64,000 bases of DNA from Cyanophora paradoxa CCMP329 (taxonomy: Eukaryota; Plantae; Glaucophyta). The position numbers and the translations under genes are program-made. The DNA lies in contig QPMI01000210.1 in assembly GCA_004431415.1 (NCBI GenBank), positions 1 through 64,000 on the forward strand, in the 5' to 3' direction. This document shows positions 1 through 64,000 of the stretch, piece by piece. Below the pieces are notes generated by a model that searched no databases, was not told where the DNA came from, and saw nothing but the letters and a program-made list of their open reading frames with translations. The stretch's first letter is position 1; each line of letters starts with the position of its first letter.

Positions 1-654
1 GGTCCTTGCCTTCGACGAGGCCGGCGGGCAGGTCCCCGCCCCCCGCCCCGCCCCCACCTCCGGCCCCGCCTCCGCCTCCGGCTCCAAGCCCCCGCCCCGC
101 GGCCGCTTCTAGCCTCGTCGCGCCGCGCCGCCGCCGTCGGCGAACGCTTGCTCTCGCGATCGGACGTGCCAGCGGGGCGAATGCACCGTAGAACCATGCT
201 GCTGCTCCTGCTGCTGCTGCAGGGGCCCGCCTGTGCGCACTGTTCAGAGTCCTAGGGCGCCTGCAGCCTAGGCCTGCAGGCTGCAGCTGCAGCTGCTCGT
301 CTAAGGTGAGCACGTGCAACGAAAGGTCGCGAGAACACGGCCGGTCGGATAAGGAAAAGAACACTTCCACAACTTGGGACCACAAGTGCACGTGCGCCGG
401 GCCGCCGGGGGCCGGCCGCGGCGCCGGCACACGACAGGGAGCACGCACCCGAAGCGCTTAGAGCTCAGCAAGGTGAAGCCTTGAAGACGCACGCTGTCTT
501 CGCTGGATCGACCGGCAGTTGGGTCATACTTTCGGACGTCGACGCGTACATCGCGCGACTGGTCCGCGGCCGACCTGTCGCTGGAATGCCTCCTTTCGGC
601 ACTAACTGCGCGCTTTCATCCGCCAGATCGCCAGTCACGGCTGCAGGGCGCGGG

Positions 655-3286
655 ATGGCCGCTTGCAATTGCGCCATGTTTTGCGGGGCGGCCGCGGCCG
701 CGACAGCTGTCCGGCCGGCTGCCTCGTTCCCTGCTTCCGCCGTCTCGGATCGGCTCATCGACGCTCCGCCGAGTCGCCTGCCACCGCCGCTGGCCAGGCC
801 TAATCGCCGCGCCTTTTTCGCGGGAACGGCGCGTGCGAATAGCCGCAGCTTCGCCGCGGCCAGTGCGTGTCTCTTTCTATCAGATCGTATGCAATGCGAT
901 CTCTGAAGCCTTGAAGACGCAGGCCTGTCCGAGTCTGGGTCGTCGGCCGCGGCCGTCGTCGTAGGGGCGCGGGCTGAGTTCGACGAGACGAAAGCCGCAG
1001 TCCCCAAGGCGCAGCAGGAGGCGGATGCGGAGGACCGCGAGGTCTGGGAGGAAACGGCGGCGGCGCCGGTCGTCGCGTTCGACTGGCGCAAACACTGGTA
1101 TCCGGTGGTCAGCGAACCCGCCCCGCCCCTCCTCCCTTCTCGGCGTCGAGTGCGGCGCCTCTGCAGACGTTCGTGGAGGACTTCCCGGCGGGCGTGCCGG
1201 TGCGCTTCTCGCTCTTCGACGAGCCGCTCGTCCTCTGGTCGGCGGCGGACGGGGCGATCCGCTGCGTGGCGGACCGCTGCCCGCACCGCGCCGTGCCCCT
1301 CTCCGAGGGCCGCGTCGTCCCCGAGGGCGAGCCCGGCGCCGGCACCCTCGAGTGCGGCTACCACGTGCGGCCCCGCCCCTCGCCCCCTCGCCCCCTTCCC
1401 CCCTTCCCCCCCCTCCCCCCCCCCCAACCCTCCTCCCCCCCCCGCCCACCCCCGTCCCCCTCCCCCCCCTTTCCCCTTCAAATTCATCCCCCGACCGGCT
1501 CTGACCCCGCGCCGTCGCAGGGCTGGCAGTTTAACGGTGCCGCCCGCCGCTCCCCCGGCCCTTCCCCGGCGACCCTCGGAGGGGAGGCGAGGTGAGGCGG
1601 GGCGCGGGGCGCAGGGGCGGGCGAGTGCACGCGGATCCCGCAGCTGCCGGCCGGCGTGGCGGTGAACGGGCGGCGGGCGTGCGCGGCGGCGCACGCGGTG
1701 GCGGTGCGGCAGGGGGTGGTCTTCGTGTGGGGCGAGGCGGGGGCGGCGGGCGACGAGTCTTCGATCCCGACGTCGGAGCTGCTCGAGCGGGCGGACATGG
1801 CCTGCGTCGACGTCGTCCGCGACCTGTCCGCCCGCCCCGCCCCCGCCCCGCCCCGCCCCCCGCCCCCGCCGCCGACGCGGGGCCGGCTGCAGGCCGTACG
1901 ACTACAACGTGCTGGTGGAGAACATCCTGGACCCGACGCACGTCCCCTTCGCGCACCACAACACGCCGCAGGGGAACCGCTACGCCTCGGGGCCCCTGAC
2001 CCTCTCCTTCACGGAGCGGCCCGGGCCCGACGGCCGCGGCCTCTTCAAGGCCGCCATCGCCTTCGGCCTCCAGGGCCGCGACCGGTGCGCCCGCCTCGCG
2101 ACCGCCGGCTGCATGCGCACCTCCGCGCGGCGATGCCTTCCCCGGCCCCCAGCGCCGACTCGGGCAACTTCCTCTACTTCCGACCGCCCGTCATGGGGGG
2201 CTACAACTACAGGCCCGCCCCGCCCCCTCGGAGCCCCTCCGCCAGCTGCAGGCCGCCGATCGTGGCGACGGGCGGCTGCGCAGGTTCCCGTTCGGGGAGG
2301 GCGGCTCGGTGGTGTACATGGTGCCCCTCGGCCACGGCCGCTCGCGCGTCCTCGCCCGGTGCGCATGCGCGGCGCCGGGGGGCCGCGCGGGGCGGCGGGG
2401 AGGGGGCGAGGGGGCGGGGGCAGCTTCCCCCGCAACTTCAAGAAGGAGGAGCTCCTCCGCAGGCCCCGCTTCGTCGACCACATGGAGCGGCGCGCCCCGC
2501 CGCCCCCGCCCCCGGCGCCGGCCGCCGCGCTCGTTGACGGGCCGCCGGCAGGAACCTGCTGCTGGACCAGGACCTCGTGCTCCTCATCGAGCAGGAGGCG
2601 CGCCTCCGCCCCGGGGGGTACGACTGGCGCCGCGAGTGGCACATGCCGGCCCCCTGCGACGCCTTCGTCGCCGCCTTCCGCCTCTGGATGGAGTCGGCGC
2701 GCCCCCGCCCCGCGCCCCGCGCCCAGGGCCGGCCTCTGACCGCGCGGCCGCCCGGCGGCAGGCGTGGGCGACGATGCCGAAGCAGGGGCGGGGCGGGGGC
2801 GGTGGGGCCGGGGCGCCTCGGCGGGGCAGCGGGAGGTGCTGGACCGGTACGAGCAGCACGTGCGGCTCTGCAGCAGCTGCTCCGCCGCCCTCCGCGCCAT
2901 CCAGCTCGCCCAGCAGGGCCTCGCCGCCGCCGCCCTCGCCCTCCTCGCCTCCGCCGCCCTCTACGGCCGCGTCGGGCCCGTCCCCGAGGCCGCCGCCGCC
3001 GCCGCCCCGGCCTTCGCCGCCGGGGCCACGCTCCTCGCGCTCGCCTGCGCCGCGGCGCTGCCGCCCCTCCGCGCCCTCGAGAAGCGCTTCTTCTACTTCC
3101 CCGAGGGGCGCGACAAGAGCCGGTGCGCGCCTCCCGCCAGAGCCCGCCCGCTAAGTGCAGGCCTAGGCCTATAGCTAGGTTGACCCACGCGAGGCGCACC
3201 CCGCCGCCCGCAGCCTGCCGGCCACACGCAAGGAGCTCAGCGTGGTCCGCGCCCGCGCCGCTGCCGCCGCCAAGAAGCAGGAGTAG
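655..3286 (+). CDS. Plastid-targeted Rieske non-heme iron oxygenase, PAO/TIC55/PTC52 family (multi-exon)
   Basis: Spliced translation gives WYPV, Rieske CPHRAVPLSEG...LECGYH|GWQF, the mononuclear iron motif ENILDPTHVPFAHH, LLDQD and a C-terminal REVLDRYEQHVRLCSSC (CxxC) followed by hydrophobic helices. The N-terminus is Ala/Ser/Arg-rich with AFFAG, like a transit peptide. One junction near 2700-2830 is unresolved. Confidence 0.9.
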
Positions 3287-4013
3287 AGTCCGCGGCCGGG
3301 ATCCGCGCGCTGCTGTGGTGTCTCGGGGCGGCTCGCGATCGTGTACACGTACCAGTCCTGCATTAGATTAAATTCAATGATTGATTTTCCGAGCTCAGAG
3401 AGATCTCGGATCCTGACCCCTCAGAAGATTTTAGGCTCCAATCTCATCGGCTTTGATGCGCTCGTGTATTCTACGAAATTCTCGCTGTAGTGATTCTTCT
3501 GAATTTGTAATTTGTAACTCAGTGTACAGTATTGCCATGGCCAGGCCTAGGTTGTGTGATTGACTTTGCGACTCGGCGAATGTAATCGCGATATTGACTC
3601 GGCGAAATCGCTGTTGCAATGACATGATTTTCAAGTTTAGGCCCCTTTTGTCGTTGTCCGCAAGCCCCGGCCCTCGAATCGATGACTAGTTCTAGTTTCG
3701 ATCATAAGTTGGTACTCGAACTCGAGCTATAGCGCTCGAGATCTAGATTGTTGACCAGGCCAGCGGCACGTGCACTGATCATGAGCCTCGTAGTCATGAT
3801 CCGGGGATCCGATGACCAGATCATCGGATCTAGAGACTCAGTGACAAATTACCAAGTTGCTTCCAGCTGCAGGGCTGCGAGCTTGTCAACGTCCGGGGCT
3901 AACGGTGCACGTGCGCATGCACGTGGAACTTCGGAAGTTGCTTCAGTACTCAAAATTCTATGACTCAGCCTCGCGATCGGGCCGCAGCCGCGTGCGGCTG
4001 GCTGGCTGGCCGT

Positions 4014-4045
<32 letters not shown>

Positions 4046-4220
4046 GGGGAGGGGAGGGGGGCCTTTATAGGCCTGTGCGAGGAGGGCGGCGGCGGCGGCG
4101 GCCTGCAGCTGATCATGAGCATGCACGCGCGGGAGGGGAAGGCCCACGGCGTTCAGGCGTGGCGGCGCCGGCGGCGCGGGGCGTGGACGGGAAGCCCACG
4201 GCGCGAATGCGCATATGCAT

Positions 4221-4364
4221 TGTTGCGTGCAGTGTGAGGACCCGGGATGATTCGGGGAATCACTAGCCTCTCGCGAGATGGCCTATTGGTAGAACTGCCG
4301 CCTTGACACCCCTTAGTCGTTGGTTCGACTCCGGCTGGGTCCGGGTCGCAACGCGTCCATAACA
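4221..4364 (+). repeat. 5' LTR (144 bp)
   Basis: Identical to 4676-4819 by base-by-base comparison. Confidence 0.95.
4272..4344 (+). promoter_or_regulatory. tRNA-like internal Pol III (type 2) promoter in the LTR; second copy at 4727-4799
   Basis: A-box TGGCCTATTGG (4279-4289) and B-box GGTTCGACTCC (4322-4332) lie at tRNA spacing. A T-arm GTTGG-TTCGACT-CCGGC can fold. The anticodon and acceptor stems do not pair canonically. Confidence 0.75.
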
Positions 4365-4675
4365 TGGGGGCTGCTAACGGACCTGGTTCGACTCCCGACG
4401 AGGGATAGACCGGGCTTCGAATCCCACGCGGGGCGCTAGGAAGCGCTGGCTGAGGGCCGCTGCATCGCGGTACCCCGATAAGCCCGGCACCTGCATCGGT
4501 GGCCGCCGAAGAGCCTAGAAACTGCGCGCACGGAAAAAAGCGGCAGTTGCGGCTGTGTGAAGTGGGTGTCACGTGCGGCATGTGACCGAGGTTGAGATCG
4601 CGAGTTGTGAGGTGAAATGCAGCAATGGAACCGCACGGAAGGATCTCGGGGTCGAGATCACCGTGGCGGGGGGGA

Positions 4676-4819
4676 TGTTGCGTGCAGTGTGAGGACCCGG
4701 GATGATTCGGGGAATCACTAGCCTCTCGCGAGATGGCCTATTGGTAGAACTGCCGCCTTGACACCCCTTAGTCGTTGGTTCGACTCCGGCTGGGTCCGGG
4801 TCGCAACGCGTCCATAACA
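4676..4819 (+). repeat. 3' LTR (144 bp)
   Basis: Identical to 4221-4364. Confidence 0.95.
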
Positions 4820-6133
4820 GCATGCGCAGCTGTACATGCGCATGCAGCCGCAGTCGCGATTGCGCATGCGATCGATATCGGCGACGCCCAGGCCCTGCAG
4901 CTGAAGGATCGCGATCGGATCCGGAGCCTCGCGGCCGGCGCCCCCCAACCGGGATCCTCGGCCACGCGCGGTGTTAACGTTAACGTTCAAGGAACGTCGA
5001 CAGTCGACTCGCGGCCAGCCCCGGGCCCGGCCGCGGCGCCGGCGCGGCCCAGCGCTAGCCGCGGCTGATGAGCCGCTTCAAGCGCTAGCCCGCTTGAGCC
5101 AGGCTCAGCCAGCTTGCAATTGCAATTTTTGTGACTCGGACGCGCGTCACACATATGTATATGCACGAGACGCGGTTAAATTCGAAAATTTTTCGAGTTC
5201 CGATTTCGAACAGGGGCTTTGAAACGGTGATCAGTTGGGGCCGCGTGGGGGGTACGGTACCGTCGGAAACTTAAAACCACTCTACAGACTTAGCGCTTTC
5301 GTAGTTTTATAGCAAGCGATCGCGAAGAAAGCACGCGACGCGTACGGTACGTCAGCTGCGGTCAGCACTAGTACTGACTCAGCAGGCGCGTCGACGTCGT
5401 CACTGACTCGTCAGCAAGCTTGCAATTGCGACCCAAAACTTATGACTCTTATCCTACACGCAGCGACGTCGACGAAACTTAATCCAACGCGAACGTCGAC
5501 CCCACTGGGCCAGCAGCGCTCATCGGATCTGCGGGCCTGGGAGGCTGGGACTGCGGCTGCTTCTCCGATTGCATGCACGTGCGCACGCGTGCAGCTGCCG
5601 ACAAGCTTGAGCTTCATCAGCTAGCGCGCCGGCGCCGCAGCCGCTATAGCTGTAGCCGTTGAGCGCTGGTCCCGACTAGTACTCCCAAGCAGCAGCTGCA
5701 GGATTCGATCAGCGCCGGAGGATTCCCTTCGCTCAGGCGCGTTTACGTTATTCAGCCACCGGTACCGTACGCGTCTCTGGAATCTGGATTGCGAAACTGC
5801 AGCCGTCAGAGAGCCCTTGGCGCCGTTGCCAAGTTGGCGGCCTGCTGCGGTTGCGCCCACCCGATAAATCTGGATTGAGAGCTGCACCTGCAGCTGTGCA
5901 GTTGTCAGCACGGCAAGCGGAGAACTCCAGAAGCTAGCGCTTTAGAAGCGCGCGCGCCCACGTGCACGTGCACTGCAGCCTAAGGCCGCCACCCAGGACC
6001 CTCAGAGTTGCAGTTTGAAGCAGCTAGAACCCGCCACAGCGTTATCCTAGAGATAGCGGATCCAATCGCAACAGCTGCATCTTCAACAGCTCCAAGACCT
6101 CACGCGCAAACGCTGGCGCCCTCGGGTTCGCGG

Positions 6134-7169
6134 ATGAGGTCGAGGCACAAGACGCATTCGCGCCGCGATCGCAAGTCCAAGCTCCTCGTGGTGAGATCTG
6201 AGCCTCGGCGGGCGTGGAGGGGCGGGGCAGGGCGGGGCACGCTGACGCGTGGGGGGCGGGGCGGCGGGGGCAGGTGGACGACATGGCGATGAACCGCCTC
6301 GTGTGCTCCCGCCTCGCGTCGGACGCCCTCAGGAGGGAGGGGCTCGCCGACCGCGTCGACGTCGAGGCGCCTCCGCCCCGCCCCCGCCCCCGCCCCTCCC
6401 GCCGCCCCTCACCAGCGCCGGCGCCCCTCACTCAGGTCGCCGCCGACGGCTTCGACGTCGTCGAGGCGTACCGCAGGGGCGAGCGCTACAGCCTCATCCT
6501 GAGTGCGCCCCCGCCCGGCGTCCCCGCCGCCCGGCCCGGCGCCCCCGCCCGAGCTCGAGCGCGCCCTGACCGTCGACCGCGACCGGCCGCCCCCGCCCTG
6601 CTCCAACCCCAAAGTGGACCTCGAGATGGTGCGCGGATGGCGTGCGGCCGGGGCGAGGGGGGGCGGGGCGGGGCGGCGCTGAGGCGGGGCGGGGCCCGAG
6701 GTGCAGCCGCGGCTGGACGGGATGTCGGCGTGCCGGGGGATCCGGGACCTGGTGGCCCTGGGGCGGCCCTCCGTGCGCACCGCCCCGTGCTTCTCCTCGC
6801 GGCGCCACCGGGGCGAGCTCGCGTCGGAGTGCGGGTGGGAGGAGGGGGCGGGGGCGGCGGGGGCCGGCCCCGGCAGCTCCTCCGAGTCGGAGTCGGACTC
6901 GGAGGAGGCGGAGCCGCCGGTCATCCTCGCCTGGAGCTCCGCCCCCGAGCTCCTCCAGCAGCGGCCCAACGACGCCGCCCTCTTCGAGTCCGCCCCGCCC
7001 CCCGCCCCCCCGCCCCCGCGCCCCCGGGCCCCGCCCCTCACCGCCCCGCCTCCGCAGCGGCACCCTTCCCAAGCAGCTGCGCGCCGAGCAGCTGGCGGCG
7101 GTGGCGCAGCTGCTCCGCGAGCGGCAGCAGCGCCGCGCTCAGCGCAGCGCCGGCACGTCCAACCGATGA
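6134..7169 (+). CDS. Stand-alone response regulator receiver-domain protein (multi-exon)
   Basis: Spliced: KLLV|VDDMAMNRLV...VE|VAADGFDVVEAY...YSLILMDLEM|PRLDGMSACRGIR...VILAWSS...LPKQL. The acidic pair, phosphoacceptor Asp, Ser and Lys of REC domains are present. Confidence 0.85.
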
Positions 7170-8129
7170 CCGCCCCCGCCCCCGGCCTCCCCCCGCTCCT
7201 CCCCGAGCTCCCCTCTCCCGAGCCGCGTCCGCCGTCTCCTCCGCCCCCGCCACGAGCGTCCCCCCTGTCTCCCCGTCGCCCTCCTTCGAATCCCTCTGTC
7301 CGAGCCGGCCCCGTGCCCCTCCCTCGCCCCCTGACAACCCCTGACGCGCGCCCCCGAGCGAGGCCCCGGCCGCCTTGGCCAGATTCCTTCCCCCAAGCAC
7401 CCCTCACGCTTCTTTCCGCGCCCCCGGCCCCCTCCCCGTCTCCGGGACCGCCCCAATGCCGATGCCACTCCAGAGTCTTTCTTTCCCATCACTGATGCAT
7501 GTATTCGTGCGCCGCTATAACTTCAATTGCAGGGCTTAGTGAGAGCCTATTTCACCATGTATTAGAGCGTGGCCACCCCACCATGGCCACCCGGGCACTA
7601 CAGTAGTACAAGTAGCCCCGTCGAGACGACAGCATCCGTGTTGTACATGTTGTTCTTCGGCTCCGGTCACAATGTAATTTTGTATTTGCATCTGCAGTTA
7701 TCCGCGTTTGGTTAGTTGACGTCGAGGATATTTCAGTATCTCAGTATCAATCAATCAAGCGTAGAAATAGTACTAGGATACGTGTTGTTCCACCGCGATA
7801 TGCGAGTGAGTTAGGAATTCAATTAATGGAGAAATGCGAATCCGACACTGCGCATGCCAGTGCGACAGCGATCACGATAGACGCGGAGCCGCATATGCAA
7901 ATGCACACGAAATCAGACCAATTATTAACTGCAAGGACAACCGCCGGACAACCTGCAGCTGGCAGTATCTGACAGCAAGACTCGTGTGACAAAAATGGCA
8001 CAGATCTAGAGAGATGAAATGGGAGGGGCCCGGGGAAGGGGGGCGGGGAAGGGGGGAGCGGGGCGGGAGTGGGGGGGGGGGGGGGGGGGAGGGGGGGGGG
8101 CGCGGGGGGCGGGTGGTACACAGCGGGCG

Positions 8130-9827
8130 CTAGTGGTGCTGGGCGATGGCGACGCCGTCGTAGTAGCGGGGCGGCTGGGCGCGGGCCTCGGGCGTCGCCT
8201 CGCTGCCGGCGGCGTACGAGGCCGGCGAGGAGAAGCCGCGCTGCCCGAGCGGCGGCGTCGGCGGCGGCGGCGAGTCGCGCTCGCCGCCGCCGAAGGTGCG
8301 CATGATGAACTTGGTGAGGGACATGGACTCCTCGGGGGGCGCCCCCGGGGCGGGGCGCGCGCGGGGTTCGGAGCGCTGCGAGTCGCCGCCCTGGCCGGCC
8401 GCCCGCATCGCCTCCAGCTCGGCCCTCAGCGAGCCGGCCTCCTTCACCAGCCGCCTGCCCCCCGCCCCGCGCCTCGCACGGGCGCACACAAGCGCGCGCG
8501 CACACACAGACAGTCTGGGCGGGACGAAGCGCACCCGTACTCGAGCTTCCAGTCGAGCTCGCGGCCGATGGCCTGGTCGCTCTCGCGCCACGAGGTGCTC
8601 AGCTGGGGCGCGTGCTAGCGCTCAGGCGAGGAGAGCGGAGTGGAGGGCGGGGCGGGGGCACCTGCTGGCGGAGGCGCGCGCACTCGTCCTCGCGGTGCGC
8701 GAGGGCGCGCTTGAGGTCGCGAATCTCGTCGTCCTTCTTCCCCAGCTGCCCCTTGACCTTGACGTGCATGTCCTGCAGGAACTCCTGCATGCTCGCCAGC
8801 GCCTGCTGCGTCTCCCCCACCGACTGCTTCGCCCGCGCGTTCTCCCTGCACCGCCCCTCAGCGCCTCAGCGGCGCCGGCGGGGGCGCGGGGGGCGCGGGG
8901 GGACGGGCCGGAGGAGGTTCTGCTGGGCGTCGAGGGCGTGCTGGCACTCGGCGTCGCGGTGCTGGAGGCGGAGGGAGAGGTCCTCGGCGGCCGCCTGCAG
9001 CTCCTGCGCCGCCCGCTGCGCCTCCAGCAGCTCCTCCCGCAGCGCCGCCGTCTCGCGCGAGCGGCCCTCGAGCTGCTCCTCCATGCTCCTCATCTGCCGC
9101 TCCATCTCCACGATCGCCGCCTCCTTCGCCGCCTCCTGCTTCCGCCGCCCCGCGTACCTCCCGCAGATCTGGCGGCCCCCGCTCAGGCGGCCGGCGGCGG
9201 GGCGGGGGCGGGAGCGGGGCGGGGGCGCCTCGTCGAGGTCCTTGGCCTGCTCCTGCTGCAGGCGCCAGAGGTCGCGCGTCAGCTCGTCCCCCTCCTTCTC
9301 ACCCGCACGCGGCGACTTCTGCTCCGAGCGGAAGCAGCCCGCCACGCTGGCGATGCCGTCGAAGTTCGAGCTGCAGCACGCGTTCAGGATGCCTGCGCCC
9401 CGCAGCGAGGCCTCCACCTCCCCCTGCAGCCGCAGCGAGCGCTGCAGGCGGCTCGCCAGGCTGTGGCTTGTCGCCTCCAGCCGCTCGATCGTCTTCTGCC
9501 GCCCCAGCAGCTTCAGCAGCCGCTCCTTCAGCTCCGTCGCCTCCTGCGCCGCGCGCGCCTCGTTAGCTACCGCTGCCTCACTCGAGCTCGCTGCACGGCG
9601 GGAAGAGCGGCAGCTGCAGGCGCGAGGGGGCGAACCTTTGTCTCGTCCACGGCGCGTATTCGAATCGGAACTGTGACGAGCGTTTCTACATCGCCTGCGC
9701 CCTCGCCTTCTTCGCTCGGCAGGGAGGCCCGAATCGACGAGTCGGGTGTTGCGACCGCGTAGCCTCCGAAGTGCACGGGGGTCAGCGGCGGCTCGACCGG
9801 CCCGGCGGGGATGCGTCCGACCACCAT
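8130..9827 (-). CDS. Hypothetical coiled-coil protein (multi-exon)
   Basis: E/Q/R/L-rich heptad exons (ELKERLLKLLGRQKTIERLE; MEEQLEGRSRETAALREELLE; KKDDEIRDLKRAL) separated by short introns. Confidence 0.65.
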
Positions 9828-10107
9828 AGCTACGCTCGGCGATGGGATGCTGCACCGTCACAGCCTGCACGTCTGGCCCGCCGCGCGCCCGCTGAGTAAC
9901 GAGCAGCCTAGCCGCACACCAAGACACCTATTCAAAGCAGGAGAGCGGTCTGGGCTGGGCTTCGCGTGTCGTCGGCGCGGTTGAAGTAGTTGGGCTGTAG
10001 TTGAAACAGTAGTTCTTGCACGGGGGTAGACCGATTGCAGGCGCTCCTGTGCTGCGCACGGCAAACGCTAGATAGCACCGCACAGCGCGCGCGCGCGAAG
10101 TCCAGCC

Positions 10108-10506
10108 ATGCCGGCCGAGATCCAGGCGAAGCGCATCAGCATCGAGCCCAACAACTGCCCCATCGATGCGCCGCTGAACCTGGAGGTGGCGTACGAGAGC
10201 AGCGAAGCTATTGCATCGGCGGTCTGGGAGCTCTCCTACCTCGTCGACATGGCCGGCAAGCGGCAGGTCATCGCGCTGGGCTCCGTCGGCCCGCAGGCCG
10301 TGAGCAAGGGCGCCAACAGCTTCAAGTTCTCGGTGCCGGCCATTGACGTGTCAGGCGTGAAGAAGAGCACGCTGGCGAACACGGGCCTGCTGCAGTGCCA
10401 CCTGAAGGCGGGCGCGGAGGAGGTCGTCCAGTTGAACATCGTCACGCAAATCTCGAAGAAGGCCGACGGCTCGCTGCTTCGCACTATGTTCGACCCCCTC
10501 GAATAG
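10108..10506 (+). CDS. Divergent ASF1-like (histone chaperone fold) protein, 132 aa, intronless
   Basis: Clean ORF with strong codon bias. The pattern NNCPIDAPLNLEVAYE...WELSY...VSKGANSFKFSVPAIDVS parallels ASF1 DNPSPFYNPFQFEITFE...WKIIY...VPAGRHMFVFQADAPN. Confidence 0.6.
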   Translation: MPAEIQAKRISIEPNNCPIDAPLNLEVAYESSEAIASAVWELSYLVDMAGKRQVIALGSVGPQAVSKGANSFKFSVPAIDVSGVKKSTLANTGLLQCHLKAGAEEVVQLNIVTQISKKADGSLLRTMFDPLE

Positions 10507-10709
10507 CCCCCGCTGTCTCCCCGCGGTTCGAGCGCGCCCGCCGCCGCACGCCGTCTTGTGCTCCCCGCCCACCTCTGTCCGCCCTCTCCGCCCCTGCGCT
10601 GCTGCGTACCACGTCGTATGCCCATATAATAACAGGTTGCTATGATACAATTACCAGCAGCGCGCAGGCGGGGGTCCCTGGAGCGGCCCGGCGGGAGCGG
10701 CGGGGGCGG

Positions 10710-13422
10710 CTACGGGGTCGGGGGCTCGGGGGCGAGGTGCGGGGCGGGGGCGGGGTGGTGGGGCGGGGGCGAGGGGAGGAGGGCGGGGCGGGAAGTGATG
10801 GTGAGGCGGCAGTCGGGGAGGGCGGCGCGGAGGGCGCGGGCGCGGGCGGGGTCCAGCTGCTCCTCGTGCACCGCGAGCTCCCGGAGGGCGCCCCCGCCCC
10901 CCTCCGCCAGCGCCCCCAGCGCCTCCTCCTCCAGCGGCCCGCCCCCGGCCTTGTCGATCTGCGCACCGCACCGCACCGCTCACAGCCGCCCGGCGCTGCC
11001 GGCGGAGGCGCGCGGGGGGCGGCGGGCCGGGGGACCTCGAGGGCGGTGAGGGCGGGGAAGGCGGCGCGGATGGCGCGGAGGGCGGCCCCCGAGAGGCCCG
11101 CGCTGCCGGCCTTGCGCACGCGCAGCTTGGCGATCGCGGCGCCGGCGCGGGCAGCGGCGGTGGCGGCGAGGGTGGCGGCGGCGAGGGGCCCGTTGAGGCA
11201 GAGGGTGCGGGCGGAGGGGAGGGCGGCGAGGAGGGCGGCGATCTTGTCGCCCTCCTGCCAGGAGTCGTAGAGCCAGAGACTCTTGACGGTGCGGAGGGCG
11301 GCGAGGGCGGCGACGGCGGGCGGGGGCATGCGGCGGAGGGAGAGGCGGAGGTCGGCGACGCGGCGCAGGGAGGGGCGCGCCACCACCGCCGCCACCAGCG
11401 CCTCGTCCGCCTGCGCGCAGCCTCGCGCCGCGCGGCGCGGGGCCGCGCGGGACGGGACGGGGCGCACCTCGTGGTGGAGGTGCAGCGAGTGCCACTCGCG
11501 CTGCGCCTCGGCCGTCAGCGGCGGGGGCGGGGGGGGGGGGGGGGGGGGGGGGAGGGGGGGGGGGCGGCGGCGGCCTCGTGCTCGTCGAGGGCGCGGAGGA
11601 TGGCGGCGGCGGCGGCGGGGGCCACGTGGTTCAGCGAGACGCGCTCGAAGCGGGGGAAGAAGTCGAGCACGAAGCGCGTCTGCGGCGACTTCCGCTGCAG
11701 CGTCAGCAGCTTCAGCTCCCGGTTCTGCCCGCCCCCGCCCCGCCCCGCCCCGTCAAGAGCAGCGGGGGAGAGCAGCAGAGACGGACGCAGGGGCGGGCGG
11801 GGCGGGCCTGGGCGGCGAGGCGGCGCATAAGGGGCTCGTCCGTGACGAGGCCGTACTGCTGGCCCCGCCCCGTCGGGCCCCGCCGGCGGGGCGCGGGGCG
11901 CGGGGCGGGGGCGGCGGGGGCGGAGGACCTTGTCGACGTGGAGGTACTCTAGGTTCGTGAGGGAGGGGATGAGGGGGAAGAAGTTGAGGGAGGCCTCGGA
12001 GTGGAAGGTGCGCAGGCTGGGGCAGCGCATCTCCAGGTCGAAGGCGACCTCCCTGCCCTCCCCCCGTCAGATCCTGCGGGAGCAGCGGGAGGTCCTCGCG
12101 GAGACACCAGTCGGGGAGCTCGTCGCCGAGGCTGGCGTAGAGGGCGTCGCCCTGGAGCTTGAGGACGCGCAGGCGCGCGTGCTCGACGACCAGCACGGGG
12201 TCCACGAACTTGGAGAGGCCCAGCTCCAGGCGCTCCAGGCGCGGCAGCGCCGCCAGCAGCCCCGAGACGTGCCCCGCCCGCAACCACGACTCCCTATCCA
12301 CCGAGAAGCGCAGCTGCCGCACCTGCCCCGCAGCTCAGCGGCGGCGCGGAGGCCGGGCGGGGCGCGCGCGAGGGCGGGGCGGGGCGGGGCGGGTGCCTGG
12401 TGGGCGTGGCGGCGGCAGAGGGCGAGGAGGGTCTCGAACTCGAGGGAGGCGGGCCCCTCGAGGGGCAGGCGGTCGAGGACGAGCTCGAGGCGGAACTCGG
12501 GGCCCAGCGCCACCTCCATCCAGCGCCGGCACACGAGCGCCGCCGTGAAGAGCCGCTGCGGGAAGCGCGCGGGGTCCAGGAAGGAGAAGACGTGCGCCAG
12601 CAGTGCCTCGGGAAGGTCGCTCAGCGTCGCGCCCTCGCCCGCCGCGCCCACGCCCCCCTCCACCTCCTCCTCCCCCGTGGCCGTCGCCTCTTTCTCCTCC
12701 TCGGCCGGCGGGGCGGGGCGGCGGGCGAGGGGCGGGGCGGACTCGGAGTCGCTGCTGGAGCTCGGGGCCGTCGTCGTCGCCGGGTCGCTGAGCGCCTCCG
12801 GCGGGCTCTCCTGGCTCTCCGTCGTCCCCTCCTCCGACGTCCCCGCCCGCTTCCGCTCCGCGCACCGCCACGCCGCCGGCGCCGCCCGCGGCTGCGGCCC
12901 CCGCCGCCGCTGCCCCCGACCAGCTTGCACCGAGGCGAAAGCGCGCGTATACGGCCGACGCACCGACGGGCTTCTGACCAGATCCTCCTTCCACAGTTTC
13001 TCGCTCAGCCTGCCGGGCAGCGCCCTTCGGATCGCGCCGCGACTCGAGGTCAAGAAACGCACGGGTCGCGGCCCTCACGCGGGGCAGGTGGAGCGCTCAA
13101 AAGGTCCTCGAAATCGTATTGACATACTACTGGAGATGCCCAGGAAGGGTCGACATCGACGCCAAACAGCTCCAGGTCCTCCAGAGCGCGCCGGATCCAC
13201 GAATGCGGGTCGTCGACCAGCGTCCTGCACGCAGGCGCGTCATTGAAGCGAGCGGCGCGCGCAGGCGCAAGAGATGAGGGAGGACCGTGCGTAGAGGTGG
13301 AGCAACCGTGCGATGAGGACACCAGCCCGGCGGTCCCGGCGCTCTGCTGGCCGCGCGATTGGCGCTTCCTGCAACTCATGTATCTCCTTCTTGGGGCCGA
13401 ACCAGCAGCGCAGGAAGTCCAT
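10710..13422 (-). CDS. F-box / LRR (RNI-like) protein (multi-exon)
   Basis: F-box LSDLPEALLAHVFSFL...ALVCRRWMEV, followed by LRR-like segments (LPRLERLELG, RCPSLRTFH, LTNLEYLHV). Start exon inferred. Confidence 0.8.
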
Positions 13423-13496
13423 CCTCGATCCTGTACTCCCCCTCGACGAACCGGGTTGCTCCGATCCCTGCAGAGGCTAGCACGAAGGCTGCGGGC

Positions 13497-14802
13497 ATGT
13501 CGGGCGATCGCGGGCCGATTATCATTGGACAGGGCGATGGCTGGGACGTGTCCTCGTGCGCCGCCCACGAAACGACGCCCTGTGCGTCGAATCCGCGTGC
13601 GGCTGACGCGTGCGCCCGCTCGCGTCAGCTTCTGTGTTCCGCCGCACTACCGAGATTCCGTCAGTAAGGTCCTGATCCCCAACGGTGCGAGCACGCGCAC
13701 TTTCTCGCGGCCCTCGCCCGCCGCCACCGATCAAGCGGACGCACGCGCAGGACTTATCATCGACCGCGTCGAGAAGATGGCGCAAGTGCGTGACGCGCGT
13801 GGGATGCGCTGCCGCTGCCTGCGCTGAGGTTGACTTGCCTTCCGCCCGCCAGGACATGATCGCCGATGCCGGTCCGCGGGGCTGCGGCCAGTGCGCGGGA
13901 CGACAAGTGCGCTGATGCCTCGCAGGGAACGAGACCGTGCACTTCCTCTGCGTGCTCAAGGGCGGCGAGCAGTTCTTCAGCGATGTACGTTGAGGAGCGC
14001 TTGCCGAGAACTTTGAATGGCGCGTCTGATGGCGCCCGGCAGTTGATCCACCACACGAAGCGGCTGAGGCGGTACAGCCAGACGTCGAGCGTGCCGTACA
14101 CGCTGGACTTCATCCGCGTCTCCAGCTACGTCAACGAGCGTGCGTCGCGTGGCGCCCGCCCGCCCCGCCCCGCCCCCTCCGCCCGACGCGGCGCGCAGAG
14201 TCGACGGGGGCGGTGAAGATCTCGGGCGCCAAGCCGGAGGAGTACGCGGGCAAGAACATCGTGATCGTGGAGGACATCATCGACACCGGTGCCGGCCCCG
14301 GCCCCGGCGCGCCGAGCGCGGGGCTGCCCCCCGTGAACCGCTTCCGGCAGGCCTCACGATGTCGCGTCTCGTGGAGGAGGTGAGGAGGCACAACCCTAAG
14401 TCGGTGCGGGCCGCCCGCCGCGCCGCTCCGAGCGGCGCTGGGCGCCGAGGGGCCGGGCAGGTGCGGGTCGCGTCGTTGCTGATCAAGCGGAGAGAGGGGC
14501 GGGAGAAGGCCGGTGCGGGGGCGCCTGCGCGGGGGCCATCTGCGGGGGCCGGGGCGAGGCGCGGGGCGCAGGCTTCCAGGCGGACTACGTCGGCTTCTCC
14601 ATCCCCGACTTCTTCGTCGTCGGCTACTGCCTCGTGCGCCCCGCGCCCCGCCGCCCCGCCCCGCCCCGGCGCCCCGCCGCGCGACGCAGCTCACGGCGCC
14701 GTGCGCGCGCGGGGGCAGGACTACAACGAGTACTTCCGGGACCTCGACCACATCTGCCTTATCTCCGACACGGGCAAGGAGAAGTACAGGGTCCAGACGT
14801 AG
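13497..14802 (+). CDS. HPRT: Hypoxanthine-guanine phosphoribosyltransferase (multi-exon)
   Basis: [36 protein letters not shown] motif [39 protein letters not shown]. Confidence 0.96.
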
Positions 14803-15007
14803 CCCGGCTGTGGGCCGAGGTCCCGCTGTGGCGCCACATGCACTCGCAGGTAGATGCTACGATTGCAAGCACAAGTGTACAGAAACCCAGCACGCGAAAT
14901 CAGCTACTAGCTATAGGTTCACTGAATGCCAAACAGCACGCAAAACGAAAATCCATGAACGACTGGCGTTCTCTGAGCTACTACGCGTACGTATACTTAG
15001 TTCGGTG

Positions 15008-15905
15008 TTATACAGCCGCGACGCATCGCATGTACAGCCGCCCCCTCAGAGGGGGCGGGAAATCAAAGTGTCTAGACAGAAAAAAAGGGTTCAAATAGAA
15101 AGGCACCAAAAAGGGGTTCGAGAAGGCGGGGCGGGGGCGGCTGCCGGGGCGCCGCGGCTCAAGACTCGTCGGCGGAGGAGGCGCCGCTGGAGACGGGCTC
15201 ACGGCGGGGCCGCGTGGGCCGCCGCCGCCGCCCCGAGGCGCGGATCCAGACGGCGCGGGAGGAGGCGGCGCTGGGGCCGGCGCTGGGGCGCGGGGCGAGG
15301 GCACGGCGCCGTCGATGACGGGCCAGGCGCGGCCGGCCTCGTCGCGCCAGTCGCGCTCGAAGACGCGCCACTCGGCGTCGATCGTCGGGCCGTGCCGCGG
15401 CACCGGCCGCGCCAGCGTCCCCTCGCGGGGCGGCGCGCGGTAGCCGAGGGGCGGGAGCACCTCGACGTCCGTCGCGAGCACGGCCGGCGTCTCCGCCAGC
15501 GGCGCGTACGGCTCCGTGTTCGGCAGCAGCACGTCCAGCCAGCTCCGCGCCGCGCTCAGGATCGTCGGCGCGTGCCCCGACGCCGACTCCTCCGCCTCCT
15601 CGCGCGGCGGCTGGGCGGCGGCGGCGGGGGCCGGCGGCTCCTCGGGCTCGCCCTCCTCCGAGTCGGATAGCTCGAGCTCCTCGACGGGCAGCTCCGTGGC
15701 CGCCCACGCCGCCTCCTCCGCCTTGCGCCGCCCCGCCACCGCCCAGCTCGGCGCCTCCCCACAGTCCGCGTCGCACGCGCCCGCGCCGCCTCCGCCGCCT
15801 CCCGCGCCCGCGCCCTGGCTGCCGCTACCCGCGCCTGTGCCTTTGCTGCCCGCGCCGCCCGCGCCGCCGCCACTCGCCGCTCCTCCTCCTCCCGCAGCGC
15901 CGTCT

Positions 15906-15936
<31 letters not shown>

Positions 15937-17529
15937 ACGCTTCTCCCGCTGCCGCCGCCGGTACTCCGTGAAGACCGCGAACGGGCCCGCGCCCGCCCCG
16001 CCTCCGCCGCCCGCTCGTCCCGCTCCTCGTGCTCCGGCGAGGCGGCCGCGCGCGCCTCGGGCGACCGCTGCGGCGGCGGAGACGGCTGGGGGGCCGGGGA
16101 CGGCTGCGACGGGCGTCACACGGGGCTATGCGCGGGCGACAAAGCGCGCGTCGCACCGCGCGGTCAAAGATAGGGAATCCGCGTGCAGGCGTGGCAGGTC
16201 GCTTCGAGGCCGACGCCCGCGGCGCACCCGCCGGCTCGGTGCTAGCCGGTTCGCGTGACGCGGTGGCCCCGCGCGCAGGGCTCCGGGGGGGCGCGGCGGA
16301 CGGGGTAGCGGGGCGGGACGGAGTGGCGGGTCGGGACGGAGTGGCGCCCCAGGAGATGACCGGGCGGGGAGACGGGGGCGGGGATGGAGAGGCAGCTGCC
16401 GGCGGGGGAGAGAGTGTCGCTGGCTTCTCCGAGCGTGGAGCAGGAGCGGCCGCGGGGGCGGCCGCCTGCGCCCCCGCGGCCTGGGCCTTGGTGTCCGCCC
16501 CGCGCCCGTCTTCCTCGGCCGCTCCGCCACTGCCCCAGAAGGGCCACCGGAAACCCCAGCCGCCGGTCGCTCTCCTGCCCGCCCCGCCGTCATCGGCCTT
16601 CTCCTCCTCCGGCGCCTCCCGCGTATCCGTCGCCGGCTGCTCGCGCTTCCGCTCCCTCTCGGCTTCCCACTTCGCTTGCAGGAAATCGGTTTCCGTCTCC
16701 TGCCGCATGGGCGCGTGCGGCTCGGCGAGAGACCTCGCAACCGCCGGCGGTTGGAGCTCGGGCTGAAGGGTCGACTTGAATGCAAAGTGGGAGGCGCTGA
16801 GCTCGCTGTAGTCCGCGCTTTCGTAGCTGTAAAACGAATCCATATTCATCATCGTTGTCTCCGCATGGCGCTTGTGTTGGGGCTTGGCCCAGGTCGGCGC
16901 GTCACCGACCGCTCGCGCAGCACGGGCCCGAGCTTCGGCCTCGATGCGCGCCGCTTCGGCTCTGCGCGCAGCAGCAAGCATACGCGCCTCATCGATGCCC
17001 AGGCTGGTGTCGCCACAGGGCGACTGTGCTGCAGCCGGGGTCGCGAGCTGCTGCTGCTGCTGGTGCTCAGGCGCCGGCGAAAGGCCGCGCTCCTCTTCAT
17101 GCCCGTGGTCAGGAGACCACCAGCGCTTTCGCACGGAGTCGAACGCGGACGACGTTGTGCGCCGTAGGAAGTTGAAGTCTTCCTTCAGTAATTCCAGCCC
17201 GAACTTTGATTCATCATCACGGCCCTCGTTCTGCGCTCCACGGGATCAGGCGTGAGAACGCGAAAATGGGTAGATTGACGGAGCTGGGCCAGGGGGCGAG
17301 GGCGCACGGTTGGGGGGGTGGATTGGTCACCGGCACCAATGATTTGAGCTGAAGTCACATGCGTCGCGTGGAGCCGCCTCGTTCCGCGTAGGAAGCGCTC
17401 TTCTCTTCTTCGTTCCGCGCGTACGCGCACGGGCCGGGCGCTCAGGGACAGGAGTCCGCTCCGCGGTGGTTTGAAATCCGTGGGTCGTGCGATCGGTGAG
17501 AGCACCGATGCACAGAAAGCCCCCTGCAT
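15008..17529 (-). CDS. Hypothetical Pro/Ala-rich protein, possibly plastid-targeted (both ends uncertain)
   Basis: Long ORF 15008-17134 with coding-like segments. Upstream MQGAFCASVLSP resembles a transit peptide and can be joined through short introns. No domain recognised. Confidence 0.5.
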
Positions 17530-17866
17530 CCTGCAAAGCGCAACGCCGAGCCCCCCTCCCGCGCAACGCTTTGTTTTTTCTCGAAGCTTTCGCGTACCCG
17601 CACAGTATGTTTCCCCCACTGCCGGGTACACGCAGCGTCGATACAACAGCGCCGCCGTCAGCGTCACGGCGTCTAGAGCGCAACCTATTGGAGTACGAAG
17701 GCGACGGAGTGGACTGTGAGAGAGCGTGGAGGAAGAGCGCGGAGGGCGGGTAAAGCCGGCCCTCGCGCTCCCCGTCTCGGCGTGCTGGCGTTCGTCTCGG
17801 CGGCGGTGCTCGCTCGGTGCGCAGTCGCTGCGTGCACCCCGCCTCCGCGCTCCGTGCGATGACCTC

Positions 17867-20642
17867 ATGATTTGTCACTTGCAACCAGCGCCTGGACGCG
17901 ACCGGGCCCGCAAGGCACGAGGGCGCCAGGCAAATGCCTCAATTACTCGCTATTCCCGAGGCACCGCAAGTTCTTCGTGGAGCGTCGGCCTGTGCGGAGA
18001 AGAGGCGCGCGGTTCGAGGTCCGGGGCGGTCCAGCTGCTGAAGAGCTGGGCGCCGCCGTGCCGGTGCGTCTGCGCGGCAATAGTGTTTTGCAAAGCCCCG
18101 GATCGGTCGCTGAGGGCCCTCGCGGCAGTCGCCGGCGGTCTCGGGAGACGCTGCGGGACCGAGCTCCGATGGGCCTCCGATGGACCCGCGCGCCGAATTC
18201 ATCGGAGAGCTCTTGAGGCTACCGGTGCGCCGTGCTTCTCCGTGCGCTGCCGTGCGCCGCCAGCGTGACCGGACTTGGATGCAGCAGGTGGAGAAGTCAG
18301 CGCCGCCGAGCTCGGGGGCGGGGGCGCGGCCGCACGCGGACGCTTCTCTGGCGTGGAAGCCGCCGCACATCATCGGCGGCGAGCTGCTCGCGCTGGCGCT
18401 CCTCGTCGGCGCCTCCTCGTGCGCCGCCCCGCGCGCCGCCCCGCGCCGGCCGGCCGACGCGGGTGCGGCAGGCTCTGGCTCCGCAAGGTGCTCAAGTGGG
18501 TGCATCGGCGGGTGCGGACGAACCGGACATCCTTCTCCGAGTCCTTCCTCGCCGTGCTCGTGCGGTGCGCGGCGCTCTCGGCGCGCCGGCAGGCCGCGCG
18601 CGACGCCGGGGCAGGCCGATCCAGATCGTGGTCTGGACGCTCGCCTCGTGCCGCTTCGTCGAGGTCGGCCTGCACTACCTCAAGGTGCGCACCGGCCGCC
18701 CCGCGCCGGCGCCGCGCCCGGCGACGGGGCGGGGGCCGGCAGGCCGAGGCGCTGCAGCAGTACGTGGGGCCTGTGCGCGGCCTCGGGTTCGTCGTCGCCT
18801 GCAACATGCTCGCCCTCGGCGTCCGCCCCGCCCGCCCCGCCCCACCGCCCGCGAAGCGGGGCGCGGTGCGACGTCGCCGCAGTGGTGGGCGCGCTGGAGC
18901 GAGACGCGCCTGGGGAAGGTGTCGCAGGAGAAGGAGAAGGACAAGGGGAAGAAGAGCGCGAAGAAGGAGGAGGCGCTGCGGGTGGAGCGGGCGAAGCTCG
19001 ACGGCGTCGGCAAGGCGATCTCCGTCGTCGTCTGGCTCCTCTCCGTCCTCTGCGCCCTCCAGCTCTTCGGCGTCCACATCGGCGGCCTCGTCACCGTGAC
19101 CGGCATCGGCTCCGTCATCGTCGGCCTCGGCGGGCGCGACCTCATCCGTGAGCCCCGCTCTCGCCCGCCCCCCGCACCCCGAGGGGGTGCTGACTGCGGG
19201 GGCAGAGAACTTCTTCGGGGGCATCATGATCTACTTCTCGCAGCCGTTCAGCGTCGGCGAGGTCATCCAGTCCATCCCCGACAACCACGTGCGGCCCCGC
19301 CCCCGCCCCGCGCCGCCCCCCGGCCTGATGGCCCCCCGCGCCCCTTAGAAAGACGTGAAGAAGATTAAGTTCAAAAAGCTCGCCAAGCTCCGCCGGATAA
19401 ATGACAAGAAGAAGCTCTGGGGGGTCCGGCCCCGCGCCGCGCGGCCCTCGAGCTTGGGGCGCGGCCGGCAGGCTGATCCCCGCCCGCCCGGCGCAGATCG
19501 ACGGGACGGTGGAGGAGATCGGATGGCTCCAGACGCGCATCCGCAGTGCGCCGGCCGGCCGCCCGCGCGCGCGCGGCGCCCGCCCCGGGGCGGCGGCTGA
19601 GGCGCGGGCAGGCTTCGAGAAGCGGCCGATCTACGTGCCGAACTCGCTCTTCTCGTCCCTCGTCGTCGTCAACTCCTCCCGCATGTCCAACCGCCGCATC
19701 CGCGCCAACGTGCGCCCCCCCTCGCCGCCCCCGCGCCCCTCGCCCGGCGCCTCGAGCGGGGCCGGCGGCAGCTGCGGCTGCGGCACGAGGACGTGGGCAA
19801 GGTGAAGGACATCGTGGCCGACATCCGCACCATCCTCCGCAAGCACCCCGCTCTCGACGACAAGCAGGCGCCCGCCCCGCGCCCCGAGCTCGCGGCGCGC
19901 GCGCCAAAGCTGAGGCGGCGGGGCAGCACCGGATCGTCTTCTTCGACGCGTACGACGAGTACAGCCTGAACATCCTGGTCTCGGCCTTCACGAAGACGAC
20001 GATCTACGAGGAGTTCATGAACGTCAAGCAGGAGATCCTCCTCATGTGCCACGAGATCCTCAGGAAGCACGGCGCCGAGGCCCGGCCCCGTCCCTCATCC
20101 CTCCCCGCCCAGGCCCGCCCCGCCTCACCGTCCCGCAGCTCGCCCTCTCGACGGGGCGGGTGCTGACGCGGCCGGCGGCGAGCTCGGAGTACTACTCGTT
20201 CTCGCCGCTGCCGCCGATCGACGTGCCGGCGAACGAGTTCCTGGCGTACGAGGACGAGCGGGCGCCCGGGGCGGTGCACGGGCCCGAGCGCGAGGCCCCG
20301 CGCCGCACGTCCCTCACCAACCTCGACGAGCCGCCCGAGGAGGAGCTCTCCTACCCGGAGGAGGCCCCCGCCCCGCCCCCGGCCCCGGCCCCGGCCCCGG
20401 CCCAGGCTCCGGCCCCGGCCCCAGCCCCGGGGCCGGTGACGGTGGCGGTGGCGGTGGGGGCGGGGCCCGGGGAGAAGGGGGGGCGGCGGGAGGAGGGCGG
20501 GGCGCTGGTGGCGGCGCGGCAGGCGGGCGGCTTCAAGGAGTTCTCCCGCCGCACCGCCGAGTCCAACGCCGAGTACGCCCCCGACCCCGACGAGCCCCCC
20601 GCCAACGGCCCCGCCCCCGCCTCCAAGGGCCCCCGCACCTAG
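17867..20642 (+). CDS. MscS-family mechanosensitive channel, YnaI-like (multi-exon; start uncertain)
   Basis: TM helices ending [15 protein letters not shown], then [76 protein letters not shown]. Confidence 0.92.
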
Positions 20643-20752
20643 CCCGCCCCCCTCCTCTTCCTCTCCTCCGAGGCTCCCCCTCGGCGCCCCCGCGCCGTTT
20701 TTTCTTGTTGTCGGGCCCCGGGTCAGATTGATATCTGTCTGCAAATCGGCTG

Positions 20753-21682
20753 CTACTGCGTCTTCTTGGCGCGGCCGGGGGCGCCGCGAGCGCGCTGCTC
20801 GCGCATGTACTCGATCTCCTGCAGGTTGCGGAACACGATGAAGGCTGCGCGCCATTCAGCGACTCAGAGGGGCGGGGAGCGCCGCCTCCAGTGGGCGGCG
20901 CGCGCACCGAGGAGGAGGAGGCTGAGAGCGGAAACCTCCTTGCGGCGGAGGTACCAGGGGAAGGAGGCGAGGGGCGCCGCCGCCTCCGCCTCCGCCACGC
21001 TCGCCGCGAGGCGCCGCCGCAGCGCGCCGCTCCGTACCCCCGCCTCCTCCAGCCGCCGCAGCAGCGCAGCCTCCAGCCACGCCGCGTACGAGTCCTGCCG
21101 TGCCCCAGTCAGCCGGCGCCCGTGCCCGACGCGCGTGTGCGGCGCCGCCCTCGCGCGCGCCTGGAACCAGAACTCATGCCGCTCGGTCGCGGCCATCGCT
21201 CCTAGCTCGGCAACGAGCTCCGCGTGGTCCTCCTTCCAGCCCTGCACGTTGCTCTCGTGCGCCAGGTCGCGCGCGATCCCCAGCCGCTCCTGCGTGTGCC
21301 TGTAAGCTGCGGCCCGCAGGGCTTGGCGAAGCGATCGGCCCGCCTTCAGCTCTTTGTGCGCAAGCTCGCACAGCCTGTGGCGCAGGTCGTCGCCCGCCTG
21401 CTTCCTGAACGCCTCCAGGGCCCGCCCGCTCTCGGCCTGCATCGCCGACTCCAGCTCGTCCGGGTCGCGCGTCGCGTTGACTCCCTCGCGGAACTGCTTG
21501 TTGAACGCCGCGACCTGCTCCTCCAGCAGCCCGGAGCACTTTGACGCTGGGCCGCCGACGGCCTGCTTCGGATTCGCGCGCTCGCCCTTCGCGCGCTCGC
21601 CCTTCGCCGCCGCCGCCGCAGAAACGTGCAGCAATATCAACACGAGCGCTGTCGCCCTCCGGATCCACGTCGGCGCCGGCAT
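20753..21682 (-). CDS. Hypothetical type I membrane protein with signal peptide and C-terminal KKxx motif
   Basis: N-terminus MPAPTWIRRATALVLILLHVSAAAAA. Spliced C-terminus VSALSLLLLAFIVF...GRAKKTQ*. Confidence 0.65.
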
Positions 21683-21876
21683 CTTTAACGCGACCAAGCT
21701 GGCTCGGCGAGGATGCCAAGTGAGAAGAGAGAAGTCGATGAGAAGTCGGACTAAACGAAGCTGCTGGGCCGAGCTGTGCGGCGTGAATGAGCTCGCGAGG
21801 GGGCAGGTCTTTGGGGGTAGAGTCGCACATCGCGCATACCCGGGCTTTTGATTTCGAGGCGACCCAGCGATCGAAA

Positions 21877-23596
21877 ATGGCCTACAACCCGACCCTGGAC
21901 AAGTCCATAACGGAGAAGTTCTACTCCCTCGATATCGGATCCAACGTACGCTACCGCGAGCAGCTCATGGTCGCGACCCTTCGCGTGCGCGCCGTCCTTT
22001 CTAACTTTCCCTATTCTGCGCAGATCCAGGCCGAGTACGTGTGGCTTGGCAACATCTGCCCCACCGGCGAGGACTTCCGCTGCAAGACCCGGGTGGGTGA
22101 TGCGTATGTAGGTATCCGCGCGCGACCGATCTGGGCCCGCAGACGTTCACGGGCACTCTGCCCCCGCTCGATAAGCTCCCGGAGTGGAACTACGATGGCA
22201 GCAGCACAGGCCAGGCCCCTGGCCACGACAGTGAGGTTATCCTGAAGTGCGTCCCTCGGCCGCGGGCCCGTCTTCCGCGATGCGGGATTGTCTCTAAAAC
22301 TTCTTTCAGGCCGGTTCGCGTGTACAAGGACCCCTTCCGCAAGGCCCCCCACGTCCTGGTTCTCTGCGAGACGATGCACCCCGATGGCACCCCGATTCCG
22401 ACGAACACTCGCCACGATTGCAATCGCGCGATGGAGCTGGCCAAGGATCACAAGCCGTGGTTCGTTGACAGCTCTGCGCGCGGCGCCGTTCTGTTGTTGA
22501 CCGGAAGGCTCGCTGCCGCCCCTCAGGTTCGGCCTGGAGCAGGAGTACACTCTGTTTACTTCCGACCGCGTTCCTCTGGGCTGGCCGCGCAATGGCTACC
22601 CCGCCCCTCAGGGCCCCTGTGCGTCGCGCCCCCTCGAGGCGCCCGTTCGCCCCGACCGACCAGTTCGGCCGCAGACTACTGCAGCATCGGCACCGACAAG
22701 GCCTTCGGTCGCGATATCGTTGAAGCTCACTACCGCGCGTGCCTGTACGCCGGTGTGAAGATCAGCGGCATCAACGGCGAAGTGCTGCCCGGCCAGGTCC
22801 GCCCGTACCCCGCGCGCGCGCCCCTTCGGGGCGGCTGAGCGGCGGGGCGCGGGGCGCAGTGGGAGTTCCAGGTTGGCCCGTGCGAGGGCATCGAGGCGGG
22901 GGACGACCTGAACATGGCCCGGTACCTCCTCCACCGCGTCGCCGAGGAGTACGGCGTCATCGTCTCCTTCGACCCGAAGCCCATCCCCGGCGAGTGGAAC
23001 GGCTCCGGCTGCCACACCGTCCGCCCTTCCTCTTTCCTGCCCGCCGCCCCTTTTCGCGCCGCCCTGACCGAGCCGGCGCGGCGCGCAGAACTACAGCACG
23101 GCGCTCATGCGCGCGCCGGGCGGCTACGATGTCATCAAGGCGGCGATCGAGAAGATGAGCAAGAAGCACGCCGAGCACATTGCCGTCTACGGGCAGGGCA
23201 ACGAGGTGCCGCCTTCTGGGGGCCCCGCCGGCCGCCGGCCCCGAGCGCGCCTCACTCGGAACGCAGCGCCGCCTCACCGGACGCTGCGAGACGGCCTCCA
23301 TCCACAGGTTCTCCTGGGTGCGCCCACCGCCCGTGTTCTCGGCGGCGGCGTCGGCGTGACGCCGGGGGCGGGGTTCAGGGCGTGGCGGACCGCGGGAGCT
23401 CAATCCGCGTGCCGCGCGACACTGAGGCCAAGGGCTACGGCTACTTCGAGGACCGTCGGCCCGGTGCGCCGGCTCCCTCGCGGGCCCGAACCAGAGCGGG
23501 GCGCGGCTCACACGGCCGGGCCGCGGCGCAGCGTCGAACATGGACCCGTACCTCGTGACGGGCCGCATCGTCAAGACCACCATCCTCGACGAGTAG
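21877..23596 (+). CDS. GLN1: Glutamine synthetase type II (multi-exon, no transit peptide)
   Basis: [86 protein letters not shown]. Confidence 0.97.
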
Positions 23597-24852
23597 GCGG
23601 CTCCTTTCCGCCGGGGCCCTCGCCGCCCCCGTCGACGCGCCAGTCGGCGCCTTGCCCCGCCTCGAGGGGGTCTTAATCATATCTAGGCCGTACTTTGAAA
23701 AGATCACCCTTTTTGCAACGTTCGTGTAAAGGCAGGCTTGGGTCCTCGCTCTGTATACTGTTTCTCAATACATGTATGGTACTTGTTTGCGCCGTGCGCG
23801 GGCGGTCGCGCGCAGCCAAGGCGAGGGACGGGCGTTGGGCGGCTTCAGCGCTGGCGGGCGCAGAGCTCACGCGCACACGTGCATTCCCTTCGCCGTCGAG
23901 TTCACGATCGGATCGACGTCTGCATCTTTAATTTCCTGTGCACTGTACATCTACATGTACATGTTAAAACGTTGACGTTCGGCGGCAGGGAGGCCTGAGG
24001 CCTCCCGAGGGGCCTGGCGCAAGCGGCGCCTCCAGCTGAAGGGGGGCTAGGGGAGAAGGCGGGCGAGGTAGAGGCGCCCGCGCTGGTCGCCGGCAGCGAC
24101 GAGGGCCTGCGCGCCGGCCTCGGCCCGCACCGCGAGCGCCCGCAGGCGCGCCGGGGCGAAGAAGCGCGCGACGGGGGCCGCCGCGGGCCCCGCCGGAGGG
24201 CGGCGGCGAGGTCGTAGACGAGGAGGCCGCCGGCCTCGCCGGCGACGAGGACGCGGTCGCCGGCGGGGCTGAAGAGGGCGCGGTAGAGGGGGCACGCCTC
24301 GCCGCGCCGGGCGACGACGGCGGCGAGGCGGCCCGTGGCGGCGTCGAAGAGCTTGCAGGAGCCGTCCTCGGAGGCGGTGAGCACGAGGGCGCCATCGGGG
24401 GAGAAGACGGCGCTGTAGACGCGCTGCTCGTGCGCGTCGGGGACCGCGAGGGCCAGCGCGTAGGGCCCCGCGGGGGCGGGGGCCCGCCAGAGGCGCAGCG
24501 AGCCGTCCATGCCGCCCGTCACCACCCGCAGCGCCCCGCCCGCCTCCACGAAGACGTTCACCGCGTAGTTGCGCTCCGCGTGCCTGGAGGCCCTCGCGGT
24601 CAGGCGGGCGGAGGTGAAGGGGACGGGTCAGGGCGCCGGCGCGCGTCATCCCGTCGACCAGCGGCATGAAGAGGCCGCCGGGGTGCGCCGCCAGCACCTG
24701 CCCCGGGGTTTGCCGGGGGGCGGCCCCACAGGGCGGCGCGGGCGCACGGAGACTCGGCTGCTGAAGCCGGCGACGAGGACGTGCGACGAGTCGGGCGTCC
24801 ACGCCACCTGCCCCCCGCACGCGTCAGGCGCCGAAGCCCGGCGGCCCGCGGG

Positions 24853-24886
<34 letters not shown>

Positions 24887-27800
24887 CGGGGGGGGGCGGG
24901 CCTGGTTGATCCACCCGAATCTGGTGTCTTCATCGTTGGAGGCGAGGGGCGTGGCGTCGGGCCGGCTCGTCGCGTCCCACGTCTTCAGCGTCCAGCTGAA
25001 GTCCCCGCTCGCCAGCGTCCTCCCGTCCGGGCTGAAGCTCACCGTCGACACCGTCTGTGCGCGGCCCCCTTCGCCGCCCCTCGCCCCGAAGGAGGGGCCG
25101 GGGCGGCGCTCACCCGCTCGCAGGCCTTCTCCGCGTCCCTGGGTGCCGCCTTGCCCAGCACGCTCCGCCCCGCCCCGTCCCACAGCTGCCGCCGGCCCGT
25201 CAACCGGCCGTCCCGTCGGAAGGGGCGCGCGCGGGGCGGGTGGCGGACGCGGATGTAGCCGCCGGCGCAGCAGGAGGCGATGCGGTCGCCAGCGGGGGCG
25301 AAGGCGACGTCGTAGACCTCCTCCTGGTGCCCCACGGCGGGGGAGGCGGCCCCCTGCGCCGCCCCCGCCGCCCGGGCGTCCCAGACCTGCGCGGGGGGCG
25401 GCCTCGGCGGGGCGGCGCCGGCGAGCTCGGGCGCGGGCCTGGACGGCGCGGTCGTCGAGGGCGGCGAGGATGCGGCGCCCGTCGGGGGCGAAGGCCACGC
25501 AGGCGACCCACGAGCCGCCCGGCGCCTCGAACGCCCCCTTCGCCTCCGGGCCCTGCCCCGACCACACCTGCCCCGCCCCCCCGTCACGCCTGTTAGCAGG
25601 GAGAGAGGGGGGAAGGGGAGAGGGGATGCGGACGCGGATGGCGTGGCCGGCGCCGGCGGAGGCGAGAAGGGATCCGTCCGGGCTGAACGCCACGCTCCGC
25701 ACGGGCCCCGCGTGCCCGCCCCACTCCCACCGCACGCTCCCGTCCTCCTCGCTCAGCGCCTGCGGGGGGCGACGCTGAGCAACCGCCGCGGGGCGAAGGC
25801 GGGGGCAGCGGGGGCGGGGCGGACGGCGACGGAGCGGGCGCCGGCGACGGCGAAGAGGCGGCCGTCGGGGCGGCGGAAGGCGAGGGCCGTCGCCTCGCCC
25901 TGCGGCGCCCGCAGCGCCCGCACCAGTGCCCCCGTCCTCGCCTCGTGCACCTGCCCCGCCCGCGCTGAGGAAAGGCGGCGAGGGCGGGGCGGGGCGGGGC
26001 GGGGCGGGGCGGGCACGGCGACGGTGCCGTCGAGGTGGGCGACGGCGAGGCGGGGCAGCGCGGGGTGGAACGCAAGCGACATCGCCGGCGAGGCCCCCCC
26101 CTGGGATGGCGCCGGGATGACCAGCGGCGCGGCCGCCACGTCAGCGGCCGCCCACACCCGCGCGCTCCCGTCGTACCCGCACGCCGCCAGCTGCGTCCCG
26201 TCGGGGCTGCGCGCGCGTCGCCTCGGGCTCGGGGAAAGGGTGCAGGGGAAGGCGCGGGCCTGAAGGCGAGGGAGTAGAGGGGGCAGCGGGGGGCGCCGGC
26301 GCAGGCGCCGGAGGGGGCGAGGGAGCGGGCGTCCCAGAGGCGGACGGCGGCGTCGTGGCCGGCGGTGGCGAGGCGGCGCCCGTCGGGGGCGAACGCCAGG
26401 CACGCGACCCCGAGCTCGTGCGCCACGGACGCCGCCGTCTCCGAGCCCGTGTGGGCCTCCCAGAGGCGCAGCGAGCCGGCGTCGTCGCCCGAGGCGAAGG
26501 AGAGGCCGTCGGGGGCCGCCGCGCAGCACGTCACGCTCGCCTCGTGCCCCGCCAGCGTCCCCACCAGCGGCTCCACCCCGCTCGCCTTGTTCACCTGCCG
26601 CGCCTCTGAGCTTGTGGGCCCCGGCGAGGGCGGGGCGGGGCGGGCGCGCCCACTGGAGGGTGTCGCGGAAGAGGCCGGGGGCGCGGGCGAGGAGGCTCTG
26701 GGCGGCGGCCTCGACGGGGGAGCCGGCCGGCTGGTTGAGGGCCGCCTGCAGCAGCGCCCCCGGCGCCCGCTGCACCTCGTGCGCGCACCGCAGCAGCGCC
26801 CCTGCGCCCCGCCCCGCTCGCTCCCGACTGGGCGGGGCGCCGGGCGGGGCCGGGGGCGTGGGCGGGGGCGGGCGCGCGGTGGAACTCGGTGACGGCCTCG
26901 GCGCGGAGGCGCGCGTCGGAGGCGGCGCGCGCCCCCTCCGCCTCCCGCTGCAGCTCCCCCGCCGCCGCGCTGCGAGCCGGGGGGCCGGCCTGAGACCAAG
27001 GCGCGGGCGCGGGGCGGGGCGAGCCCGGCGGGGGCGGGGCGGACGCGAAGTCGTCGAGGAGGTCGTGGAGGCCGCCGGCGGCGGCCTTGGTGTAGAGGAA
27101 GGCGACGTCGGTGAGGAGCGCGCCGAGGCGCTCGTGCATGTGCGCCAGCAGCAGGTGCCGCGGCAGCTCCCACGCCGCCCGCCTCTTCCCCCGCCCCGCC
27201 CCGGGGCCCTGCGCCAGCTCTCAGCCGGGGCGGCGGCGCCGGCGGGGGCCCCGCGCGCGTGGCGGTCGTCCTCCTCGTAGGCGCGCAGGAAGAAGGCCGC
27301 CAGCCGCCGGTGGTACACCCCGTCTGCCGCCCCCCGCGTGAGCCCGGCCGCCTCGCGGGGTCCCCCGCAGGGCGGGGGCGGCCGGCGCGCCTTTAGCGTT
27401 CCAGGCGTCCCAGCCGAGGGCCGGTCCGACGTGCTCGCACGGGTCCCCCTGCCGCCCCCTCAGAGCCCGGCGGGGCCCAGCGGGGCGGGGCGGGGCGGGG
27501 GCGCACGCGGTCGAAGGTGGCGCAGCGCTCGGGGCAGGCCGTCAGGTAGCGCACCCGCACCGCCTTCCGCACCTGCCTGCTCGCCCCCGCCCGCCTTTCA
27601 GAGCTCCACGAGCCGGTCCCGGGCTCGGGGCTAGCGCTGGGCGCGCGCCTGTGGAAAAAGTCGAGGAGGCCAGCGCCGTCGCCGACGGGCCGCATGAGGC
27701 TCTGGAGGCTGTAGTAGAGGCGGGCCCAGGCGGCGCGGGGCAGGGCCCCCGCGCGGTCCTCGGGGCGGCGCAGGAGGGCGAGGAGCTCCTCCTCGAGGAG

Positions 27801-30800
27801 GCCCGAGCGGGAGCAGCAGACGAGGCTGAGGGCGTCGCGCGGCAGCTCGGCCCCGTGCTCCGCCTCCATCCGCGCCAGCAGCTGCGCCAGCAGGCCCTCC
27901 AGGTCGGGGGCGAAGCCCTCGATGAGCTCCGTCACCCGCTCGAAGAGGCCGTAGACGCGGATCTTCGCGGGCGTGAGCTAGGCCTCTGAGCTTTCACTCT
28001 ACTTCATTTTCACTACCTCGTCGGCGGCGGTGGAGAGGTAGAGGGCGTTCACCGCCTCGCGCTTCCCCACCACCGCCTCCAGCTGCGCGTCGGCGAGGCG
28101 CTTCCCGTAGAGCGCGAGCAGCGAGGAGACGATGGCGCGGCGGTCGGCGAGCGAGAGCTCGCCCAGGGGCAGCTCGCGGGGCGGCGGGGCGCGCCCCCGC
28201 AGCGCCTCGAGCGCGGGGCCGTCGAGCGTGGAGACGACGATGCGGACGTTGGCGGGGAGGGGCTCCGGGGGGAGCCAGGCGAGCCCGTGGGCCCCCGCGT
28301 CGGGCGCCAGCTGGTTCAGCGCGTCCAGCACGAGCAGCAGCCGCCGCCCCGCCGCCGCCGCCGCCGCCAGCGCGCTCTTGAAGGCCGCCGCCAGGGGCCG
28401 CGCCTCCGTCAGCTGCAGGGAAGGCGTGAGGGGCGGGGGGCGGGGCGAAGGAGGGCGGAGGGGGCGGACGGCGGCGGCGTCGGCGGCGTGGGCGCGGAGC
28501 TCGGGGAGGGCCTCCCCGAGGGCGTGCAGGAGGCGCTGCAGCACGGGGGCCAGCCCCGCGGGGTACGCCGTCGCCCCGATGAAGTGGTACACCACCGCCT
28601 CCCCGCCCGGCCCCGCCCCGGCCCCGGCCCCCGCGCCGGCGCCCGGGGCCGAGAGAGCGCCGCGCTCCATGAGGAACTGGGGGCGGGCGGCGTCAGCTTT
28701 CTGACCCTCGACCCTGGAGACGCGAAGGGCGGGGCGGGACCTTGGCGAGGAGGGCGCTCTTGCCGGCGCCGGGGGCGGCGACGAGGGCGAGGAGGTTGCC
28801 CCCGGGGAGGCGCCCGTCGGCGAAGGCGGCGAGCTGCGCGAGCTCCTGCTGCCGCCCGTGGAAGGCCCGGCAGCGCCCGAAGGCGAAGTAGTCCTGCGCG
28901 GCGCCCTCCTGCTGCACGTGCGCGTGCGCCTGGCCCTCGCCCTCGGCGCCGGCGGCCGCGTGCGCCGGCCCCGCCGCGGACTCCTCCGCGGCCGCCGCGT
29001 CGATGCCGAGGTCCTCCTCGACGGCCGCCCGCAGGCCCCGCACCGCCCACTCCGTCACCTCCTCCAGCCCTGCCCCACGCCTTTCACGCAGAGGCGGGGG
29101 TCGGGCGCCCCGCCCCCGCGCCGGCCGCACCCGTTGTTGCCGGCGGGTTGGAGCCGGCCTCGAAGGCGCACTCGTACTCGAGCAGCTGCGCGCGAAGGGT
29201 GAGAGGGGCGGCGGGGCGCACTCGGAGCACGCCCCCCGAAGAGGTCGCCCTTCTAGCCGCCCTCCATCGGAAAACCTCCGGCGCGGCCGGCCGCCCCTGA
29301 AAGAGCCGGGGGAGGGCGGGCCTTGACGTGCGGGTGGGCGCGGACGGCGCGGAGGAGGGCGGCCTGCGCGCGCCCCACCTCCTCCGACTCGGACCCGAAG
29401 AGGGCGAGCTCCGCCCCCGCGAGCCCCTTGTGGAAGCGGCGGCCCCGCAGCGCCGCCAGCGCGTGGATCGCCGGCTCCTGCGCCCCCGCGCGGCGTGAGG
29501 GCGATCCCGCGTGCGGGGGCGGGGCGGGGCGGTGGACCTGCGCGGCGAGGAAGCCGTAGTAGACTTCTAAGGAGGTGAGCGAGTTGCGGGGCGGCCAGCG
29601 CTCGAGCCACGCGTAGCGTCCGTCGCCGTGCGTCTCGTACGCGGCGGGGGCCCACCCGTAGCGCTCCCCGCCCAGGTAGAGGAAGTAGCCCCGGCAGCGC
29701 TCCACCTGCCGGGGAGGGAGTCAGGGAGAGAAAGGACGACGCGGAGAGGAAGGAGCGCTGGGCGTGTGCGCTAGGCGTGCGGGGAGGAGCCCCCTCTCGC
29801 CCAGCCAGCCAAGAGGCGGCCTCGCGCGCGACACCTTCGCTTCTGGCCCCTAGGCCTCTCCCCTTCTCTCGCCCTCGGACTCGCACCTCATCCAAACAGA
29901 GCAGCGTCGCCCCGCGCCCGTGCGACGACGTGTCCTCCGCCGTCAGGCCCCACCGAAGGTCCCTGCACGGGGCGTTCAAGAGGCCGCCGCCCGGGCGCGA
30001 AGGCGGGCCGGGGTTACAGGGGAATGAAGAAGACGCGGTGGGCGGCGAGCTGCTCGTTCAGCTGCGGGAAGGCCGTTTTGACAAGCGCGTTTCTCTCCCC
30101 ATGAAAATCCTTGAAGGTGCTGCGCGGCAGGGGCGGTCAGCCCGGGGCCGCGCGAGCGGGGGGGGCGCATTTCCGGCCCGGGGCGGCGGCGGCGGCGCGC
30201 CTGGAGATGAAGACGCGAATGACGACCGTCATGCCGGCCTTGTACACCCGCCGCATCTCCTCCCGCTGCGCGCGGCGGCCTCCCAGTCAGGGCGAGCGCG
30301 CGGGGGCCGGGCCGGGGCGGGGCGGGGCGGGGCGCCTTGTCGCGGGCGGAGAGGGCGATGTGAGAGGCGAGGGCCGCGAGGGCCTCCCTCCCCGGGGCCG
30401 TCGACCAGTCCGCCTGCACAGCCTTGCGCTCCCCCGCCGCCTCCGCCGCCTCCAGCTCCTCCAGCTTCGTCTTGAGCGCCTCGATCTCCGCCCGCCGCGC
30501 CCGCTCCTCCTCCGTCAGCTCCCGCCCGCCCCGCCGCCGGCGCTCCTCCGCTCGCCGCTCCTCGCGCGCCTCCTCGTGCTTCGCGAGGCGCGCCTCGCGG
30601 GCGTGCTGGAGCTCGGCCGCGGGGCGCGCGTCGGCGAGGTCCCATCCGCGCGCCTTGATCGCGTCCTTGATGAACTCGCCCTCGATCTCCCACGAGACGA
30701 GCCGCTGCTCCAGGTCCCGTATCTCCTTGTCCCGCGCCGCGACATCCTCCCGCAGCACCGCGCTGCTCGCTTCGGCCTTCTTCAGCTCTGCCTCCAGCTC

Positions 30801-31022
30801 CGAGATTCGCTTCTCGGCTGTCGAAATCCTCACCCGAAGGAGCGCCGCAGCCTGCCCCACCCCGTCAGCCGTACGCGTCGCAGGCACAAAAGGCGACAGC
30901 GCGTCGGCACGGACCGCGTCGCTCGTGACGGAGCCGGCGGTCGCTCCCACGGGAGGAACAAAGTCACGGGAACCCTTCGGCTGGTCGTCAGCTTGCGGCT
31001 TGCCAGAAGAGGGCTTGCCCAA

Positions 31023-31190
31023 GCACTAGTAAAAAGGGGGTAGCAACTGACCTAAAAGCGGGCTAAAACCGGGCTAAACCGAGGTCGGCCGCGACTTAAA
31101 ACCGGGCTATAACCGACCTTAGAATGTCCGTTGTGGAGCTAAAACCGGGCTAAAAAGTTTAGGTCGGACCAATAAGCGGGCTAAAATTTT
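31023..31190 (+). repeat. Left TIR (31023-31078) plus sub-terminal GGGCTAAA repeats
   Basis: Reverse complement of 35203-35258, with repeated CGGGCTAAAA and TAGGTCGG-type units. Confidence 0.9.
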
Positions 31191-31904
31191 TTTTAAAGAT
31201 CTACGGCGGGCGTACCCACTCGTAGTACACAACGAGGATACAAGTCACGGTATCAGGAATCACGGGGATTCGAAGTACAACGAAGCGGAAACAGTAGGAA
31301 CCGAACCCGGAAATCCGGGAGGTCGTAGCACGACCTTGTACCACTGCGCTACGGGCTAAAAGCGGGCTTATTATATAACCAGATTACATCGATATATATA
31401 TCAGCCCCGACCAATAACCGATCGCCCGCCCCCGGGCCCCCCCGGCCCGCCCGCCCGCGCCCCGCCGCGCTTGATTGGGGAAGGGAAAATCACTTCCCCT
31501 GTCCCTGTCCCTCGGGAGCCAACCCCACCCCAAATCCCATTTCGAATTCCCCGACCTCCGCAAAACCCGGGCCGCGCGGTACCCCATGAAAGCCCATCCC
31601 CAGGGGATTCCGAAACCGTGTCTCCCGGTCCCGTCCGACCAAAGGGTGATCCAGAAACAGGCACCAACACACGGGACAAAAACGGGGCTAGCGAGGCACA
31701 GGGAGCAGATATACGGGCCAGACCAGTTCAAGGTCAATGCTTGCATTATGCCCGACATTCCGTACTGCAAGAGCGAGGCCGGGCGCGAGCGCGGTCGCGT
31801 AGGAGGACGCCGCGCGCGCTAGCCAATCGCATTGGAGAGTGCGTTAACTTACCCTGCAAAAGTCTTTTTGACGTACCCGATACATCTCCCGCGCTGGCCC
31901 GCCG

Positions 31905-33547
31905 ATGAGCCTCCCACGGTCTGGCCGTCCGCGGGGATCGGCGCCCCCCGCGGACATTGCTATCGGAGTCGACATCGAGCCAGCGAGCCAGCCCTGCGGC
32001 CTGCCGGGCTGTGGCGGGTCTCGGCGCCAATACGGCGGCAAGTGCCTGCACTGCGCCCAGCACTTCTGCACGAGGGACGCGCTGTACAGTCATTTGCCAG
32101 GATGTCGCGCCCCCGCGCCTGCAGCCAGCGTAGGTCGCCCTGGAGGAACCCGCAGCTCGACCAGCGCCGCCCACGCGTTCAGCGAGCGGCCTGAGTGCGG
32201 GGACTGTCAGCAGAAGAGCAAAGCCACTGGCAGCAAAGATGTGTGGGGCTGTGACCTCTGCGCTGCCCACTTCGTGCGCTTCGGACCGGCGAAAGTTGTG
32301 GCACACCACGCGGCGCTCTTCGCCCACATCGGCATCCTTCAGCGCTACCTGACGACGAAGATGGGCGGGATTGCCAGTGCGCCCTCTGCAGGCGCCGCGC
32401 CGTCCCTCTCGCTCTCATGCTCCGCGCAGGCACGGAGGTCGTCGTCCTCGAGTGCCTGCCGGGCGAGTACGTCCACACAAACAAATACACGTTCCACAAC
32501 GTCCTGGTTGCTTCCGTCGATGGGCGCGTCCCTCTGCTGGTCCCTCCGCCTCTCCGAGGCTGTTTTGAACCCTCCTGCTCAGGTGCACTGCAACCTTCCA
32601 TCCCTTCAAGAAGTCCCCTGGCCGCAGCCAAGTTTACCGGCTCGACTACCAGGCCGGCGAAAAGCTTCAGCTCGTCTACACTACCTTCGAGGCGGACCTT
32701 GCGGGTTCGTGGGTCTCTCCGTGCTCGGCCTCAGTCTGCCCTTGCTGAGCTCTCCCCCAGATGGCCACGTCCACTTCATCCCCCAGCAGTACACTCGGGA
32801 ATACGTGATCACGGCCAAGGACGAGAAGACCGAGGCGCTTGACGCCCTCTACGCCGCTCTCCGGTGGGCACTTTCCACCCCTCTCCCGCTTCTGTTTGCT
32901 TTCGTGTGCCCACCGCCGTCCCTGCAGGAACGGCACGGCCACTCTGCAGTCCGGCCCCAAGTCCTGCCTGGTGATGCCGGCCCCGCCTGCCCCGGTTGCG
33001 GCCCCGCCTGCGCCGCAGCTGCCCGAGGACGACGACGAGTGCGTCCCTCCTTCTTGCTCCCGGATGCTCCATCGCTCCTCAATCCCAGCCCGCAGGGAGA
33101 CGCCGAAGCGCCGCTCGGGTAGCCGCAAGGCCGTCGTGGTCTCCTCGGACGAGTCCGACAACGCCTCCGCCGCCGGGTCCGCCCCTCCGTCTCCTTCCCC
33201 GCCCCACCTTCCCCCCCCCCCTCCCCCCCCTTCCCCCACCCCTCCTCCTTTTCCTTACCCGCTCTGCCCTCAGGGACGACCCCATCGAGGTCTCCTCGGA
33301 CGAGGAGGGGGCAGCGCCCGAGCTCAACGCCGCCGAGGCTCCGGTCGTGAAGACGGCCTCCGCCCCAAAGAAGGCCACCGGCATGAAGGGCCTCATGGCC
33401 CTCGCTGCGCCCCTCCTCCTCGGCACCAAGGCCGCGCGCCTCCTGGGCGCCGGCGTCTCCAAGGGCAAGAGCAAGGGCGCCAAGTCCATCAGGAAGCCCA
33501 AGGGCGGGAAGAGCACCAAGGGCGGGAAGAAGACCAAGGCCGTGTAG
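31905..33547 (+). CDS. Transposon cargo gene: Cys/His-rich (AN1-like zinc finger) protein with SIM-like motifs and a Lys-rich tail (multi-exon)
   Basis: C-x4-C-x10-C-x2-C-x4-C-x7-H-x3-C, a second CGDC...CDLC cluster, VVVSSDESD and PIEVSSDEE, and a basic tail KGKSKGAKSIRKPKGGKSTKGGKKTKAV*. Introns are pyrimidine-rich. Confidence 0.65.
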
Positions 33548-35029
33548 TGACTAGGCAGTACCGCCCGGGGCTGCAGCCCCGCCGCCCCTTTTGTGCGAGT
33601 CTTGTGCGCACTGCAAATGCCAAGAGCTCTTGGTGCTTCCTCCTACGTGCCGCAGAACCGGAGACCCGTGAACATGATCAATTTCCCTTCCCCGGACCCA
33701 ACTGACGCGCGCGGCAAGTCAGTGGCTCTTTTATATACATGCGATGAAAAACACGCAATATATTGCTGGGAAACATTCAGCAGTACTCTAAATAAACTGC
33801 GCCGCGCTAGCGCTGGCGCGCGGGGCTAGCGCTTTCTTAGTGACCTTCCTTCAGGTCCTCATTTCTCGGCACGGCGGCGGCGACGGGCGACTCCGCGCGG
33901 CTTCCCGTGCGCGTCTTGGCATGGCCCATCCACACGCCGAGCGCGGCGTCGGGCGCCGCGGCCAGCGAGGAGCGCGGGCCCGGAATCTCGCCTGGAGAAC
34001 CCTCTGGGCCGCCGCGCTCCTCTGCGCCTCCCCTATTCCCGCGCGTGAGGATGCGCGGAGGTCGTTAGGATGATTCTTTATCTAAATGTGCAGTAAACAT
34101 GCAGCGCGATGATCAATTTCGGCACAGCGGGGCAGTTTTCGCACGCGCCGTTCCGCGGAGCGGCGCTGGGGGCTGCGCGGCTTCTATACGCATTTCTACT
34201 CGATATAGAATGTCCGTGGCATGCTGCGCGCCGGGTGGGAGGTCCGGGGAATGCATTCGGCAGCGGAAAGTATATGCAGCCGGTTCAAATTTGGCGGCCT
34301 GCTGTGAACGCACCGGCTCATCTACAGCTTCTGAGACTTGCATATTTGGAATCAGAAGCTTCAAAATAGGCTGGGTGCATAATCCCAGGTCGATACGCGA
34401 AGACGGCGCGATCCGCGACTCGGTCATGAACATGATGATCATGAACATGATTTGCATGACATGACATCGGCGGTTTGCACTCAACCTGCGCATTTTTCAT
34501 TTTACGGAATACCATAAATATCCAGAAGGGTGTAGATGGGGGTTTTCGAGGGTGCTGGAGACGATGGGCGCGTTTGCGCGGCCAGCCGATTAAAGCCTGT
34601 ACCGGTATTCAGGATTCGTAGTAACGAGGGCCCCCTTTTCCTCCCAGCATAATTCCGCCCCGCCCATTCGCAGCCAGCTTCTGCAACTCCGAATATAAGT
34701 CATTAAGATGCTATTAAGAGATCCCGCATGCTCAGTAGCCCGCTCGCAGTTCAATCCCGAGCCCCGCACCCCCGGGCCCCGGCCCGGCGCGCATTTCACA
34801 GCGATGCCACGGATCCACGGATCCACGCGAGCGGCCGGGCGGGCCGCGCCACGGCGTATGGCCGGCGCTATGCACACGCGGCGGCACGTACTTTCAAGTT
34901 TCAACTTTCAACTAGTACTAGACACAAGACCTTTCTTTCATGATCATTCATGAACCGATGAACTAGCGCTCATGATAATATGTACATGTGGTCCGATCAT
35001 ATCCCGGGCATTTGGTCCGAGCTAATGCG

Positions 35030-35258
35030 TTCTAGCCCGGACCATGGCTAGCGCTCAGCTTCGATCATATATCCGATTTAGCCCGGGCATTAGGTCCGAT
35101 CTAAGCCGTTTTAGGTCCGATCTAACCCGTTTTAGGTCCGATCAAATCCGTTTTAGGTCCGATCTAATCCGGGCATTACGTCCGACCTTATGTTAGCCCG
35201 ACTTTAGCCCGGTTTTAGCCCGCTTTTAGGTCAGTTGCTACCCCCTTTTTACTAGTGC
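35030..35258 (-). repeat. Right sub-terminal repeats (TTAGGTCCGAT, TAGCCCG) and right TIR (35203-35258)
   Basis: Tandem units of about 20 bp containing TTAGGTCCGATC from 35090 to 35165, plus TTAGCCCG copies. Confidence 0.9.
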
Positions 35259-35562
35259 AAGGGCAGAGCCGCCCGGGTCGCAGAGGGCGAAGCACCCATT
35301 CCTGCGGCCGCGTCCGACGGTCTCTACTGCGCGTACACAAGTTTCCTTGCCGAGCACAACCCGAATTTGCTTCCTGGACGGCTGTGACGCGCTTGCGTTC
35401 CTCCTGCTGGTCGATATCGATTGGGGTATTGGGCAGTTACTCCCGCAGTTACTCCAGAGTCCAGATTGAGGCCCTTGACTCCAGCAGTTACTCCAGCAGC
35501 TCAGCCTCACTGTCAGCAACGCTCTCTCACAGCTATACACAGCCGACACAGATACGCGTGCG

Positions 35563-36456
35563 ATGCCAGCGTCGAAACTGAAGACGATCCCAGCGCCTGC
35601 GTACGACCGGGTCTGGACAGGTGCGACTCGAGCTCTAGATCTAGATCTCTGCCTAGGCCTCGTCCGCACGAGCACCCGGTGACCGCAGCTCTGACACAAC
35701 GAGGTTGGTAGAGGAGCGCTCGACGTCGTGCCGAATGAAGGTCAGCGTCTGGCAGCCGCGCTGCCCGCCGGGTTCGAACGTACGCCCACGCGCGCGTACA
35801 CTGGCTCCCACGCCGCCCCGGCCCGAAGACTGACGTCCGCCTGCAGTACCGCTGGCTGGGGCACATCGCGGTGGCGGACAACGAGGAGCACTCGGCGGCG
35901 CCGCCCAGGGCGGTGCTGGTGGAGGACGAAGGGGACGGGACCCTCGCCCTGCCCCTCGGCTTCGACCTCGTCTGGACGAGCAAGGGCTCCCGCGCGGAGG
36001 AGGCGGTGCGCTTCACCGAGAACTGAGAGGATCGGGGAGAAAGCCTCGCTGACTCGCAGCCAGAGCGTGTGGGCGCCGCGGGCGCCCAAGGGCTACGCGT
36101 CGCTGGGCCACGTGCTGGTGCGGGGCTTCGACCCGCCCTCGCTCGCCCTCGGCGTCCGCTGCGTCGCCCTGGGCGCCCTCCAGTCCGGCAACTTCACCGA
36201 GATGCTCTGGAAGGACAGCGGCTCGGGGGCCAGCCTCGACGTCTCTTTCTGGGGGGTCACCGGCCCCCACGGGCCCAACGGGGCCCCATTCAGCGGCCCC
36301 GACCCCCAAACCTTCATCGCCGTCGGTGCGCCCCTAACTCCTCCCCCCCCTCGCCCCCCCCCCTCCCCCCCCTCCCCCCCCCCCCCCCCTTGAGCCGGCG
36401 CTGCAGGGAACTACAATCAGCCTGCGCCGTCGCTCGCGCTGGCGCTGGCGTGCTAG
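35563..36456 (+). CDS. Vps62-like / DUF946 repeat protein (multi-exon)
   Basis: YDRVWT, VSVWQPRCPPG|YRWLGHIAV, PLGFDLVWTS, SVWAPRAPKGYASLGHV, LWKDSGSGASLDVSFW. Confidence 0.8.
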
Positions 36457-36493
36457 GGCGCCGGGCGCCGCATTCAGACAGAGGGCGCTACTT

Positions 36494-38904
36494 CTATCCG
36501 CCCTCGCCATCGCCTTCGCCCTCGCCCTCGTCCTCCTCGTCGTCGTCGCCGGGGCCGGGGAGCACGAACGCCATGCGGCGGGCGAGGGCCGTCCCCACGA
36601 GCGCACCGTACTCCCCGAGCCGCCGCTCCAGCGCGGCCGCCGCCGCAGCCCCCAGCCGCCGCCGCAGCGCCCCGAAGGGCACCAGCGTGCGCGCGACGAG
36701 CACAGGGACCGCCGCCACGTCCAGCGCCGGCGGGGCGGGGCCGGCCCGAAGCGGGGCGAAGCGCGAGTACTTGGCCGCGTCGAGGCGCGGGGCGCACTCC
36801 CCGAGGGGGTGCCACGTGCACTCCTCCGGGCACAGCAGCTCCGACGGCTCGTACTGCGCGGGCGCCGCCTCAGCGGGGCGGCGTGGCGAGCCGGCGGGCC
36901 CCTCGCTCGCCCCGCACCTGCCCCTTGTACCGCATCTTCGGGCACGAGTGGATGTAGTAGCCTGCCGAGCGCGGTCGCCGTCGTTGGGCGGAGCTGGCGG
37001 GCGGGGCGGGGCGGGGCGGGGGGGACCGAGGTAGTAGTAGGCGAGGGGGGCGCAGGCGGGGTGGCCCACGCGCTGCACCCACTCGATCTCCCGCAGGGCG
37101 CCCCACGTCCCCAGGTCCAGGCCCTGCCGCCCCCCGCTCGCCGCCCCGGACAAGGCCGCGGGGCGGGGCGGGGGCGCGCCCTGAGGTCGGGGTCGTAGTA
37201 GAAGTAGACGGAGGAGAGGCAGCGGGGCAGCACGTCCACCACCCCCACCGCCACCAGCCGCCCCTCTGCGGCCCCTGCGCTGGGCGAGCGCAGCAGGGAG
37301 GGAAGGGCGCGCAAGCGGGCGAACCGACGCGGTACTCCTGGTGGAAGGACCCGAAGCCGAGGGGCGGCCGGGGCCGCAGCGGGTCCGCGCCGCGGGCCCC
37401 GGCCCGCTCCCGCTGCGGGCCGAGTGAGGGCCGAGCGGGGCGGGGCGGGGCGGGGCGGGGCGGGGCGGGGCGGGGCGGGCGGGGCGGGGCGGGGCGCGCG
37501 ATGAGGGGCGAGGAGACGAGGAAGCGTGTGAAGCCCTCGCGCGTGAGGCTCTCGGGCTTGTCCCCGTGCACCGCCACCTGCCCCGCGCGCCGGCCGTCAG
37601 CGCGGGCCGGCTGCGGGGGGCGCGAGAGGGCGGGGCCGGGGCCGACCTGGTACTTCTTGTACAGCTCGAAGGTCTCGTCCGTCGCCGCCGGCTCCACCAT
37701 CGCCACCTGCCCGCCCGCCTTCAGCAGGAGCCCGCGAGCCGCGCCGCCCGCCGCCCCGCTCGCCTCGAGCTTGCGCGGCGTCGGGGGCACCCGCGACGGC
37801 CCCGCCGCTTGTGCTGCCGCCGACTCGGCCGCCGCTCGCTCCGCCTCGCGCTCCTCCTCCTCCTCCGCCTCCTCCGCCTCGGCGGCCGCCGCGAGCTCTT
37901 TGCCGGCCGCCGAGAGGCTCAGGTTGACGAAGCCCGGCGGGGCGGCGACCGCCGCCGCCACCGCCGCTATGGGGCGCCCCGCCGCCGCGGCGCAGAGCTG
38001 CGCCGCCACCAGCGTTGCGATCTCCATGGCGTCGCTCCCCGGCGGCCCCGCCCCCTTCTGTTTCTTCTTCTGCTTCTCCTCGGGCGCCGCGGGGGCGGGG
38101 GCCGGCGGCTGGAGGGCGCGCCTCAGGCGGCTGGAGAGGGCGAGGGCGGCGTTGCAGGCGGCCTCGCCGTGCTCCGCCTTGCGCGTCCGCGTGATGCCGA
38201 ACTCCACGGCGCGCCACGCCTCGGGGCCGGCCGCCGCCGCCGCTTCGGGGTGCGCCGCCGCCCACGCCCGTTGCGCCGCCTCCAGCGCCGCACGCACCTC
38301 TCCACGCAGCGCCTCCAGCAGCGCCGCCGGCAGCGCCCGGGCGCTCCGGCTCGCCGCGGAGGAGGCGGCCGAGTGCGCCGCGCTCGGCCGCCGCTCGCGA
38401 CCGGTGGCGGGGCCCGCGGGCCCATCCGCCTCGTCGCGGGCATCGGCCGGCCTCGGGGTCCACTCGCCGGCGAGGTACTGCTCCATGCGGCGGAGGACGC
38501 GCCGGTGCTTCTTCGAGGGCCTGAAGGCCTCCGCCTCCAGCCGGATCGTGTACTGCGGGCAGCAGATGGTCCGCATGTGCGGCTTGTACACATACAGGCC
38601 CGAGCGCCGCCAGCCCCTGCCGCGGCGCGCGGCTCCCCCCGTCAGCGAGTGCAGCTAACGAGCCGCCGAAAGCGGGCGCCGTGCGGCGCTGGCGCTGGCG
38701 CACCGGTCGATGAGCGCTTGGTAGTCATCGCACGTCAGCATGTGGGCCCACATGCCTGCGTGCGCGTCGCACGGTCTCGAATGACCGACACACGTCGCGA
38801 CGCGGCGCACCGTGCGTGAGACGTCCTTCTTCTTTCGTGTGGCAGTAGCCGCACGTACTGGACGACGGCCCGAGGTCCTGGATGATGGACATCGGCGTCG
38901 ACAT
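36494..38904 (-). CDS. ATE1: Arginyl-tRNA--protein transferase with an internal ArgRS-N-like domain (multi-exon)
   Basis: [103 protein letters not shown]. Confidence 0.96.
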
Positions 38905-39059
38905 CGTGGATACGCGGTCAAACTTTTCCAGGGGGAGTATCCACAAGGCGCTAGCCCTCACCCCCAGAAGTTGCTCTACCCCCTCTGCACGAGTTGCCGG
39001 GCTTGCAGTTCCGCCGGCGGCTGGCTTGCAGGAGGAATCTCTAGATAGAATCGTAGCAA

Positions 39060-41672
39060 ATGACCGAGGACGCTTCCGGGTGGCAGGTGGCGGGCGGGAA
39101 GAAGCCAGCAAAGGTGAAGAAGCAGCCGGAGCAGAAGGGCGCCAAGAATGCGAATAGTGTGTTCTCTTGTACCGTTTGCGAGGCCGTTCGCGGGCTGCGC
39201 CATGGTCTGGCGTCGCGGTCTGGTTTTGCGCTCCTGACGAACGCATCGCGTGCAGATTTCGCCGCGATCCACAGCGGCAACTTCAAGAGCGCTCTGTGGG
39301 ACGACGGTCCGACGCCAGCACCCCCGCGCGGCAGCGATGGCCCGACGGATGGGAGCGACGACGAGGACGGACCGGAGCCCTTCCGCGCGTCGAGCACCAT
39401 GTTCCAGCAGTTCGCCGATCTAGAAGAGGCCAAGCGCCAAAAGAAGGAGCGCCTGGAGAAGGAAGGTCCGCTCCCGCGCTCGGCTTCTTCCCGTCGCGCG
39501 TCTCTCTTTCGCGCGGGGACCTCCCATTCCGCCTCTCAGCGCTCCTCTCTTCGCGCAGCTGGACCGTCGGGATCGTCGGGAACGGCTAACGGCAAAGCGC
39601 CGCCGAAGAAGAAGAAGGAGCAACCGAAGGCGCCCAAGCAGAAGAAGCGCAGCGTGAAGGAGGCCGCCGTGGATGTCAGTTTCTCAAGCCCTCCTTCTCG
39701 CTCGCGGGAACGCCGCTGTCCGGTGGCCTGACGCCCCCCTTGCGGCGCAGCTGAACACGGACCAGCTGCAGGCGTACCTGGTCGAGGTGGACGACAAGTA
39801 CAAGGAGAACGCGGAGGTGTCCACGGTGTGCTTAGCGGAGTACCTTGAGAAGGCCTTCCGGGACGCCAGCCTCAACTGGGAGAAGGCCCTCGAGCGCGAG
39901 TTCCCCGCCCGCATAGGTCCGCCCCGCCGGCCCCGCGCCGCATCGCCGGCCGCCGGCGCGGGGCGCGACGTGCGGGGCGGCAGAGGCGCCGGTGAGCGAC
40001 GTGCCGGATGCAAAGGCGGCGGTGATCGTCAAGTGGCTCAAGGGGAAGCCGGGCAAGGCGGTGGAGAGCCTCCTCAACTTCCTCTTCGCCCAGATGTTCA
40101 CCGTCGTCATGGAGCCCGGTGCGCCCCTCGCGCACAGCTCCGCCCCGCACCCCCCCGCACCGCCGCCTCACGCCTGCGCAGAGAAGCGGCCCGGCAACGC
40201 CCCCGTGGGCTACGGCGTGGGGGTCAAGATCCTCATCCAGCTGGCGATCCAGGCGCACCCGGGGACGCTGCCGGAGGCGCTGAACAAGCTCTTCCCGGTG
40301 TGCACGCGGAAGCAGCGGCTGGCGGCGCAGGCCCTCCCCTCCATCCTCTGGGTCGTGGGCCAGGCCATCCGCGCCTCCCCCGCCATCGCCCTCCAGCGTG
40401 CGCCCCCCGCGCCTGTGCGCCGGGGCGGGGCGCGGCCGACGGGGCGGCGCAGTGTGGGGCGACCTGCTGCTGCCCATGCTGGCCGACGCGACGCTGCCGA
40501 CGACCGTGCGGGACTCCGTCCTCGCCTTCGCCGAGGCCATCGCCACCAAGGAGACGTCCGCCCGCCCCGCCCCGCCCCGCCCCGCCCCGCCCCGCCCCGC
40601 CTCACCGCCCCGCAGCCTCGCCGCGCTTCGCACGGACCTGAAGAACAGCAAGAACGAGGCGCCGCTGCCCGTCCCCGCCCTCGATCGCCTCCTCACCTAC
40701 ACCTTTGCCCCGCCCGTCAAGTGCGCCCCATCCCGCCGGCCCGCTCGCCGCCCCCGGCGCCTGCCTGAGGGCCGGCCGCCAGCGGCGTGCCCGTGGCGGC
40801 GGTGAAGGAGAAGCTGCAGACCGTGTACCCCGCCCTGCGCGTGCGCCAGCCCGCGCGCCCCGCCGGCAGCGCGGGGCGGGGCGCTGAGGGGAGGGGGCGG
40901 GGCGGGCAGGAGGCGCTCTTCTTCGGGCAGACGGGGGTGCCGCCGAAGATCTACTTCCCGCAGCTGCTGCGGCTCGCCGACTCGAAGGAACCGGCCATCT
41001 GCGAGGAGGCCACCGCCCTCCTCGCCCAGTACGTTGTCCGCAACCGCAAGTCCTGGCACGTCTGGCAGGTGCCCCGCCCCCCGCCCCCCCGCCCCCGCCC
41101 CCGCCCCGCCCGGGGCCGAACGCGGCGGGGGCGGGGCGCAGGACGTGTACGCGACGCAGCTGGCCTCGTCGTGCGTGCTGCTGCAGCACCTGGTGCAGCG
41201 CTGGGCCGAGTACGCGGAGAAGATCCCCGACGCCGCCTTCCTCGAGCTCGTCCGCTCCTTCGCCAAGACCAGCGCCGAGATCGCCTCGGGCGCCTACAAG
41301 CCGCCGAAGGGCAAGGCGGCCCTCCCCAAGGGCGCCAAGCAGGCGTACAGCAAGGAGAGCGCGGAGGCGTGCGCCGAGGTCTGCCGCGCGATGGAGAAGA
41401 AGCTCGTCAAGTCGAACGTGCTGGAGAACATCGTGTGGCAGGTCCTCCTCCCCTTCCTACTCTTCGTGCCGGCCATCTGCGTGGTCGTCTACGTGCACAA
41501 CCCGGGCCTCTTCGAGCCCGTGATGGCCGTCCTGCGGCCCCACCTGCTCGCCCTCCTGCCCCCGGGGGCCATCCCCCACATCCCCTCCCAGGCCGAGGCC
41601 GAGCACCTCGCCGCGGCTGCCGCCGCCGCCGAGGCCGCCCGCGCCGCCGCCGCCGCCGCCCGAGCCCAGTAG
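39060..41672 (+). CDS. TMEM214: TMEM214-like (DUF2359) membrane protein (multi-exon)
   Basis: N-terminal GWQVAGGKK, ILWVVGQA, LWGDLLLPML, KLQTVYPAL, WQDVYATQLASSCVLLQHL and a C-terminal TM helix. Confidence 0.75.
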
Positions 41673-42345
41673 AGGCCCCGCCCCGCCCCGTCGCCCCCGC
41701 CGCCCCGCCGGCCCGCCCCGCCCCAGAAGCAACCTGGGGCGCGGTGGCCCCCGCCCCCTCCCCGCCCGCCCCCGCCGCCCGCGCGGCCACATCCCTTTCC
41801 CTCATCCAACATGACATCGCCCCCGCTTCGATGGCTGGCTCGCTGCCGACGCCTGGGCTTGACATAACAGCCGCCACGCAAGCTCAGCGCTAGCGACTGT
41901 CCAGAGATCTAGAGCCGTCGCGATCAGCATGTACAGAACATGCACGAGCTCGAGTTCAGCTGTACATGTCACGGTACGGTAAGGATCTCGTCGACGTCGG
42001 GACTAGCTAGCGCTTCAGGAGGAGAAGGAGAGCTTTAATTTAGAAGCGCAGTCGTCGGACGCTCGGCGTCGGCGCGCGCGGCGCATCAATTGCAAGCATT
42101 GCCAAGCAAGCTGAGGGGGGTACGTCTCTTCGGCATCAGGCCGCTATCGGACATTATAATTACGACGCTGTGATATACGTACAGTCTCTCCGGGCGTGGC
42201 ATTGTCAGATGGCTCGGTGAGCACTCTCAGGCGTGCCCTCAGGCGAGCGGCTACCGGTTCGTGCGGTCATCCGCGCGCCCGTAATCAGCGCGTGTTCCCT
42301 GCTGACATCCATGACGCCGGCGCGTTGCCTCGCATCGGCTAGCAG

Positions 42346-44218
42346 ATGACACGCGATCAAGCCCCCGCCCGCGCGGTGCTGGTGTGCGCGCCGGGCTTCG
42401 AGGAAGATGGTCGGGCACTGCGGGAGGCGCTGCGCGACCCCGGGTGCTGCGGCTATGCCGAACAAGACGTAAATCTCCTCACGGACGACATCGCGACGTC
42501 CGTACGTCTCCCCCGTAGCTCCTGCTGCGGCTCGCGAGCTTCAGACTGATTTCCATACGGATGCTCGCTCAGGGCGGCCTGCTCTCTGTCCTCGCCGAGA
42601 TCGCTTCGGCAATGCAGGCACCGGACGCGGGCGCCCCCGCCGACTCGTCTGGGCCCCAGCAGCCGGGCTCGTTCCTCTTCTACTTCGCGGGCCCCAGCAC
42701 GCCGCAGCCCGAGCCCAGCCTCAGCCTGAGCGGAGGCGCGCGTCTGACCTGCAGAGATCTCCTGTCGGCTCTCGGAGGAATCAGGAAGAGCGTACGTGCA
42801 TGCGCAGCGCCCTGGGCTCCGCTTCGGTTTGATCCGCGCGTGCGCAGACGAACCGCTTCCTCCTCATCCTCGACACCTGGTGCGCGTCTCTTGAGCTCCC
42901 ATCATGGCATCGCCCAAAAGCTGACTACAAAAACCGTGCAGCTTTTCAGGCGCCGTCGGGGCGCCGCCGGGATTCAAGGCGAAGGGCCCGAGCCCGGCCT
43001 GCTGCAGCCCCGTCGACGCTTTTGGAGACCTGTTCGCCAGCGACCCCGCCGCTCGCGGCGCGGGGCACACTTCGGTGCGCCCCGAAGCCTCCTAAATAGC
43101 CGCTCTTCTCTGACGGGGGCGCTGCAGTGGCTCTCCGTGCGGCCGAATCGGGGCTCCAGCGGCGGCCCAGGAATCTTCGCAAAGCACCTGGCCGCCGGCC
43201 TCCGCGGTGGGATGAAATGCGCTGACCCGCCGGCGGCCGGCGGCTGCAGGACGTGCGCGGACCTGCGATACGTCTCCCAGGTGGGCGTGCCACCTTTCCG
43301 CGTGCGTCCTCCGAGCTGATCTGCCCCAGACGGACGGCCTCGTGCGCATCTCGGCGCTCTTCCGGCACATCCAGTCGCACGTGAGGGCGGAGTCGTCTCG
43401 CTCCGGTCGACCGCAGCAGCTGCTTCAGTTCCAGCACGCCGTCGACGAGGACCTTCCCCTCGCTTTCCTCCCCGGCTGGGCGCCGGTCCACGCGGCCCCG
43501 CCGCCCTCACCCGCCGTCGTCGTGTACCCCGCCCTTCCGCCCCACGCCCTCCACCAGCACATCGTTCCGGTGGGGGCGGGTTTCGGCGGAACCTCCTATG
43601 GCTACCACCCCCACGGGCCTTCTACCCACTACCCGCTCCCCCCTCCGCCTCCCGCTACCCCACGACCGGTCACGGTGTCTCTGACTGCACCAAGCGCCGA
43701 CAATCCCTCCGCCGGCGAAGCGAGCCTGCCGGCCGACGCAACGGCAACGGCGGCGGCGGTAGCAGCGAGCAAGCCGGCGGGCGCGGAAGCAGCGGCGAGC
43801 AAGGCGGCGGGCGGGGCAGTGGAACCGGAGGCGAGCAAGCAGGCGGGCGCGACGGCGGCGGCGGCGGTGGCGAGCAAGCCGACTGGCGCGGAAGCAGCGG
43901 CGAGCAAGCCAGCAGGCGCAACGACGGCGGCGGCCGCTGGCGAGCCGACTGGTGCGGGGTTGGCGGCGGCTGTGGCGGCGGCGAGCAAGCCGGCGGGTGC
44001 GACGACGGCGGCGGCCGCTGGCAAGCCGACTGGTGCGGGGTTGGCGGCGGCTGTGGCGGCGGCGGGCAAAGCGGTGGGCGCGGCAGTGGACCCGGAGGCG
44101 AGCAAGCCGGCGGGCGTGACGGCGGCAGCGGCGGCGGCGGCGGCGGCGGCAATCAAGCCGGCGGGCGTGGCAGTGGATCCGGAGCCGAGCAAGCCGGCGG
44201 GCGCAACGGGGGCGGCGG

Positions 44219-44259
<41 letters not shown>

Positions 44260-47200
44260 GCAGTCCGATCGGTGCGGGGGTGGCGGCAGCGGTGGCGACG
44301 AGCAAGCCGACTGGCGCGGCGGTAGCGGCGGTGGCGAGCAAGTCGGCCGGCGCGACGAAAGCGGCGGCGGCAGGCAAGCCGACCGGTGCAAGTGCGGCAA
44401 TGGCGGCGGCGGCGAGCAAGCCAGCTGGCTCGGAAGCAGCGGCGGGCAAGCCGGCAGGCACGGCGGCGGTGGTTGCGGCGGCAAGCAAGCCGACCGGTGA
44501 GAAGTCGATCGTGGCGGCGGCGAGCAAGCCGGCTAGCGAGGTAGCAGCGGGGGCGAGCAAGCCGGCGGGCGCGACAGTGGAGACGAGCAAGCCCACCAGC
44601 CGCACAATTAGAGTTGCTCAGGCGGTAAGGCCAGATTCTGATTGCCCTGCTGCAGCAAGCAGACCCAGACCCGCTCAATCTCGGGACGTCAGCTTGCGGG
44701 TGCGCAATAAACTAGAGCTCTTCAATTCAATCTGACCGACGTGCGCGATGCAGGCGACGATCTGCAGCTGGGACGTCCAGCACCTCGCCGAGTCCAGCGT
44801 GTACGAGTCGGGGCTTAATGTTGGGACGCCCCTGCCCAAGCGCTACGAGAGCGCTAGCGACTTCTACGACCGCCTCGCGCCGCTGGTGCTGGAGACGTGC
44901 CGCGCGCAGCTCATCCAGGCCATCTGCTCTGTCTCTCCAGCCTCGGCCGTCCCGTTCTCCTTCACGAGCCTTTCGGCCGACGAGAGCTACGCCCCGCTCA
45001 GCGCGGTTGGGGTCACGCTCCGGGCCTGCCCCGAGGACACTCTGGCGCTCGTGGGCAGCACGGTCTGGGTCTTCTGCCCGCAGCCCTTCGCTGGCGCCGA
45101 CCACTTCGCGGCGACTGGCGATGGCGGCGGCGCCCGTCGCCCCGCCTGCACGCTGGCGGTGCTCAATGGGAAACGCCGTGCGGAGGATGGCCCACGGGCG
45201 GACGAGCTCGACGAAGAGCCGTTTGACGCCGACCAGAGCTTCCACATTCTTCCCGGCGCGAACGCAGAGCTCACGGAGGCACGCGTGTGTTCTGCATCCT
45301 CTCTTATCAACCCGCTGATTGCACTTCGCAGGCGCTTGCCATGCTCCAGGCCTGCGCAGGCAACGCGCCCTGGTTCGCGACGCCCCTCGGGACGGTTATC
45401 ACTGAGGAGCGCATCCTTGCCGCTCTCGCGGCGCTCGGCCGCCGGGACTCGCCTGTCTCCCGCTGCCGCCTCCTCCTCCCGCTCCTCCAGTCGTCCCTGG
45501 ACGACGAAAGGCATATCACCGTGCCGAAAGACCTCGCGGGCACGGTCGGAGGCGCGGCGGCGCTTGCCAGCGTCGGCCAGCAGCTGGAATCGTCCCTGCG
45601 GGCGATCCTCGACCTCCTCAAACGAGCGGCGGGCCTCAACGTCTCGCAGGTGGCCGCCATCGAGGACGTTCTCTTCGGCTCGGACCCCGCCACCCTCATC
45701 CACGGGTAGCCTTCTCACTCCTTCTGCTAGTTGTTCTCACGTCTTCTGCTGATTGTCTGGCACAGGCCACCCGGCACGGGCAAGACGCAGACACTGGCAG
45801 TGTACCTTCTGACCGTCCTTGCAGCATCGCGGGCTTTTGGCATGCGCCCTTCTGCGATGGATTCAGCAAATTCGGCGGCGAATTCAGAGGAGGTGGGAGC
45901 GGCCCGGAAACCTCCGCGCATGCGCGTGCTGGTCACGGCCCCTACCAATGCGGCCGTGGTTAACGTTGCCAGAAAGCTTCTGAAAGTGAGCAAAGTGAGA
46001 AGCTTCTCTTCTTTGTCGGAACTGAGGTCTCGAAGGTGGGCGCCATTGTCGCGAGGGGGCTGCTTGCCTCCGAAGAAGGCAGAGCCTTCGCTTCGGCTGT
46101 GGCGCTGGATGAGTCGGCGCTCGCCATCGTTGGCGACGAGGGGCGGATGGTCGGCTTCGCTCACCGCACTGCGCCTTTCAATTGCAAACGTCTGCGCAGG
46201 AACTCAACGAGGCACTCTCGTCGATCTTTGTCCCGCATCGCGCCAGGCGCATTCTGCTCGCCGCGGCAGAGTGGAACGAAGTCTTCAGCGACGCGGCGAG
46301 GCGGACGGCGAGGGGCTTGGCGGCGCAGCCCCCGGGCTTCGAGCGCCACGTGGACCGCGGAAAGCTGGTCGAGCTTCTCGCCAAGCTTGTGAGCGACAAC
46401 GAAGCCCGCGTGGCGACGCTGGAAAGGGACATGCCCGCGGGAGTGGAGAAGGGCCAGAGCTGTGTTGCAGCCGCCCGCAGCGCGTTGGAGACCCTCGTGA
46501 CTCGAAAGGTGCGGCTTCCACTAGGAGTCAGTCGCGAGATTTATGCCAGCATGAGCAGACGGAGCTGGAAACTGGCGGCGCGGATCCTCTTTCAAACAAC
46601 GAATATGCGGTCGTGGCGAGAGCGCTGGAGGCGGCGGCGGGCGCCCTCAAAGGCCTCGAACGCATCGACCGGACCTCGCTAGAGCGCGCAATCGTGCGAG
46701 AGGCGTGCGTCGTCTTCTCGACGATCACGGGCGCGCAAGGTTTCTTCCTGCGCAACGACGACGGATTCTCCGTCGCGGTCGTTGATGAGGCGGCTCAGGT
46801 GCGCTGGTAACTTCCTGTTCGAGATGCATCTGATCTGGAGCGATTTACAGGCACCGGAGGCGTTGACATCGCTTGTCTTCCGGCGCTCGCTGCAGTCCCT
46901 TGTCCTGATCGGAGACCCGCGCCAGCTGCAGGCCACTATTTCGTCCAAGGTCTGCTCGCTCGCCGTTCTAGACCCCTCGAAATGACAAAGCTGCGAGTGC
47001 AGTCCGCCGAGGCCTGCGGCTACGGACGCTCCCTGTTTGAGCGCCTCGAGGAGTGTGGCGTGGGCACGTGGCTCCTGGACACGCAGTACCGGTGAGCTGC
47101 TTCTGTGAACAGCCGCAAACATTCTGGTTTGACTTGCTAGGCTGACACGTGCCTGCAGAATGCATGAGGAGATTGCGCTGTTCCCTAACTTTCATTTTTA

Positions 47201-50200
47201 CGGTAATTTGCTGAAGCACGCCGAGGGCGTCAGCATCGCTCAGCCCTGGCACGAGGATGAAGTGCGTGTACCCGCGCTCAGTTGCAACGCCTCGCTTACA
47301 ATCCTTCGAAAGGTTGGGCTGTTCCCACCCCTCTGCTTCATTGACGTGCGCGTGGGGGCGGAACGAACGGTCACCGTCAACGGCGCCCCCAGCTACCTCA
47401 ACGACGCTCAGGTAGTTTCTGACTTCGATCCGATCCATCCGATCCATGTTTCCTTTATCAAGCTCATCGCGTGCGCAGATCGAAGTGGTGGCGTACCTCT
47501 GCCAGCGTTTTGCGAAGAAATACGCGTCCCTGGGTGCCGGAGATGAGCAGGACGGGGGTGGGCGGAAGCTGTCGATCCGCGCGCGGATCGGCATCATCTC
47601 GCCGTACAGAGCGCAGGTGGAGGCCATTGAGGTGAGCGCTGCTTCCGCGACCGATGCAGCGCCCTCTCATCGCTTCTGCGCGCACAGGCAGCGTTGTCCG
47701 GCGAGTCCGCCGAAGAGCGCAGCTGGAAGTCCAAGGTGCAAAAGCGGCGCGAGCGACTGATTCAGATCGCATCTGGGAAGGCGCTCGTCGAGGTCAAGAC
47801 TGTGGACGGGTTCCAGGCGCGCGCGTCTCGGTCGTTCATAAGACTCGCCACCTCTGCATAACTGGTGGAATCATGCAGGGTGGCGAGAAGGACGTCATCA
47901 TCCTCTCGCTTGTCCGATCCAACCGCAATGTCGGCTTCTTGGAGGTCGCCAGTCGCCTCAACGTCGCAATCACTCGCGCGAAACATAGCCTCGTCATTGT
48001 CGGGCATGGTGCAACGCTCCGGATGGACGAGGACTGGAATGCCCTGCTCGAGAGCATTGAGCAGCGCGCCGCAGCCTGCCAGTCGTCCGCGCGCCCAACA
48101 GTGCGGTACGTCAACGCAAGCGAGCACAAGCAGCTGCTTCGGCGCATCCAGGGGGAAATGGGCGAGAAGCGACTTCGAGAGCTGCGGGCGGCGGTGCTGC
48201 ACCTTGGAGAGAACACGAGCCGACCAGGAACCCATTCGAAGTGGCGGATGAACATGACCGCAGAGGCTTTTCAGGCGTTCTCGGTGCGCCGCGCTGAATC
48301 AAAACGGTAGACCTCCACGTTCACGTCGCCTCTTAGGAGCTGGAGGACAGGGAGCGCCAGGCGATTGCGGAGTGCGCTCTTAAGCTTGCGGAGGGCAAAC
48401 GGAGCCGCAGCGCAAAGATGCGCTCTCCGCTCGTTGACGTCGATGTTGGCTTTTTCGTGGAGGATTCGACTTCGACTGCGACAGCGGGCGGAGTGCAGAT
48501 GAAGCACCCGCTCGAGCTGTACCCCATCAAGGTCCGACAGCGAAGTATTGCTTTCTCTTTTTCTTTTTGCACCCGTCATCGGTGAGCAGGTCGAGAGCAT
48601 CTTAGAGTTCCGGGTTTTCTGGGGATTCGCGTGGGTCCATCTCCAGGACAAGCCGAGCGTCGAGCAGGTGCGATCGATTGAGCGTATCGAAGATCGGCGC
48701 GCTCGAGCCCAATCTGTTCGCAGTGCATCAAGATATACGGCATCGTGAAGGTGGACCAGACGAACGAGGCGACGCTCGTGCTGGAGGCTCGGGAGCGGCT
48801 GGCGAGGGAGGTCGTCGGCATGTACTCGGACGAATACCTCCAGGGCTGCCGCCTGACCGACCGGGATCTCATGGCGGGCCCCCGCTGCGTACCCGTCGCG
48901 GACTTCGCCTGGTACAGCCTTTGTCTGTTTGGTGCTGGTGCTGCATCTCACGTGCATCTCACATGCGATCAGGTACCGCAAGGGAATGGCCGAGAAGCCG
49001 GGTGGGGAGGGCGAGTGCCACGCGGATATCGCCAAGTCGCTTGAGGTGGACCTGAAAGCTGTCATCATCGCCTGTGAAACAGCACCGAGCGCTTTCTCGA
49101 CAGGTGCCGGCCGAGGTGCTGCGGCGCGTGGTGGAGGGTGGCGAGCTCCGCAAGTCGGTCGTCCCGCTCATGGCTCTCTCGCCGGAGGAGATGGCAATCG
49201 TCCAGCAACCGGGCAGCATTTTCGTCCTCGGCCGTGGCGGCTCCGGCAAGACGACCGTTCTGCTCACCCGGATGGTGGCCAACGAGATGCGGCGGCGGAT
49301 GATGGGCGCCGACTGGAGACAGATGCTCATCACGGCCAACCCGCGTCTCTGTGGCGAGCTCCGCGCCGAGCTGCAGAAGATGTTCAACACGCTGCCCTTG
49401 GCGTCCACCGACGCGGCGGCGCCTCCCGCCGTAAGAAAATTCTGCCAATTCATCAGCGACTCCTTTCTTAACCTGAGGACAGAACGGGCGCGAAGTTGCA
49501 GCGGATCGCAGCCTCAGCGACTGCAGGAGTCTCGAAGTGTGCACCTTCGAGCAATTCCTCGCCCTCCTCGACCGCGATTTACAGAAGCCTTTCTTCCGAA
49601 AACAGGCGCTGCCATAGCTTGCTGCTTTCAGCGCCGCTTCCTCTGCTGACAGGCTCTGTCTGCAGGACTGCTTGAATCGACGGGTCGACTACCGTCTCTT
49701 CCGCACCGTGTACTACGACTCGTTCCCGGAGCCGCTGCGGCGCAAGAAAGACCCGCGCCTCCTCTTCTCAGAGTTTCTATCCCTCATTAAAGGATCGGAG
49801 GTCCGCCTTGAACCTGGCGTCACTCAAGCTTGGCACATCGCGGGCTTATGTCATCGCAGGACGCCATCCTGGGGCGGTTCACGGAAGGCAGGGCCGCGCC
49901 CGTGCCGCGGCAGCCATTCGTTGCGGACCCTGAAAGTTCTGAGTGGGCAAATTCGGAGTACGCGTGGCGCAGCGCCTTCTCCGACGCGAGGACACGAAAT
50001 GAGGTGCCAAGACCTTCGCCTGATCATTTTTGCCTTTGCATGACCTTTGTGGCGAAGGTGTACGATCTGTTCGAGGCGTACGAGGAAGCGAAGCGGCGGC
50101 GGGGCGAGCACGACGTCGCGGACGTCGTCCTGCACGCGTTCGCAGAGCTCCGCGCTGGCCGTGTCCGCTTCAACTACGCGCCCCTCCACTTCGCCATGGT

Positions 50201-53200
50201 TGACGAGGTGCTGTCGCTCCTAACCGCATTTTGGGCGCTATCATTGACTTCTTTACCAACAACTACAACAACTGCAGGTTCAGGACCTCAGCATTGCTCA
50301 GGTCGCTCTCTTCAGCTTTGTGTGCTGCAACAAGGACGGCTTCGCCCTCGCTGGCGACACAGCGCAGACCATCGCCCAAGGTTCCGGCTTCCGCTTTGAA
50401 GGTTCGCGCGAATGTATTCAATATCTGGTATCTGGCCGAGCAGCTGCGCTGCGCTTTGCAGACGTCAAATCGTTCTTTTACAAGCACGCCATCTACCTTT
50501 TCGGCGAACGCACGGATCCGGACTCGAAGGTGTGTCTGCACGTCTCACATGATGATGATGCCCCACATGATGACGAGTGCAGGTGCACGTACCACCGGTC
50601 TGCCTGCTGCAGCGGAACTTCCGCACGCACACGGGTGTCCTCAATCTCTCAAACTCCATTGTGTTTCTGCTCCAGGTCCGCGTTCACGCCTGTTTGTTCC
50701 ACTGCTCTTGCCTGCCTTTTCACACGCTTCGTTACCTAGAAACTTTTTCCAAACGCTGTTGGTAAGACGGTGGTCGTCCCACGCACGCAAACGATTGAAT
50801 TAAGCCGCAGATGGTGTCGAGATGGAGGAAGCACTCAAGCACGGGCCGCTGCCGATCGTTGTCCGCAGCCCGCAGCTCACCGACGCCAGTTTCGCGGGCC
50901 TCCTATCCCAGAAGGACTGGACCGCTAACCAGGCGCGGCACCTACGTTGAATCCCGCGTATGCCGCCGTAACCGGCTCTTGCAGGCGGTCCTGTTGCGGG
51001 AGTGCGCGCAGGGAGGCGGGCGAGGAGCGGAGCGAGGCGTTGTTGCTCACAGCATTCGAGGCGAAGGGCTTCGAGTTCCAGGACGTTGTCCTCTACAGTG
51101 CGCATTCTAACTAAGCTCTTCTAGATCTGATCGCCATTCTAAGTAAGCTCAGATTTTGTGTCCGGATCGCCTTTTGCAAAGCTCTTCAACGTCCTCTCGC
51201 GCATTGCAGACGGTTCCTTCTCATTCACCCACGACTTCGAGCCCGAACTGCTCCGGTACGGACCGCTCTGCCACGAGCTTAAGATCCTCTACGTCGCGGT
51301 CACGCGGACCAAGGGCCAGGTCTGAAAAATTTCAGCCATTATGTATCTTCGCCATTCCGGACGATTGTTGCGCAGCTTGTCTTTTTCGAGGATGGCAATG
51401 CGGCGGAGCCGTTCGAGCGCCTCTGGCAAGCGTCACAGCACTGCAAGGAGAGCGGCGCCGACGGAGGCGGTCAGCTAGTGCATGCAACGAAGAATGTTCA
51501 GGAGGGTCTGGACGCACTATCTTTCGCTGGTCTGGCAAAAACGACGAGCCGGGAGGAGTGGCGGAAACGGGGCATGTAAGTCACAGCACTGCTTCGACGA
51601 TTTGTGTCCATGTACCCTAAACATCATCCGCAGGCAATGCATGGAGTTGCAGCAGTACGAGAACGCGAGGACCTGCTTCCGGAACGCGCGGGACGAGCGA
51701 GGTCTCCAATGGGTCAAGGCGGAGATGGACCACGAGCGCGGCTTGCGCGAAGCAGGTATGTATGGAGCTCGCTGTATGCTGCACGCTTCTCATTCGGACG
51801 GCAGCAATGGTGGGCAATGGTGCATCGGACGCAAAGACGATCGAGAGGGGTGTCGAGCTTCTGTCGGGCGCTGCGGAGCAGCTGTTAGCGCTCTCGCCAC
51901 CGATGGCGGAGCGCGCCTCCGAGTGGTGTGTGGAGGCGGTTCAGCTGGCGAGGGGGCCCCGCGCCGGTTCCAGCAACGGCAGCTCAAAGGCGGCGGCGGC
52001 AGCAGCGGAACGCCGCGCGAAAGACGTCGCGCGGCGGGTTGCAAAGATGTTGGAGGGCCACGGAAGACATTCGGATGCAGGGCGCGTGCTGGTTGATGCT
52101 GGATTGCAGGTCAAGTCTTCGGCGGAGAGCGGCGATGACAGAGCAGAGAGCCTGAAGCGGGCCCTTGACGCATGCTTGCAGGTCCGTCGCTTGCGTGGTA
52201 TGCACTTTTCATCTTCAGCGCAATATTCAATCCTGCTGCAGCGCCGGGAGTTCAAACGAGTGCTGACGATTTTGGAATCCAATACGGTGCGAGTTCATCA
52301 GTTTGATCGTGGGATTCGTACTTATTCAGCGTGCAGGCGGATCAGATCGCACCGGAGACGCTCTCTAAAGTCCTGCTGGAGTGCGCACGGCGCGTGAAGC
52401 GGGAGGAGGCCCTGCCGTTCCTGAAGCTCCTGCCCTTGCTCGACGAGCGCGCCAAGCAACTTGAGGCATACCGATTCTTTAAGGAGCTCATCGATTTGGA
52501 GAAGGAGCGAGGTGACTATGAGCGCGCCGCTCGAATACAGCAGTGTCTTGGAGACTTCCTAGGCGCAGCTGCCTCCTGTCGGTCCGTTCATCCTTCTCTA
52601 ACTTGATTTGCCGTCGCCTTCTCTCGCCTTGGCTTATGTGTTTGCGCAGTCTGGATGGTAATCACATGAGCGCCCTTTACTGCACCCTTTTCTACGCGAG
52701 TGCTCATGTCGAGTTCAACGGGCGGCCTGTCGAAGGAGCCATACCCCTTCTCCGTGAGGTCTTGGAGATAGCGAACGAAGATCTACGAATAGTCCGGGAG
52801 GAGAGTGCACGATGGAGCACCGAGGAACAGGACTCGATACGCGACCTGGCCATGGGGCTCGAATATCTGCGAGCCGTCGTCGACGACGTCAAGGACGCTT
52901 GCACATGGATCGAAATTGCGGGTCGCACAAGGCGACCCGATGTCATTTTGCCCTGCAGAATGCGTGCCTGCGATTGCATCATTTCTACAAGCGCCTTTCA
53001 CGCTTTGGCAAGTGAAATAGTACTAATGACTCTGAAGATTCTGGACGCCGCTCCTGGTGCACTTTCCGAGTTTTTCCCTTGCTCTGACATTCACCGTCTT
53101 TTTGGAGTCGACATTTCTGCCTCCTCCATTCTCCACTATGCACCGCAGCCATTCCCCCAGAGCGACTCGGTACCGCCGAAGGGGAAGAAACTTGGAAAGG

Positions 53201-55341
53201 GCGGGGCACCCCCGGCACCGCCCCAGCCTGCAGCCGCACGGCGGCAAGCCTTGCCTTTAGCCGTCTCATCACTCGATATGTCGGAAGATCGAAAGTCGTG
53301 GATTGCTGCTGTAACACTACGGATTTTGAATGCTGCCGCCGATATCGCGGTGCCCTGGTCGCTCGTGCTTAAGAAAGGAGAGCGTCCCAAGGAAGCAGCC
53401 GAGGTGCTCTTCAGCCGAGGTCCCCCGGTCAGTCACAGACATCTGGCCCTTGTCGCCTGCGCGGAGGTTCGTTTTAAACCGGCACTGCTATCAACGTCCG
53501 GCCTGCCTCAGTCCTAAAAGATGCCTCAGTCAGGTAACTTCGATCAAGGCGAAGAGTTTGTCAGCCGTGATCCGCAGCTGAAGTCGAAATGGCGCGTGCA
53601 ATAGCATGAACGTTTTCTGAAATTATTCTGACGTTTCTTCAAGGGCGGAGATATTGAACAGAGCCGCGGAGTTCTTTTCTCAAGTCAATTTCGTTCTGAT
53701 CTATTGTTTTACATTCGTTCACATCGCTTGCAGAAAGATCAAGAACCACGCAAATTGTTGGACATGCTGCAATCTAACGCGGCAAATGTCTTTGCTCGCT
53801 TACTCTTCGCTCATTTTCGCTCAACTCAGGGTCTGAGCGCGCAGAGAATATCCACGAAGACGCGCTCTAGAGTCCTGCTGGAGTGTGCACGGCGCGTGAA
53901 GCGGGAGGAGGCCCTGCCGTTCCTGAAGCTCCTGCCCTTGCTCGACGAGCGCGCCAAGCAACTTGAGGCATATGGATTCTTTAAGGAGCTCATCGATTTG
54001 GAGAGGGGGCGAAACAACCACAATGCTGCGGCTTGGTGTCAGCTCGGCATGGGGGATCTTCTTGGCGCGGCTGCCTCCTTCCGGTTTGCTAGCACTCCTT
54101 CCATGTTCTGGTTCCGCGCGTGAATGACCTTCCTTCATCGATTCTTCCAGGCTGACCGGCAAACCCGCCCACATCGAAGCCCTCAGCTGCATGCTCGATT
54201 ATGCATGTGCTCACATCGAGCTTGATGGGCGGCCACTGGAGGGGACCGCGCTCCTGCTCCACGAAATTTTAGAAATGGCAGGCGACGACTTGCGAGTTCT
54301 GGACCTGGAGGTCACGACTGATCAGGTGCGGGTGATAACAGAGTGCTAATGGCACATGAACACATCTTCTCCGCAGGTCCTTGACCTGAAGCGACTGGAG
54401 GAGCTGTCCCTGCAGCTTCAGTTCGTTCGAGCTGTCACGAACGATGTTAAGGACGCTGAGACGTGGATTGGCCTCGTCAAGCGCACCGCGAATCCTCCTT
54501 ATAATAATCGTCGACCTGATATCCGCATGGCCTGTGAACTGCGCGTTTGTGATGCCCTTTTATCTACAGCTCCACTTCATCCCGATGCCTTCAATGCATC
54601 GTTGACCACTCTAGAATTGCTACAAACGATGCCCAGCATACTACCTAAGCTCGCCAGCGATTTAATGGCTGACCGATCACTCTCTCTTGGCGCTTTCGCA
54701 CTCTACACGGGCCATTTCTCTGCGTCGCAGGCCTCCACTAGTACTGGAAGACGTCTCGTGTGGTTTAGAGGAGGGAAGCCACTGCAGCCGGATTCAAGCC
54801 AGAGCAAGGACCCCGCGGAGCCCTTGCAGCAGCTGCGTCACGCCATGCCTCTTCTCGCCAACATCTTCAATAGCCCGGCGTCGTGGGCCGCTTCGATGTC
54901 GCCAAAGTTTACGAAGGCGGCTGCAGAGCTCGCGCAGCGCGCGGCGGATGCGCTGGTGGAGGCGAAGCGCCCTCGAGAAGCAGCGCAGCTGCTCTTCGCT
55001 GCCGGCGATGAGCAGCGCGCCACGCTCATTTGTGCTAACGTGCGTCACTGCGATGTCCCGATGTGCACACCATGGAATTTTACCGCCCCTGTCTCGTCTG
55101 CAGGAGGGCCCCGCCGTCGTCAAGGAGTTGAGAAGTCGCTATTTATCCAAGAAGCAAATTGTTACAAGGTAACCTGCACGTACGAGCTGCGAAGCACTAG
55201 CTGATATAGTGCAGCAGCTCTTCTTCCAGCTTGCCTATGATGAGGAGAATAGGAGACAGATGGGTGCGCTTGTAGTCAGCTCACACGTCCAGACGCATCT
55301 CACCTCCGCGACGTGTATGCACATGCACAGGAGCTCTCTGA
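42346..55341 (+). CDS. Giant multidomain protein: caspase-like (Peptidase C14) - Ala-rich repeats - Upf1/Sen1-like SF1 helicase - TRANK1/UvrD-like helicase - duplicated helical repeats (two apparent frameshifts; ends uncertain)
   Basis: Caspase-like: FLFYFAGP, ILDTCFSG. Helicase 1: IHGPPGTGKT, VTAPTNAAV, VVDEAAQ, IGDPRQL, SLFERL, LDTQYRMH, IISPYRAQV, TVDGFQGGEKD, RLNVAITRAK. Helicase 2: GRGGSGKTT, VDEVQDL, AGDTAQTI, LQRNFRTH, EAKGFEFQDV, ELKILYVAVTRTK. Confidence 0.85.
43740..44600 (+). repeat. Coding minisatellite, about 22 degenerate A-S-K-P-A-G units with poly-Ala spacers
   Basis: Recurrent GCGAGCAAGCCGGCGGGCGCG, and a GCG run at 44212-44258. Confidence 0.9.
52369..54004 (+). repeat. Internal tandem duplication (period about 1.5 kb) with a near-identical 134-bp core
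   Basis: 52369-52502 and 53871-54004 both encode VLLECARRVKREEALPFLKLLPLLDERAKQLEAY.FFKELIDLE and differ at about 3 nt. Confidence 0.92.
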
Positions 55342-55519
55342 TCTGCAGTCGGATGATCCGGAGCTCCCGCCTTTCGAATTCAGGTACGCCATACAGTGGC
55401 AAAGACAGCCAATCTGATGGAGCAGCAGCAGCCAATCTGTCCCAATGGTCAAGCACGTCGGCGGAACCTGGGTGCGTCTGGGTGCGTCCGTCTTTTCCCA
55501 AACCAACGCCTTTTTGCAG

Positions 55520-56838
55520 GAGCCGGTGCCATCCACGAGCGTTTCGGCATCGATGAAGGCACCAGTCGACCGTTCTTCGATGCCTGTGTTGGGTGGAGGC
55601 GCAGCGTCCTCCTCAGCACAATTGCAAGGAGCTCCTTCAGCGTTGTCATCGATGTCGGAAATCGTTCCGGCAGCACCGAGCCGGTGAGCTGCATGGGTTC
55701 CCGTTGCAAATATCAAATATCCATACCGAATACAAGCTGCAGTGAGAAAAGCAGCGGCCGAAAACTGGATCTAACGCAAGGTGGGAGGCGGAAGTGGCCG
55801 GTAGAGGAGATTCAGAAAATGGGTCCCGCGAGCGTTCGCATACTTTTGCTCAACACCAACAAACTCACGAGCGTCCCTGGCGCGGAACTAGCGAAGCTCG
55901 TGAAGCTCAAGTCGCTTTGGCTGGACAGAAACGAGCTGACGACGCTCCCGGCGGAAATCGGGTCCCTGTCGAACCTGCAGCAGCTTGTTGTGAGCAACAA
56001 CCGTCTGAAATTGCTGCCGCCGGAAGTGGAACGCCTGGAGAACTTGCAGCAGCTGGACTTGCACAAGAACGAGCTTTCGGCGCTTCCGCCGGAGATCTGC
56101 AGCCTTCCAAAACTCCAACAGCTGGACGTTCGCCAGAATCGACTGACGACACTGCCACCTCAAATCCGTCATCTCTGGCTTCTCCGGGACTTAAAGCTGA
56201 GCGAAAACAAGCTTGCGACCCTGCCTGCAGAGCTCGGGCAGCTTTCGAATCTGCGTGATCTACACGTAAGCAAGAACCAGCTGACTGTTCTACCGGCGGA
56301 GCTCGGTCAGCTCGCGAACCTGCGAGAGTTGAACGTCTGGGAGAACCGGCTGAAGGCGCTGCCCCCGGAGCTAGGGCACCTTGTGAACCTTCAGCAGCTG
56401 GATGTCAGTTGCAACAAGTTGATGGCGCTTCCGCCAGAGCTCGGAAACCTTACGAATCTGACCGTGCTGGACTTGAGCAAGAACCAGCTGCAGGCACTGC
56501 CTCCGGAGCTCGGCCTGCTGTCGAGCCTGCAGCGCCTAGATGCGAGCACCAACAGGCTGGCTTCTCTTCCGTCGCAACTTGGTCAACTTGCGAACCTGGA
56601 GGACTGCAACTTGTTCAAGAACCAGCTGAGGACTTTGCCGCCGGAACTGGAGCGACTCACGAACCTGGAGCGTTTAGAAGTCGGCTGCAACAGGTTGAAC
56701 ATGGACTCGTTGCCACCAGGGCTTGGCCGGCCGCGCCTGGAGCAGGGATTCATCTACAACAATACGGATCAAGTAAGTTCGCTAGCGCACCATGTTATTC
56801 ACGTGTCACAGTGTAGCAAATACTTGCGCAGCCGATGA
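55520..56838 (+). CDS. Leucine-rich repeat region (23-aa SHOC2-like repeats); separate gene or C-terminus of the giant helicase gene
   Basis: About 12-13 LxxLxLxxNxLxxLPxELGxLxN repeats in one uninterrupted exon of about 1 kb. Confidence 0.88.
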
Positions 56839-59321
56839 TGATTCGCAACGATTCATCTCAGGTGAGTTCTACGAATTTTGCACGCGGTGCAATCCTCGTG
56901 ATCATGATTCGCGTGCAGCCGATGACGTTTACCGTGTTGCCTAATTATAAACGATAGAGGTCCCGCGCCCTTCGCTCATGGATGCGATATTAAGAGTCTC
57001 GGAGACTCAAGACTGTCGGACTGGGGCACCCCCCAATCTCGCCCCCTTCGAGCTTTCGTGTATACGTAGCTTTCTGTTGCGGATTCTGAGTCCGGTTTAA
57101 TTTGTGTGTCCCCGTGCACGTGCTCCTCCGATCCTCCTTCACCCTGGAACATGTACACCGGGTCTAGGTTGAAGGACTTGTGCATGTGCAGAAGGGCAGG
57201 CCGAACAAGGGCCGGGGCTAGGGCGGGGCCGAGGTGGAGGACCGGAAGAGGTTGGTGGAAGGGGGCGAGGATCCGGAGGGGGCGGGGGGAGGGGATTCTC
57301 GGTCGGGGAGGGGGAGGTGGGGGAGGGGGGCGCCGGCCAGGGTAGGAGCAATGGAAAGGACATCGGGACAGCGCAAGGAATTCGAAAACGGGGAGGGGAG
57401 GGGAGACTTGATAAGAGTTGCTGTCTGGGTCTTCCGCGGCCGGATCCTCGGTTGCAATTGACCATGCCTTCGCGATCGCTCCAGCGAAGTCCTTTAATTT
57501 CTTCCCTCCAAGGCTTCTAGCTATAGGCTACTTGCACCTGGCCCATCCCCCTCGAACCGCTTGCACCTGAACCGCAGGGGGATCCCCCGTCGACTGTCCC
57601 CTCGAGCTCCCCGGGCTCGCCTCCCTAATATTTAATCATCATGGCATAAGACCCCATGGCCATCGCGGTCGGCAGCACAAATTATGCTCACGTATACGTA
57701 TAGCCTGATTTAATTAACTAGTATACGTAAGCCGAATGCTCAGACCGAGTGCAGCCGCAGCTGGGAACCGAAGTTCTAGAACCGAAAGGGAACCGGGCCG
57801 GGAACCGGTCGTGGGGCCCCCCGCTCACGATCGCGATCGGCAACGGCGCCGCGGCCGGGACCGCCGCCGTCTCGAGCTCGCCCCCGTCATCGTCATCGTC
57901 GATTTCCGATCGCGATGTTGGACCGGCGTGGACCTCGGGCGTGAGGGGAGGACGACGGCCCAGCTTCAGCTGCAGGCGGCGGCAGAGCCCGCGACGTACC
58001 TTCGCGCCCTGCGCTCGCGCACCCCTCAGACTCGAAATCGAGCCTCGAAGAGCGTGCCGGCGCCCGGCGGCCGTGGATCGAGCAGCTGCAACACGACGGA
58101 GCGCCAGGCGTAGAGGGGCGTAGACGCCCGGAAGAAGGAGCAGCGGGAGAGCACGACGCGCAGTGGGCGCCCCTCGAGCTCCGCCCGCGCCGTCGCGATG
58201 AAGTCCTCTGCAAGGCGATAAGGAGGAGAAGAGGAAAGGAGGGAAAGCGCAAGCCAAGCGAACTGACGAGGATTGTCTTCCCGTTCCCGGCCTCCGCCTC
58301 AACGATCAGTACCCCCCCGCCCTTGGCGGCCAGCTCGGATCCGGAGGGGTCGCGCGGGGGACACGCGGCGGATCGGAGGCGGCCAGCGAGTTGTGCTTAA
58401 GCTTGAGGAGGGTGTCCAAGAGCTGCGCGAAGAAGCGGCACTCGTAGCTGTAGGCGCGGCCCACGAGCTGCCCTCGTTCGCAGATCCCTCCTCGTACGAG
58501 ATCGTCTCCGTCGCCCCGCGATCGCGACTGGCCTGGCCCCCCGACGGCGACGGCCCCCGGCTCCGCTCCCCCAGGGGGACAGCTCCGGCGAAAACGAGCT
58601 GGCGGCCCCGGCCTCGTTCGCCGCGCCGCCGCCGCCGTTGCCGCCGCCCTCGGCGCCCGACGAGGACTGCCCCACATGCATGGGCCAGCGATCGCGAGTC
58701 GACGTGCCGCCGCATAGAAGAGGCCCGGCTCATGATCAGCGTTCGCTTGAGGTTCGCCGAGTTGGAGTTGGATCGGGGCATCTTCCCGCTCTACGCGTAC
58801 GAGCGCGGGAGCCCGCGGCTCGGAGACTCGACGTCGGAGGGCGGCGCCGCCTCGAGCCCTTGAGCGCCATCTCGCCGTCCTGTGCGACGTGCCGCCAAGG
58901 GTCGGTCGGGACGAACGAAGGAGGATATCGATGGGCGAAGCGGGTGGGGTACCGGTGCAGATCTAGAGCCACGGACCTGTTCCATCTGAACGCGGGAGGA
59001 GAGGCAGCTGCGCATGCGGGTCGCCTCGTCCACCAGGACCTCCCCACTCGGCGCCTTTAAAATTTTGCTGCGGGGCGGGATCGATATCGAACCCTCACGC
59101 GTCGCCGTCGATCCGGCGGGGAGAAACGGGAGCGGACCATGGCCATATGCATGATGCGGGCGCCGGCGGCAAAGTTGACCACCGCTCCGAGCACTGCGTA
59201 TATACGTACTCGCAGCGCGAGTGGACGTCGCCGATGATCATGAGAGAGCAGACGGCCCGCCCTGTCGTGACCGAGATCTGTGGCGGGGATATCGGTACAA
59301 GTAATTATAAGCGGATGATGC

Positions 59322-59345
59322 ATATATATATATATATATATATAT
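59322..59345. repeat. (AT)n microsatellite
   Basis: About 12 AT units in an otherwise GC-rich region. Confidence 0.9.
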
Positions 59346-61209
59346 GGGGGGGGGCCGACGAGGAGGGGAGCGGGGTACACGCGTGGGAGGGGACTTGCAA
59401 TTGGAGGGCGCCGGCGGTAAGGCGGGCCGAGAGGTACAGGGCCGCATTAAAGGCGTGAAGCGGGTCGTCTTCAGAGGAGGCGGGGGGTACCCCGAAGATC
59501 GCCAGCAGCACGATGTCGTCCTGCGAGGTACGCTCGCGGCGGATTCGGGGGAAAGGGGGGGGGGGGTCAGGGCGTCAGGGGGTACCAAAGCCGAAAAACA
59601 AGGGGGGGGGGGGGGGGGGCGAGCTTGGGCGGTGATCGCCGAGGAGGCCCGGGAGAAAATGGAGGGGCGCCCGGCGGCGGACACTAGCGCTCCGGGTCGG
59701 AGAGGGCGGAGAGGGCGGAGAGGGTGCCGCCTCCGGTCCGCCTGTAGCGGCGGCACCCGCGGCCGGTGATCATGAGTGGCTCACGTGGCTCAGGCGGGTC
59801 ACGCTAGAGTCCGAGGTGGGGCCCAGGGAGTGCCCGGCCCCGTAGCCGAAGCCCGCGGCCGCCGCCTCCTCCCCCCCGGACTGCCGCCAGAGGGCACGGG
59901 CCGAGCGCGCGTCCGAGGGGCCGTCGCCGTGTGCAGCCGGCGGCTCCAGGACCGATAGCGAGACCGACCGGGGGGCGATTCCGCATGGGCGCGGCCGGCG
60001 AGAGGGCCACGGGAGGGGGGGGAAGCCGGCGTGAGCCCCGGCGTGGGGTGCCTAGGCCTGGGCTGGCGAGACGGCCGGCGAGGGGAAGATGGCGTCCTTG
60101 AGGCGCGACAGGGCGCCGGCGCCGCCGCCGTGGAGCGATCGGGCCGAGTCGAGGTGGGAAGGGGCGGGCGAGCCGGGGGGCTGCTCGAGGGCCGGGGCCG
60201 GGGCCGCCCAAAGCGGTGCGCGGTGGAGGGCCGGGCTGCGGCTGCGGCTGCGGCTGCGGCGGCTGCTGCGGAGGCCGAGCCCGACGAGGCTCCGCCCGAT
60301 TCGCCGCTGCGGGCTGGGGCATCCTCGATGGACACGCGCAGCCCCACTCGATGCCGCCTGATCATGAGGGGACGGCGAGCCGGCGCCCGCGGCCGCGGCC
60401 GGGAGCGTGCTGCCGGCGCCCGGGAGGGAACCGCCGCCGGAGCGGGCCAGGGCGGCCCGCGCCTCCGCCATCGCCGAGAGGATCGGGCTCTCGGCGCCTT
60501 GCGAGAGGGCGAACGAATCCGATCGCGATCGATATCGCGACACGGTCTCGCTCCGCCGCCGGTCGCCCGGGCCCGTCCCCGGCGAGGCCACCCCGCGGCA
60601 CCGAACCCGTTGATGCCCGCGACGCTCTTCCGGCGCCGCAGGAACGTCGTGTCGCCCGCGGCGCCGCCGCCGAGGCCGCGCCTATAGCTATATATAGCTA
60701 GGCCGGCGCCGCCGGCGCGCGCGCGCCGGCGAGGGCCGAGATATCGATCTAGAGCTCGAGGCCTAGGTCGGCCTCTCCGTCCATGAACGTCTGCGCATGC
60801 GCGCGCGAGCTGCGAGCGAGCTCGAGCGAACGTTAACGAACGAGCGAACGAATCGAAGTCAGAGCAGAGAACGCACATGCATATGTGTGTACAGTCGACG
60901 GGGGGTGCTGCGTCGGCCAGCTCCCTCGCGTAGTGCTCCGCGTATACGTAGTGCTCGTCCCCTAACGAGCGCTAAGGGGGGGCGGAGGGGGGGAAGGAGG
61001 GGGGAAGAGAGGCGTGGGGAGAGACAAGCGGGAGGGTACGCGTGCTGAACAGCGCGAGAGCGGCCGCGGTTTGCTCGGTCGCGAGGCCTAGGACCTTCGA
61101 GCTTGAGTGCAAGAGGACCGTACGCGTGCAGAAGGCTCGAGCGCCCCAGCCACACTTCGCCTCGAGTTCAAAACACATCGTAGGCCGCTCGCCGCCCGCG
61201 GACGCGGCC

Positions 61210-63231
61210 ATGCCCGTCTTTGCGGAGACGTTCGCCTCTCGTGCGAAACAGAGACCGCCATCGCCGGCGAAGCGGCCCGAGTCGCCGCTGTCGGGCCGCG
61301 GCAGGCCGGCATCGCCGCTGCGCGCTCCATCGTCGAGTTCGCGCCCACCGTCGACAAGCGAGTCGCAGTCGAAGACAAGCGAATCGAGTGTCGCAACTCG
61401 GCAGCGCAGGCCGGGCAATGCTGCTCGCCCTCGAACACAAGACGTGTCCGACTCGGCGCTGGATTCGCTCACGCAAGCCATCAATCGGCTTCAACGATCG
61501 TTCAGCGAGGTTCGACAGACGCGGGAATCCATCATGTCCGCGCTGGAGACCGGTTCCTCCGGTCCATCCAGCTCCGCCCCGCCTGAAGGCCCGCCGCGCG
61601 AGCGGCCCCAGTGGGCCCTCATGGTCGACCGAGGGACGTTTTCGGGCCCAGCTAATGGGTCACGGCCCCCGACGACGGACGCCGCCTCGCCGTCGGAGAC
61701 CGCCTCGCCGCCGGCGAGCCTCGCGCCTCCCCCGGTCGCCTCTTCCTCGCACGGCAACGGCGACGCCGCCGCTTTCGCACCCAACGAAGGCAAGCGCCAT
61801 CCGCCCCGGCTTCGCGCGGGGGCGCCCGTAACCCGAAGGGCAGGCGAGGCGGGCCGGAGGGCGACCTTCGCGCTCTCGCCCGAGTTGGAGCTGTTCGACC
61901 GGGCGCCGCAGCCCGAGCGGCAGTCGCCCCAGGCGGCCGCGCGCCGCCGTCCCCGCCTCGCCGAGTCGCCCGGGCCGGTGAGCGCCCCGCCCTTGCGCAC
62001 GGCGCCGGGGGCGGGGCCGAGGGGCGGGCAGAGCGTGGATATCGCGCCGGCGCGGGGCAGCCGCCAGGCCGACGAGGCGTCCAGCCCCTCAAGCATGACC
62101 GTCTCCGTCGGCCCACCCGAGCCGCCCCCGCGCTCCCGCGCCGGAGCCGGCCCCGGGCCCCGCGGCCGGCCTCGAGAGTGCCCCGGCCTTGGACCGCGCC
62201 GCCCTCGACTGGCTGCTTCGGGCCGGCTCCGAGAGGGCAGCGCTCCGCGCCTGGGCCGCCGAGCCGCCGCCGCCGACCTCGCCGCCGCCGGCGTCAGCCG
62301 CCAGCTCGCCATCGGGACGGCGCGGCGGGAGCCCGGCCAAGAGCCACTCGGCCTTCGATCCCGACCGCGAGCTCCAGAGCTACCGCGCCAACGTGCGCGC
62401 CGCCCTCGCCGGTGCCGCCCGCCCCTCCCCCGCCCCTCGCCCGCCCCGCACCGGCCGCCGAGCCGGCCCCGGCAGCGCTGCAGCGGGGCCAGGCGGCGGA
62501 GACGGACCCCCTGGACGAGGCGGAGGAGGCCGGCGGCGAGGCGGCCGCCGCACTGCGCTGGGCCACGCGGGCGCGCCCGGCCGGCGCCGGCTCGCAGTCC
62601 ACCCTCCTTCGCTCCTCGCTCGAGCGCTCCGAGGTGCGCCCCGCCGGCGCCCCGGCCCGCCGGCCGCCGTCCGCCAACCTCAGGCCGGGCGGCAGCGGCC
62701 GGCGCGGCCCCCGTCGCCATCAGCGCGGGCGCGGGCGCGGGGCTCTCCGGTCCGAGCCGCCTCTCTCGAGCGGTGCGCGCGCGCCGCTGCCAGCCGCCGG
62801 CGGGTGGCCTGAGCGGGTCGCGCAGGCTGGGGGCGGCGGAGTGGCGGCGGGAGGAGACGGGGCGGGGCCTGGCGCTAGAGCGGGGCAGGCCGGGGCGGGG
62901 GCGGCGGGGCGGGGGCGGCGGGCACGTGTCGTCGGACCTGGGGGCGGCGGAGACGTGGAACTGCCTGCGGGCGCTTGCCGACGGCCTCGCCCGCCCCTGG
63001 CTGCCCCTCCGCGACCAGGCCCGGGTGCCGTGCCCCGCCCCCTGCTCCCGCTCTCGGCGGCTGAGGGCGGGGGCGGGGCAGGGCTGGGAGGAGCGGGTGG
63101 AGGGGGCGCGGGCCAGCGTGAGCGCGCGCCGGCTCGCCGACATCGAGTCCTACTTCGTCGCCCGCGCCCGCGAGTCCTTCGGGAGCCCCGCCTACCCCCG
63201 CCCCCACGCCTCCCGGCCCCTAGCCCTCTAG
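61210..63231 (+). CDS. Hypothetical Ser/Pro-rich protein with a small helical C-terminal domain (multi-exon)
   Basis: ATG at 61210, LDSLTQAINRLQRSFSEVRQ, and a C-terminal ETWNCLRALADGLARPWLPLRDQ|GWEERVEG. Intron 63025-63081 is typical. Confidence 0.55.
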   Translation: MPVFAETFASRAKQRPPSPAKRPESPLSGRGRPASPLRAPSSSSRPPSTSESQSKTSESSVATRQRRPGNAARPRTQDVSDSALDSLTQAINRLQRSFSEVRQTRESIMSALETGSSGPSSSAPPEGPPRERPQWALMVDRGTFSGPANGSRPPTTDAASPSETASPPASLAPPPVASSSHGNGDAAAFAPNEGKRHPPRLRAGAPVTRRAGEAGRRATFALSPELELFDRAPQPERQSPQAAARRRPRLAESPGPVSAPPLRTAPGAGPRGGQSVDIAPARGSRQADEASSPSSMTVSVGPPEPPPRSRAGAGPGPRGRPRECPGLGPRRPRLAASGRLREGSAPRLGRRAAAADLAAAGVSRQLAIGTARREPGQEPLGLRSRPRAPELPRQRARRPRRCRPPLPRPSPAPHRPPSRPRQRCSGARRRRRTPWTRRRRPAARRPPHCAGPRGRARPAPARSPPSFAPRSSAPRCAPPAPRPAGRRPPTSGRAAAAGAAPVAISAGAGAGLSGPSRLSRAVRARRCQPPAGGLSGSRRLGAAEWRREETGRGLALERGRPGRGRRGGGGGHVSSDLGAAETWNCLRALADGLARPWLPLRDQARVPCPAPCSRSRRLRAGAGQGWEERVEGARASVSARRLADIESYFVARARESFGSPAYPRPHASRPLAL

Positions 63232-64000
63232 ATCTGCTTCATTTCGCCCCCTTCCTTCATTTAATTTATCCGCGTGGCAAATAGTCATCAGTACTCAGTG
63301 ACTATTACTGGTTCCGCGCGTACTGCAAATTCGAATTCTGGCGAAAGGGCGAGGCTAATCCGATATCGATGATCTTTTTGACGGGGCCGTGCGACCGGCG
63401 CCGGCAGGCTGGCTGCAGATCCGGAGTCCGGAATCGGACCCTGCAGGTCCCTGCTGCGGCGCCGCGCCCCCGCGGGCCGGGGGGCCGCCGGGCCGGGGGC
63501 CGGGCCGGGGCCGGGCCGGGCCGGGCCGGGGCCCGGTCTGCTGGTCGCTTCCGTCTTAATTTCACTTGCTAACATGCATGCATATATATGCAGCTGGCTT
63601 TGCTAGCTTAATAATAATTTGCAAAAATCAAGTATAAAACATCTCTATATTTTCGAATTCTTGATATAATATTGTTCCATGCGCATATGCATATTTCTAA
63701 TTAATTAAGTTTCTTAAAAGATATTCAAGTGATCATGCTGGCGCCCCGTCCGCGCTAGCGCTAGCTAGCTAGCCCGGCGGCCCCGAGCCTCCGGCGATCG
63801 CGAGCCCCGCGCCGGCGCCGGCCGGCCGGCGCGCGGCCGCCGGCCGGGCGCCGGCCGCGGGCCGCGGGCCCCGCGTCGGATCGGACGGTCCGGCAGGCAT
63901 AGGGCCTAGGCCCTGCTGATCATGAGGGAGACATCGAACTTGATCGAAGGCTTTGCAAATTGCAAACCGCAGAAGCAGCCGGCTCAGCTGCAGCTGCGCC

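Follow-up and report, generated by a model that had tools for sequence, protein, structure and literature searches.

Does a stretch of DNA from the glaucophyte Cyanophora paradoxa that appears to encode a caspase-like domain, two helicases, helical sequence and leucine-rich repeats (LRRs) hold one gene or several, and what could a protein of this composition do? In this study we focus on positions 1 to 64,000 of contig QPMI01000210.1 of strain CCMP329 (the window, 64,000 nucleotides). A preliminary description made from its letters had proposed a layout of caspase-like, Upf1-like, UvrD/TRANK1-like, helical and LRR parts; these modules are real and the 3' two thirds of the locus form one transcript, but the link from the caspase-like part to the helicases is broken by a change of frame. 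In the published Cyanophora annotation the locus is fragmented into two genes, g5304 and g5305, without the LRR fusion; the RNA evidence reported here supplies a corrected 3' gene structure. We propose that the locus is one very large nuclear gene of about 14.8 kb, with at least 50 exons and introns of 45-71 nt, a proposal that we judge, jointly with the head and the function discussed below, to be a little likelier right than wrong.

Results

Gene models and features of the locus

Profile searches used the database models P0003 and P0007 as proxies for the spliced product, and the exons of the window were searched individually. The joined exon chain was walked by script to check frame and stops, and the RNA contig evidence reaches from about 44130 downstream. 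P0003, the published model, maps exon by exon onto 44400-52698 with zero stops and includes both helicases; it leaves out part of exon 51028-51097, which holds motif V of helicase 2. For g5304, the annotation places the ATG at 44400. P0007 and P0002 represent a paralogue (tig00000219_g19466 and g19465), in which a caspase-like head, an Upf1-like helicase, a UvrD-like helicase and a helical module follow in the same order.

Table 1 Features of the locus, with positions in the window
Feature	Position	Strand	Evidence
Exon 1, start ATG; first strand and helix of caspase-like domain	42346-42501	+	Paralogue alignment, Atlas
Exon 2, histidine-site motif	42573-42791	+	Alignment to P0007 residues 63-132; borders from splice model and paralogue
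Exons 3 and 4, 62-nt intron between	42848-42879, 42942-43074	+	Splice prediction, paralogue
Exons 5 and 6, C-terminal half of caspase-like domain	43128-43280, 43330 onward (to 43480)	+	Colinear with P0007 residues 201-306
Linker, ~400 aa, Pro-rich then Ala-rich, KP[AT]G repeats	43481-44699	+	Repeat and frame analysis
In-frame 54-nt GT-AG intron	44700-44753	+	Same junction in P0003
Helicase 1 N-terminal accessory region	44754-45634	+	P0003 residues 101-376
Upf1-like (SF1B) helicase core, ~12 exons, motifs I-VI intact	45635-48007	+	Pfam, motifs
Inter-helicase region, no known domain	48008-49208	+	P0003 residues 962-1266
UvrD/TRANK1-like (SF1A) helicase, motifs I-VI	49209-51400	+	Pfam, motifs, paralogue
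Alpha-helical region after helicase 2	51401-52336	+	Homologous to P0002 residues 447-589
Helical module copy 1	52337-53466 (exons 52337-52581, 52650-53466)	+	RNA joints
Three small exons between module copies	53530-53591, 53644-53683, 53734-53787	+	RNA contigs, frame
Helical module copy 2	53845-55039 (exons 53845-54083, 54151-54325, 54377-55039)	+	RNA contigs, frame, repeat comparison
Five small exons, Ser-rich linker into LRRs	55104-55168, 55215-55263, 55331-55383, 55429-55471, 55520-55683	+	GT-AG joints, open frame
LRR exon, 13-14 repeats of 23 aa	55743-56772	+	Pfam, 23-aa periodicity, RNA contigs
Last two exons and 3' UTR	56832-56861, 56919 onward; TAG 56955-56957; polyA near 57121	+	RNA contigs

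RNA contigs join the helicases to the LRRs

Spliced, polyadenylated RNA contigs from 3-4 studies join helical module 2 to the LRRs through five small exons, which settles the LRR fusion that had previously been called unproven. Single contigs span 53943 through 57121 with 10 GT-AG joints and a polyA tail, and the contig of run X12 terminates in a stretch of A and then adapter sequence. The joints of the five exons lie on single contigs in X1, X5 and X12, and most of them in X8 too. The splice path predicted into the LRRs from the letters (PFEF/[sequence]/EPVP...PSR/EKSSG) is matched exactly by these contigs with its frame open; the intron of about 29 nt near 55264 on which it had seemed to depend is in reality one of 67 nt (55264-55330). 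The gene end had been placed too early, at 56838: the intron 56773-56831 is spliced and leads into the last two small exons, the stop codon and the polyA site given in Table 1. One single frame is open from 52441 to this stop codon.

Further upstream, a second RNA contig covers 52441-53916, and of a third, 6,221 nt long, 5,717 nt are mRNA from upstream of 51801. Because the mRNA from 44754 to 51800 measures 5,150-5,300 nt in two models, the third contig starts about 417-567 nt upstream of 44754, which places its 5' end within the linker and at least 117 nt upstream of the ATG at 44400. Between 44754 and 51800 a strict ceiling on exon length was uninformative, as the GC content here makes for long spurious open frames, and the two realistic models were used instead. 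Exon 51801-52176 is present as one undivided piece in the RNA contigs. Breaks between contigs fall at a 158-nt patch of 95% identity common to the duplicated helical modules. These data show one spliced, polyadenylated transcript with one open frame that encodes helicase 1, helicase 2, two helical modules and 13-14 LRRs, a protein of at least 3,200 aa counted from the annotated ATG. In run X12 the 3' contig has about 9 times the depth of the middle contig, which could reflect 3' bias or an internal promoter.

The LRRs match LRR_8 (E=2.5e-45, 152.5 bits, 7 stretches) and LRR_4 (E=1.3e-36) of Pfam, and repeats of the LxxLxLxxN type recur with a period of 23 aa. No other LRR region matching an LRR protein was found within the window. 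The helical part in front of them consists of one module duplicated in tandem, the 158-nt patch at 53855-54012 being 95% identical to 52353-52510, which we read as gene conversion; intron 53592-53643, between the two copies, is GC-AG. Among 1.84 billion representative proteins, two Cyanophora proteins are the sole matches of the module. An AF2 model of module 1 is all-alpha, with a pLDDT of 71-90 across the first 110 aa and good only there, and a Foldseek search of the PDB with module 1 yielded weak TPR- or alpha-solenoid-like rows only, none of them with E<=0.001.

Two SF1 helicases in tandem

The two helicases were said to retain Walker A and B and the later SF1 motifs, and motifs I-VI are indeed found in each. 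Helicase 1 belongs to the Upf1-like SF1B helicases: in P0003 both Pfam domains are over threshold (AAA_11, E=3.4e-35, 122.5 bits; AAA_12, E=2.8e-52, 177.6 bits) and match raw stretches of the window as well, and motifs I, Ia, II, III, IV, V and VI are found. Its accessory region is 53% identical to residues 336-506 of the paralogue P0007, and the PADLOC profile of MkoA matches helicase 1 with E=4.4e-61. Residues 962-1266 of P0003, between the helicases, gave zero Pfam matches. Helicase 2 is of the UvrD/TRANK1-like SF1A kind, with matches of P0003 to UvrD-helicase (E=1.9e-13, 51.2 bits, cut-off 23) and AAA_19 (E=1.8e-10, 41.5 bits); motifs I, II, III, IV and VI are present in P0003, motif V lies in the window exon 51028-51097, and the helicase is about 59% identical to the paralogue P0002.

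Tandem Upf1-like/UvrD-like proteins of the TRANK1 type, which the preliminary description had mentioned for plants, are found in land plants (2,000-3,100 aa) and in Jimgerdemannia (Mucoromycota), where a single protein likewise carries AAA_11/AAA_12 and, after it, a UvrD-like helicase. The land-plant relatives are annotated 'UvrD-like helicase ATP-binding domain-containing protein'. Matches to this family have 24-29% identity and 56-100% query coverage, many plant proteins being matched over 60-100% of the query with E values of 1e-85 to 1e-120, and this full-length homology, together with the tandem helicases, places the Cyanophora protein within it. DUF6469 (PF20073) is present in most plant matches and absent from the matches of P0003 and P0007. 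A caspase or LRR domain is listed in none of 82 tandem-helicase relatives from plants and fungi, neither Peptidase_C14 nor CHAT nor LRR appears among the domains of the TRANK1-like relatives, and the helical module is unmatched there; a caspase head was looked for in other relatives and not found. The preliminary description knew of no such additions either, and the combination of a caspase-like part, two helicases, helical modules and LRRs is undescribed elsewhere.

Caspase-like head and linker

Six predicted exons encode the putative head. Their chain holds 528 codons with zero stops, its five introns all have canonical sites, and the exons are colinear with P0007, a single gene model that fuses the head straight to helicase 1. 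Exon 1 is 67% identical to residues 18-62 of P0007 and window 43116-43274 is 53% identical to P0007; the nearest Atlas clusters of exons 1 and 2 are Peptidase_C14, with scores of 0.90 and 0.89. Residues 1-320 of P0007 match the NCBIfam profile caspase_w_EACC1 over residues 28-148 (E=2.3e-6, 27 bits against a family cut-off of 140), and the best Pfam match of this head is Peptidase_C14 (E=0.0079, 16.3 bits against a cut-off of 21.4). Pfam searches with raw stop-free stretches and with the caspase exons taken one by one gave no caspase match, and PDB sequence searches with exon 2 and with the paralogue head gave chance matches only. An AF2 model of the paralogue head, computed without an alignment, has the expected strand-helix order but is of poor quality, at a pLDDT of 42.

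The homology to P0007 and the sub-threshold profile matches of P0007 support a caspase fold, but the catalytic His expected after strand 3 in clan CD peptidases of the C14 family is Pro in the window copy (CCC at 42693-42695), the site reading FYFAGPS here and FYFSGHS in the paralogue. The catalytic Cys after strand 4 is kept in the motif ILDTCFSG (LVLDTCFAG in the paralogue), its codon TG/C being split over 42878-42879 and 42942 by the predicted splice.

The linker between head and helicase 1, of only about 30 aa in the paralogue, contains tandem units of 30-111 nt here. Up to about 44215 its KP[AT]G repeat is read in frame 0, and from about 44261 in frame 2, on either side of a change of frame within 44216-44260, where a run of four G is followed by about 13 GCG; frame 0 meets a stop at 44323. 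The change of frame in this Ala-rich sequence had been overlooked by the earlier reader. Introns that could restore the frame were rejected, the sole candidates being 257-422 nt long with weak sites. A word search with 43330-43695, covering the end of the caspase-like part and the start of the linker, found no database model among models of 203-645 aa. The intron 44700-44753 had been taken to link the caspase and Ala-repeat part to helicase 1; its junction SLR/ATICSW is identical in P0003, but in the assembly as given no unbroken frame leads to it from the caspase part. Continuity from the caspase-like head to the helicases is probable rather than demonstrated, because the frame of the linker changes and no credible intron bridges 44216-44260.

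Discussion

The explanation that we favour, if only just, is that of a single gene that includes the caspase-like head and serves in surveillance. The protein would start at 42346; a caspase-fold domain would come first, then an Ala-rich linker of about 400 aa expanded by repeats, for a total of about 3,800 aa, the head probably preceding the helicases in the same protein, as the colinearity with the paralogue suggests. Its core is that of the TRANK1-like tandem helicases found in land plants and some fungi, and the head, the helical modules and the LRR tail are additions specific to the lineage. Such a protein could act as a cytosolic surveillance ATPase, in which the two SF1 motors would engage RNA or DNA, while a ligand or partner would be bound by the helical modules and LRRs. 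The head of the window copy should be unable to cleave, because its His is replaced by Pro. It is known that active caspases are regulated by inactive caspase homologues, and the head might instead be a regulatory or pairing domain, for instance with the paralogue, which has an intact His-Cys dyad.

A nucleic-acid-sensing role in defence may be suggested by likeness to the helicases ZNFX1, Mokosh MkoA and Gabija GajB. Helicase 1 shares the SF1B family (AAA_11/AAA_12) with helicases of antiviral or surveillance function, namely ZNFX1, HELZ2, MOV10, UPF1 and the bacterial MkoA, at the superfamily level only, ZNFX1 and HELZ2 giving weak matches; none of these five proteins has a second UvrD-like motor, a caspase-like head or LRRs. 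The best profile of the paralogue head is the bacterial EACC1-associated caspase (NCBIfam NF047832), at a score far under its cut-off; this caspase occurs in a conflict system, joined to variable domains (Kaur et al. 2020, PMC7159879), and a fusion to other domains is likewise seen here, although no EACC1 partner is known and the window copy is without the catalytic His.

It is possible, though rather unlikely, that the protein is instead a housekeeping TRANK1-like tandem helicase, acting in RNA surveillance, transcription termination or DNA repair, with LRRs and helical modules as mere protein-protein scaffolds. The core family is common in plants and fungi, and to our knowledge its plant relatives have no immune role. 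The similarity to MkoA and GajB stays at the superfamily level, and the locus is expressed in all runs examined, for which no challenge is reported. Against this reading stand lineage-specific paralogues with differing C-termini, as is typical of conflict genes, an internal module duplication with a gene-conversion patch, also a feature of such genes, and a caspase-fold head that finds its nearest profile in a conflict system of bacteria.

The change of frame bears on another alternative, which we consider unlikely, namely that there are two genes, one with the caspase-like part and an Ala-rich tail that ends at 44323, the other with helicases, helical modules and LRRs from the ATG at 44400, so that the fusion would exist only in the paralogue or an ancestor. 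This agrees with the stop, with the lack of a credible bridging intron and with the start of the published P0003 at 44400. However, one model of the paralogue fuses the head directly, the KP[AT]G repeat carries on in the new frame, and an RNA contig starts 117 nt or more upstream of 44400, at a point where frame 2 remains open. The gap from stop to ATG is 77 nt and therefore too small for a terminator and a promoter. A one-base error in the G-run beside (GCG)13 is plausible, such errors being a frequent assembly fault; under the single-gene explanation we propose that the change of frame is such a 1-nt homopolymer error in the assembly or else a very recent lesion. The loss of the His could also mean that the head is decaying, but a scenario in which His loss, linker expansion and a true frameshift followed duplication, so that only a helicase-LRR protein is made from an internal start and the caspase exons are a 5' leader or silent, is distinctly improbable: it would account for the Pro, the frame change and the unexpanded linker of the paralogue, but not for six stop-free exons with canonical introns, a retained Cys motif and a head no more diverged from the paralogue (40-67% identity) than the helicases (45-66%).

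With the single-gene explanation, the layout invites comparison with NLR/STAND receptors, whose three-part logic of an N-terminal effector-type domain, a central NTPase and C-terminal LRR repeats it shares. The NTPase of those receptors is NACHT, NB-ARC or a related STAND ATPase, whereas two SF1 helicases take its place here, and P-loop matches to nSTAND_NTPase5 are sub-threshold (17-18 bits against a cut-off of 34). The effector-NTPase-sensor analogy drawn in the preliminary description holds for the layout but remains an analogy, with no STAND NTPase and a presumed effector that is without its catalytic His here; seen in this light the window gene looks like a helicase-based counterpart of immune receptors.

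The paralogue differs from the window gene beyond the state of the dyad. Identity is 45-66% over the helicases and 30-46% over the helical module, of which the paralogue has one copy and the window gene two, and the last 530 aa of the paralogue model are helical and hold no LRRs, whereas the window gene ends in LRRs. More speculatively, and in our view quite doubtfully as a whole, the two could belong to a small glaucophyte family of helicase-based, NLR-like immune receptors, in which foreign RNA or DNA would be sensed by tandem SF1 helicases, recognition would be tuned by swappable C-terminal modules (helical modules, LRRs) and the caspase-fold head would signal by proteolysis. The window gene, with a dead head and an LRR tail, and its paralogue, with a live dyad but no LRR, would then form a sensor-executor pair, similar to paired NLRs or to cFLIP with caspase-8. 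A paralogue pair with live and dead caspase dyads and different tails is a natural experiment. Should the fusion prove real and functional, it would be an example from eukaryotes of nucleic-acid motors replacing the STAND ATPase that stands between effector-type head and repeat sensor, and one from a branch that is among the deepest of the plant lineage. It would also connect the TRANK1-like tandem helicases of plants, fungi and animals, which are poorly understood, with a role in surveillance or defence that can be tested. GC3 declines steadily along the locus, with values of 0.77-0.86 at the 5' end and of 0.59-0.73 at the 3' end, a gradient that is weakly compatible with a single transcription unit.

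Results

In the window, one expressed gene combines a pair of SF1 helicases with duplicated helical modules and with LRRs. Among sampled words of 46900-56890, 63% were present in seven sequencing runs, as spliced RNA predicts, and RNA contigs from four runs, each of a different study, were compared with 51400-57390. Single contigs of the public runs X1 (2,607 nt), X5 (2,600 nt) and X12 (2,643 nt) span one exon chain, 53943-57121, in which all introns are GT-AG; the X12 contig ends 3' in an A run followed by adapter sequence, and the contigs are therefore RNA-derived. Along the RNA-supported exons one frame is open from 52441 to the TAG at 56955-56957. The LRR exon matches LRR_8 (E=2.5e-45) and contains 13-14 repeats of 23 aa each. 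Contigs and open frame thus join the LRRs to the upstream helical and helicase part, a fusion that the preliminary description had called unproven. The splice path proposed there (PFEF, SQSVPMVKHVGGTW, EPVP...PS, REKSSG) is exactly that of the contigs, but the supposed intron of only about 29 nt near 55264 measures 67 nt (55264-55330), and two additional small exons carry the end of the gene 119 nt past the proposed 56838.

Exons and domains of the locus, with the evidence for each
Feature	Location	Evidence
Head exons	42346-42501, 42573-42791, 42848-42879, 42942-43074, 43128-43280, 43330 onward (+)	Predicted
AAA_11 (helicase 1)	P0003 residues 377-727	Pfam, E=3.4e-35
AAA_12 (helicase 1)	P0003 residues 734-961	Pfam, E=2.8e-52
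AAA_19 (helicase 2)	P0003 residues 1267-1536	Pfam, E=1.8e-10
UvrD-helicase (helicase 2)	P0003 residues 1444-1533	Pfam, E=1.9e-13
3' exon chain	53943-54083, 54151-54325, 54377-55039, 55104-55168, 55215-55263, 55331-55383, 55429-55471, 55520-55683, 55743-56772, 56832-56861, 56919-57121 (+)	RNA contigs

Upstream of the LRRs, a module of about 430-500 aa is present twice in 52337-55039, in copies that have diverged (30-46% protein identity in module comparisons). A 158-nt patch (52353-52510 vs 53855-54012) is 95% identical although the copies are diverged elsewhere, probably through recent gene conversion. A second contig comprises 52441-52581, 52650-53466, three small exons and then 53845 onward, while a third (6,221 nt in X1, 5,502 nt in X5) has exon 51801-52176 near its 3' end, preceded by 5,717 nt (X1) or 4,998 nt (X5) of mRNA. 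The contigs break at 52.42-52.44 kb and 53.92-53.94 kb, both within this patch, because such near-identity stops any k-mer assembler; from genome colinearity and the open frame, the gene is continuous over both breaks. Depth is similar for all three contigs in X1 and X5; in X12 it is much higher for the 3' contig, which could be due to 3' bias or an internal start. Intron 53592-53643, which belongs to the second contig, is GC-AG in the contigs of four runs, the other introns being GT-AG and 45-68 nt long.

The largest helical exon, searched against 1.84 billion representative proteins, gave two matches, both from Cyanophora paradoxa (EukProt), and no module relative outside Cyanophora was detectable in that set. 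The module had no match in Pfam or NCBIfam. Its AF2 model (four-row alignment) is all-alpha, confident for the first 110 residues only, and Foldseek returned nothing at E<=0.001 with it, only weak TPR/alpha-solenoid-like rows.

The window is the Cyanophora locus of the published models tig00000889_g5304.t1 (P0003, 2,059 aa) and g5305 (P0001, 201 aa), since the peptides of the former, found by word search, match 44400-52698 exactly, exon for exon, and the latter is identical to window exons at 53764-54535. The published annotation thus breaks the locus into pieces, and no database model of the LRR fusion was found. The g5304 end at 52698 is wrong, lying inside an exon that continues to 53466 in RNA, and the model omits part of exon 51028-51097. 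Window GC is 55-80%, with very short GT-AG introns; over 42000-58000, GC declines along the gene, from 69-74% (5' end) to 55-59% (3' end) between flanks of 70-80%, and GC3 declines from about 0.8 to about 0.6-0.7.

In domain searches P0003 and the Cyanophora paralogue models P0007 and P0002 took the place of spliced products, window exons being searched singly and their chains walked by script for frame and stops only. AAA_11 and AAA_12 were also matched by raw window stretches. In P0003, helicase 1 has intact motifs I, Ia, II, III, IV, V and VI, and helicase 2 has intact motifs I, II, III, IV and VI; motif V of the latter is encoded by window exon 51028-51097, so that both helicases do keep Walker A/B and later SF1 motifs, as first described. 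Helicase 1 matches the PADLOC profile of Mokosh MkoA at E=4.4e-61, helicase 2 that of Gabija GajB at E=1e-8, a likeness at superfamily level.

The head exons come from a splice model trained on RNA-supported introns and checked against the paralogue; their chain has 528 codons without a stop and five canonical introns of 49-71 nt. It is colinear with residues 1-306 of tig00000219_g19466.t1 (P0007, 1,795 aa), a single gene model in which a caspase-like domain is joined to helicase 1 by about 30 residues, and the adjoining model g19465 (P0002) carries the paralogue on through helicase 2 and the helical module. P0007:1-320 matches the NCBIfam 'caspase, EACC1-associated type' (E=2.3e-6), its best Pfam match being Peptidase_C14 below threshold (E=0.0079), and separate searches with window exons 1 and 2 place both next to Peptidase_C14 clusters in the language-model Atlas. 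Single-sequence AF2 of the P0007 head gave the expected strand-helix order at low confidence. The paralogue keeps the catalytic motifs FYFSGHS and LVLDTCFAG; the window has FYFAGPS, where codon 42693-42695 encodes Pro, and ILDTCFSG, whose Cys codon is divided by a predicted intron. Taken together, these data indicate that the head is probably a caspase fold, whose window copy, as read from its predicted exons, lacks the catalytic His.

Whether this head belongs to the helicase/LRR gene depends on a linker, Pro-rich then Ala-rich and made of tandem units, that takes up about 1.2 kb between the head and intron 44700-44753. The paralogue lacks this linker. The Ala-rich stretch (43750-44573), in which imperfect tandem units measuring 30-111 nt encode KP[AT]G-type repeats, is therefore a repeat expansion particular to the window copy. 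The intron, first described as linking the caspase/Ala part to helicase 1, holds, P0003 using the exact junction, but a frame change in the linker interrupts the link: KP[AT]G occurs eight times in frame 0 (43700-44215), six times in frame 2 (44261-44699) and in no other frame. The frame switches where a G4 run (44216-44219) precedes about 13 GCG, and frame 0 stops at 44323. A frame-restoring intron was rejected, only candidates of 257-422 nt with weak sites being available; the simplest reading is a 1-nt homopolymer assembly error or a very recent frameshift.

The mRNA of 44754-51800 is 5,150-5,300 nt long according to the published model and a splice model that reproduces the observed 0.63 word share. 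The X1 contig therefore starts about 417-567 nt upstream of 44754, near 44133-44283, at the triplet tract and 5' of the annotated ATG (44400), which lies only 77 nt from the stop at 44323. This reach, the direct fusion in the paralogue and the 77-nt gap indirectly favour head-helicase continuity, and we consider it fairly likely that the caspase-fold head is part of the same gene as the helicases and LRRs.

Discussion

We regard the locus, with its probable caspase-fold head, as a new domain architecture inside a known helicase family. The protein may act in surveillance or defence: the two motors would be nucleic-acid sensors, the helical modules and LRRs recognition or partner-binding parts, and the His-less head would have a regulatory or pairing role, possibly together with the live head of the paralogue. 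The layout is like that of an NLR; however, no STAND NTPase is present, and the gene is therefore not an NLR.

A search with P0003 residues 100-1800 returned 82 proteins of 1,132-3,603 aa at E<=1e-10, including the Cyanophora paralogue, Jimgerdemannia and many land-plant proteins of 2,000-3,100 aa. The latter carry AAA_11/AAA_12 and UvrD domains with DUF6469, some being named TPR and ankyrin repeat-containing protein 1, which agrees with the earlier statement that tandem Upf1-like/UvrD-like proteins occur in plants. Weaker relatives were UvrD-only fungal proteins, ZGRF1, HELZ2 and ZNFX1. A caspase, CHAT or LRR family was listed for none of the 82, and the profile that recognises the paralogue head gave no caspase match in the N-termini of ten further relatives. 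The literature searched contained no account of a protein joining a caspase to tandem helicases, and the paper defining the EACC1-caspase system mentions neither such fusions nor TRANK1 or glaucophytes (PMC7159879). In prokaryotic defence, according to a 2025 preprint (10.1101/2025.11.14.688446), proteolysis activates linked protease-effector modules, including EACC1. P0079, a Logan-derived database relative of helicase 1 (2,139 aa) from outside the window, is listed with an RNA-dependent RNA polymerase domain (PF05183) in addition to AAA_11/AAA_12.
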